The notes under the pieces were generated by a model that was given only the letters and a program-made list of their open reading frames with translations, had not been told where the DNA came from and did no database searches. A program made the translations under genes and the position numbers. From contig NC_092679.1 of the NCBI RefSeq assembly GCF_964355755.1, positions 11,887,432 through 11,951,431 on the forward strand: a DNA stretch of 64,000 nucleotides. The letters run 5' to 3'. Origin of the DNA: Antedon mediterranea (Eukaryota; Animalia; Echinodermata). This document shows positions 1 through 64,000 of the stretch, in pieces; the stretch's first letter is position 1, and each line of letters begins with the position of its first letter.

Positions 1-782
1 TTCAACAGTAGTTGGACAGCCTGATATGGTTGGATTCTCATTGTCTATCAAAATGAATTGCCGTCCTCGTTATCGTTATTATCATTGTCATTTTTATTAT
101 TACTGCGTTTTATTATAATTTCATTTTACTAACTATTTAAAAAAAGTGAATATATTAAAGTAATCATACCATTAACAGTAATTAGAAACGAACAACTCGC
201 CGTATTTCCAGAAACATCAGTAACCTGGTAAGCAAGTGTGTTTTCTCCGATTGGTAGATTATCCCCTGAACTGTAAGAGTGGCCATCTTCAGCTACAGTG
301 ACGGTCATTTCAGAATTATCACTGGAACTAATTGACCATGTGACTACCGCTGTAGCAGCATTAGACTCTGTGTTGCTTGTTATGTCATCTTGGCATAGTA
401 CAGTCGGTGGTTCTTCATCTAAAGAAATAATAATACTAATAAAATAAAATATTAGAATTAGGCGCCTATATTCAGAGGGAACTATCTTGGTTATGCAATT
501 CAGTACTGTAAGGATAATTACAATATTTACCTATAATTGTAATATCAAAAGAGCAAGTAGCCGTATTACCATACGGATCCGCTGCAGTGATGGAAATCGT
601 GTATGCCTGAACTGGATACTGGAAAGCGTACTCTGTCTGCACTCCAGTTGAAGTAATAGAAACAGAATCACTGTTATCAGTGGCCGTTGGCGATGGTATC
701 GTCACTGACGCATAACTTTCACCGGTATCAGTCAAAATCATTGCTGGAAGAACTGGACAGGATATCATAGGATCTTCGTCAT
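1..782 (-). CDS. HYR29, HYR30 and start of HYR31 exons
   Basis: 531-782, 170-418 and 1-44 (partial, DNENPTISGCPTTVE). Confidence 0.88.
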
Positions 783-3700
783 CTATGACAAAAATAAGCG
801 TTTTATATTATATTGAGAAAATGAATAGTTTCCTACATTTCATTTAAAGTTTATTTAAGTTTGTTACTTACCTTCAACGGTGACAAGAAATGAATACGTA
901 TCTGTATTACCAAAATCATCAGTAGCTGTATATGTTACCGTTGTGTTTCCAATTGGAAAAACTGAATCTGGTGATACAGTTGAGGTTAAAGTAACATTGC
1001 CTGAGTTATCTGTTGCAGTTGGTTCAGTCCATGAAACAGTTGTATCTGGCTCACCCGGATCAGTAGACGATGTTATATCTATTGGTCCGTTGGTAATCGT
1101 TGGAGGTTCATCGTCTGTTATTGTGACAGTAAATGTGCTAGTTAACACGTTATTGTTGACGTCAGTTGCGGTATACGTGACGGTGGTTTCACCGATGGTG
1201 AATGTACTTCCCGATGCAATGTCCGATGTGACTGTCACAGGTTCATTTGAGTTGTCGGATACAGTAGGCTCTGTCCATATCACAATGGCATTATCAGTAC
1301 CAACATCTGTTGATATTGCTATGTTTTCTGGAACATTACCTAACACAGGAGGCTCATCATCTACGAATTTAAATGTATGTCGATACAATTAAATAAATTC
1401 ATCTTCTTCCGTAGAATTTTTCATTCATTCAAACTATATGTAGATTATAAAATCTACAGAATAGTTAAACCAATAAAATAGATTAGTATTAATACTAAAA
1501 TCAAGAGCAGATATTACATATCTCCAATGGCTGATCTCCAAACATTAAATATATATTGGCCTCATTTGTAAAATTTAGGCCAAACATGGAAGCGTCTAAA
1601 TTAATAATTATTATGTTTATTATTATATACACAATAAGTGGTTCGGAATTTGAATCCTGGTCCGGATTGCCACCAATATTTAATGGAGTCACTCTAACTA
1701 TATACTTTTCAGTAGTTTGAATTTGGTAAAGGTCCGTCTAAAATTAGTAACATATTAAAAATATTTGGCGATCCTGGTCCGGATCGCCATATAAATTGAA
1801 TTGAGTCACTTTAACCTTTCAGTGGTTTGAATTTCGTAAGTGGTCCAGATTAGGGTATACATGTAATAGAGTCGTTCGTGACCACATATCTAAACGTGGT
1901 TCAAATTTGGTAAAGATCCTTTTTAGTGTTGAAATTGTTCTGCTAACAGACCAACAAGCATATCGCAGACAAAATATAACTTCATTTGCGGAGGTAATAA
2001 TAATTGCAATAATTATATACAAATACATGTTTTAACATAAATTAAAATGTAAAGTAATTCGTACCAGTAATATCGATCACAAAAGAACATTCATCGGTGT
2101 TTCCGGACAAATCAATTGCTTCAAATATTATTGTAATATTACCAATTGAGAACGTATCACCTGACTCAAATGAGTGACCAGAACTATTAATCGCCACAGA
2201 ACCTGAATTATCCGTTGCTGTGACGTCTGACCATGTAACTGTTGTCGACGGTTGCCCTGGATCTGTTGATTGAGTGATGTCATCTGGACATGTGATTACT
2301 GGTGGCTCATTATCTTAAATATTAAAAATATTTAGAATTAAAAAATAATATAGGCTGATATAGATTAAACTGAGTTTTTTTTTAAATTCATAATAGGATT
2401 CGGTACCTCATTGAAACTATATTTTGTGTTCAGTTCATCACAACAAAACAAAATCCCCTTTTTTTACGATATACAGTTAGCCTACCTATCACTTCAATGT
2501 TAAACAAACATTCCGTTTCTAGTCCGGCTGCATCTGACGCAATATACGTCACCTCGTTAACACCAACGCCGAAATCACTTCCTGGTGAATGAGATTCCAC
2601 AAAACTGTCAACGCCAACGTTATCGGTAGCAACTGGTGGAGTCCATGTAAAAGTGGACACTGCTTCTCCTGCATCTGTTTCTACTGATTGGTTTACCGGA
2701 CAATTTGAAATTATGGGAGGCTGGTCATCTGTAAAGAAATTTGTTTTATTAAAACATTTATTTGTAAGCCATGGTGTTTCTGAATGAAACAGTAACACTA
2801 ATTGTATCTAGATGGAATTAATGTAACTAAACATGCGCAAGCCTATATAAAATACTAAATAGAATATCATTTATCAGGTCAAACAGAGTTTTGTAAAATG
2901 AAATGAAGCCTAGAAAATGGGAGCCAATGTTTTGTTTTGATGAGGCTCAGACTCACCATATATGGTAACAACAAACGTGCAAACACCCAAATTCCCTGAT
3001 GTGTCAAATGCCTCATATCTGATGGTGGTGCCACCAATTGGAAACTGTGACCCAGGAGTGTGGCTTGCTGTTGTTAAAAGGTGATTAACTTCAACGTTGT
3101 CCCTGGCACTAGGAGGTGACCATACAGACATTCCGGTATCAGACCCTGGATCTGTAGGAAGTTCTGTGTCACTAGGGCAACCAGCAAAATGTGGAGCCTC
3201 ATTATCTAAAGATAAATAACAATGACTTTAATATTTCATTCTAAACTCAAATGTGCTGTCAATACGCATGTATCTAACACTACAACCATCAGAAAAAAGT
3301 TCAATACATTCCTACAATAAGGTGATTTGTTAATAATAAGGTTGGTTATTTAAATAGCATTACGCAAGAAGACACAAATAAAGACAGGTATGAATAAGAA
3401 TCAATAAATTACCTTCAACTGTAATATTGAACACACAGAGCACAGTGTTTCCGGATGTGTCTGTTGCCGTGTATGTAACCTCCAATGGTTCCAATCCAAA
3501 TAAGACCGTTTCTACGGGTGCATGCGTGCCAACCAATGTATCGACGGCAACATTATCGGATGCATCAGGTTCCGTCCAATTTACATAAGCAAAATTTTCA
3601 TCCGTTTCTGTATCAATTACTATGTTCGATGGACAGGTTTCTTTGAAAGATGGCGCTTGGTTGTCTTGAAAGAAAGATTATGAATATACAATATATTACT

Positions 3701-6700
3701 ATAAAGCATTTCTATAATCATGATAGTATGCATATTATTGTAATTTAAATCATATTTTCCACACATATTATTTTCTACGTATAGCAATTACGCAGGCATA
3801 TGTAGAGTCTATACAGGTAGGTATCTCACGAAATAGACTATAATGCATCACCTGTCATGGGTTAAATGGAATTATGGGTTGGACATAATAGTATCTTAAG
3901 ATGAACAATTATGTAGAAATTTAGGTCATTCAATTTTGTAGAAAGGATTTTTTTTTTCTAATCTAAATAAATACAACGGTTTAACTAGAAGTACTCAATT
4001 ACGAAGACTAACTTTCTTTTGTATTTTAACTTGATCTTTCTGTTAACTAAATTGGCTATCGTTTTAATTTAGCTTGTAATTTTAATTATTTTGATAATAA
4101 TTATATAAAACAATGTAGCAATGTTCAACTAAACTTACCATTTACTGTAACTATAAACGTACAGTTTCCAACATTTCCAGATCCGTCTTCGGCTGTGTAA
4201 ATGACAGTTGTGTTACCAAAATTAAAAGTATTACCGGGTTGATGTGATTGGTCCTCAAAGGCAACTATGTCTGAGTTGTCAGTTACAGATGGTTCAGTCC
4301 AGGTTGCAGAGGCTGTTAACAATCCTTCATCCGAGTCTACGCGTATGTCAGAGGGACAGTTTGTCCATTGAGGTGGCTCAGCATCTAAGAGATGAACGTA
4401 CATATGATAAATATGACAAAAATAAATGCTACATTCTACTTATAAATAATAATAAGCGACGTCGTAAAAAGGATAATGTACTTGGTTGCAGGGGAATGTT
4501 TGTCGCGCGTTAACCACCAAGTTGAATCAATGCAATATAATTCTAACAAAATTTACCATAAATAGTAATCTTATTTGGATTTACTGTTTAATCATTGATT
4601 CAACTGGGTTGTTAACGCGCGACAACTATCCCCCTGCAACCAACTACATTATCCTTTTGACGACGTCGCTTATTATTATTTATAAGTAGAATGTAGCATT
4701 TATCAGCGCTATTTGAACATTATTTCTGCAAAAAGTAGTGTCAGTTTAAAAAAAAATTAAAATTTGTTAAAATGTGCTCACACAAGCTCCACCCTTTGTT
4801 AACATAAACACATTTTGTTAGATAAAACCATTTCAGTTTCTTAACATTTTTTTATGTAAACCTACATAAAATAAAAACAAAAATGTGCCTACCAATAATT
4901 AGGATTGAAAAGTTACAGTATCCTGTATTGCCAGTTTCATCGACTGCTTTATAAATGATGTCATAACCAGGTCCAATAAAGTATGCGTCTCCCGATGAAT
5001 GAATTGATAGTGCGGTGACAATCGGATTTGGATCTACATTATCAGTGACTACAAGATCATCCCACTGTATCACTTGTAACTTGGTGCCAGTTAATGTGTT
5101 TTCTTCCATATCATTTGGGCAATTGGTGAATTCGGGAGGTTGTTTATCTGCAGTAATAATAGTAGATTATATTGAAACTGTCTAAACATCTTCAGCTTTG
5201 TTGTGAGTTAAATGCCTTCATTTTAGCTTGGACATTTATTTCATTTCAACAACCACACTTACCTGTTACTTCAATGTAAAAAGTACAAGACACGTTTTCA
5301 TTTCCAGAAAGGTCTGTACCAGTATAGAATACATCAGCATTGTCGTAGAATGCCGTGTAAGGGTCATGTGTGCTTGTGACGTTAAAGAAACCGGAATTAT
5401 CAGTGTAAACTGGCTCTGTCCAGTTCACAATAACATAATCCATGTTATGTCCAATAGTTAAATATTGATCTTCCGGGCATATATCATAATATGGAACTTC
5501 ATTATCTAAAAACAAAAACATTTTATTATATTTCATAGTGTTCACAGTTAGAAACAAAACTCGTACTAATAAAGATTATTTTCCTAATAGAAGTCAACTT
5601 TAGACGTCTTACCATTAAGAGTGACTGTAAATGAACACACTCGGCTGTTCATTGATGGGTCAGTTCCTTCATACGTCACAGTAATAGTTGATGTAAGTCC
5701 ACTATCTAAGGTAATTTGGTATGGAGAGCTGTGACTTTCAGTAATTGTGACGGTTTCACCAGAGTTGTCAGTAAATATTGGTGTTGTCCAAGTTGCTGTT
5801 GCATAATTTTCACCTAAATCAGTGTTTAGTATTATATCTAGTGGGCAGGAATCGAATTCTGGATTTTCAGTATCTGGTATATAAAAAAAATAAAAAAATT
5901 GGGTTCCAGTAACTGGTATTGTGACGCATGACTTGATCATTTACATATTACAAAGTACTCTTGTTATTACGTAATGCTCTCTATTTAAGGCACGCCGTGC
6001 TATTGATCGTTTTGTTCAGTCACGGAATGGCGTAGAGCTATTAGACGTGTGTGTTTAAAGGCTAATAAAATGGTTCGTTATCTGGGCGTGTATAACGTAC
6101 GGTATGCTCTCTGCGCCCAAAACAGTATGTAGAAGTAATTTAGATTACCTGACACAGTAATATCAAACGTGCACTGTTCCGTATTACCAGCTGGGTCAAC
6201 TCCATCGTAGGTCACAGTGACTGTATCTGTGAGACCACTACTTAATTCAACTTGGATGCTGGGCGTATGTGAAGCTGTTACAACAACAGTTTCTCCAGAA
6301 TTGTCTGTAAAGCTAGGAACAGTCCACGTCACAGTTGCAAAACTCTCTCCGGCGTCTGTGTTTGGAGTCATGGAAGAAGGACAGGCATCGTACACTGGAG
6401 TTTCAACATCTGTTAAAAAAACTCAGTATCTTTTTAATGTTTCTTTCCTATATATATTATTTTGGTTTATTTAAATAAAAAAAAATATTAACAATACAAA
6501 ATTATATACAAATGTATTCATCATGGAAAATGAGAGATGAAATATTTAATACAAGAAAACATAGTCAAAATGTTACACATACCTGAAACTGTAACATCAA
6601 ATGTACAGGTAATTGAGTTACCGGAAACATCTGTTGCAACATACGACACAGTTGTTGTAGATTCTAATCCACTACTTAGACTAACTTCAATCGAAGGAGT

Positions 6701-9700
6701 ATGCGTTGGTACAACTGTTGGTGACAATCCAGAATTGTCACTAAACGTCGGCTGTGTCCATGTGACAGTGGCGTAACTCTGTGACGTATCAGTATTCTGG
6801 TTAATATTTGAAGGACAGTTCACAAACGTTGGATTTTCGGTATCTGTAGATTAATTTAGATAATAAAAAGAATACATATGTTCTTAAAGAAGAAACTAGA
6901 ATGAGGTCTATATACTTTCACATTTACGTCATTATTGTGATGAATTTCCCTGTTTAAAATAAAAGTCTTGCATTTCAAGAGCTGAACTTGAATAATAAGT
7001 GTAAGTTAATAGTTACTATGTATTTAAACGTGTAACTTACCTGATACCGTCAACGTAAAAATACATTGTAGGCTGTTACTAGAAGGATCTGTTGCTTCAT
7101 AAGTAACTGTCAACGTTGTTGACAAACCACCTGTAAGCGACACCTGTGTTCCAGGTGAATGAGTTTCAGTTACACCGGGAGTTTCATCTGAATTGTCACT
7201 GAAAGTTGGTGGTGTCCAAGTGAACGTTTGGTAGTCCTCACCTGTTGCCGTTGATAGGGCTTGATTTGAAGGGCACACATCAAGTGTTGGTTCTTCGTTG
7301 TCTAGTAAAAGAGATGCCAAGAATCACAATATCTATAAATTGTTTTTTGAATTACACACATCCAACAGTTATCATACCGGGTTGTCGAATGCATATATAT
7401 ATTCGCCTAAACTTAATTATATAGGTTTAGACAGATGGAAGTTATTTTGTACACTGTTTTAACCTACCATTTACTGTAACTGTAAAAGTACAATCTGTTG
7501 CAGAATTCAATGATGGATCTACAAGAGTGTACGTTATCGTTTCCATAGCTGTTAAACCAGAAGACAAACTTAGCTGGTATCCTGGTGATTGTGATGAGCC
7601 GGATGTGTACAATCCAGAGTTGTCACTAAATGTTGGTTCTGTCCAGGTTGTGGTGGCGTATGCTTCTCCCGGGTCAGTATCAAATGTTGCATCAGATGGA
7701 CAACCTGTTATAACTGGAACCTCAACGTCTGATAAAAGATAAAAAGACTGTTTCAATTTCTTTCAATGATATACTGTTACTGATATATAATTAAAGTGTT
7801 AAAGTTATAATATATATAGCAAGACAGTATTGGTTTTTTTAAACATGCATTTTAAAATGTATTTTATACGTGATCAAATACTTTTTTGCAGATAAATATT
7901 AAGTACAATGTGTTTTAAAATTCAAATCATAATTACCAGAAACAGTAATATCAAACGTGCATTGTTCGGTATTACCAGCTGGGTCAACTCCATCGTAGGT
8001 CACAGTGACTGTATTTGAGAGACCACTACTTAATTCAACTTGGATGCTGGGCGTCTGTGAAGCTGTTACAACAACAGTTTCTCCAGAATTGTCTGTAAAG
8101 CTAGGAACAGTCCACGTCACAGTTGCAAAACTCTCTCCGGCGTCTGTGTTTGGAGTCATGGAAGAAGGACATGCATCGTACACTGGACTTTCAACATCTG
8201 TTTTTTTTTAAACAATATCTTTTTTAATGTATCTTTTTTATAAAAGGGAACAATTACGAAACTATATAAAATTAACATTTTATCAAGGAAAATGAGAGTG
8301 ATTGAAATTTTTATATTATTAGAAAACATGATTAAAAAAAACTTTTTTAAATGTATAAATACCTGAAACTGTAACATCAAATGTACAGGTAATTGAGTTA
8401 CCGGAAACATCTGTTGCAACATACGACACAGTTGTTGTAGATTCTAATCCACTACTTAGACTAACTTCAATCGAAGGAGTATGCGTTGGTACAACTGTTG
8501 GTGACAATCCAGAATTGTCACTAAACGTCGGCTGTGTCCATGTGACAGTGGCGTAACTCTGTGACGTATCAGTATTCTGGTTAATATTTGAAGGACAGTT
8601 CACAAACGTTGGATTTTCGGTATCTGTAGATTAATTTAGATAATAAACAGAATACATATGTTTTTAAAGAAGAAACTAGAATCAGGTCTATATACTTTCA
8701 AATTTACTTTATTATTGTGATGAATTTCCCTGTTTAAAATAAAAGTCTTGCATTCCAAAAGCTGAACTTGAATAATAAGTGTGAGTAAATAGTTACTATG
8801 TATTTGAACGTGTAACTTACCTGATACCGTCAATGTAAAAGTACACTGTAGGCTGTTACTAGAAGGATCCGTTGCTTCATAAGTAACTGTTAACGTTGTT
8901 GGTAAACCACCTGTAAGCGACACCTGTGTTCCAGGTGAATGAGTTTCAGTTACACCTGGAGTTTCATCTGAATTGTCACTGAAAGTTGGTGGTGTCCAAG
9001 TGAACGTTTGGTAGTCCTCACCTGTTGCCGTTGATAGGGCTTGATTTGAAGGGCACACATCAAGTGTTGGTTCTTCGTTGTCTAGTAAAAGAGATGCCAA
9101 GAATCACAATATCTATAAATGGTTTTTTGAATTACACACATCCAACAGTTATCATACCGGGTTGTCGAATGCATATATATATATTCGCCTAAACTTAATT
9201 ATATAGGTTTAGACAGATGGAAGTTATTTTGTACACTGTTTTAACCTACCATTTACTGTAACTGTAAAAGTACAATCTGTTGCAGAATTCAATGATGGAT
9301 CTACAAGAGTGTACGTTATCGTTTCCATAGCTGTTAAACCAGAAGACAAACTTAGCTGGTATCCTGGTGATTGTGATGAGCCGGATGTGTACAATCCAGA
9401 GTTGTCACTAAATGTTGGTTCTGTCCAGGTTGTGGTGGCGTATGCTTCTCCCGGGTCAGTATCAAATGTTGCATCAGATGGACAACCTGTTATAACTGGA
9501 ACCTCAACGTCTGATAAAAGATAAAAAGACTGTTTCAATTTCTTTCAATGATATACTGTTACTGATATATAATTAAAGTGTTAAAGTTATAATATATATA
9601 GCAAGACAGTATTGGTTTTTTTAAACATGCATTTTAAAATGTATTTTATACGTGATCAAATACTTTTTTGCAGATAAATATTAAGTACAATGTGTTTTAA

Positions 9701-12700
9701 AATTCAAATCATAATTACCAGAAACAGTAATATCAAACGTGCATTGTTCGGTATTGCCAGCTGGGTCAACTCCATCGTAGGTCACAGTGACTGTATTTGA
9801 GAGACCACTACTTAATTCAACTTGGATGCTGGGCGTATGTGAAGCTGTTACAACAACAGTTTCTCCAGAATTGTCTGTAAAGCTAGGAACAGTCCACGTC
9901 ACAGTTGCAAAACTCTCTCCGGCGTCTGTGTTTGGAGTCATGGAAGAAGGACATGCATCGTACACTGGACTTTCAACATCTGTTTTTTTTTTAAACAATA
10001 TCTTTTTTAATGTATCTTTTTTATAAAAGGGAACAATTAAGAATCTATATAAAATTAACATTTTATCAAGGAAAATGAGAGTGATTGAAATTTTTATATG
10101 AGAAAACATGATTAAAAAAAACTTTTTTAAATGTATAAATACCTGAAACTGTAACATCAAATGTACAGGTAATTGAGTTACCGGAAACATCTGTTGCAAC
10201 ATACGACACAGTTGTTGTAGATTCTAATCCACTACTTAGACTAACTTCAATCGAAGGAGTATGCGTTGGTACAACTGTTGGTGACAATCCAGAATTGTCA
10301 CTAAACGTCGGCTGTGTCCATGTGACAGTGGCGTAACTCTGTGACGTATCAGTATTCTGGTTAATATTTGAAGGACAGTTCACAAACGTTGGATTTTCGG
10401 TATCTGTAGATTAATTTAGATAATAAAAAGAATACATATGTTTTTAAAGAAGAAACTAGAATGAGGTCTATATACTTTCACATTTACTTTATTATTGTGA
10501 TGAATTTCCCTGTATAAAATAACAGTCATGCATTTCAAAAGCTGAACTTGAATAATAAGTGTGAGTAAATAGTTACTATGTACTTGAATGTGTAACTTAC
10601 CTGATACCATCAATGTAAAAATACATTGTAGGCTGTTACTAGAAGGATCCGTTGCTTCATAAGTAACTGTTAACGTTGTTGGCAAACCACCTGTAAGCGA
10701 CACCTGTGTTCCAGGTGAATGAGTTTCAGTTACACCTGGAGTTTCATCTGAATTGTCACTGAAAGTTGGTGGTGTCCAAGTGAACGTTTGGTAGTCCTCA
10801 CCTGTTGCCGTTGACAGAGATTGATTTGAAGGGCACATATCAAGTGTTGGTTCTTCGTTGTCTAGTAAAAGAGATGCCAAGAATCACAATATCTATAAAT
10901 GGTTTTTTGCATTACACACATCCAACAGTTATCATACCGGGTTGTCGAATGCATTCGCCTAAACTTAATTATATAGGTTTAGACAGATGGAAGTTATTTT
11001 GTGTACTGTTTTAACCTACCATTTACTGTAACTGTAAAAGTACAATCTGTTGCAGAATTCATTGATGGATCTACAAGAGTGTACGTTATCGTTTCCATAG
11101 CTGTTAAACCAGAAGACGAACTTAGCTGGTATCCTGGTGATTGTGATGAGCCGGACGTGTACAATCCAGAGTTGTCACTAAATGTTGGTTCTGTCCAGGT
11201 TGTGGTGGCGTATGCTTCTCCCGGGTCAGTATCAAATGTTGCATCAGATGGACAACCTGTTATAACTGGAACCTCAACGTCTGATAAAAGATAAAAAGAC
11301 TGTTTCAATTTCTTTCAATGATGTACTGTTACTGATATATAAATAAAGTGTTAAAGTTATAATATATATAGCAAGACAGTTTTGGTTTCTTTAAAATGCT
11401 ATTTTAAAAAGTATTTTATACGTGATAAAATACTTTTTTGCAGATAAATATTAAGTACAATGTGTTTTAAAATTCAAATCATAATTACCAGAAACAGTAA
11501 TATCAAACGTGCACTGTTCCGTATTACCAGCTGGGTCAACTCCATCGTAGGTCACAGTGACTGTATCTGAGAGACCACTACTTAATTCAACTTGGATGCT
11601 TGGCGTATGTGAAGCTGTTACAACAACAGTTTCTCCAGAATTGTCTGTAAAGCTAGGAACAGTCCACGTCACAGTTGCAAAACTCTCTCCGGCGTCTGTG
11701 TTTGGAGTCATGGAAAAAGGACATGCATTGTACACTGGAATTTCCGCATCTATCGAATTTAAGACAAGTACAAGTATTATTTATTCTAATACTTTAGATA
11801 TTTCTATTAATACACTAAATTATCGTACACATATTACCTGTAACTGTAATTGTAAATATACAAGTTCCGACGTTACCACTGCGATCTGTTGCTGTATAAG
11901 TATTGGTAACTGTATTAACAAGGCCAGAATTCAAAGCAACCTGGTCTCCATTATCATAATCAAGACTAAGGGATGTGACACATTGATTGTCCGACTCAAT
12001 TGGCTCTGACCATGTCAATGTAGCATAATTCTGGTTTGAATCCGTATTAATATTTTGATCAACTGGACAGTTGGTAAATGTTGGATTTTCAGTATCAACA
12101 ACTAAAATGAAAACAAAATAAATTAAAACTAGAATTTAATTCGACACCTAATCAGTGTGAAAAAAAGATAATTTTACCGACATTTAGTGTTTTTTTTCAA
12201 TCCAAACATATGCGTATTTTTTCTTGTATATGGTTTTATCTTAACTGTTTGTTTTGTATGGAGTCAGTGCAGAAACTGTTTAGGCCTTAGCCTATTCTCA
12301 TTCCTGGTTATTTTTACATTGATGACCGAATAAATATTATTATTATTATTAACATGCATGCACGTTAAAATACCAGCGCAAAAAGTTGATGTATGTCATC
12401 TTATGACCTGATGCGTATACGTTTGTAGTGCTAAGTTGTGACTATTATGTGTCATTTATTTTATTTTATTCAGTTGACAACCAACCGCGATGAAACCGCC
12501 ACTAACAGGTTGAATCATATAAAGAATGTAGTTGAAATTACGGGACCCACATGTGTTCTAATTTTTTGGTATGATGACATCAAAATTAAACACGAAAATG
12601 ACAATTTCGGAAGATCATTTGAGCAAAAAGATATTTTGGAAATTGGAAACGTAGGAGCGCGGTAAATTTGTTTAACTTTGACAAAAGTAATGAAACAACT

Positions 12701-15700
12701 TTTTAAATTCAAATTGTTTAATTAATTGATATATACATATCAGCTTTCATAATAAGTTATAAACATCAAGGTCACCTTTAATTATGAATTACGCGACCCG
12801 CACTATTATGTCACTAAATGTCTAAGGGTGATGACGTGATGAATTTTAAATGGTAGCAACTCATGGGAGAGATAATTGGTTGAGCAAGCACAAATTAAAA
12901 CTTGAGAGAAAATCGAGCACATACAAGCGAGATACTCTTTATTGAATGTGATTTTTTAATGACAAAAGAGAAAAAATCGTAATTTTTAAATTCAGGTGAC
13001 CATTATGATGACGTCATAATATTATCAAATGTGTTCATGAGTTCATATCTACAACTCATTGGCGTCACACATTAGGGTCATCGTTTATTCTAAGGAACTA
13101 TAAGAGAGTCAAAATAGGTATTATAATTTTTTACACAAATTAGAATTAAATTGCTCAATTATGAGAGAGCACACGATTTTCTTCGTTTCACATGCACGTG
13201 TTTCGTTATTTGACATTGTAAGTTCACAGAAAAGAAAGAAAATTTACCACATAGGGTATAAACAAAAATTAACTGTAAAAACGGACTTTATGCGTTAATT
13301 ACTTGCTAACGCGCACGATTTCGCGAAAACTTAAACAATGTCCTGAAATTGATATTGATCCTTTTATAATTTTGACGCGTGATTGCGCGCAAAATGTCTG
13401 CATACGTTTTTGAAGATATGATTGATAATGTGATTTCACAAAATGACGTCACGGATAAAGGATAAGCCTGAAAGCTTATTAATAAATTAAATTATTTGTA
13501 AGATATTGTGAAATTTTGGTAATCATTGACATTTGACTTTTTGAAATAATTGTTATACAAAATCTGTACAGAAAGAAATGAAGAAGGAGAATAATACAGA
13601 TTGTATACAATAACAGATGATCATTTTATTCTAAATGATCACCTAATTATTATGTAGTATCAGTCAATGGTATGTGTACCAAACCACAATTCTATCAGAT
13701 AAAATGTCGGAAACACCACTGTCATGTTGCTTTGATCTCTAGGTTGAGCCTTTACTGCTAACCAAGGTACTAGCTAAATATAGCCTATTCCAATGCTACT
13801 ATTTAGGTCTGACAAAAAGTAAATCGAAGATTTTAACTTTAAACAGATATTCATGTGTTATCAGTCAACGTCAACGTCGAAAGTACTACTATAAAACCAA
13901 CAAACACTTACACATTTCGCAAACAGCAGTCAAAGAATCTGAACAACTCAAATCATTCCAGTTTAGATCAGTTAGTTGATTGACACAATTTTCATTGGTT
14001 CCTCCATTAGGTTCATTGGTATTCCAATCTGTAAAACATTAATACCACTTTCACAAAACAAAATTAGGCCTACGCTAATATTTCACCATATATGTCACCA
14101 ATGTTGAAATACATTCATCTGGTTTCTAGTGATAATTTTTAAGAATGTTTCCTTATTTTACACAAAGGGAGCAATTCTCAAATTCTCATCAATATTCAGC
14201 TACTAATCATTGTACAATCGGTTTTTTTTGTACCTCATCAAAGACAAATCAGCATACCTGTGAAGGTAGAACACTCGCCATTATCAGACCACTCAAACGT
14301 TCCTTCTGTTGAAACATCTGAGTACCCAATCCAAACAGCAGCTGATGCACCAAGCTCATTCCTAATAAGATAGTTCTCGTCCGCTGACGATATAACCGTT
14401 AGAGTTGATTCTGAATGGTAATCCTGGCAGGAGGTACTAGCATCATCCCATGATTCCATAGTATCGTGATGGAAATAACAACTTCGTTGCCAGAGAACCC
14501 ATGATTCTGGACATTTCACAACTGCATTTTATAAATAAATTATGTTATAAATCGTCAGTTACAACACTGCTGTTTTTGCGTGAGGAGATGTGAAATTATA
14601 TATTTTCTAACACCGAAAAAAAAGTCTTATTCGAGGTTTACGGGATTAGAAATGAGATTAGAAAGAGTCGTGAGTTACAACATGACACTAAAGTTTAGAT
14701 CAGGACTCTAAATCTTGGGAGGCAAGCAAGTTAACCATCAAGCTACAGTTCCACTACAACCTTACTTCTCGTTTCAGAATAATATGTTACTATTTTGTCT
14801 ATAGTGTGTATAATATTTACCTTTCTCACAAACAACCGGAAGAGTGACGCTACAATCGTTATCATTCCATCCATTATCAGAAGAGCGTATTTCAGTACAA
14901 TCCTCATTGCTACTATCGTCTGGTTGTCCCGAAATAAAATCTTAAAATATATTGGTATACGATAATTAAAAGTATCCTTTAATTATCTGGAGAAGGTATA
15001 ATTAAGTTGAAAAAAGGGAGGCATCTACAGACAAGTCTAGACGAATAATTTTATTTAATTCGAATTTTAACCACAATATCTTTAGTATCCAAATGTCCAA
15101 AATAAACATATTTCATATTACAAGAAACAGTTGCAAATACTGCTCTCTATAGACAAATTATTATTACATGTATTAATGTAACTGTCTTCAGATTTCACTT
15201 AATTAGCATCTGCATTATGTATGTATTGTTTTTTTTTTTAAATCATTGGATATACAGTAGCTTCATTATTTTTATTATCACTGATTGAGCCACTGTTTTT
15301 AAACACTATTAAAATAGTATTAATAACTGTTAATTTATTTAAAAAAAAGTCTAATGACTAGACTGGCTATGTCTCTATACATTTAACAATGTTATTTCAT
15401 TCATTTCAAAACAGTCTTACTTTCATAATATGAAACTTCAACAGTATTCGGCAACCATTCAAAAGTTCCTTCAGTGTTGGTATCAGAATAACCAATCCAT
15501 GCGCTCACCCATTCCGAGTGGAGTTCAGTCATTCTCTCTACAACATAAGAGTTCTCTACATCACCCCCAATAACTACGATATCAGCATCCGCTTCAGTTT
15601 GGCAGAAGGTTCTAGAATCATCAAAAGATCGTCCTGTATTGTCAAATAAGTAACAGCTTCTCTCCCATAATTCCCAGCCATCCGGGCATTCTGTTAAAAT

Positions 15701-18700
15701 TAGAAATTGTAAATCAATCAGAAATAACATTATCCCCTAACGCTCTTCGTCCTGTTTTCATGAAATTCAATTGGATTGATTTTTTCACAAAAAGCAGGAA
15801 TAAATATACGTGACGCTAGAGACATTTCTGGCGCAAGGAAGGTGGTGCAGTCGAAAGATGGCAACTCGATGTAACTTTTGCCCGTCGAGGACGAATAAAG
15901 TGCCTTCCTGATCTGTTGCATTGGGAAAGTCGACATATCGTACACTGTTAAATGTCCAGACAGTAATAACAAATAATGCTGTTTGATAACAATAATATTA
16001 TCAAATAATCTACCTCGAATGTGTATGTTAAATGAGCAAGTTCCCTGATTCCCAGCTCTATCTGTTGCTGTATACAACACCGACACGTCAATAAACTCGG
16101 CACCGCCTGTATAAACCTGCTCACCGGGAGCGTGGCTGCCCACCGTTGTCACGACACATTCATTATCGGTTGCTGTCGGTTCTGTGTAGTCTAAGTTTAC
16201 GTAATCATAGGCCAATTGTGTATATTGTAAGACGTCGGATGGACATGTTACACCATAAGTTGGAGATTCAGTGTCCTCGGCTATAAGGCACAAAATAAAT
16301 AAAGAATTTTATTCTAAAAAAAATATCAAAAAATATATCGTACATTCAGCTAAACAAATTTAACAACATTTAATTGAGTTGTACTGCAAATGTTACTAAT
16401 TTAGTGTTAAATCCGAAAATCTGTCGGAGCATAATATGTAATTTTTTAATTATAGTTTAAATAAAAGAATAATATGTTTCCAAATGCTTGCCATTTGTTC
16501 AATAATACATCCATTGGTACCAACATCACTGTCAGTATACTTACATATTTCACATATATAGTGTTTTGAATCTGAACAAGTAGCATCATTCCACTGACCA
16601 GAGGGAAGCAAGAATTCAGCACAATCTTCACCTGAACCATGATTATCTGGGTTGCCGGAATACCAATCTATAAACATGATAAAATAATCATATTAAATAT
16701 AGAATTTACAAGTGAAATGTCTTAAATATTTCTGTCTACACCGTCTATCCAATGCTAACTTGAAACATGTATTGTCCTTCCAAACCATGCAAAATGAAGA
16801 TTAATAAAATCAGACTTTGGAACTGGCATTTTGCAGTTTTATTAAAGTTATTTACCGCCGTAGAAAAAAGCCCCATAAAAGAATGTTAATTTTAATTATA
16901 ATACTATATTTAGGAAATTAGAGACCATTTATCGACGCAACAAAAACTTATGGAAAGTTAAGCTATTCTAAGAACAATTTTGTCGCTTTCATTTTTAGGA
17001 CCCTAACAGAACAGTTTTATAAAGATGTTAATTCTGGGTAATGTTTTAGCCATAACTGTATTTTTGTTAATCTTTGAACTCATGTTTTTTTGCTTTTAAT
17101 TAATTTATCTATCTATCTATTATCGATTGAATAAATGTTACAAAAACCATAAAACCGACCATAACCATCGTAAAACGTGTAGTATACTAATTTAGTACTT
17201 AATTGCATCAAATAATTTAAAAGAAATTTCGAATTACTTTCGTAGGATGGACATTCATCACCATCAACCCATACAAACGTCCCTTCTGTTACTGTATCAG
17301 AGTAACTGATCCATGAGCTTTCACTTAACCCCAGAAGGTTTAAGATCATGGAGTTTTCATCACTGTCAGAGATCATTACTAAATTTGAATTTGACTGGCT
17401 TTCTCCGCATGAAGTACTGGCATCGGTCCAACCCGTTTGAGTGTCGAAGTGTTTGTAACAATTGCCCCGCCATGTAATCCAACCAGATGGACAACGAACA
17501 GCTAATGAATAATACATACACATTAATTATACATTATGTCATGTTTTATTGCTCCAAAAAACGGAACTCTTCTTTCTTTTCCCCAACCATTTCTTGGTCT
17601 ATTAAACGGGTTGTTACAAAAACATGAAGTAAAAGTTAGGTCAAATGAGCTATACAAATTAAATATGTTAAAGACATGAAAAATAAGAGCAAACAAAAAG
17701 TTCTAAAAAGATCGCACCTATTTCACAAACAGCGGGTCTTGTAGCTGTACATGTTTGGTCATTCCATAGTCCAGTTTGAAGTAACTCTACACAGTCTTCA
17801 TTACTATTATGATCATCCGGGTTACTTCCAGACCAATCTGAGGTGAAAGATAATTTTTATTTTTAATGTGTATTTTAGTATTTTAAAACTGAATGTATGT
17901 TCAGAGATTGTCTAGTTACTTTCCCCTGTGCAGTGTTGTGTATAATTTTGTATTAAGTTTTCTATGGTGATTAAAATGCCTATTTGTACTGTATCTCACT
18001 CATTCAATATTCTATAAATCAATAAATCTTACTTGTGTATTCCGATACCTCTTCGAATAACCGACTAACCCAGGCAAATGTTCCTTCTGATGTTAGGTCA
18101 TCATAGCCAATCCAAGCGCCATTATTCCAATTTCCCGAACCTAGTACACTATTTAGCTGATCTACGATCCATGTGTTTTCTTCGTCTCCAGCAATAGTTG
18201 CCAACTGTGAGTTCTCGTCTGCGTTCTGACATGCTGCTGCTGCATTGGCGTAAGTATTTGCATCGTTTACCACTAGGAAACAACTTCTTTTGTAGTAAGC
18301 CCATCCAGTCGGACAAACTAAATTCAGGAAAAAAAAGACACACATTATTTTTATGTTGTAATGACTAGAGAACAAGCAAAACTCATCGTTCATTCGTTAG
18401 ATATCGTAAGGTTACGATATTATTTCGTATGTATTCTTTATTGATACATTGAAATAAATAGAAATAATATGTAAAATGCTCTCCAGAACAACGCAACTTC
18501 AGCCCCCCTCCTCCTCCAAACCAACTAATATGTTAAACGTAATATAATTCTATTCATAGGTATATAACTTACGAGTAACTAATATATCCCATTCCACTGT
18601 TGTGTTATGCCCGGCATTGTCAAAAACAGTATAAGTAACAGTGTAAGGAACGACGCCACCGGTATATGACATGCTATCACCAGATGCATAATTGGTATCT

Positions 18701-21700
18701 ATGCTAGCAATTCCACTCAAGTCAGAAAATACTGGCGTCGCCCAGGTGGGTAAAGCATATTCCAAACCATCAATTATTTCAATTTCAAAATCCTCTGGAT
18801 AAGAATTTGCAATTGGAGGTTCTGTATCTAAAATTGAAACGTAAATAAAAATAATAAATATTTAAAAGGTTGACAGTACATAACTGATGAAAATCATGTC
18901 AAATATTATGGGTTGGTTGAATGAATTATACTTTAGGCCTCTCACAAATACTGTATAATAAATTCTATAATTTTACGTGTAAATTACGTTAAAAATTATT
19001 TTTCTTTTAAAAATGCCGACTTCCTACCTGATATAACTGAAATTACAAAAGAACACGTTGCTGTATTGCCTGATACGTCAGTAGCCGTATATGTAACAGT
19101 CGTATCCGTCTGAGTATTCAACAGTGTACTGAACGTGTCACTAGAATTATAGTTTGACACAACGGTATTAATGCACCGATCATCTGTCGCCGTTGGTTCC
19201 GTCCATGTTACTACTATGGATAATTCGTCCTCTTCTGTGATGAGAATCTGGTCATGAGGGCAAGTGACTCCAAATGAAGGCTCGGTACTGTCAGAAACTG
19301 AAATGTAAAAGCGTATTTTTTACCAATTATTCGAGAGTTAAATATAGGCGCAGCCTAGGTTTCTTGTCTGATGTTTTGTTATGAAGTTGGCTTTCCTCGC
19401 ATCTAAACTGACAATGTTCAAATTGAATTTGTCCAAATGAATTAAACACTTACATATTTCGCAAACATATGCTATGGTCTGGGAACATGACAAGTCATTC
19501 CATTGATCTGAGGACGCTTCCATTTCTACACAGTTTTCATTAACACCACCATTTGGTTCGTTTGAATTAAAATCTAAAAATAGTTACAATTTCAAAATAA
19601 GAAAAACATTTGCATTACCTTCATACTTTGCCTATTATGCACAAGATGTACTCTTGCTGAAAAACATAGACATATTTCTGCACTTTTTGTTTGAGATCAG
19701 TTAATCACTAACCATAATAAAAGCTATTATAATAAAGACGAACATTCGCAAAATTCATTTAATGTTCCGGTCGCGTTGACCATGGCCGAAAGTAGGATCT
19801 CTTTCACGTTTTTAATCGCCTGGCAAGTACAGTATACATATGTGCTTGTATTATTTTGTTACTAACTTACTTTCAAATGAAGAACATTTTCCAGAGGACG
19901 ACCATACAAAAGTACCATCAGATGCAGAATCGGTATAACCAATCCAAGCATCATTTGCAAGACCAATTTCTTCTGCGACAACCCTGTTCTCATCTGCATT
20001 TGCTATAGTCACCAAGTAACCATTGTTGTGCAAGTTGTTGCAAGCAGTTTCAGCGGCAGACCACGTTTCTGTGCCTTCTACATACTGATAGCAATGACCC
20101 AGCCAGAACACCCAACCATCAGGACAACCGACCACTAAAGAATACGAGTGTAAGATGATAACACATTAAATAATTATTACAGTAGTTTTAAGATTTCTTT
20201 TCAGTAATATTGTATCGCGCGCAAGTACAAATTAACGATTTTTTTTCAGAATTCATATTAATTAGAAATTATTCAACAAGCCAAATACCAGATTTTCAGA
20301 TTATGTTTTAAAAGTACATTTCAAGAGCATCCAGCACCGAAATACGTAAGCCTACCTTTTTCGCAGACAGCGATCTGAGACGTGGCAGTACACGACTGAT
20401 CATTCCACGTGCCATCTGTATTTAATTCAGTACAATCTTCATTATTCGAATTGTCTGGTTGGTTTGATCCCCAGTCTATAATGAAAATAATAATTTTCAA
20501 CGGACAAAGTTTTCAAATTTTGCATATATGGATAATCTATACCTTAGTAACTGTAAGGGTGGGTAGAAAGTTCTTTTTAGTATCAAAATGCTCAGAACAT
20601 ATTTTTATTTACTCTAATACAAAATGTTTTCAGAAAATGGCCGGAATAACCATTTCCGTAATTGTGACCTTTGACCCTAGTATGCTCATATCTTGTATGC
20701 TCTACTACTTGTAGTAGAGACATGGAATTGGACTTAACGATATATATGTTAGTATTTTGTCTAATGAAATATTTTGTCTTAAAGTGACCGGAAACCACAG
20801 TATTGACCCTTGACCTAATAGTCTCACATTTCGGTACCCAATGAGCATAAAATCGTAATATTGAGCTTAAATTATGCAAGACGTATATATTTATATTTTA
20901 GCTAATGACTAAATTTGTTAATATTTGGTCTAAATAAATTTGTTGTCCTAAGTGACCGGAAACAATACAGACCCTTGACCTGATAGTCTCACATTTCGGT
21001 AACCAATTGGCATAAAATCGTAATATTGGGCTTAAATAAGTATATAAATTATTATTTTTCTATAAAGGACTGGCTGGCTGGATGTAATATAATAAGATAA
21101 TAATATATAATAAATGATAGTGACTTAGTGACCCAAATAATGTCAACTACTGATCATAGAGCGACGCATCATTGTGCTTATTCGACCTACTATTTAGCCA
21201 TGGACCTATAAATTAACTAACCTTTAATTTGTAGGTCCATGATTTAGCTATCAATCCTATTTGACAAATTTTGCTTTAAATTACAGTTTTACATTTTTTT
21301 CTAGTGAACATAGGTGTAAAATTTGAAACGTTGTCATCCGTGTACCGATTCTGGCCCTTTGTACCCTAAGGCACCCTACTAAAAGCAGTATGACAAAAGA
21401 AGCGCGTCTTGAAGTGTTAATCAAATTTGGAAAAGGAGTGCACATTATAATAAATCTACTTCAGGACTATTTTAGGCAAAATGGATTGTACTTCTTTATG
21501 GTACCCTATTCATAATAATGGTTTGCTTACTTTCATACACTGACCCCTCACGTGCCGTTTGTTCTGCCCATTCAAACTGGCCTTCGGTAGAGATATCATT
21601 ATAGCCTATCCAAACGACTGTCCATCCTGGATCGTCTGCGTCAAGCTTGCTTTGTAACCACATGTTTTCATCTTCACTTGAAATAACCGCCAAATCCCCT

Positions 21701-24700
21701 CCATCTTCACCTTGACAATACGTTTGTGCATCTGCATAGCTGCCCGTAGTGGTGTACACGAAGTAACAACTTTCAAAGTCTGTGTTCAGCTCCCATCCTA
21801 TTGGACAATCTGTTGATTCAAATTTTTAAAAGCTATATGGATTAATTTGACTAATCGTTTGATAGTAGAAATAATCAATACTAAATACGACGTCATATAA
21901 CCCTAGAGCTATGTAATGTCATAATTCTGTAGATTGCTTATGCGAGGTAATCTAGCAGCGCACGGGATGACGAGCAAACATAGTACAGTACTGTTGGTTG
22001 TTGGTTGTCGCAGCCAGACATAAGATCAAAGGAAGAGTTGGCAAGACAAGCCCAGTGTTATGTTGTTAAATTGCCTTGGGTTATGTCATTTTATATTGTA
22101 ATACGCGTCATTGAAGAATTCGGAACAACTGACAGAAATATTTAAACGATTCAGCTTTTAAAGAATGTAAATACACGTTTTCTCCAATAACGATAAATCA
22201 CTGGAACTAAAATTGTTCCTGTCCTAATAAAACAACAATTACGTAAGTTTATAAAAGAACACATTTAAAAAAGTAACAAAATATTTAATAGTAAACACGT
22301 TTAACCTTCACATTTACACTATCGTTGCCTAAAGCTTGGTTCCCAATATGACGCAACGCAAGGACGTAAGCGTAACGTAAGCTATTTGACCAATCACAAG
22401 CGATGGATTATTAGGATTGTCGCTTGCCATACTGGTCAACTCGCTTGCGTTACGTATACATCTCTTGTCGGAACCACGCTTAATGGGCATTCGGCGTTTT
22501 TCCTATGTTTAAAATGGATATGAAAGGGTTCCTAGCAATATCATTTTATTGGCTCAACGTGTAGATCAATCTGTTTTAAGCTTGCCATAGTCATACTTAA
22601 TGTTTTGGAGGACGACAACGCCCTCAAAACGCCCCTGAGAAACCTGTGAAAAACTTTTTGTGACGTCACTAAAAGTTATTTTTGTATTACAGAGATAGGA
22701 ATTTAGCAGTAAATCATTGATTGATGCAAAAGCATGGTAGTAATTACTTATCGCTTTGATATTTTTATTCTTGGATAAGTATGTTAGCCTAATCGAATAA
22801 AATTAATTCATATTATCAACCATGTTTTTTTTTAAACGGATTTTAATTTCGTTTTTCAAGGCCACCTTTTACGAAATTCATAGCCAAATGCCTATCTTGC
22901 TGGGTACACGGAGTTATTTTGCGCATGCGTGAGAATCACAGAGTCGATCACCTCGGCCTCTCTCTCGACCCTCCTCTCGCGAGCGATGTTATTTCGCTAT
23001 TTATTATACACGTATTATTGAAACATTCATTTTATTATTATTTCATTGTAATTAACTGAAATTGATGGAAATTCGTCCACATCGTCTTGTTAACACGGGT
23101 GTTAACATCGTTTTGAAGAAACGGTTGGACGAGTAAATGGTGTTCGACAATGCCATGGCCTGGAGCTAGTTAGGCCGACTAGGCTAGGCTAGGCCTTTTT
23201 AGTAGTGATGACTGCTGGATACGGTGTTTAGTCGCCCGGCCAGAGGTGAGCTGAGAGCGTATGCTCCTTGATGTATCGTTGAGGGTGTTTCTGTTAATGG
23301 TAGGCACAATTGTGTTACTGTATTATGTGTATACACATTATTTATAAGTACGTTTATTAATATTGTTGTGTGCTGTAGTGTCCTGACTAACACATTATTA
23401 AAATATTTTTTTGTTATTACATGCCGCCCTATATAGCTAGCTAGGCAACACTGAATACTAAATACCCTGTATTATAGGATTCCCAATAAAATGAATAGAG
23501 GTGGATTTTCTCTAATGTAGTAATGGTTATAACAGGCCAGGCCTAGTTAGGGGTATTTGAGCTTGTATCATTATACAGTACAGTATACAGTAAATAAACA
23601 ATCATTTGTATTTTTACCTACTTACAGGTCTATAATTGGAGTGCAACTATGATAATTGATGGACAGGATAAGCAAATGTATTTATTGATTGGAATGGAAT
23701 CGCAAATTATAATATTAAGGTAACAGATACTGAGCATTGCTATTTTAAACTGTTGATCAAACCTACTTAATATATTATACCAAATTATTATTTTGTTTTG
23801 AGGGCAGATAAACATGTGCTTATTCATTTTCCTTTTTTCAGGTGAATAGAAAGATGCCCAGCGTACTTTATAATAGATGCTACTTGGATCATGCTTGCAC
23901 GATACATATGCAGTATACTAAGACACCAAGTATAGAATGAGCGCAGACAATTAAAATTACAGAACTAAATATTTATGAAGAATAGTAAAATATGCATAAT
24001 AAAATGCTTTAGACGTGAATGCTATGGTTACAGTTATACTGTAACTATGGTAATGTACTACCAGACAGTACACTAGTAGCAGTGCATCATATAGTGTTTG
24101 TTTTTAACCATCTAAATGGGTCTGGGTATATAAACAAATAAACCACTACTGTACTTCTTTTTTTATTTATTTAGCCAAATACTATGATTTATGAAAGAAT
24201 CCATCTCTTGAATATGATGGAGCTGGCTGGTGTTGATAGAATTAAAATGTATCACTCAGGTCTCAAAAGTAATTTATGTCCCGTTTGAAAAATCCTGCTT
24301 GTTCCAAACTCATTATGATACATTTGTTCAATAAAATTCATTCCACACACTATTTCTGCCATATAATTTGTTGATGTTTACAATTTTATTACTAGTACTA
24401 TTACAGTTCTTCAAAGCCATCTCATGTACTGTTGATTCCATAAATCTGCAAAGATAAGACCAATAAATGGATGGAAATGTACTATTATTTTTATTCAATC
24501 CTACCTAGGCCCTATAGTAGTATTAACTATTATATTTTATGACTTGGTAACAAACAGAAAGAGGTTATTATTTAATTACAGTTACTAACTAAACTATAAT
24601 AATCCTCTACTCTGCTCTACTTTAATTATTAATATTATTACTATTTTAGTCCATAACAAAAGTCAGAGCCAAAAACAAGTTCAACACAAGCTTACCTTTT

Positions 24701-27700
24701 TTATTTACGTCGCCTTTTACATACGTCTACGCCCGCGCCTTGTCCACTTCCTGCAGGTTCGTCGGTGGACCGGCGACTACTACTCTCTTGTACTGTAGGC
24801 CATGGAGTAACTCCATGTGTAGGCCTAACCTAGCCTAGTATAGTACTAGCGAATTTAGAAGAAACTATAGTCTACTAGACCTAGCCTAATTTGTAGTCTG
24901 CGTGAGTGGTTTAGTGTGAGATGTACAAATACACACTTTCTTCTTTTTACGTACAATCTTTGCAGACATAACTTTTTATTGATTTGTGAAATATCGATAT
25001 TTTCTACGACTGCAGCAACAGGGAGCTTGCAACACGCGAGTCTCGTGTAGGATGGGTTTGTTTATTTTGTTTACACCCACACACAGTCGATCCGCGCGAA
25101 CGAGACAAGGCGGTGATTGGACTGTATTAAAATTCATTAACCAATCACAAAACGACTGCTGCCGTGGCTACAACCCCGGGTGTTTCAAACTCTAAATTTG
25201 ACGATCTTGTACGTGCGTATAGAACGTTCATAAAAATTAAGATGGCGTGCCAGTTGGTCGGCCATTTTGCGGACGTTTTATACCAAAATTTAATTTGTTT
25301 ATTTCTCAAGTTCTACTAGGTATTTGAATCTAATTTTCTGTGTGCTGTTTATTAACATTAAAAGGATTCATACAAAGTCATTTTTGTAAAATTTTAAAAT
25401 CCTTTCATATCCATTTTAAGTACAATAAAAATATACGTACAAGATACAGTTGCTGTGAAGGCACACGTTTCAGACGGATTACCAGCTCTATCATAAGCTA
25501 CATACGTGACGTTGATGTACGCGCCGTATTCTCTTTCAGGTATTGTGATAGAATGGCCAGGCGAATGTGATTCATCTTCACTTACAACACATTCATTGTC
25601 TGTAAACGTAGGTGGCGTCCACGTGACTGTTGCTGATGTGTCCCCCAGGGGTACAACAGTCTCTACATCACTAGGGCATGTTAATGTTGTAGGTATTTCA
25701 TTGTCCTCAACTGAAATGTTGAAAAAAATAATTGTTTCTCAAAATACTAAATTTCTATAAAACATGTCCATACATATTCTTCCTTATATAATGTATTTAA
25801 TTAAGATAGATAATATTTCTCTGTACAGAAATCACTAGGGCATGTTAATGTTGTAGGTATTTCATTGTCCTCAACTGAAATGTTGAAAAAAATAATTGTT
25901 TCTCAAAATACTAAATTTCTATAAAACATGTCCATACATATTCTTCCTTATATAATGTATTTAATTAAGATAGATAATATTTCTCTGTACACATCAGACT
26001 TCCTCCTCTGGCCATCTTTATCTGCTGTTAACAGTTAAAAAAAGACCTGAGAGCATCAAATTAAATTACACTAGTTATGCGTTCTTCACCCACAACTGTA
26101 TTCCAGTGAAAACTTTCTTGTGATGTGGATATCCTTAATGGTCTAAACAAAAATGGTCTATTAGTGAATGCACGTGGTAAGCCTAAGTATTTTAATTGTT
26201 ATTTGTTGTAAACTTAATAAAACATCCTATTTATGTATATGTAAGCTTGAATTCACTTACATTTTCTAGATTCACTTAAAAAACCTCTTTCAAGATTTCC
26301 TAAGTGCGGTTTTTTAAATTGCTGTTAACTTTGATTTTTGATCATAATTTTGTATTTTTAATGTACTAGAGGGTGAGCTCGCTTCGCTCGCTCCCCCTCT
26401 AGGAAGTGTAGACGATGGTTCTCGGAATGATAATGTTCTCCTTATACGTTTTCTGTCGGTTACCATTATTGAAAATGCTTGACATTCGTAAAACTAAACT
26501 ACTTTGTTTCATAGTGTTTTAGATGATTAATAACATTTTAATGTATAGTTTTTATTGTTTAGTAGGGCCCTTTGGGGAGGCGGAGGTCATTTGAGGGAGG
26601 TGCTTATTCGAGGGATATATGTTAAATTTTTTAGTTTTAATATGGTAACATTTATAATCAAATGAAATCCTCTAATAAATATGAAAAGTGATAACAAATG
26701 CTTGGTAAATTGTAGATAACAGTGCGATGAATTCTACTACAAATAGTACAATTGTGTTATTATAAATATGTGGAACCATCCTAATAATTATTATTACATT
26801 ATTTAATTTAATCATCTTTTGAAATTAACTGCCGTGACAGAGTGGGCCCAAGAAAGAAGACATTACGGCTTGCAACATGGGCAGACATCTCGGTCCTAAC
26901 GGGACACAGGAAGATAGCCTACAGTTATTCCTGCAAGCTTACTCAATAAAACTCAGCTATCGGGATATGATTTCACTGGAAAAATGTCTTATCATCAAAT
27001 CTATGTAATTTTATAATACTATTCCCCACAATATATTCTGATTCTTTATGGCATATATTTAATTTGATCTTTATTAATTTGCAGTATAATTTATATTATT
27101 TAACTACTGTACCTTCACACACGCGCGGTATGTTTTAAAATAAACAAAAAAAACTGAAATGGCTATGACTAATGGCCATAAGCTCCAGTCCTACTATCTG
27201 ATTTTTTTTCCCGTCAGGGACACTGTATTGATTGATGGAAAGTGCCTGTTTCCAGTCACCTTTAGGGTCAAATCTATTATTTTAACTGCTCCCTTGTGTA
27301 TAAAAGAGAGAAAATATTTTGTGCTCGCCTATGTCAGAATTAACCATAATTTATATATAGATGGTTCTCACATTTTAGTATTATTTTAGACTGTTTAATT
27401 ATTATAATAACCCATTGAATCAACACTCAACATTTTTAAGAAACTATGTATTAGGCCTATATATGTATGTTGTAATGTTTTATGCTGGACCTTTTGAAAA
27501 ACAACAATGTCCCCTTTGTTGGACAACGTTGATATTGTTATCCAGTAGAAATATGTTTTTTAAAAAATATTTTAAAAAAATAAAGCAAATAATTTACGTT
27601 GGCCGGTAGAGCCTCATTTTGAATCTTTTGAAAATAGACTCGGTACTTCAGATGGGTTCGGGTGCAATTAGAGAGGTTTCGCAATCTTACGAATACGATA

Positions 27701-30700
27701 ACGAAAACGTATACGTCACGCACACGTTAGTCTGGGTTCCAGACGGAGTTTTGTCTTAATATTAGTTAAAAGATAAATATTTTGGCACAGATGGCGTTTC
27801 ATACGTATACTACTTGATTCTGGATACTCCAGACAAAAATCGCGGTCGAAATAAAAACAAATAAATAAAAAAAAAGATAATACAGACTTGGGGCAAGTCT
27901 ACGCACACGTATTCGTTTTTCGTAAGCCAGTAAAAATCTGTTTCGCATGGCAACGAAATATTGAGGGCGCTGTCCAAAATATGACTGCGGTAAATTTGAG
28001 CGAAGCGCAGATACGTGTAGTGTTGCTTGGTGCTTGGCTGGCTAGGCCTAGCGTAACATCAAAGCGAGTGAGGACTTTAAAAACTGATATTTATCAAAAT
28101 TGACCTGGCATTTTAGTAAATTACTTTAGTAAATCTATAATTATATTATAATCATGAATCATTTCTGATTCAAATGCAAAATGTGCAAAATAGATCAAAA
28201 ACTATAGGCCTACTCGTTTTTTGTAGTTACGAATATGACTGGTGATATTCGTCAACACGAATACGCTTTACGACTATGAAATGGAGATCAGCTCAAAGGT
28301 TTCACAAATGTGTGACGTATCCGTTGTCGTTATCGTATTCGTAAGGTTGCGAAACCTCCCTATTTACGGGCTATCTTACCCTATTTAACCTACAATATAA
28401 AATGTGCACTTCTAAGCTCAAACCAAACTTCCACTAGTTCAGGTAGTGTTTTATTAACTGCATTTAAATATTCTTTATTACTTACACATTTCGCAAACAT
28501 AACCAAGTGCTGTACTACATTTTAAGTCATTCCAACGGTCTGAATTGCTGTAATCAAGCTCAACACAGTCTTCATCTCCAGAATTGTTAGGTTCACCAGA
28601 GTTAAAATCTGAATTATAGAAGAACAGAACAATATTTTACAATCGAAATCAGCGGACCAGAACTGTATATGTTGCATGCAAACTATGCGCCATAAAATAG
28701 TTGTCTTGATTATGTATCTTATTAGGCATATGCAATGCCAATGTCGTAATGGCAATATTGATTTTAGTATGAATCAAATAATATAAAATTTAAATATACA
28801 ATTCCTAGCCGTACTACCAGATTTATCTGATATATTATTGTGTGATACAATGTTTATAACGAACTTGGGGTAAAATGGCTAAGACGCTCGCTCGGAGGTC
28901 ATCAGAGAACTCAAACCAGCCAGTGGTACACTGAAAATTAATAAATGATGAAGATTAGGAAACCAGTGAAAGTGAAAAAAGCCGCCCTAAACGACATTAA
29001 CAGACCAGAATATTCTTCTTGGTAGAGCGAATAAGTAGCCTAAAATTTGGTACAATATTAAAATGTTTGTTCTATTGAAGTACCGTACTACTCGAGGCGT
29101 TGTTTTCTGTTCTTCTGATGATGAGAATAGTTTCTCGAAACATGTCACATTTTAATGCAGTTTGCATATTCATTAAATGCCTCGCTATAGTTATTCTAAC
29201 TCGTATAATGTTAAGCATTTAAAGCCCGGGCATCTAAGTTTTAAACATTTCAATGTTCACAGCCGATTCTCGTACGGTATCATGTCTTGCGCAAATGTAA
29301 AAAAAAGTCACTAATAGGACCTAACTCGTTATTATTAAAGATGTCAAAACATGAAAAATGAAGATTTATAAAATCAGATTTTAAATAGGCTATTTTACAA
29401 TTTCAATTAAGTTAATCCCTAACCGTATAGGCCTACCTCTCACAATGAAAGACTCAAATTACGCTGGGGTAAACTAAGCAAACAGCTTCCGGAAGAAAAG
29501 CGTTGACATAACGCTTTAAAATAGAGGCTACTGTAGAGTGTCAGAAAAGGTATTCTATATACGTTTGAGGAGGCTGTGTCAGAAGATATAGGCTGCATGG
29601 TGTTATTGTTTCTAATACCGCTCGCTCGTTCATCTGGTGACTTTGAGAAAGTAAGACCGATATTATCTTCAATTCTGACAACTAGGCCTACTAGGCCTAC
29701 AGTACTTAGTATTACTTACTTGTATAATCAGTGCATTCACCGGATTCAATCCAGACCCAAACATTTTCTACTTCTATATCTCTTAACCCTAGCCATACAT
29801 CAGCACTGATGAGACTGTTATAAAGAAAGTTGCTTTCCTCGACGTTCTTTACAACAACCAAATCAGCCCCAAGGTTCATACAGTTTGTTCGCGCGTTTTC
29901 CCAAGTTTCGGTATTTGAAAAGAATTTGTAGCAACTGACGTCATACGCAGTCCACCCAGACTCACAGGTGATGCCATATCCTTTATGAAGTAAACGAAAA
30001 AAGAACAAAAAAACATATATCATATTATTTATTCATATTGTTTGAATCAATCGTGTCAACCAAAATAATGATGGTATGTTTTTAAATAATTTCCTTCAGA
30101 GATACTGATAATAAGATGTTTCATAGAATCACCGAATATGCTACATTATGGTTGTTGTGGGGTGTCAAGGAACAGTGACATCAAATGTCATCGTGTTTGG
30201 TCTCAAATGAAGAAAATAAACACAGGAAGTGGGATTTATATTGTCATATTATGCTTCTGTAAAATGTTTATTTAAATTGAAAGATCACTGTTTATGCGAT
30301 TTAAATCTTTTCAATTTTATAGTGAGTGAGTGAGTGAGTGGCCGAGCGGTTAAGACAGTGGAACCGTAATTACGTAGCCATAACATCGGCAAGGGTTCGA
30401 GGCTCACTCGCTCCATGGTTCTGGTGGTAGAACGAGTCTTCTTGGATAAGGACTATAAACCGTAGGTCCAGTGTACACATAGCTCATGTGCACTTTAAAG
30501 AACCTAGTACATCTTTCGAGATGAGTAGGGGGCTACCCCGGTGTACTAGTCTACACAAACACAGCCACTATCACACACAGCCACTGTCACACACAGCCAC
30601 TGTCACACACAGAAACTGTGCAATTGGGACTGGGCCGTTTTAGAGGTGTTTACCACCTGTTGGTCCCGATCCTTCACTAACAGTGTTAGTGAGAAGTTGA

Positions 30701-33700
30701 ATAAATAAAAAAATAATAAATAAAATATAAATAGTAGGCATACTTTATGTTATGTAGAGCCATTTTATTATTATTAATATACTACTATCCTCTGCTACTT
30801 GTACAATGAATATACCATGGTGCAATGGAACAACAGGTTCTAGTAGAGTTTTAAAATTTAAATTTAAAGACATTAGCACGAGTAGTATGTTAATTATTGA
30901 TCTATTGGAACTGTAGTAGAGTAGAGGATTAAGATGAGTCCCGGCACCCAGACATACAACATGCAGGCCCAATAGCATGGTGTCTATGAACTTGATCCGC
31001 AGCAGACCCCAGTACCTTTTCGTTTCCTGGTAGACGAGTTAACCTTGACAGAAAATCACCACTTCTCTGTGGTAACCTTGGGAAAAGTAAAGGCTAAAGG
31101 AGTATAGGGCCTAAATCTGACAGCCAAAAATTCCATTGCCTAATAAGTTCTGTTAATTATGACACACAATAGTTATACTAAAGGGGAATTATTGTTCATA
31201 TCTCTCGCCTTTTTTGAATAATAGTTCCTAAAGTCGAATCAAACATTTAGTTCTGATTGACTGTGTTTACATCACAAAAAGTAGATGAAAATATTAATAT
31301 GCATGCTCATTAGTCAATTCGCCAAATAGAAAATTGGTTTAAGTTATTAAAATTAATACTAAATAAATGTATAATGATCAACTAAATCAGAAATAAAGAA
31401 AGCTTTCAAACAAGCAATGCGATTATTCATGGATGTGAAAACAACCAACTTCAAAAGAAACAAGCAGTAACTGATAAATTGATTCAGAAATAAGCTACCA
31501 GTACCACCAACAAGTATCAAGTATCAAGTAGGCCTATAATCTTTATTCGTTTCCACAAGGAGAAAATTACATTTCTCGTCTTAAAATACATCATAATTAC
31601 AATATTTATATCAACACGAAACAATACCAATTTTAACAAGGCCAACAGCCATTAAGTCGCGTGCTACAATGCATAGTGATACCGGACCGACAGACAGACC
31701 GACAGACAGACCGACCGACCAACCTACCAACTGACCGAAATTACTGAAATGTTTAAAAACATTTATATTTTTTTAATTTACACGAGCGTAGCCTGTCACT
31801 TTTGACGTGCTCGTAAAACGTAATTTTGAGTTGAAAAGTAAGTCAAGAAAACAGAAATCGGGTAAAAAGAGTGCGTAATAACATTTAACGCGCAGTGCGC
31901 GCGCAAAAATCTGCGCACTCATGGCAATTTTGTAAACGCTTAAAATTGCCTGAAACGTACTCTTATTTCATCGAAAATAAGTTTTGAAAATTTTAAGCGC
32001 GCGTATGCATGCGTTACATGCGCTACGCACGTAATTGTATTGCCATTATGATGATTTATGCCCTGAAATTTATGAGTACCAACTTTTATTTAATTGTGAT
32101 TCATGGTTGTGAAGATATGATTACAAACGTGATCGTTAAATTGTGCGTAGACCGCGTAATTTTTTATTGCGCACCGTGAAAACATAACCACATTATTGAT
32201 TCCTGGTCATAAGGAATATACTGTGAAAAATTGACCTAGCTAGATTAAACTGATATCAAGATAAGGTCAGAAAGCGATAAAACGCATAGTGATACCGGAC
32301 CGACAGACAGACAGACCGACAGACAGACCGACAGACAGACCGACCGACCGACATAGTGAACTATAGAGTCGCTTCCACGCGACTAAAAAGGGGATAATAC
32401 AGTGCCTTGTGGCGCGCCTGTATTGGAAACAATAACACCAGAACATACTGTTGGGCTAAGCTTCACATACTGCTTTCTGTTTGTTAGAAAATTCAGAATA
32501 AATAGAATCATATTAAAAGGGAATGGCCATATTACACAGCTTATCTACCAGTAAATGGGCTCGAATTGTGTTAAACGCAGAGGAAAGTCGTAATACATAG
32601 CACGGGCTGAATTTCCAACCTTTTATCTAAATGAAAATACAGCCTTTCAAGTTTAACTACAATCGCATCTTCTGTGGTCCGAGCACTTCTATATGCAAAT
32701 TGCATGGGATCAGTATGCGTAGTGACTATTGGTTTTAAGCATTTTAAAACAATTTTCTCACATATTTTACCTACAACTGATGTTAAGGCCACTGGCATGA
32801 GATCATTCATATACTTAATAACACGAACTTTTGGAATAGGAGCAATAGATGATTGTTTCCATGTTTCTGGTAGTGAACTAGTTAATTAATTAATTAAAAA
32901 TAATTGAGAAAATATACAACTGCATTGCACATGATTATAAAAATATTTGATTTAAGTTTAATGGGCCCGGGAGCTTTCTTAGCATTCACATTTCTAAAAT
33001 ACTCATTTGTATCAATTATGTCATTTATATTTAATTCAAGCTGACATTTCCGTTCCTTAATTTCTTTTGAAAAATCATATTTGTTAAAACTATTGAAAAT
33101 ATATTTAATTCATTTGCAAATTCTTTGTCAATTTTTGGTAGCGATACAGATTTTTGTTTATTATTTGTATGGCCACTCATTAACCTCATCCCTTGCCATT
33201 TCCTTTCATGTTATTTTCCGTGAACTTCTTTTCAACCTTATTTTTAAAATTGTATATTTCTTTACGTATTGCACATTTTAATTCTTTTTGGACCTCTTTT
33301 AATTTCGCTTTATTACCTTCAGCAAATGTTTTCTGTTTCCGGTTAATAACTAAATCTACGGTTTATTATTCACAAACACTTTAACCTTTTTAGTTGGGAT
33401 AAGCATATCACTACAAAGTTCATATATTCAGACACTGTCTCCGTAAGTTCATTTCAGATCATTTCAGCGTTATTGATAAACATCTCCCAGTTCGTATCAT
33501 CAAATGCATCTTGTAGGCGTTCTGTTGCTTCCGCTGTCCATTTCTTTACGACAATACAATCACCAGGACAATATTACCAATATAAAAAAACTATCATAGA
33601 CATCATATAACGTTTAAAAATTCACAAAAATACACAAAAATTGCGAGCAGCGACCACACGTGCAGCAGCGACAGCAAGATTCCGGTGGCCAACAGAAAAT

Positions 33701-35953
33701 TTAACAACTCGGTTTTGATTCTTCTGTTTCAATATATACCTTTGGAAGGTAACACAAATGGCTTTTTGACTGCTATTATTTCATTTCCATTCATTATATC
33801 ATTAATTTTTCATAAATTATGTACACAAAACCACACAAATACAGAAAACAGTGCAAACCCTTGACAAAATATATAGGCCAATGGTCACATCATTCTCCTA
33901 CATTCATTGCTCTAGCAGATGGATAAAATATAGCATTCATAATGATAAAATGTCTCTACATAACATACAGTCTACTATAAAGTTGAACAGATTTAAATTG
34001 CATAAACAGTGCTGCTAATGTCTTTTAATTTAAGTTAACATTTTACAGAAGCATAATGACAAAATAAATGCCACCTTTTGGTTTTAAAATTAAATTTCCT
34101 TTCATTTGAGACCAAACATGATGACATTTGAGGTACCGTAACTTACCATTGACCTCCACTCACCCGAGCCTACTTTTTAGGGGTAAATGTTGACACCCAT
34201 ACCTACCAGAATCAAGTGAAATTAGCTTCTTTTAAATTTTTCACAGATCAAACCTTATATCGGGATAATAATATACCGTGTATTATTTTACTTTCTTTCC
34301 CACTCGTGTTGTGGCCGTGACCGACAATGCTTGCGGAATAATTGCGTTGTTTGACGAGCCGAAATAATACGATTTTAAAAGTAAAACAATACGTTTATGG
34401 TGCTAACACAATATTCATGATAGTATAATATGCATAAATCGATACTTTCCGATTGTTTTCCATGGTCAACGACGAAGTTCCGATATAATACCCCATAATG
34501 AACTGTTTTGATTTAAGTTATAATCAATAACCAATGCCATAATCAATGGCTGTAATCAATCTAACCAATAGATCGACTATAAGTATTATATCAAATATAA
34601 ATAATGGAGACCTTCAGATCACGCCAATTGATGTTGCAAGTGAAACCTGAACATTTTGTTTGCAAAAATAGATTTGTACTAAACGATCGATATGCTCATT
34701 TAGTATTGATAAAATAAAATAAATGACTTTGAAGTGTTTACACATTGCTGATAGTATAGTATTAAACCATCCAACAAGAATGAAAAATAATCATTAAATC
34801 AAATTTAAATTCGGAAAAACGGCATACAGTTGTACTGAATCATAATAATTAATTAATATTAATTTATTAAAAAAGAATTAATAATATGCCGATGATAGCA
34901 AATACTGAACGTGCTCGTTTCCAAATGTCAGATATCTGATTTAACTTTGTTAACGAACGAGTACGAATGTAAGCATTCAATTAATTGATTAACTATAATT
35001 CTTATTTTCAATTTAACTAGTCTGTTGTTCTAATAGAGTTATATTCCCGATTTGTAAATTACAGTAGACTTTCTTTAGGCTTATTATTTGGTTTTCTTGT
35101 GATTTAGTACAGTCGTTTTTACAAAATACGGATTTTTTCGAGAGCAGCTGATATAAATTACTTATAATAAATAGCAAAAGGTTCAGCGTGTTTCCGAAAT
35201 GTACAATAATATTATTGGCAAATATAGCACAGTGATTATTTATAAGTGCAGCCCGTGAAAAATAACAGTGACTTTTAATCATATTGAAAATTAATGAAAT
35301 ACAGAAGTACAAGCTGAATAATAAAACACTGTTAAACAATGTTTCATTAAAGGTCTAAGTAATCTTTTGTGCATCATCTGTAGTTGTATTAAGCATGATA
35401 AACAATAAATGGAAAAGATGATACATATAATATTGTAAGTATAAAAAATGAACAGATTGTGTTGTTAAAAGAAGATGAGGTTATATTGGCAAAAATCAAT
35501 TATTTGCTTTGACTTCAATTTTAAAAACGTTTGAAAAAAAGTGCCATCATTTGCTTTGGTAACTACTAACTGCTTCTACTTAATTATTTTTAGGTATTGA
35601 AGCAAAATGAAGCCTTAATATTGCATGTTTGTAGTTAAGTTTTTTAAGTAAAATTAATATGAGGAAAGTCAACAAAAAATATTAATAGTTACAAATAATT
35701 ACAAATAAAGTAACATTGTTTAGGCCTATTGCTCGATAAAAGATGAAAGAAATTTAAGTTATCTGGTTACGATAGGCTACATTTTTACTATGTGTTTACA
35801 AGCATATATAACATATTTTAATTGATTTGAAAAATGGGGAAAAACACCACAACCACCATACAATAATAAAGTTACAATTTAAAATCACTAACCTGTTCTG
35901 AAGATACTTGCAATGGAAAATAATAGGAACAAGTTTTCTGATATTTTCCACAT
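1..35953 (-). CDS. Giant secreted/cell-surface multi-C-type-lectin + HYR-repeat protein (hyalin-like), 3'-incomplete; SP-CTL-HYR-CTL-CTL-HYR-HYR-CTL-CTL-HYR-CTL-CTL-(HYR)x27+
   Basis: 45 exons with GT-AG ends, internal exons all phase 1-1, join in frame to ~10.5 kb of CDS (>3,500 aa). HYR motifs (DxExP..CP, VTW.EP.xxDNS, T.VTY.A.D..GN...C.F.V.V) and CTL motifs (CP.GW, WIG, EPN/QPD, WND) are present. Confidence 0.92.
872..1360 (-). CDS. HYR27+28 double-domain exon (cysteine-free)
   Basis: 489-nt exon with two HYR repeats, DDEPPVLGNVP... and DDEPPTITNGP... Confidence 0.9.
1495..1998 (+). mobile_element. Helentron-associated (HINE/DINE-1-like) element, degenerate
   Basis: Ends ...ttgcggaggtaa like the 45930-47407 element; internal repeated atcctggtccggat motifs. 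Confidence 0.45.
2065..5873 (-). CDS. HYR19-26: eight single-HYR exons
   Basis: 5613-5873, 5263-5505, 4893-5147, 4139-4384, 3413-3664, 2957-3205, 2486-2728, 2065-2313; each shows DxxxP..CP...W..P...DN...GN...C.F. Confidence 0.9.
4422..4703. mobile_element. Foldback MITE with ~110-bp TIRs
   Basis: ataaatgctacattctacttataaataataataagcgacgtcg... is mirrored by ...cgacgtcgcttattattatttataagtagaatgtagcatttat. Confidence 0.8.
6140..11750. repeat. Tandem intragenic amplification, ~1.77-1.79 kb unit, ~3.2 copies
   Basis: A-exon offsets of 1788, 1782 and 1770 bp; introns are nearly identical between copies. Confidence 0.95.
6149..11749 (-). CDS. HYR6-18: 13 exons of 261 nt in the order (A-B-C-D)x3-A
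   Basis: A: 11489-11749, 9719-9979, 7937-8197, 6149-6409. B: 11020-11280, 9250-9510, 7468-7728. C: 10601-10861, 8821-9081, 7041-7301. D: 10143-10403, 8363-8623, 6583-6843. All GT-AG, phase 1-1. Confidence 0.92.
11838..12101 (-). CDS. HYR5 exon
   Basis: VDTENPTFTNCPVD...TWSEPIESDNQCV...TDRSGNVGTCIF. Confidence 0.9.
12475..13646 (+). mobile_element. DINE-1/HINE-like element, degenerate
   Basis: 3' hairpin gatgatcattttattctaaatgatcacc; internal similarity to the 31635-32388 family (gaagatatgatt, gcgcgcaaaa). Confidence 0.4.
13912..14028 (-). CDS. CTL7 C-half exon (EPN, WND)
   Basis: WNTNEPNGGTNENCVNQLTDLNWNDLSC...VCEM. Confidence 0.9.
14258..14521 (-). CDS. CTL7 N-half exon
   Basis: CPESWVLWQRSCYF...VWIGYSD...NGECSTFT. 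Confidence 0.9.
14821..14940 (-). CDS. CTL6 C-half exon (QPD, WND)
   Basis: FISGQPDDSSNEDCTEIRSSDNGWNDNDC...VCEK. Confidence 0.9.
15421..15690 (-). CDS. CTL6 N-half exon
   Basis: CPDGWELWERSCYLF...AWIGYSDTNTEGTFEW. Confidence 0.9.
16014..16280 (-). CDS. HYR4 exon
   Basis: EDTESPTYGVTCPSD...EPTATDNECV...TDRAGNQGTCSF. Confidence 0.9.
16545..16667 (-). CDS. CTL5 C-half exon (NPD, WND)
   Basis: WYSGNPDNHGSGEDCAEFLLPSGQWNDATC...ICEI. Confidence 0.9.
17238..17501 (-). CDS. CTL5 N-half exon
   Basis: CPSGWITWRGNCYKHF...GDECPSYE. Confidence 0.9.
17718..17837 (-). CDS. CTL4 C-half exon (NPD, WND)
   Basis: WSGSNPDDHNSNEDCVELLQTGLWNDQTC...VCEI. Confidence 0.9.
18033..18317 (-). CDS. CTL4 N-half exon
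   Basis: CPTGWAYYKRSCFL...AWIGYDDLTSEGTFAW. Confidence 0.9.
18573..18827 (-). CDS. HYR3 exon (cysteine-free)
   Basis: DTEPPIANSYPED...TWATPVFSDLSG...VTYTVFDNAGH. Confidence 0.85.
19028..19297 (-). CDS. HYR2 exon
   Basis: SDSTEPSFGVTCPHD...VTWTEPTATDDRCI...TDVSGNTATCSF. Confidence 0.9.
19454..19573 (-). CDS. CTL3 C-half exon (EPN, WND)
   Basis: FNSNEPNGGVNENCVEMEASSDQWNDLSC...VCEI. Confidence 0.9.
19871..20134 (-). CDS. CTL3 N-half exon
   Basis: CPDGWVFWLGHCYQY...WIGYTD...GKCSSFE. Confidence 0.9.
20356..20475 (-). CDS. CTL2 C-half exon (QPD, WND)
   Basis: WGSNQPDNSNNEDCTELNTDGTWNDQSC...VCEK. Confidence 0.9.
20630..21040. repeat. ~170-bp tandem units within a repeat element
   Basis: gtgaccggaaac...gacccttgacct.atagtctcacatttcggta...cataaaatcgtaatattg occurs at ~20783 and ~20952. 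Confidence 0.7.
21531..21809 (-). CDS. CTL2 N-half exon
   Basis: CPIGWELNTDFESCYF...VWIGYNDISTEGQFEW. Confidence 0.9.
22331..22482. mobile_element. Short palindromic MITE (PIF/Harbinger-like)
   Basis: aagcttggttccc ... ggaaccacgctt with internal inverted symmetry. Confidence 0.55.
22513..25415. mobile_element. 2.9-kb TIR element with TTAA target duplication (Kolobok-like, non-autonomous)
   Basis: TTAA|AATGGATATGAAAGG ... CCTTTCATATCCATT|TTAA: perfect 15-bp TIR. Confidence 0.8.
25441..25710 (-). CDS. HYR1 exon
   Basis: EDNEIPTTLTCPSDV...VTWTPPTFTDNECV...AYDRAGNPSETCAFTATV. Confidence 0.9.
25667..25991. repeat. 161-bp tandem duplication spanning the HYR1 splice acceptor
   Basis: 25667-25827 equals 25831-25991. 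Confidence 0.95.
26366..27361 (-). mobile_element. Non-autonomous Helitron, copy 1
   Basis: On the minus strand: A|TCTATATATA 5' end, 3' hairpin GAGCGAGCGAAGCGAGCTC then CTAG|T, no TSD; second copy at 57965-60230. Confidence 0.85.
27669..28362. mobile_element. MITE with ~50-bp TIRs (Harbinger-like)
   Basis: tagagaggtttcgcaatcttacgaatacgataacga ... tcgttatcgtattcgtaaggttgcgaaacctcccta. Confidence 0.8.
28486..28608 (-). CDS. CTL1 C-half exon (EPN, WND)
   Basis: FNSGEPNNSGDEDCVELDYSNSDRWNDLKCSTALGYVCEM. Confidence 0.9.
29720..29980 (-). CDS. CTL1 N-half exon
   Basis: CESGWTAYDVSCYKF...VWLGL...GECTDYT; AG/GTAAGT. Confidence 0.9.
30330..30725 (+). mobile_element. tRNA-derived SINE with Deu/Nin-like core
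   Basis: A box TGGCCGAGCGG, B box GGTTCGAGGC, core GGATAAGGACTATAAACCGTAGGTCC...TTAAAGAACC...GAGTAGGGGG..ACCCCGGTGT, A-rich tail. Confidence 0.85.
31635..32388 (+). mobile_element. DINE-1/HINE-like (Helentron-associated) element
   Basis: Subterminal inverted repeat agtcgcgtg/cacgcgact, (GACA/GACC)n tracts, 3' stem-loop; core shared with 61080-61570. Confidence 0.75.
32395..33690 (-). mobile_element. Decayed Rex1/Babar-like LINE fragment
   Basis: RT motifs PVALTSVVGKICEK and DPMQFAYRSARTTEDA in ORF 32571-32810; frame breaks. Confidence 0.75.
35893..35953 (-). CDS. Exon 1: signal peptide MWKISENLFLLFSIASIFRT(G)
   Basis: ATG at 35953, hydrophobic core, phase-1 donor GTTAGT; joins the next exon as ...RTGYG|ITCESGW. 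Confidence 0.75.
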
Positions 35954-36029
35954 TGTGTTAAGATACGTTTTTCAAATTAAAAACAGAATATTTCTAAAAG
36001 AGGTTGAGCATCATCCTCTCAATTGTTCC

Positions 36030-36170
36030 AAGTTAATACAAAATACAAATAATTGTACAATTATATAAAACTTTAAATTCCATACCAAATTTAGTATACA
36101 TGACGTAATCACGGTTAGAATGTGCCAACCAATCACATGCTCGTTGTTCCGTGCCAATATAATATAAATG
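36030..36170 (-). promoter_or_regulatory. Putative core promoter of the CTL/HYR gene
   Basis: TATATAA (minus strand) at ~36061-36067, TGACGTAA at 36101, CCAAT at ~36129 and ~36154, upstream of the ATG exon. Confidence 0.3.
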
Positions 36171-38629
36171 CGCATGCTCATAGGTAGGATAAGTGATTTG
36201 AATGCAAACAATCAATGGGAAACGTACCATGAACTTAAAGACTGTATGTAATGTAAATTGATTCGTATTTTATCTAAATTGTTTGTTTTGTTTAATATAA
36301 ATTAATTTATATATTTATTTAATCTGTAATTATTAATTCAATTTCTCTTGCCGGATTTTCCCACACTAATATTTTATAATTCCGTTACGTTTTCATTTGT
36401 ATTGTTACAGTTAGAGAGGTATTGAAGTACCACACATAATACTATTATAATAAATTCGATACGTTTATTCTATCAGATTGTCTTCTAGTTGTTTTTGGAA
36501 AAATGATTTACACATTCTTTATTTATCTGGCATGGAACAGTAAGAACCAAACCTTCAACCCAAACCAAAACAAATTGCTATTAAAGTTTAAATAGTTTGT
36601 ATGTTTGTTTTTCTTTGTACGATTAGTATTTATTCCATTCATTCACTGCTCCTATACAGTAATTTACTTTTCTATTGAATTTAACATAATTTAAGAACTT
36701 AAGCATAGGAAATCAACCGGACATTTTACTTTAAAATTGAACCGCGGTCCGCCAAATCTAACTGTAGAAGAAGAAACCAGCTGAAGTAGCAGAAATCTCT
36801 CAGCATAACAATGGCGCAGGGATTTTCACACCAGCCAAATCTTTCGCATACCCTACTACCAAATCCGTCCAAACTCGGTTCACTAAAGAACAATTTGGAA
36901 ACGTACGCGCGTAATCTCTGCTTGCAAAGTTAATTCGTACTCTCGTTTTATTTTGGGCTACACTGTAGAATGTTAGTGTCCCTTTCTCATGGATCATTGA
37001 GAGCGTACATCTGTCACGTATGCCTAGTTGTCTACACCTACCGACAAGGTCATTTACCCAGTACATATTCGGGCGTGTCCTCTATTCAATTTGGGGATAA
37101 CGGAACTTCGATTTTACAATACATTCCACTCAATTTCATTAAAACAATATTTGGATTGGTAGACAATGAAGCGTTTGAATGCACGTGTGGTATACAATTG
37201 AGAGTTATTATACTTTGGTATAATGATAATAATAAGCAATCATATTTATCAATATAGCGAATGGGTCTTTGATTTACAATAGACATTAAAAAAACCAACG
37301 AAATATTTTAATTGATTAAAAACAAAATATAATACAACAAAAGCAATTTCTTGAAAACAAATCCAGATTAAGAACCTAAATATTTGGAGTTTTGGAAAAT
37401 TATAATATTTAATTTGAAAAAGAGGCTATGCTTCACAATATATTTATCCATTTATTTAGAATTTTAATTATTTTTACTTTTATCATACAGATTTTGTTTA
37501 TAATGTATATGTTTGTATTTATACGTTTTAGTGAGGGCCCTTAATGATCAGTTCCTTGAACTGGATGGACCACTCTCATTAAAGATGATTAATTGTGTTG
37601 CGTAGCACTGTGTAAATTATATATAAGTCATAGGCCTACTGTCAAATTATTGAAACAGTTTGATTTATATTTAAACAGTATGATTTATTATGAATATGAT
37701 ATATATATATCAATATAAAATTTAAAATAATATTATTGTTCATATCCGACAAATTTATGTATGTTCTATATAATTATATATGGTGCACGCGCACCACAGA
37801 AAAAAAGTATACGGCCACATCTATCAGTAGGCCTATTTTTATTCACGAAGCTGGATCTCCAGAGTACGTGCAGCCATGTATATGGGCTTTTTATTCGCGA
37901 AGCGGGATCTCTTGAGAGATACTTATTATATGAACTTCTTTTCGAGATGTGCTTTCGTTTCGAGTCTACTTTAAAAACTAAAAAGGATCTAAAGATTATT
38001 TTCGAAATAAGTGCTGTGAAGATTATGAATTGGAACTGTACAATGATAGACATCTTGGTGGCGGTGTAGACATTGCCTGTCGACTTTAAAATGATTCAAG
38101 TAGATTAAGTTTATTTTATAATCGGCCCCTATATCTAGTATTTTAATTCCAGTCCTTCTCTCTTTTGTTGTATTTAAGTGCTTCTGCCTTGTGTTAACCA
38201 TGCTGTAAGTGGTGGATTTGTTTCTGCTGTTGTTTTTTGTTTAAAAAATAAAGTAAAATTAGTAAAAAAAATAAATAAAGAAGAAGATTCAACATGCAAT
38301 CACCGCATCACATTTGGACTATAAACTTAAAATAAATGTATAGTAAACACGATTATACAAATTATCATCAGTTTGTATCACCATGTTCTGAATTCTAGCA
38401 GCATTCACCAGAATAATAAACAAAAAATATAGTCACAGAAGAAGAAATCATGAATTGTTTATAAATGTTTTAAAGTTAAAAAGATCAAAAAATTTCTAGT
38501 ATTATAGTCTATTATATCTACTGTGAAACTAACCGCTTATTCGCCATACATAGGTCTAAACACCTGAATATTTTTCAGTCTTTAAAGGGCCGTAGATACT
38601 GAGTATTTGCGCCACAGGTGAATAAATTG

Positions 38630-40500
38630 CGCCCCCGGACAACTACCCCCCGGACAACCACCCCCTTAGGACAACTACCCCCTTAGGATAACTACCCCCC
38701 GGTCAACTACCCCCCGGTCAACTACCCCCCGGTCAACTACCCAACTATCCAAAAGTAGACAAATATATAGGACCGGTCTCTGTAAAAATGAAATCATCTG
38801 TTTTTAACGGGTGTTTCGAAACTAGAGACCCGAGACCAGAGACCTGACACGAGACCCAATACGAAAAGGGAGACCTATATTTGGGTCTCCCTTTTCGTAT
38901 ATTAGGGTCTCCCTTTTCGTATAGTGTGGTCTCTCTTTTCGTATAGTGAGGTCTCCCTTTTCTTATAGTGGGTCTCCCTTTTCGTATATTTGGGTCTCCC
39001 ATTTCGTATATTTGGGTCTCCCTTTTCGTATATTTGGTCTCCCTTTTTGTATATTTAGGTCTCCCTTTTCGTATATTAGGGTCTCCCTTTTCGTATAGTG
39101 GGGTCTCCCTTTTCGTATAGTGGGGTCTCCCTTTTCGTATATTTAGGTCTCCCTTTTCGTATTGGGTCTCGGGTCTCTGGTCTCTGGTCTCGGGTCTCTA
39201 GTTTCGAAACACCCGTTTTTAACCGATTATTCTGTTTAACAGCACGCTAGACCCTAGATATGCTAGATTTAAAGTACCGTATTTATTGAAAAAACGGCTT
39301 GGGCTGTTTATTGTTTAGGTGGTTTTTAGGTGGACATTTATTGGAAGAAAGTTGTTTATTCAATGGGAGGGGGTATAATCTAATGGAAATAGACGCCAAT
39401 TATTCCATATGATGTGTCATGGGAGTGACATGGTCACCGTTTATTTGAGGGGAATTTATTTAAAGATCGCCGTTTATTCGGTGAGTGAATTTTGAGGTCA
39501 AATATCAAAAGTGATATTATTCTTCAAGTGTACAAAAATACAAATGACAAATTTGAGACAAAAATTAATTCTTTTAAGACCAGTGGTTATCGAAGCATTG
39601 TCCTGACGCAAAAATTATTATTATTATTAGCGAACCCAGTCTTTACAGTAAATACAGGGAGTACTATATAATACGTTCGACTATCCTATGATCATGTGTG
39701 ACAATCTTCAGTTTATACCAGGCTATATTTATGTTCAATCTTTTACTTTTGTTTACAATAATGAATAGTAATTCGTCAAAGTAACGAATTAAAATATAGT
39801 TATTAATTCCTATTATACGCTGTTGCAGAGTCAGGTTGTTGAATGGTCTTGGTGGTAGTTGTCCGTCGTCGGGGGGTAATTGTTCTAAAGGGATAGTTTT
39901 CTGGGTGGTAGTTGTCCAGGGGTTAGTTGTCCTACGGAGGTAGTTGTCCTAAAAGATTATTTGCCCTCGGAATATTGTCCAGGTCCAGGAGGTAGATGTC
40001 CTACGGGGAGTATTGTGTCAGAGGCAGTTGTCCGCGGGGTAATTACCCGGGGGGGGGGGGGGAATTCTCCGGGGGTAATTGTCAGGGGGTAATTGTTCCT
40101 AGGGGGTAATTGTCCGGGGGTAGTTGTCCAGGGGTTAGTTGTCCTACGGAGGTAGTTGTCCTAAAAGATTATTTGCCCTCGGAGTTTTGTCCAGGAAGTA
40201 GTTGTCCTACGGGGAGTATTGTGTCAGATTTAGTTGTCCGCGGGGTAGTTACCCGGGGGGGGGGTAATTGTCCGGGGGTAATTGTCCGGGGGTAATTGTT
40301 CCTAGGGGGTAATTGTACGGGGGTAGGTGTCCAGGGGGTAGTTGTCCTAAGGGGGTAGTTGTCCGGGGGTATTTGTCCGGGGGTGGGGGTAGTTGTCCTA
40401 AAGGGGTAGTTGTCCTAAGGGGGTAGTGGTCCAGGTGGTGGTTGTCCGGGGGGTAGTTTTCCGGGGGGTAAATGTCCAGGGGGTGAATATCCGGATACAC
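38630..40500. mobile_element. Foldback/MULE-like element with tandem-repeat arms (ggacaactacccc / ggggtagttgtcc)
   Basis: C-rich ~15-bp units at 38631-38745 and reverse-complement G-rich units at 39850-40495. Confidence 0.65.
38809..39214. mobile_element. MULE-type MITE with 9-bp TSD
   Basis: GTTTTTAAC|GGGTGTTTCGAAACTAGAGACCCGAGACCAGAGACC...GGTCTCTGGTCTCGGGTCTCTAGTTTCGAAACACCC|GTTTTTAAC; internal 21-22-bp gggtctcccttttcgtata repeats. Confidence 0.9.
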
Positions 40501-40849
40501 TCACTATGTATGTATGTCGGTAGGTCGGTCGGTAAGCACTAACTTGAGCACGCGACTGCAGCCATGTATATGGCCTTGTTAGCAATATATTTTGTATATC
40601 AACATTGTAAAATTTAATCAAATATGATATTAGATGTTATTAAATAAAAAGAGTGTTTATTTAACCTCATACAAAGAATTTCAATACATTATTTTCTCGA
40701 CGTGTGTTGGACATGCCAGGACATGCAGCAGTCTTCAGAGACAACGGCACATGTGAGAAAATTCTTCCGCAGTCTGTTGGACCTATCAATTAGTCAAGTT
40801 TACAAAATATTAAAACTGTCGGCATTAACTCCCTAATGACCCGCACAAA

Positions 40850-43465
40850 TTAGAAAAGAAAGGTGAGGTGGTGGAATTGGCATCTTTATATCTAAACGTT
40901 TATCGGTTATTTCTGACAACATCTTAGAATCTATTAATGATGACCTAGAGAGACGTTGGGTCAAAATTTAAAATGATAATAGCAAACCAATATATATATT
41001 TGTGTGACTTATTTTCCTGTACAAGAAGTTATATAATGAACTAACCAATGAACTTTATACCCAATTATTTACCCGAAATTATTAGAATAGAAAATGATGA
41101 AGATGATACTAATATTGTACTGATGAGGGATTTCAATGCAAGAATTGGAAATGTAATACTATGGTGATCCCATAAAAAAACTCAAATGGTAATAGGTTAT
41201 TTAATTTTAGGAGCAACGCTAATCTTACAATTTTAAACGCCACTATCTTGTGAGAGTAAGTTGTACATGCAATCAACAGAGCACAATAGATTATTTACTG
41301 TGCTCTAAAGGGTTGATTAACCACATACAATCAGTTTTAATTGATAAAAAGGGAGAGTTTAATTTTGGTAGTGATCAAAATCTTATGTTGTTAACCCTTG
41401 ACATAGCTTTGAATAAACACACCATTTCACCAATTAAACCAATAGTTATTTGGGACATTAAGAACAATCAAGATTTCACTTTATACCAAAAGAAACTTGA
41501 AGAAAAAGTTAATGGTTGGAATGCTAATGATTCAATTTGGGAATCCTAGAAAAATATCATTATAGAATCAGCAAAAGAAGGAATAGGAATTACCAGAGTA
41601 CTAAATTGCAAATAAAAACCGTGGTTTGATAAAGAAGTAGACTTTGCCATAAAAGAAAGAAAATCCGCTTCACGCCACCATCGTCAATGGGTTCATTTAA
41701 ATAGAAAAAAATAATGATAATACAGTATAGATAATAGCAACACTAACAACAACAATAATAAAAATGATATTGATACTGCTGATTTATGGAGTTTATATAT
41801 TTGGAAAAACGGCATAAAGTTGAAACGCTTATTAAAAATAAAATAACAGAAAAAATGATTAATGGTTCAAGAGAAATAGCTAATAAAGGAGGTCCTTCCT
41901 GTAACGATTTCTAGAAAAAACTTCAAAGGCAACACGGATTTTGATTGCATCCAAGTTCCTGATTCTGAAGATAACCTTTGCATTAGGTCGTTGGGAAAAT
42001 TTAGGTAAAGATAATATGAATTTGAATGATTGTAATGGTTTTCTAACTGATCGCCTAGTTAGAAAAATTAGAGATAACCTTTCTTACGATGTTCATTCTG
42101 ATAATAATGGAGAATTCCTAAATGATATTGCTATTGATTTTGATATTGTTAAAGATGCAATAACTCTTGCAAAGAATAACAAAGCCTATGGTTGGGACAA
42201 TATTACATTATTAAAAATGAAGGAATATATATTATTAAATCATTACTTGGCCTTTTCAACAAAATTATTAAATTGGAAGAAATCCAGAAGGACTGGAATA
42301 GTTCCATTATTATTCATATTCATTAGAAAGGTAGCCGTAGAATTTTGGACAACTATAGAGAAATATCATTAACTTCATGTGTTCTAAGATCTTTAATAGA
42401 ATTGTGTCATTTAACATTTCAAACTTGAAAATGTTGATACTTTTTCCGCGGTCCCAGGAAGGCTTTCGCGCAACATAGATGTGAAGACCATATTTTTACT
42501 CTTAAGAGTATTGCTGCTTGCAGACTTGAAGAAAATAAACACACCTATAATATGGAATTCCTGGACTTCCGTAAAACATTCGATGTGTCTGGCGAAAAGG
42601 CTTACTTAGGCCTAAAGCCGTTTGGTCATCAGGTATTAGGGGTAAAATTTGGCGATTGATCGATAAACTTTATGAAGATGTTAAAGGTTCTGTAAGATTT
42701 GGAGATATGGACACAGAATTCTTCAATATTCAACAGGGAGTAAAGCAAGGCTGTGTACTTTCTCCAATCCTATTTAACATTTTCATAAATGAATTTAAAA
42801 TGCTAGTAATAGTATCAAACAATGTTGGTATCAAAATAAATAACACGTTGATAGGTGGGTTATTCTGGGCAGACGATGTTGTATTAGTTGACAATAACGA
42901 ACATGAATTTTCAAAAATACTTGATCTTGCAACATTATTTGCACAAAAAAACGGAAGTTACATTTTTACTATGATAAATCCAATGTTCTTGTTTTTGGGA
43001 AAAGAATTGACAGCCATAAACAATGGAAGCTAGGGGATAGATTTATTGTTGAAGCAGAGACTTACAAATACCTTGGTGTCCATATTTCTAGCTAAATGAC
43101 AATGTAAGCACCAAAATGTAATTACAAAATGCAATAGGTCTATAGCTTATATCAAATTGTTAATTGACAATTGCAATAATTTTAACAGAGTATTTTTTGA
43201 GATATATTATGGAGGACAATCGGTCTACCTGCAATTAATTACGAATCAGCTGTTTGGTGTTCGTTAAATAAAGTTGATATTGATAAAATAGAAAACTTCA
43301 ATTGCAAATAGCTAGATATATTCTTAAGGCGTCTAGAAACACGCCGCGTGCAATCTTATTTTTGGTGAATTGGGTTGGTTCCCAATAAATGTCACACAGG
43401 ATAGTTTATTTTAATCCGATTGTACACATGGAATCACATCGTTGGCCAAATGTTTTGCTTAATGC
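40850..43465 (+). mobile_element. Decayed non-LTR retrotransposon ORF2 (AP endonuclease + RT)
   Basis: GGGIGIFI, DFNARIG, STIDY, GSDQN, QEGFR, GVKQGCVLSPILFN, WADD, YKYLG and GELGW motifs across frameshifts and stops. Confidence 0.9.
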
Positions 43466-45929
43466 CCACCACCGTAGATCTGACCAGGGAGTTGTAAAAT
43501 ACTCCCTGATCTGACCAGCTTTATGTTGAGATTAGGAACTAAGATTAAAGAACGTGCTTGTATTGATTTTGCGCTCCAGAATATTAGACTGGAGGAATTG
43601 GCAATATTCGGGCAAATCTATCTAATGCAATTGACGTTTGGAACCGATTAATAATGGAACAATAGACCAAAAATCAATGTATGTTCTTGGTTCATCTGTA
43701 CTTGATCTTCCTGCAAATATTAAAATTACATTCGAGAGATTTTGTAGAGGTTTTTCACCAAACGGGCATGGAGAAAGAGAAGGGACATCAACAATGTTCT
43801 TTGCTTTTTAAATCCTGTATTACTTTTGTTAATGTTATTTTTTATATCAGTTTCCTTGTACTGTAAATAGGCCTATTGTTAAATCATTTTTTTTCTCTAA
43901 CTTTTATTTTACTCTTACTCTGGATGCACCTTCACAAAGTATTACTTTTGTTAATGCTATTTGCTTATATCTTGTATAATTTAGTTTAAGTTTCCTTTTA
44001 GGCCTACTGCAAATAGGTCTTTTGTTAAATCATTTTTTTTCTTTAACTTTTATTTTACTTACTCTGGACGCACCTTCATTTCAAGAAGTGTGCCACTGTT
44101 TCAAAAGCGTAGCTTCCAAATAAATTACTTTTTGGCTAAAGCCGCAACGCGAAAGAAAGCTCACAGCAGTTAAAACTGCTAGTTCGCCCTCTAGAGTTTA
44201 TACGTGTATTTCGTAAACACAATAAATGTGCAAGAAGAAAACGAGACAGCAGCTTAGCTTAGGCTACTAGGCCCTCTCTACAGTCTCCCCTCTAGCAGCC
44301 TAGAGTCCAACAGAGGTGTGATGACTTTTGTGAGAGGAAGAAAATCCAGCCGGCCCAAAACAAATAAATATTGAATGAAAAAAGAGAAATGAAATGTTAT
44401 CGTTAAAGATGAGCTGCCTGATGTATTTGCAAGAATGTTCGTATTTGTTTTGATAGCGATGTTGTCATGTAAGTTTGATCAATTTTTATAAAGACAAATG
44501 TAAGTCTCCATTTTAAATTTGTAAAATTTTATTTTTAGGCTAGGCTAGTAGCCTACGCATATAGGCCTAGGCTAGGCCTAGTAATAGTAGTAGGCCAGGC
44601 TTTATGCATTGGACTAGATAAGAACAAGATAGGTTAGGTAGGCCTAGGCTAGTGGGTCAAGGCTACTTTGTTATTATATGACTAAGGCTAGCTAGGCTAG
44701 GGGCCTATTAGTATCTCCTAACTGTGTGGGCTAGAGGCCCAGCTAGACCTCTCTATCTAGGCTAGTCTACTCCTAGCTAGAGGCTACTAGATTAGGCATA
44801 GCCTATATAGCCTAGCCTACTTATACAGCAGGCCGGTCCTTCCCGGAGAAGGATTAGGCCAAGTTGAGCCGCCGACAAGTTGAGCCACCACCAGAAACAC
44901 CAAATGCTAACTTTCGCCGGTGCTCATTTCTATTTAATAGAAGTTCTATTTATATTATTATTTGATATAACGATACGGTATATTCAAAAGTTTATATATC
45001 ACGGGTTTTAGTATATATTATTAAATATTATAATTAAAGAAATAATTATGAAAATCTGACTTGTAGATTCTAAAATATAAGGCATAAAACATCACTGAAA
45101 ATGATCGTTTTAGCAAAAAATTATGTATAACATGTTTGCCTGAGGGGGCAGTGGTATGAACTAGGCCTACTCAATTTTTCGGTAAAATAATTACAATAAA
45201 ATCACCGTTTTTTAGTAAAATATTTTGTGTATTAACATTTAATAAAATTCAATAAAATATGATATTAAAAGATAGTAAATAAAAAATAATAATTATTTAA
45301 CCTCATTCGAAGAATATCAATACTCTATTAGTCCTGAGAGACAACGTGATTTTACGTGGTAAGCCTACACGCGAGAAAAATTTTATGGAAAATATTATGA
45401 CTACTTTCCTTTGCTGTGTTGTTATGACGGTTCAACTTGAAACCAACAACATTGTAGTATGTAATTATTTATATATAATTTATTTAAATAAACATAAAGA
45501 CCATGAACTTATGTACTAGGACACCACTCTATCACTACGCGAAATGTCGTAAAAGACGCACTGGGCGTTTCATAGAAATTACCGGCGGCTCAACCGGTCA
45601 TATGCCACGACAACACCCGACCGAACGCACGGAGAATGTCTGGAGTTCCGAGGTATTGAAAGAAGCACTCGAGTAGGCCTATGATCGAAAGAAAGTTATT
45701 TTTAAAATTAAAGTATGTTTATGCTTATGTGTGGCAACATATTTTTCTGATGTTAGCCTTGATCGTCTTGTATTGTATCATTTAAAAAGAATGTTTCTAA
45801 CTGTATCTAATTTATCTATTGAATGTTAACCTGTTACATAGATACTGTAAATGAGTGTTTGTTAATGTATAATTATGTATAGAACTGATATGAAAATTAT
45901 GTACTCAAATGTTTTGGTAACATTTCTAT

Positions 45930-47407
45930 AACTAGAAAGCCACTCCGAGAGTGCATACCTCCGCCTACTGTAAAATTCTCCTACATAAGATTTCTCCGGG
46001 AAAAAAAAAAATATATATATATATTTGTGTGTGTCTTATTAACACGTTCACCGCCAAAGACGGAAATCTCCGTCTTTCAATGCCCAGCGCCAGACCGCCA
46101 AAGACGAAAATTTCCGTCTTTGGCTTTTTATTGCACAATTTGTTAGATCAGGTATATATGGACCGCATGTAGAAATTTCAACATCCAAATCGATCTGGAC
46201 CGCAAATATTTTGATACTTTATTAACCCCTAGTGCCATTGACCCCAGCTGGCCTACATCGCGTCCTATCCGTAAACAACATAATGTGTTTACTGCGGACG
46301 AAGCAATTGCAGAAATATTGGCCGACTCGGAAAATGAGTATTTATTATCCCCAGATGATGTAGGTATATTTGTACCTAAATCTGGTTTATAAAATGTAAT
46401 AAATAATTGGAGATAATTTAGCTAGCCTGGCCTAGGCTAGTTTGTAGAATAGGTTGAGAATCGTGACACTGACAGACGGTGCAGTCCAGGCTAAAATCCT
46501 CATTATCTCTGCTTTGTTCTCCGATTGAGCCTAAAATGCTAAAAGTGAGCCAAGTTCTTTGTACAGTTATGTGGTATTACAGTTTTATTTCAATAAAGTG
46601 TTTGGTACCATTGGAAAGTTTATTTCTATCTCATTATTTTAATGGAAAATGCATGTTATTCTGGATTACAAACACCTTTGCTATGAGCTTTGAAAAACAG
46701 GTAAATTTATCTAAAATGGCTGGCGGTGAGGGGTACTTCCTTTATTGAATGACTGGCGGTGAAAGTGTTAATGCTGTTTGTGATTGAGGCTAATAATTTC
46801 ACCACAAGCATGTGTATGCGAGTTTGGCGTAATGGTTATGTAACAAGCCTTTCAAATAACAATAGCTTCAGTTGACTAACAATACAACAGCAACGTGAAA
46901 ATCAAACAAGTAAATTAGAAAAGAAATAGGTTTTTTAAACTACTCGCATTAAAAAACATGCACAATAAATCAAATTATGTTTTAAAATTACAAATCACAT
47001 ATTATAACTCTTGCCTCTTGTACAAAGATGAAGTTTTTTGGACAAGTAGTTCTCGAGAAAATGCAATTTCAGTTTACTTGTTACTTTAAGACGGCTCGCC
47101 GGCTTTTGAAAAATTCTGTCCTATCTTTTAACACTAGCAGGTCTGAAAATAATATCAATTTTGTTATTGTGAAGTTATTAATACACCAATTTTGTTGATT
47201 TTCAATAAGCATGGTCTGAAAGTATATACCTATCTCTGCACCCAAAAATTCAGAACAATAACTTGAAAACTGTAGGCGCTATCGTGCTAACAAACATACA
47301 TACAAACAAACAAACAAAGTAAATACTATATCTGGCAAAATTCTTTTTTGCCAAGTAACAAACACACGCTACCGATTACATATACTGTACCTCCTTGGCG
47401 GAGGTAA
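45930..47407 (+). mobile_element. HINE/Helentron-associated element with nested insertion
   Basis: aactagaaagccactccgagagtgcatacctccgcc ... (caaa)n ... cctccttggcggaggtaa. Confidence 0.7.
46043..46767. mobile_element. piggyBac-like non-autonomous element
   Basis: TTAA|CACGTTCACCGCCA ... TGGCGGTGAAAGTG|TTAA (13/14 TIR match). Confidence 0.8.
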
Positions 47408-48454
47408 ATAACCATGAACATGGATGATAAATGTGGTACTTACAGTATACAGTATGTAGTTAATTAAAATGTTATATGTTACTATACATTAATCAATTGC
47501 AGATATGTTGTCTTTTTTATTAGCTCAGAATGTCACTAATATTGCAACAAACATCTGTGACAGTATTTAGGCCTAATTTTTATTGGCCTATATTTTTATC
47601 ATTGGTTATCGTTTAGGCAATTTTGTTTTTCTTGTAGTTTTATTGTCTCTTTTTTTATTGTCTTAATTATGCCAAGTAAAATGAATTTCCATTTTAAGTG
47701 GACCAATGAAATTTCTTGAATGAATTTTGACAATAATTTTATGCCATTTTTTACTCACTCACATGAATCGTGTTGAAAAAAAAAAATCCAAATTACAAAC
47801 CCCACAGTTAAACACGTTTGAACCAACATTTAGTTTTCTTCATTAATTTATTACAGATATTACTGTATCTGCCATTACTTGATATCATCATATTATTGTT
47901 ATTCTAACATTCATTTATTAATCATACTATATAACTATATCATTATATATAAAACAAAATATAATTCTTTATCTTACATTTACAATTTGAATGTGATATT
48001 GATTGACATCTAGAAGAAAAAGATGGAGACCTAATTAGAACCAATTTCTGAAAAAAGACCTATATAATACCAAACTCTCGCCATTTATTAGTATACAGGC
48101 GCTGGGAGGGGGGGGGGGGCTGCAACCGAGCTTGGACGTGTATTAGTAGGACTCACCTACAGTACTGTAGGCTTAGACCACTAACCCAGCTTTTAGATTT
48201 AAGAAATAAAAACATGAAGGATCAGATGAATTGAATACCAATGTACACAGTTATCGGCTAGACTTGTTTGTACATAGCCGTAGGATCAGCAGGATGTACA
48301 GTAGGATAGGCTAGCCTAGGCCTACTACTCCCTTAGGACAACTACCACCTAGTACAACTACCCCTAGTACAACTACCCCCTAGGACAACTACCCCATAGG
48401 ACAACTACCACCTGGACCACTATCCTCTAGGACAACTATGTTGTATAGTAAAAT

Positions 48455-49293
48455 ATCACTGGATACATTACTGGCAATGATGAAACAAGCTATAGACAAC
48501 TAGGATGTGATTTTTATCACTGGTGCTGCAATAACAACCTGAAACTAAACATAAAGAAAACAAAAGAAATGCAAATTGATTTTAGGAAAATTAAAGAACC
48601 CTTAGAACCTCTGATTATAAATGAAAATGAGATTGAAGTAGTAAATGAGTACAAATATCTGGGTTGTATAATTGACAATAAGCTAAATTGGATAAATAAT
48701 GTAAATAAAGCCACATGCAAAGCCAACCAAAGGATGTTTATTTTAAGAAAAATGAAGTACCTACAAATTGACAAAACTATACTTAAATTGTTTTATAACT
48801 CTGTAATTCTCAGTGTAATACTTTTTTGTAATGTTTGTTTTTATGGTAATACAATGCAAAAAGATAAAATTAAACTTAATCGAATAGGAAATAGAGCAAT
48901 TAGACTAGTAGGAGAGCACTTACCTGATGTTGAATCCTTGTATAAAGAAAATGTGTTAAAAAAAGTAAAAAGTATCATTGATGATGAAACACATCCTCTT
49001 CACAAACAATTTGCTCTCATGAATTCTGGCATAAGACTACGTGCACTTAATACCAAAACAAAACGGTTTAGGTGCTCGTTTGTACCTAATGCTATACACT
49101 TATATAACTCCAGAGTACAAAGGTAAAATGTAACCGATAATTTTTTATCTAATTTTAACAATTTTTAGCCTCTTAACTTTTTGTGTGTGTTTTTGTAAAT
49201 TGTATTTTATATTTTTGTATTTTGCCAGTTTTCAAATCACATTTCTGTTTTTAAATGGACAATAAAGTATATATGACTATGACTATGACTATG
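48455..49293 (+). mobile_element. 5'-truncated Rex1/Babar-like LINE 3' end
   Basis: Open RT C-terminus (KTKEMQIDFRK, YKYLG, QRMFILRK, HPL, SFVPNAI); (GACTAT)n tail; inserted in ggacaactacc repeats. Confidence 0.9.
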
Positions 49294-50892
49294 AACTACC
49301 CTCTACTAGTAAAACTACCACCTAGGACAACTGCCCCTCTAGGACAATTACCTCCTAGAAAAATGATCGAGATAAACTGAGAGATGCCAAAAAGAGTACA
49401 CTTGCCCAATCTGTCAGATTACTGAACTTCAAAAGCATACAGTAGGGAGAGAGATTGGTCGTAACTGAAAGCTTTTGAATCTTTCAATATGCGTATTCGT
49501 CAGGCGGGTAGGCTTATTTTATTCTTGCGTGACATGAAGATGCATATAGAAATCTGGAAACATGCAGTTTACCTAGCTACTCCAGTTAATAAAAAAAAAA
49601 GGGGTATTTTTTATAAGCCCCTTGGTATCGTTCACAGTGCTGACGTCACAATACAATGTGACATCTCCTCTAGACCAAGCGTTCTATGATAAACAGGCAT
49701 TGTACTCCCGATTTTACTTCATTTTCAACCGAACATTACTTCCAAATCTTTATTACTTTACGAAACTTTTACCAAAGAATTTGTACTTGGACATGGATTT
49801 AGGTGCTACAGTAACTATTCATTCACTATCAGTATTTACAGAGTTTTAACTACCATATTATACTTACCTCGTCTACATAAAAAACAATAAAATCGTCCAA
49901 AATAATTAAAATGTTGTTAAAATTATGTTTTTCGATGTGTAGCCAGGCCATTCTAGCCCCTATAATGGCCTGGCCTAGAAAATTGTGGCCTGGCCTAGAA
50001 AATTGTCTTCCTTGGCAAGATAAGATACAATAAGACAAGCTTTAAAAAAAAAAATACTTTGAGAATTCAAAATTCTCTCTTGAAAATTGTTGATTTGTTA
50101 TCATGAGTGCGAGTGGTTTTTCATAATTTTAGTTACTTTCTTTAAATAGGTTGTTTTTTTGTATGCATTCATTTTATTAATATCTTTAACCAATGATCCA
50201 ATAGGGGTTTCTAGGGTATTCTAAAAGTAAGACCGTTTCTACTAAAATGTTTAACAAAAAATAAAATTATCCAACATGAATTCCAGTATTGAACAATTCA
50301 TTGTTTGATAAAAGAATGTCGTCAGTCTCCCTGCAATTCACACTTGATGTCATTTTCATTCTCACAACCTTTATCATTAGAGCCAATTGATCAATATTGA
50401 TCATAAACAGATCAGTGTTTGCTAATAATATAAAACCCAAACTGGCAATTAGCCAAATACCAATCAATGGATGACATGTCACTCACAAAGTTCAAGGTCA
50501 TAAAAAGCAAATTAAAGCAGTTTTATTAAAGTCGTTTAAATGAACATATTAATTACATATTCCAAGAACATATTTTTCATTTTATTAATCTAAATGTTAA
50601 TTTAAAGAAAAAAATATTAATGCTACGGTTTGCCTACAGAAAAAAAACAGCAAAATTAATGATGAAAAAATGGAGATTGTTGTAGTAAGTAGGAATTAAA
50701 AAATGTTAAGATTATGAAAGTGGCTTAACATTTCCAAATAGCCTAATTCATAACAATAAAATACTGCATACTTTTAGCATTGACCATTTTATCAACAATT
50801 ACCAGATATATGTCATTCCTCAGTATTTCATCTTTTTATTGTTAATTATGTACTATTACCAAGGTAATTTAACAACAGGATGCTGAGTTTAT

Positions 50893-51880
50893 GAGATCAA
50901 AGGGTTTATCTGTGGCTGCTACATGATCAGTTCCACACCCCTTAAGAGATCAAAGGGTTTATCTGTGGCTGCTACATGATCAGTTCCACACCCCTTAAGA
51001 GATCAAAGGGTTTATCTGTGGCTGCTACATGATCAGTTCCACACCCCTTAAGAGATCAAAGGGTTTATCTGTGGCTGCTACATGATCAGTTCCACACCCC
51101 CCCCCCCCTTAAGAGATCAAAGGGTTTATCTGTGGCTGCTACATGATCAGTTCCACACCCCTTAAGAGATCAAAGGGTTCATCTGTGGCTGCTACATGAT
51201 CAGTTCCACACCCCTTAAGAGATCAAAGGGTTTATCTGTGGCTACTACATGATCAGTTCCACACCCCTTAAGAGATCAAAGGGTTTATCTGTGGCTACTA
51301 CATGATCAGTTCCACACCCCTTAAGAGATCAAAGGATTTATCTGTGGCTGCTACATGATCAGTTCCACACCCCTTAAGAGATCAAAGGGTTTATCTGTGG
51401 CTGCTACATGATCAGTTCCACACCCCTTAAGAGATCAAAGGGTTTATCTGTGGCTGCTACATGATCAGTTCCACACCCCTTAAGAGATCAAAGGGTTTAT
51501 CTGTGGCTGCTACATGATCAGTTCCACACCCCTTAAGAGATCAAAGGGTTTATCTGTGGCTGCTACATGATCAGTTCCACACCCCTTAAGAGATCAAAGG
51601 GTTTATCTGTGGCTACTACATGATCAGTTCCACACCCCTTAAGAGATCAAAGGGTTTATCTGTGGCTGCTACATGATCAGTTCCACACCCCTAAAGAGAT
51701 CAAAGGGTTTATCTGTGGCTGCTACATGATCAGTTCCACACCCCCCCCCCCCTTAAGAGATCAAAGGGTTTATCTGTGGCTGCTACATGATCAGTTCCAC
51801 ACCCCCCCTTAAGAGATCAAAGGGTTTATCTGTGGCTGCTACATGATCAGTTCCACCCTCCCCCCCCCCCCCCTTAAGAG
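50893..51880. repeat. 53-bp minisatellite, ~18 copies
   Basis: Unit gagatcaaagggtttatctgtggctgctacatgatcagttccacaccccttaa with a variable C tract. Confidence 0.97.
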
Positions 51881-52328
51881 ACACTGCACGATTTTTAAAA
51901 CTACGGTTTGATGTGATTTTGTGTTTTCTATTGTTTTTTAAATTGATGAATAATCAATTTGAATAATACTGTAATAGTATTAGTAGTAGTACAATGTTCA
52001 GCAATACGAATGACTTGTCCCTTGTTTCGCCTCTTTGTTTTGTGCCATCAACAAGCAATTTGTGGCACATGCAAGCAAATTATCAAGACATAATTAAGTC
52101 ACGTATGTAGATTTGTAGAGACAGCCAAAAGCAATAAAAAAAAAAATTACATTTTTGTTATTTTTACAGAAGAAGGTAACTAAAACAGTACAGTGTTTAT
52201 ATTATTATTACCTTGATGTGTTTCTATTTTGAGACAAATACATGCATACATTTGTGTGGTATGTTGTTTAAAAAATGGTGTAAATTATGTATGATTTTCA
52301 TACAGTAAAACCTATCAATGTTTTATGC

Positions 52329-52655
52329 TTAAAGACATATTGTCTCCCAAAAACATGAAAAATGAAAATTAATTAATTTATCAGACTTTGAATATATTAT
52401 TTTGTAGTTTTAATAAAGTTAATCACTTCCATAAAAAGAAAACGAAAAAAAAAATGTTTTCAATAAAAAAATTACAAAATAAATGGTTAAATTCAACCAA
52501 AAATCCATTGACTGGCAGCAAATTTTTTCTTTAAATCATGTTTTTTGTCAGGTAAATACATTTTTTTTCGATCCAATTTTTGGTCAAAGTGGATAACTAT
52601 TATGTTACATTAATATTTTAAGAATTATTTTTTCAGGGGGACAAAACATCTTTAA
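52329..52655. mobile_element. Kolobok-like MITE (TTAA)
   Basis: ttaa|agacatattgtctccc ... gggggacaaaacatct|ttaa; relatives at ~63087-63308, ~16765-17100 and ~29335-29420. Confidence 0.7.
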
Positions 52656-53048
52656 ATTCTATTCTAGTGGGTTGTTTTTAACGAAAATTTTGCATAATAA
52701 TAGAACAATTAGTAATAATTAACGAAGGTGTGAAGTTTCACTGAAATAAAACAATTAAAAAATCCTTCTGTTTCAGTATTTGTGAACATTTTGAAAATTG
52801 TGACGTATGCCATTGTCTGATTTCCCTTGCATCTACCACATTTGAATCAAACAAGTGAAATTCGCTCCCTCTTCATCTTTTGAATTGATTGTGATAACCT
52901 AGTCATATCATGAATGGAAAAACTTGGACATATTTGGTTCTATTTTTTTAATTTAAATTCTGAACTTTGCCAAAATTGCAGTCAAACAAGTAGGACATTT
53001 TGCTATAAAATCCACATTTAAATAAATTATGCCTGTCAATTAATGCTA

Positions 53049-53562
53049 AAGGGGTTGTGAAACATGGCTAGCCTGTGGTTCTTTTTGGGCCAAACTGTGG
53101 TCCGAGGGCGCTAGAAATTTGGCAAGCCTGTGGTCCCAAAGGCGTCAGCATGAAATACGCAGCCAGTCTGTGGTCCGAGGGCGCTAGATAGTTAGGCCAG
53201 CTTGTGGTCCAGAGGGCTCTAGATAACTATTTAACTAAGTAGGCATTATTATGAATAACTAGTAAATATTTATCTTTATATTTTTAAATATTTGGGTATA
53301 GGCCTACCTACTGAAGTCTAGCCTAGGCCTGTGTTGCTTTTCCACAGTTTATCAGGCAAGTGCTTCTTTATCATTCGAGCCAGCTGTGCAAAATAAAAGT
53401 TTGCTTGTAATTTTCTTTTAAAAAAAAGGTATGTAAAAAAAGCTGTGGAAAAGTTATGTATAGCGCCCTTTGGACCACAGGGTGACCGAAATGTCTAGCG
53501 CTTTCGGACCACAGGCTGGCCCAAAAAGAACCACAGACTGGTCATGTGTTTCACGACCCCTG
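53049..53562. mobile_element. hAT-like MITE with long TIRs
   Basis: aggggttgtgaaac...ctgtggttctttttgggcc / ggcccaaaaagaaccacag...gtttcacgacccctg; internal ctgtggtcc repeats. Confidence 0.7.
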
Positions 53563-53869
53563 CTCGTCAAAATGTATAGTACAAGAGTGGTTAGTTTAGA
53601 GTGGTCGTTGTAGTCTATAGAGTTAAGATAAGATTGCCTTGTTCACGTTTTTCTCTTCCTTAGAAAAATAAAACAAACAATAATGATTTCACTATAAAAA
53701 TGTTGTTTTTTTTGTTGAAAACCCATTGTCTATAATTACTGTACAGTTCTTTCAGGAAAATATTGATCCTGATCCACTAATATGATTCAAAAATTATTTT
53801 TACAGTATGCATCATATCACAAAGAAGTGTATAAAAAACTTTGTTATTATTTAAATAAATTGGCAGAAA

Positions 53870-54510
53870 AAGAATAGCCAACAAATTAAAGTGATCTTAT
53901 CTAATTATCTTATGATTTCCAAGAAATCACTCAAAGACTCAACTTTCTCAGAAAGCTCAAGCAAATTTGAGTTGATAATATTTTAATTCTATTTTATTGA
54001 AGTGTTATTTTAAGTATTATATATTTTAGAATTGAAAGTTTTTATGGTAATTTATACTAAAAAAGATTTAAAAAAACATAGATAGACCACATTACATTAC
54101 ACAACGTATCATTAAAGCAGATCTAAAGCCATGTTCACTGATTTACGATATTCTTTCATAATATTATTATCCTTTACATTACTAGTAAAATTTTGAGATT
54201 AGACTATGGCCACCAAAAGCCAATCTATGTAGGCCTAGAACTAGGAGTTCAAATTTGCATTCGAACATGGAATTAAAATGTTTAACAATAACTCTATACT
54301 GTAATTGTTGTTTTGAATTTTAATCATTTTAATCGTTCTAACAGTATTTTAATATTGGCCTATTAACCATATTTTGACATTGGCCTATTGCGTTTAGTCA
54401 GAAATTGGATATATTTTTCTCATAGTTTTATTGTCTTTTATTATCTTAATTATGCCAAACAAAATTAATTTTCATTTTATTAGTGGACATACAATTTTTT
54501 AAATCTTGAA
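53870..54510 (+). mobile_element. Old Rex1/Babar-like LINE 3' relic
   Basis: QRLNFLRKL remnant; tail similar to 47560-47720. Confidence 0.5.
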
Positions 54511-55779
54511 TCTGTTCATTATTTTGTGAATTTTTTCCTGTTTTTCTTGCTTTTATACGCTCTACCATATGAATCAGTCAGTACTTCTATCTTATTTATG
54601 GCCAGTCATTTTACATTTAACAATTTCTTTAAATTGCCTTTAATTGGGTTTTCTTTAATTATTGTTATCATTTACTGGAACTCATGCTATAGTATGACTA
54701 TCATCAGTAGCGTAACGCAGGAGTTTAACACTTTTGCTGGTGTAGCACACCTAAGGAGCCTTCCAATGCTAGGAAGTGGCACTGAGCTACTCATGCTCTG
54801 GGCTTTGGTGTTATAGCATCAACAAAGTATGAAAACAGTAGAGAAAATCAGTAAAACAGCTTACAGAATAATAGGAAAACTAAAGATAGTAAGAAACCCT
54901 AAAGATATTGTAAACAATGCCATAAGTAAAAAATGTTAACTAATTATGTCGGATGAGTATATAACCCTCTCCACCATTACCTTGTAGTAAGTCAGGGCAT
55001 TAGTGTACCCAAGATGGAGAACCAATAGAATGAGGGATTTTACCAAATGTTAACCTTTTTAACTCATTTTTATATTTTTATGTGAATTTTTGAACAAACA
55101 AAAATAATTTCAAACCATGTACATATTTTACTGATGTTTGACCATGAATAAATGAATACTGAATGCTTTGGGGCCCCTGGGGTTAGCTACGCTCATAGTC
55201 GTTAGGCCACTGACTATCATTTTCATTGTGTTATGTTTCAGTTTTGGTGAGCCATCCTTTGAACAATGTATGTATTACTATTTACCTTTTGAGTTATATT
55301 TATTTAATATTTCCTGTATGTACTGATTGGATGATTATTTTATGAGGTGTTTTATTGTGTAGTTCTGATTGGATAGAAAACATACAACATCACCTTTTGG
55401 AGAAATAGTTACAGTGTATAAACTCTAGATTAAAAGCATCCTAATTTATTACCCACTGTACTGTATGCTTACAATACCAGAATCAAATTATTTGTTAGTT
55501 TTACAGGTATGTTTTCAATTGTATAATTGTATTTAATAGGATTGTGGAAACGGAGTGGAGGATAATATTAGGCAGTGTTGAAGGCAACTGGCCAACCTAC
55601 CACATAATGCTTACAATGAGCTGTAATTAAACCGCTCATTCTCCACATTAAAAAAGTTTAGATATTTATTTCATGCAACTGACAGCGAGAAAACTACAAG
55701 ATGGATATTATCCATTTAAAACTATAATTTAAAACTATTTTATAATGTATTATTATGCTTTACAGTAAAGTACTGTATG

Positions 55780-55916
55780 AACCCAGTCTCATTTGAGGGA
55801 GGGAGTTATAACCGTCACAAGGTCAGGATTAGCCAGTGTCACTAGGTCAGGATTGAACCCTGTACCTTTGGGATTGGAAGGCAAACACATTTAGCACCAA
55901 GCTAAAGCTCCACTAC
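55780..55916 (-). mobile_element. tRNA-derived SINE head
   Basis: Minus strand gtagtggagctttagcttggtgctaa...GGTTCAATCC; related degenerate copy at ~14690-14758. Confidence 0.55.
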
Positions 55917-57233
55917 AAAAGTAGATGAATATAGGACAAACCTTTTACCCAAGTTGTTTTAATCATGGAGATTCTGTACTCCATGTTCTAATTAACACTT
56001 TATTACACAACAGGGTATCGTACACCTGATCCACTTAATCATTAAACCTGGTTAGGGTCATCATTGTACTGTAGCTATGTAGTAATTTAGCTGTCATTAA
56101 ACCTTACTGATTCATTTTGTGATTACTGTAACTTTGGGTTATGTTCACACAAACCCAAGCTCGATTACTGAGAATCAAGAATGAGCATGATTTATTCTAT
56201 CCTAAAACAAATACTATCAAGTAAAAAAATTTAAAGTACACTTGATTCATCGATACTGACGCCCTTCTCCGTGGATGTCGTGAATGCATCTGTGTTTATA
56301 ACCTACCCTTGATTATTTTTGTTTTTATTTGCCAGAAAGTAGCATAAAAATTATGGGATTAAATTTTAAATTACACATACAGTACTAAAAGACACTTGTT
56401 AAAACTAGAAATGCAATTTTTGTACCAGCATTGGTCACATACTGATTTAAAGGTACCATGTTTTTAATTTGAGAGTATCACATAGCGACCTTTTATAATT
56501 TGATGGTGGATACAGTAAATACTAAAACCCACTTAATCGATTTAAATTCTATGTGGGTCGAATCAACCAATGCCGAGTACGGATAACATCAGTAAAATAA
56601 ACACCCAACTCAAATTCATTATGAAAGTGGCCCATTTAAGACCAAGTACTATGTATGATCTTCAGAATTCGAGTCAACAATTTGAGTCAATAGATATTTT
56701 GTGTTTCAAAGTATATAACAACAATCATAGATTGGTGCAGTAGGAAGAGGGTTTGTAAGGTCCTTTTGATGTAAGGGCATGTAAAAGGAAGTACTCCAAA
56801 ATGTACTATAAACTTCAATAAGTTATCTTGTTAAGGGTCAAACACCAAATTAGTATGTGTTTTTGTTTCAACTGCAAGTATACAATAAGTGGGTGTCTTT
56901 CAATAAACAAACAAGAAGCAACAAAGTACTGACTTTCTTCCTAATTCTACATCCTTTGATTTTGGTAGCAAATTTAAATGCATAACAGTTAAGTGTTATG
57001 TTATGTATACCCATTATAATAAAACCCCATTGTAAAACATTTTGACACTAGACCTACGTTTTTTGACATAATTTAATTCACACACTACATTTTATGTAAA
57101 AATAAATACTTTATAGACCTAATTGCAATAATCTTTTTTCGTCTTTAAATGGTTAAAAATGTGAAATATATAATTGATTCTAATAATGTTAGCGGCCCGC
57201 TATAAAATCCTAACAGCGCGCACGAATTGATAT

Positions 57234-57453
57234 CGAGTCTTCTCGGATAAGGACTATAAACCGTAGGTCCAGTGTACACAACTTGCTCGTGTGCACTTTA
57301 AAGAACCTAGTACATCTTTCGAGACGAGTAGGGGGTTACCCCGGTGTAGTAGTACATCACAGCCACTGATCACCAACTGGGCCCTCTGGGAGATCAGTCT
57401 TTGACTGAAGAGGTCACCCAGTATAAAGATAAAACAAACAAAACAAACAAACA
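57234..57453 (+). mobile_element. 5'-truncated Deu-core SINE
   Basis: Core near-identical to the 30433-30545 segment, different 3' tail ending in (caaa)n; an inverted fragment lies at ~57735-57870. Confidence 0.85.
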
Positions 57454-57964
57454 ATTTTCATATTGTGATGTGATGCACCCACTACGATTGATCGCGTGAA
57501 AGGGTAAACAAATAAAAGAACCATAATTTTTTAGCAAATATACCAGGTGTATACTTGTTTTAACGGATTCTGCCAAAAAAGAAAAGACAAGCTACTTTTA
57601 GTGCATTGTTTTTATCATAATTAACCTTAGAACGCACATTTAAGACAAGAAATGACCAGGTTTAATGTTTTTAAAGTTATATAAATGTATTATTTTCAAA
57701 ATGTCAAAAATTGCAGGTCTAGTTTTTTTTTCTTTAAACTGGGTGACCTCTTCAGAAGTCACAAGACTGTTCTCCCAGAGAACCCAGTTTAACAGACTGC
57801 AGGTACGATGTGAATGACAGTGTGTGCACTACAGTACCGTAGTACACCGGGGCAACCCCCTACTCCTCTCAAAAAAGATCATATAAAATTACGAATAAAA
57901 TAAATCGAACATAGACAAAAATATAAACTAGATTTAATTCGTCACTATGACGAATTATAGGTTA

Positions 57965-60230
57965 CTAGAGGGTGAGCTCGCTTCGCTCGCTCCCCCTCTA
58001 GGAAGTGTAGACGATGGTTCTCGGAATGATAATGTTCTCCTTATACATTTTCTGTCGGTTACCATTATTGAAAATGCTTGACATTCGTAAAACTAAACTA
58101 CTTTGTTTCACAGTGTTTTAGATGATTAATAACATTTTAAAGTATAATTTTTATTGTTTGGTAGGGCCCTTTGGGGAGGCGGAGGTCATTTGAGGGAGGT
58201 GCTTATTCGAGGGATATACCGTATGTTAAATTTTTTAGTTCTAATAATATGGTAACATTTATAATCAAATGAAATCCTCTCATAGATATGAAAAGTGGTA
58301 AAAAAGAATAACAAATGCTTGGTAAATTACAGATAACAGTGCGGTGAATTCTACTACAAATAGTATAATTGTGTTATTATAAATATGTGGATGGACGTTT
58401 ATTAGATAGTTGGGTTGTGGGGGGGGGGGGGGTTATTATTCAAAGTGATGTTTTATTGGAGAGGCGTTTATTCAAATGAATACCATCCTAATAATTATTA
58501 ATACATTATTTAATTTAATCATCTTTTGAAACTAACTGCCGTGACAGAGTGGGCCCAAGAAAGAAGACATTACGGCATTACGGCTTGCAACATGGGCAGA
58601 CATCTCGGTCCTAACGGGACACAGGAAGATAGCCTACAGTTATTCCTGCAAGCTTACTCAATAAAACTCAGCTATCGGGATTTCACTCGAAAAATGTCTT
58701 ATCAAATCTCCCTATGTAATTTTATAATACTATTCCCCACAATATATTCTGATTCTTTATGGCGTATATTTAATTTGATCTTTATTAATTTGCAGTATAA
58801 TTCCTATTATTTAACTACTGTACCTTCACACACGTGTGGTATGTTTTAAAATAAACAAAAAACTGAAATGGCTATGATTAATGGCCAATTTTTTTTTCGT
58901 CTTCCAAAGGGCCCGTTTCTGCTGCCAACCCAAAATATACCGTATAAATATACCGTATAAATATACCATATAAATATACCGTATATGAAATTCGTGCACC
59001 GTTTCCGCTGCACATACTTCGTGGGTGGGTTGTAAAAAAGTTGGCTTTCATTACCCAAAATGCATTTCGTGAGACGGAAGTATGGATTGACCTCGTGTAG
59101 TGAGGTTTTTACCTACCGGTACATGCTGACAAAAACAAAACAATGATGGTTTCTCAAAACGTCGTAGCATTGCTTTCTATTTTAAATCTAATGAGCAGAA
59201 GTAGCAACGAATTTACACCGCACATACAAGCACAATCTAGAAATGTCACTATAAATAAACTCTGTTATTCAAATTGAGTTTATATTATGCTATATTATCC
59301 TATATTGCCGTTTTAATTTCCATTTTCTATTATACAGTATTTTACCATGATTTTACATCACGTTGTGTAAGAACATTCGATTTATTGTAATTAAAATCTT
59401 GGTATCGCTTCTGTTGCCATGCAGTCTCCCCCCAACCTTCGCTTCCCCCCACAATTGAATTGCAAAAATAGTGATTTGTTCGGTCCACAGTGACATTTTG
59501 ATCTGTTGCTTGCTTTTACACGTGTGTTTCAACTTTCAATGCAGCAGAAAAACCAAAACAAACGCGTCGCGCTCTGTTAGTTTTTGACCTCGTGTCATGA
59601 GTCGGGTCACATTTACGGTATATTTTGAGTGCAGCAGAAACGGGGAACGAAATATACGGTATATTTTGGAATATACCGTATAATATCCACAAACGATGGG
59701 GATATTTATGCAGTATATATACCGCAAATATATACGGTATATTTTTTATGAGACCCATTTCTGCTGCCAAAAAATATACCGTATATAAAATATACCGTAT
59801 ATATACGGTATATTTTTGGCAGCAGAAACGGGGCCATAGGGACACTGTATTGATTGATGGAAAGTGCCTGTTTCCAGTCACCTTTAAGGTCAAATCTATT
59901 ATTTTAACTGCTCCCTTGTGTATAAAAGAGAGAAAATATTTGTAACTAAGTTGAACTTATCTTAAACCCGGAAATTACTTTGACCGGGAAGAATTGAAAT
60001 TGAGAGGAAAATTCAATGTTGAAATCATAAATGTTGTTAAAAAACTCTTTATAACATCTTCCTAAGATATAAATATGGAACAATAGCGTCGGCGTGCACA
60101 TTAATGTTATCAAATCTACGTTTCGCGGTACATCTCGGATAGATAAGGTAGGTATCCAAGACGGAGATTTGTACCGAAGTTTTTGCATTGTGCTCGCCTA
60201 TGTCAGAATTAACCATAATTTATATATAGA
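57965..60230 (-). mobile_element. Non-autonomous Helitron, copy 2, with internal insertions
   Basis: Same termini and body as 26366-27361, plus inserts at 58909-59835 and 59941-60187. Confidence 0.85.
58909..59835. mobile_element. TIR element (Harbinger/ISL2EU-like) nested in the Helitron
   Basis: gggcccgtttctgctgccaa ... ttggcagcagaaacggggcc; many aatataccgtat subterminal repeats. Confidence 0.75.
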
Positions 60231-61079
60231 TATGCATTGATTAAAATAAAGATAATTGATTGATTGAAGATATATTGATTGATTGATTTTCTCAGAATCT
60301 TTAATTATTTATAATATATGATAGGATCTTGCTAACGCAAATACAATAGCCAGTATCATAATCCGATCAAAGATCCTTCTGCCTATATAATGTCATAAAC
60401 CACATTTGTTACATAATAATAAAGACATAAATTACTTTTTATCTAGATTTCATTATAAATCATGTGTATAATCTATACACTAAGAAATAAAATTGAACAA
60501 ACAATAAGGATAATTAAAAAAAATCTCATTTCATTTCGTTTCCCAAGGTGAGACTCGATCTCGGTACCTTGAACGCCATAGACACGCACCACCGAGCCAT
60601 CCACAACTGACTACAGTTGTAGAAAGATTCCTTTGTGTATTTACTATGCAGTAACCACTTTGGTGCAGATAGATTATTACATACCGCAATGAATTTTAAT
60701 TTTTTACAATGATGAAATCTTTAAAAATTAAAAAAAGTGATGCACTGTCAAACTATATACTTTTAACTTTTTAATATATGAACTTTTGAAGGAAGAAAGT
60801 TAATGTTAAGTTTGTTATTTTGGCCTACGAAAATGTCATAATTTTTTTAATTTAAAATGCAATTAATGATGACCATATCAACTTTTGTTCTCTTAATCTC
60901 ATAATAAATCATACATATGATACATACACTTCAAGAAAATGAAATAAAAAATAAAAGTTCCCGAGCATTCTGACGATCTATATTAATTTTAAAATTTAGC
61001 ATATTTTCACCATTTTGTTAACAATTTTGCGTTAAAAAGTGAATAAAATATGATGATATTATTAAAGAATGGTTGTACA

Positions 61080-61570
61080 ACAAAAACCGGACAAAAATAG
61101 TGTGCAATAACGTTTAGCGCGCAGTTCGTGTGAAAAAATCTGCGCACTCATGACAATTTTTTAAACGCCTAAAATTGCCTGAAACGTACTCTAATTTCAT
61201 CAAAAATAAATTTAGATAATTTTGAAAATGTTAAGCGTGTGATATATGCGCTACACACGTAATTGTATTGCAATATGATGAAATATGACCTGAAATATAA
61301 GAGTACCAAATTTTGTTTAAAAGTGATTCATGATTGTGAAGATATGATTACATTACAAACGTGATTTCGTTAAATCGCGTATAGACCGCGTAATTTTTGA
61401 TTGCGCACGGTGGCCATAAGGAATATACTCTGAAAAATTGACTTAGCTAGATGAAACTGATATCAAGATAATTCATGGACAAAATAGTGCTAAGGAAAGA
61501 ATAAATAAATAAATAAATAAAGATCCTGACAGAATCAAGAGGTTATATGCATGATAATGCATATAACCTA
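61080..61570 (+). mobile_element. DINE-1/HINE-like element
   Basis: Core homologous to 31890-32265; (taaa)n tract and 3' hairpin aggttatatgcat...atgcatataacct. Confidence 0.65.
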
Positions 61571-61925
61571 AAAACACTATCGTAAACATATAAAAAATAT
61601 ACAAAATATATTAGCAGTATATACAGTTATAACAAATTACATTTTCAATCTATCGTTTAATATTTGTGTTATATAATGGTAAGAATTTAGAACAAATGAC
61701 TTTCGAAGACGATCATGATCTCCTCTTAATGGATGTTTGGCTACTATGTATTACATTGCTATTTCTTCTCTAGGCCACTTACTCGCTTTTTACATTTTGT
61801 GATGTTTTTTTTTTTATAGATATTAATGTCTTCTGGAAAACCAATTACATGATATACTAAGCTTCTAAAGGAAGGGAAGTTGACACACCTGGAAATTTAC
61901 CACAGAAAGAACTTTACTATCAATC

Positions 61926-63803
61926 ATGAGCTTCCAAGCGCCATATGCAATAATGCATTTCTTAGTCATTCTAACAACTCATCTTATTCTTGTGGCAACT
62001 CTGGAGGCTGATATAGCCAAAAGGAAACCAAATATTGTTATTTTATTAGCAGATGACATTGGCTATGGTGATGTCGGTTGCTTTGGTAATACAAGCCTTA
62101 ATACACCGCATATTGACAGTCTAGCTAGAGATGGAGCGAAGCTTACACATCATTTAGTAACACCATTGTGCTCTCCAAGTCGAGCAGGTTTATTGACTGG
62201 CAGATATCCGATACGTTCAGGTTTGAATTATTATTTTATTTATAAATATTACTCTATAATTTGATTATTTCTGGCCGTACTAGTTCAAGTGAAAATATTG
62301 ACTGATAATAATAAACTGTGTCCATAAAGGCAATACCATATTGAAATACCGGTTTTCATTAGATCACTGAAGTTAGGCCCGCTTCATAAAGGTCTTCAAA
62401 ATAAATTCATTAATACTATGAAAATCAAAAACATATTATATTATAAGAACTAAGACCGTCAACTAGCTGATTCCAGCGGGGAAGGCAGAAAAAGGCTTTC
62501 TATAAAAAATAATGTTTTTTTGTGAACATGTACTTTTTGATAAATTATACTGTAGTTTTTTTTAAACATTTGTTTTATTCAACTCCATTATTTTACATTC
62601 TTACATTGATGTGCTCAATATTCTGGAATGCAATGCAAATATAGTGGTTTGTTGGTATATATGTTGAATCCTTGTATAAAGAAAATGTGTTAAAAAAAGT
62701 AAAAAGTATCATTGATGATGAATTCTGGCATAAGACTACGTGCACTTAATACCAAAACAAAACGGTTTAGGTGCTCGTTTGTACCTAATGCTATACACTT
62801 ATATAACTCCAGAGTACAAAGGTAAAATGTAACCGATAATTTTTATCTAATTTTAACAATTTTTAGCCTCTTAACTTTTTGTGTGTGTTTTTGTAAATTG
62901 TATTTTATATTTTTGTATTTTGCCAGTTTTCAAATCACATTTCTGTTTTTTAAATGGACAATAAAGTATATATGACTATATGACTATGACTATGACTATA
63001 TGATTAGCATAGTTGCATCCATATTGTATAGTCATCATGATAACTAGCTTATTGAGCTGTGATTGCGTTGATATTTATCCTACTTCTTAAAGATGTATTG
63101 TCCCCCTGAAATTTTTTTTTTGTGTGAAATGTGCCAATGCCATTTTTAATGTTAAATTTTCACTTGGACCAAAAATTGGATTGGAAAATTTTTTTTTATT
63201 ATAACTCAATTTCAAAGCAAAGATAGTCAAATTGTCTGACAATGGGTTTTTGGTTAAATTTAACTATTTCTAACAATTATTCGTGTTTTTGGGGACAATA
63301 ATATTTAACTGATATTATGTTTATGATTAAAATGCATTCACAAAACTACACGTTTCAGAAAATTATCTACAGCATAGAGGTCACTCCTATGGTGTCTATA
63401 CAGTAGTTGACTATATATAATATTGTTTTCATCCTTAACATCTTTGAATTTTATGTTGGTGTGATATACATACACAGGGATGGTAGCTTACAGTATTATA
63501 CGTGTAGTGTCGTTCGTGTCAGCCAAAGCTGGCTTACCAGCCAATGAAACAACCATTGCAGAATTGGCACAGAGCATGTCATATAATACTGCCTTGATTG
63601 GTAAGTAGTTCGACACACATTCATTGTGTTTAAGTTTTGTTTGACGTGTCTTTCAGTTTTACTCTTACTCTTATTTTCAGGCATGGCATCATTAAATATG
63701 TTGAGGATAGTACCTTTCCTTAGTAGTGATTCAGGGCTACCGCCCAATGAAAGTACTCTTGCCGAGTTATCTTTAACCGCAGGCTATAATACTGGTTTGA
63801 TTG
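61926..63803 (+). CDS. Steryl-sulfatase/arylsulfatase-family protein (STS/ARSD-H-like), 3'-incomplete
   Basis: Signal peptide, [17 protein letters not shown], formylglycine motif [18 protein letters not shown]. First coding exon 61926-62220 (acceptor at 61819, phase-1 donor 62221). Next exon is 63478-63600 or 63681-63803. Confidence 0.92.
62320..62377 (+). pseudogene. 5S rRNA-derived 5' fragment (pseudogene or SINE3 head)
   Basis: ggcaataccatattgaaataccggttttcattagatcactgaagtta resembles the 5' half of animal 5S rRNA as recalled (GGCCATACCAC.TTGAA..CACCG.TTCTCGTCCGATCACCGAAGTTAA). Confidence 0.55.
62662..63000 (+). mobile_element. Short 3' copy of the same Rex1/Babar-like LINE
   Basis: Near-identical to 48929-49293, including the (GACTAT)n tail. 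Confidence 0.9.
63478..63600 (+). CDS. Sulfatase alternative exon A
   Basis: cag|[42 protein letters not shown]|gtaagt, 123 nt, phase 1-1. Confidence 0.85.
63681..63803 (+). CDS. Sulfatase alternative exon B
   Basis: ttttcag|[42 protein letters not shown]|gtgagt, 123 nt, phase 1-1. Confidence 0.88.
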
Positions 63804-64000
63804 GTGAGTGGTGATGGTAATTATCATTGCTGGGCCTGCCATATGCTGTTTTTCATAACGTAACGCTTCAATTAGCATGCTTTTGTCTAATTTTTTCATT
63901 TCTGATTTTTTATTTCATAGTTTATATTGCGATTTAATAGATTATCACATGATTTTCATTTAATTTGGTGTTTTTTTCTATACAAATATTAATCAAATCA

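What the first reader, a model, noticed from the sequence alone, without database searches (positions are those of the whole stretch)
63478..63803. Tandemly duplicated, probably mutually exclusive exon in a steryl/aryl-sulfatase
Seen: two 123-nt phase 1-1 exons, both with canonical splice sites and open frames, encode the same segment (21/42 aa identical). The scaffold GLP.NE.T.AEL...YNT.LIG is kept, while the N-terminal third diverges ([16 protein letters not shown] vs [16 protein letters not shown]). Only 80 nt separate them, and a candidate branch point (TTGAC, A at 63644) lies ~44 nt from the upstream donor. Known: this segment directly follows the CxPSR formylglycine motif and is single-copy in human STS. 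Short donor-to-branch spacing enforces mutual exclusion in alpha-tropomyosin. Inference: splicing swaps a loop near the active site, giving sulfatase isoforms with different substrate preference from one gene. More copies may lie beyond the window.
Basis: partly seen in the sequence, partly recalled or inferred. Interest (0 to 1): 0.8.

Follow-up and report, generated by a model that had tools for sequence, protein, structure and literature searches.

The report
Feather-star sulfatase swaps pocket exon
A feather star's steroid-sulfatase-like gene carries two old, intact copies of one exon that RNA joins to the upstream exon as alternatives, so it likely makes two enzymes whose predicted substrate pockets differ; this is an apparently undescribed case of a well-known kind of splicing, and any difference in substrate is untested.

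Summary
The gene is a steryl-sulfatase-like gene of the feather star Antedon mediterranea. RefSeq already lists two 604-aa isoforms that differ only at the 21 residues separating exon A (63478-63600) from exon B (63681-63803). One public run shows the upstream exon joined to A and to B, and lists no A-to-B joint. Both copies are under purifying selection (pS 0.73, pN 0.34). The duplication predates the split from Anneissia, whose annotated protein is B-type. The exon holds the positions matching four steroid-contacting residues of human STS (Arg98, Thr99, Val101, Leu103), and all four differ between A and B. Three of those changes are conservative, and no activity is known. The proposed steric lock is weak: other branch-point candidates lie 61 and 67 nt from the donor, and the same motif scan flags an ordinary-looking neighbouring intron. 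B joined to the next exon rests only on a gene model. An unnamed 12.8-kb contig probably carries a similar pair; shared or independent origin is unresolved. Verdict: a real, likely mutually exclusive exon pair of the coq-2/OGDH kind, new for sulfatases as far as searched.

The parts
61820..62220 (+). Shared exon with ATG (61926), predicted signal/anchor helix, metal ligands Asp43/Asp44 and the CSPSR motif; donor GTTTGA
   Evidence: record 1; 100% to XP_071963008.1
62169..62171 (+). Cys82 codon (TGC), the formylglycine precursor, matching human STS residue 75
62221..63477 (+). Intron to exon A (1257 nt); holds a high-copy repeat at about 62600-63300
   Evidence: joints; depth table
63478..63600 (+). 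Exon A, residues 99-140 of isoform X1; acceptor with a poor pyrimidine tract, donor GTAAGT
63601..63680 (+). 80-nt intron between the copies; candidate branch adenines at 63644 (+44), 63661 (+61), 63667 (+67); CAG at 63654-63656; retention gives a stop at 63606-63608
   Evidence: unspliced contig 63572-63705
63681..63803 (+). Exon B, residues 99-140 of isoform X2; strong pyrimidine tract, donor GTGAGT; its Met is the start of RefSeq isoform X3
63804..64000 (+). Start of the downstream intron; the next exon (KWHLG..., Lys141/His143) lies beyond the window

Best explanation
An old tandem duplication gave this crinoid steryl-sulfatase-like gene two versions of one 41-codon exon; RNA joins the upstream exon to either copy, likely never to both, giving two same-length enzymes predicted to share all catalytic residues but to differ in one wall of the substrate pocket, and so likely in which sulfate esters they prefer. 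Shown: the two copies, both upstream joints, purifying selection on both, and the mapping of the variable loop onto STS residues 98-103. Modelled only: B joined to the next exon (RefSeq X2) and the STS fold of both isoforms. Inferred: strict exclusivity (about 0.85) and a substrate or rate difference (about 0.55). Exclusion cannot come from a frameshift, since both exons are 123 nt. It most likely comes from inefficient splicing of the very short 80-nt intron plus competition between a weak A acceptor and a strong B acceptor; retention of that intron ends in a stop two codons after A. A true steric block at the +44 branch point is possible (about 0.3).
For: Joints 62220>63478 and 62220>63681, both GT..AG, in run X1; no 63600>63681 joint among its 2 listed joints. 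XP_071963008.1 and XP_071963009.1 are both 604 aa and differ at 21 positions, all in 101-137; no 645-aa form among the 3 cluster members. A vs B: pS 0.73, pN 0.34; A keeps 9 and B 10 of 10 family-conserved residues, reached in 0 of 100,000 neutral simulations in each direction. Anneissia is 32/42 identical to B, 21/42 to A, 452/501 outside the exon; NMLRIVPF is unchanged between the two B-type loops; a recent A+B pair is rejected (AU p 0.02). STS steroid-contacting Arg98, Thr99, Val101, Leu103 (PMC7241464, passage) align without gaps to positions 105, 106, 108, 110, which read I,I,V,S in A and M,L,I,P in B. Both models match human STS best (TM 0.83). The exon ends in core strand 135-141, so two copies in one chain would likely not fold.
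Against: RNA evidence is one run of contigs; the joints have only 24-26 nt on the short side, and the run may have fed the RefSeq models. In that run the contig over B continues unbroken into the next intron (63676-64000), so B-to-next-exon was not seen. Three of the four pocket changes are conservative, and all four differing is expected with p 0.27 given 12 of 16 loop changes; this loop varies across the whole family. A has Ser133 where 27 of 27 aligned relatives with a residue there and 108 of 118 hits have Gly. No A-type copy from a second crinoid was seen.
Confidence: 0.55

Rival explanations
1. Both exons are used alternatively but the enzymes are nearly equivalent. The pair is kept for tissue- or stage-specific control, stability or trafficking, and the loop differs because it is the freest part of the exon.
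For: The loop is the least conserved part of the exon across 28 relatives; most pocket changes are I/M, I/L, V/I; residues 129-133, outside the mapped pocket positions, also differ 5 of 5.
Against: The B loop core NMLRIVPF is identical in Antedon and Anneissia while A shares S110 with sea urchins and SAKAGLP with sea stars, so each version seems held in place; Ser/Pro at 110 and Lys/Asp at 115 are not conservative.
Confidence: 0.27
2. Only one isoform matters in Antedon. The other is a minor or decaying form, or serves as an off switch through intron retention (stop after A, or the catalytically dead X3 form).
For: B-to-next-exon joint not seen and unspliced contigs span both the A-B intron and the B donor; X3 lacks Cys82 and the metal ligands; A has the odd Gly133Ser.
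Against: Both frames are intact despite near-saturated synonymous divergence; B is the form annotated in Anneissia; unspliced contigs of similar depth also cover the first intron (62192-62486), which points to general pre-mRNA or DNA background; the one variant seen in A is synonymous.
Confidence: 0.12
3. For the exclusion mechanism only: the first reader's steric lock, in which branching at A63644, 44 nt from the A donor, stops U1 and U2 from assembling together.
For: TTGAC is the only yURAy match in the intron; 44 nt is under the roughly 50-nt threshold (PMC5740500 and PMC7969005, passages); 80 nt is shorter than all 23 clean predicted introns of the neighbouring gene (88-508 nt); frameshift and U12 locks are excluded.
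Against: yUnAy matches also lie at +61 and +67, and +61 is 19 nt from the acceptor; a CAG ends 12 nt after TTGAC, at the edge of the 8-12 nt limit beyond which an AG is taken as acceptor; the same scan puts the only motif of an 88-nt neighbouring intron at +31; the threshold comes from vertebrates.
Confidence: 0.3
4. The two exons belong to separate genes, or are routinely included together.
For: Joint inclusion would stay in frame (both 123 nt); absence in contigs is not proof of absence.
Against: Both join the same upstream donor; X1 and X2 share all other 583 residues; no second copy of the upstream exon in the window.
Confidence: 0.04

Closest known systems
coq-2 exons 6a/6e of nematodes, other helminths, annelids and molluscs (PMC7434440; abstract and section 6 read)
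   Same: Two homologous internal exons, used one at a time, change residues next to the substrate in an enzyme core.
   Different: There the substrate switch is shown genetically and rests on two invariant changes across many species; here no activity is known and only one species is shown to hold both exons.
Vertebrate OGDH exons 4a/4b (PMC7969005; passages), and the steric class of human MXEs (57 clusters, 9%; PMC5740500, passages)
   Same: Duplicated exon pair in an enzyme with a short intervening intron and a candidate branch point under 50 nt from the donor.
   Different: OGDH branch points are mapped and followed by a long AG-free pyrimidine tract; here the branch point is a motif guess with an AG 12 nt downstream and alternatives further on.
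Human steroid sulfatase STS (PDB 8eg3, 1p49; sulfatase subfamily S1_3 per PMC5066984, passage) and its paralogues ARSD/F/H/L
   Same: Best sequence and fold match (E 3e-172, TM 0.83); 8 of 9 listed catalytic residues identical; the same loop differs among the vertebrate paralogues.
   Different: Vertebrates vary the loop through whole-gene copies; the feather star does it inside one gene. That human STS has one copy of the exon is recalled, not tested here.
RefSeq models XP_071963008.1, XP_071963009.1, XP_071963010.1
   Same: They are this gene; X1 and X2 are the A and B isoforms.
   Different: Automated models only, with no statement on mechanism, age or function.

Membership tests
Tandem-duplicated mutually exclusive exons | Adjacent homologous exons of equal length and phase | tested here: met
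Tandem-duplicated mutually exclusive exons | Each exon is spliced to the same upstream exon | tested here: met
   one run; RefSeq X1/X2
Tandem-duplicated mutually exclusive exons | Each exon is spliced to the same downstream exon | tested here: inconclusive
   In RefSeq models for both; in run X1 the A contig ends at 63601 as a branch would give, the B contig runs on into the intron; the next exon is outside the window
Tandem-duplicated mutually exclusive exons | Never included together | tested here: inconclusive
   No A-B joint among 2 listed joints, no 645-aa form among 3 members; contigs cannot show absence
Tandem-duplicated mutually exclusive exons | Both copies under purifying selection | tested here: met
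   pS 0.73 vs pN 0.34; 0 of 100,000 neutral simulations; A has one odd change, Gly133Ser
Sterically locked MXEs (alpha-tropomyosin/OGDH type) | Used branch point under about 50 nt from the upstream donor | tested here: inconclusive
   Candidates at +44, +61, +67; motif scan unreliable on neighbouring introns; needs lariat mapping
Frameshift/NMD-enforced MXEs | Joint inclusion shifts the frame | tested here: not met
   Both exons 123 nt
U2/U12-incompatibility MXEs | A minor-type splice site on one side of the pair | tested here: not met
   Donors read GTTTGA, GTAAGT, GTGAGT; none fits the U12 donor consensus (recalled)
Docking-site/selector MXEs | Conserved competing RNA pairings in flanking introns | tested here: inconclusive
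   47 inverted pairs, the 25 shown all AT-rich and imperfect; A-B intron region folds no better than shuffles, z -0.47; no orthologous introns to test conservation
Steryl-sulfatase subfamily (S1_3) | CxPxR motif and catalytic/metal residues | tested here: met
   C82, D43, D44, R86, K141, H143, H293, D345, K371 match; STS Gln343 is Asn346; all lie outside the swapped exon
Steryl-sulfatase subfamily (S1_3) | STS fold with a two-helix hydrophobic stalk | tested here: met
   Predicted helices 190-210 and 216-238; top Foldseek hits 8eg3 and 1p49 for both isoforms; models, not structures
Steryl-sulfatase subfamily (S1_3) | Hydrolyses steroid 3-sulfates | not testable with these tools
   Needs an assay

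The most novel reading that the evidence does not exclude
The exon pair is an old echinoderm switch, shared with the animal behind the unnamed 12,841-nt contig (P0292 A-like, P0302 B-like at positions 108 and 114, and nearly so at 112), and it toggles one sulfatase between steroid sulfates and the flat sulfated polyketide pigments that crinoids use as feeding deterrents, so splicing would tune chemical defence or steroid signalling by tissue.
Probability: 0.1. Interest if true: 0.72.

Novelty: new member of a known kind. Interest (0 to 1): 0.42.

Why it matters
Sulfatase specificity is hard to predict from sequence (PMC5066984, start of abstract). Two natural isoforms that share 583 of 604 residues and differ in a loop that touches the steroid in human STS are a ready-made test of whether that loop sets specificity in the STS/ARSD/F/H/L group. 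It would also add sulfatases to the short list of enzymes whose pocket is rebuilt by exon choice. In crinoids sulfation can decide whether a pigment deters fish (PMC10887160, passage), which gives candidate substrates, but that link is speculation. The splicing type itself is common and the two isoforms are already in RefSeq, so surprise is moderate.

Tried and rejected
No whole genome is held for this window, so the downstream exon and any further copies could not be read. Contig depths (10.2 for the A joint, 4.7 for the B joint) were not used as an isoform ratio. The A joint is absent from runs X2-X4 of one sample; the B joint was examined in X1 only. Search for short proteins (23-74 aa) with the A+B alignment: no candidate. 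Among 118 representative hits none exceeds 26/42 identity to A or B, so no second crinoid copy surfaced, but clustering at 50% could hide it. The two single-exon ORFs of the window are not in the protein collection. Metagenome scan: 37 loci, all with continuous sulfatase frames across this segment and no repeated exon. Other multi-isoform clusters checked in 7 pairwise alignments (Mytilus 5, Ornithodoros 2) plus one Patella pair: none differs only in this exon. Rate asymmetry (B faster than A) is a trend only: Tajima p 0.06-0.37 with seven sea-star and urchin-like outgroups. A TAL-repeat hit is a summed-repeat artefact. No complex prediction was run. Earlier-finding look-up by sequence gave two unrelated bacterial notes.

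Full report
Observation. No third copy and no second upstream exon lie in the window; only 197 nt downstream are visible and no genome is held.

Identity. The upstream coding stretch 61926-62219 is 100% identical to steryl-sulfatase-like isoform X1 of the feather star Antedon mediterranea. Its cluster has 3 members. X1 and X2 are both 604 aa and differ at exactly 21 positions, all within residues 101-137: X1 uses A, X2 uses B. X3 (505 aa) starts at the Met in B and lacks the catalytic cysteine. So an automated annotation already holds the either/or pair; I could not see its RNA support. Both isoforms are predicted to fold like human steroid sulfatase (mean pLDDT 87, TM 0.83 to 8eg3). Eight of nine listed catalytic residues are identical, Gln343 reads Asn, and all lie outside the swapped exon.

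Splicing evidence. Of 5 runs listed, 4 were laid and X1 again alone. X1 lists 2 joints, 62220>63478 and 62220>63681, both GT..AG, and none from A to B. The A joint is absent from X2-X4, one sample with continuous intron cover. Limits: one run, contigs rather than reads, 24-26 nt on the short side of each joint, possible overlap with the data behind RefSeq. The A contig stops at 63601, as a branch to the next exon would make it. The B contig runs on unbroken to 64000, so B-to-next-exon was not seen. Unspliced contigs also cover the A-B intron and part of the first intron at similar depth, which suggests pre-mRNA or DNA background. Retaining the 80-nt intron gives a stop two codons after A; X3 may reflect such a transcript (inference).

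Selection and age. Over 40 codons A and B differ at 0.73 of synonymous and 0.34 of replacement sites (corrected 2.7, near saturation, and 0.45). A keeps 9 and B 10 of 10 family-conserved residues; 0 of 100,000 simulations with the same 52 random changes did so in either direction, under a uniform mutation model. The one variant seen in A is synonymous. Against A, Ser133 replaces a Gly found in 27 of 27 aligned relatives with a residue there and 108 of 118 hits. The Anneissia japonica orthologue is 452/501 identical outside the exon, 32/42 to B and 21/42 to A. In a 20-sequence, 42-column tree rooted on Callorhinchus, B and Anneissia group with support 100, A joins sea stars and urchins weakly (53), and a recent A+B pair is rejected (AU p 0.02, 5000 resamplings, which the program calls few). 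The other rows of alignment A2 and most of the 118 hits were left out of the tree. So the duplication predates the Antedon-Anneissia split; whether Anneissia still has A is unknown (its cluster has 1 member). The annotated sea-star and sea-urchin proteins seen show one version each. The exon boundary looks old: in 92 of 118 hits similarity stops at the Gly that ends the exon, as expected for single-exon ORFs from genomic contigs.

A possible second pair. P0292 and P0302, two single-exon ORFs, each come from one ENA contig of 12,841 nt, probably the same one. They split like A and B at positions 108 and 114 (and 112 is I vs L against V vs L) but are closer to each other (26/35) than to A or B (20-24/35). 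Shared and independent origin both survive the AU test (p 0.40 vs 0.30 and 0.21). They could also be exons of two neighbouring genes; the contig could not be read.

What the swap changes. Human STS residues Arg98, Thr99, Val101 and Leu103 are 4 of 12 listed as surrounding the steroid core (PMC7241464, passage; docking contacts with the same residues in PMC13468570, passages). They align without gaps to positions 105, 106, 108, 110, which are I, I, V, S in A and M, L, I, P in B; Lys115 becomes Asp and the net charge of residues 101-116 falls from +2 to 0. This fits a changed pocket but does not prove one: three changes are conservative, the loop is the most variable part of the exon in the family, and four of four differing has p 0.27 within the loop. 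In favour, the B loop core NMLRIVPF is unchanged in Anneissia. I could not measure distances in the models.

How exclusion might work. A frameshift lock and a U12 lock are excluded (U12 consensus recalled). No striking RNA structure was found. For the steric lock: TTGAC at +44 is the only yURAy match, under the roughly 50-nt threshold (PMC5740500, PMC7969005, passages), and 80 nt is shorter than the 23 clean predicted introns among 25 gaps of the neighbouring HYR gene (88-508 nt). Against it: yUnAy matches at +61 and +67, a CAG 12 nt after TTGAC, and a control in which the same scan finds the only motif of an 88-nt neighbouring intron at +31 (those introns are predicted, not shown to be constitutive). 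I put the strict steric lock at 0.3 and prefer poor splicing of a near-minimal intron with acceptor competition.

What is known. The closest working analogue is coq-2 exons 6a/6e, where exon choice changes substrate (PMC7434440, abstract and section 6); for the lock, OGDH 4a/4b. No paper on a sulfatase with mutually exclusive exons appeared in the listings (20 of 49 listed; 2 of 2; 2 of 2) or (10 of 11), judged by title and start of abstract; subscription journals are mostly absent and no supplements were read. PMC13079724 (passages) gave no divergence date. The scan has no earlier sulfatase case and several other duplicated-exon notes in this genome, none checked by me.

Verdict. Real and very likely mutually exclusive; a new member of a known kind. 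Functional difference about even odds, lock unproven. Interest 0.42.

Noticed in passing
window 170-30032, minus strand: A large gene of one-HYR-domain-per-exon repeats (14 of 14 tested ORFs hit Pfam HYR), with exons that look like C-type lectin domains by eye and a block of four HYR exons repeated nearly unchanged about three times between 6149 and 11749.
   Followed up: partly
proteins P0292 and P0302 (ENA contig of 12,841 nt): Probably a second animal with two copies of this same sulfatase exon on one contig; origin unresolved.
   Followed up: partly
window 63654-63680: A CAG 24 nt upstream of the B acceptor would add 8 hydrophobic residues in frame with no stop if used; no joint to it was listed.
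   Followed up: partly
window 62600-63300: High-copy repeat sequence inside the first sulfatase intron (summed contig depth up to thousands of times the flanks).
   Followed up: no
window 41905-43033 and 48452-49126, plus strand: ORF fragments that look by eye like LINE reverse transcriptase; not scanned.
   Followed up: no
proteins P0137 and P0076 (Mytilus californianus isoforms X1, X2): Two 568-aa isoforms differ only at 26 positions in 457-559, which suggests alternative last exons or a merged tandem gene model in another STS-like locus.
   Followed up: no
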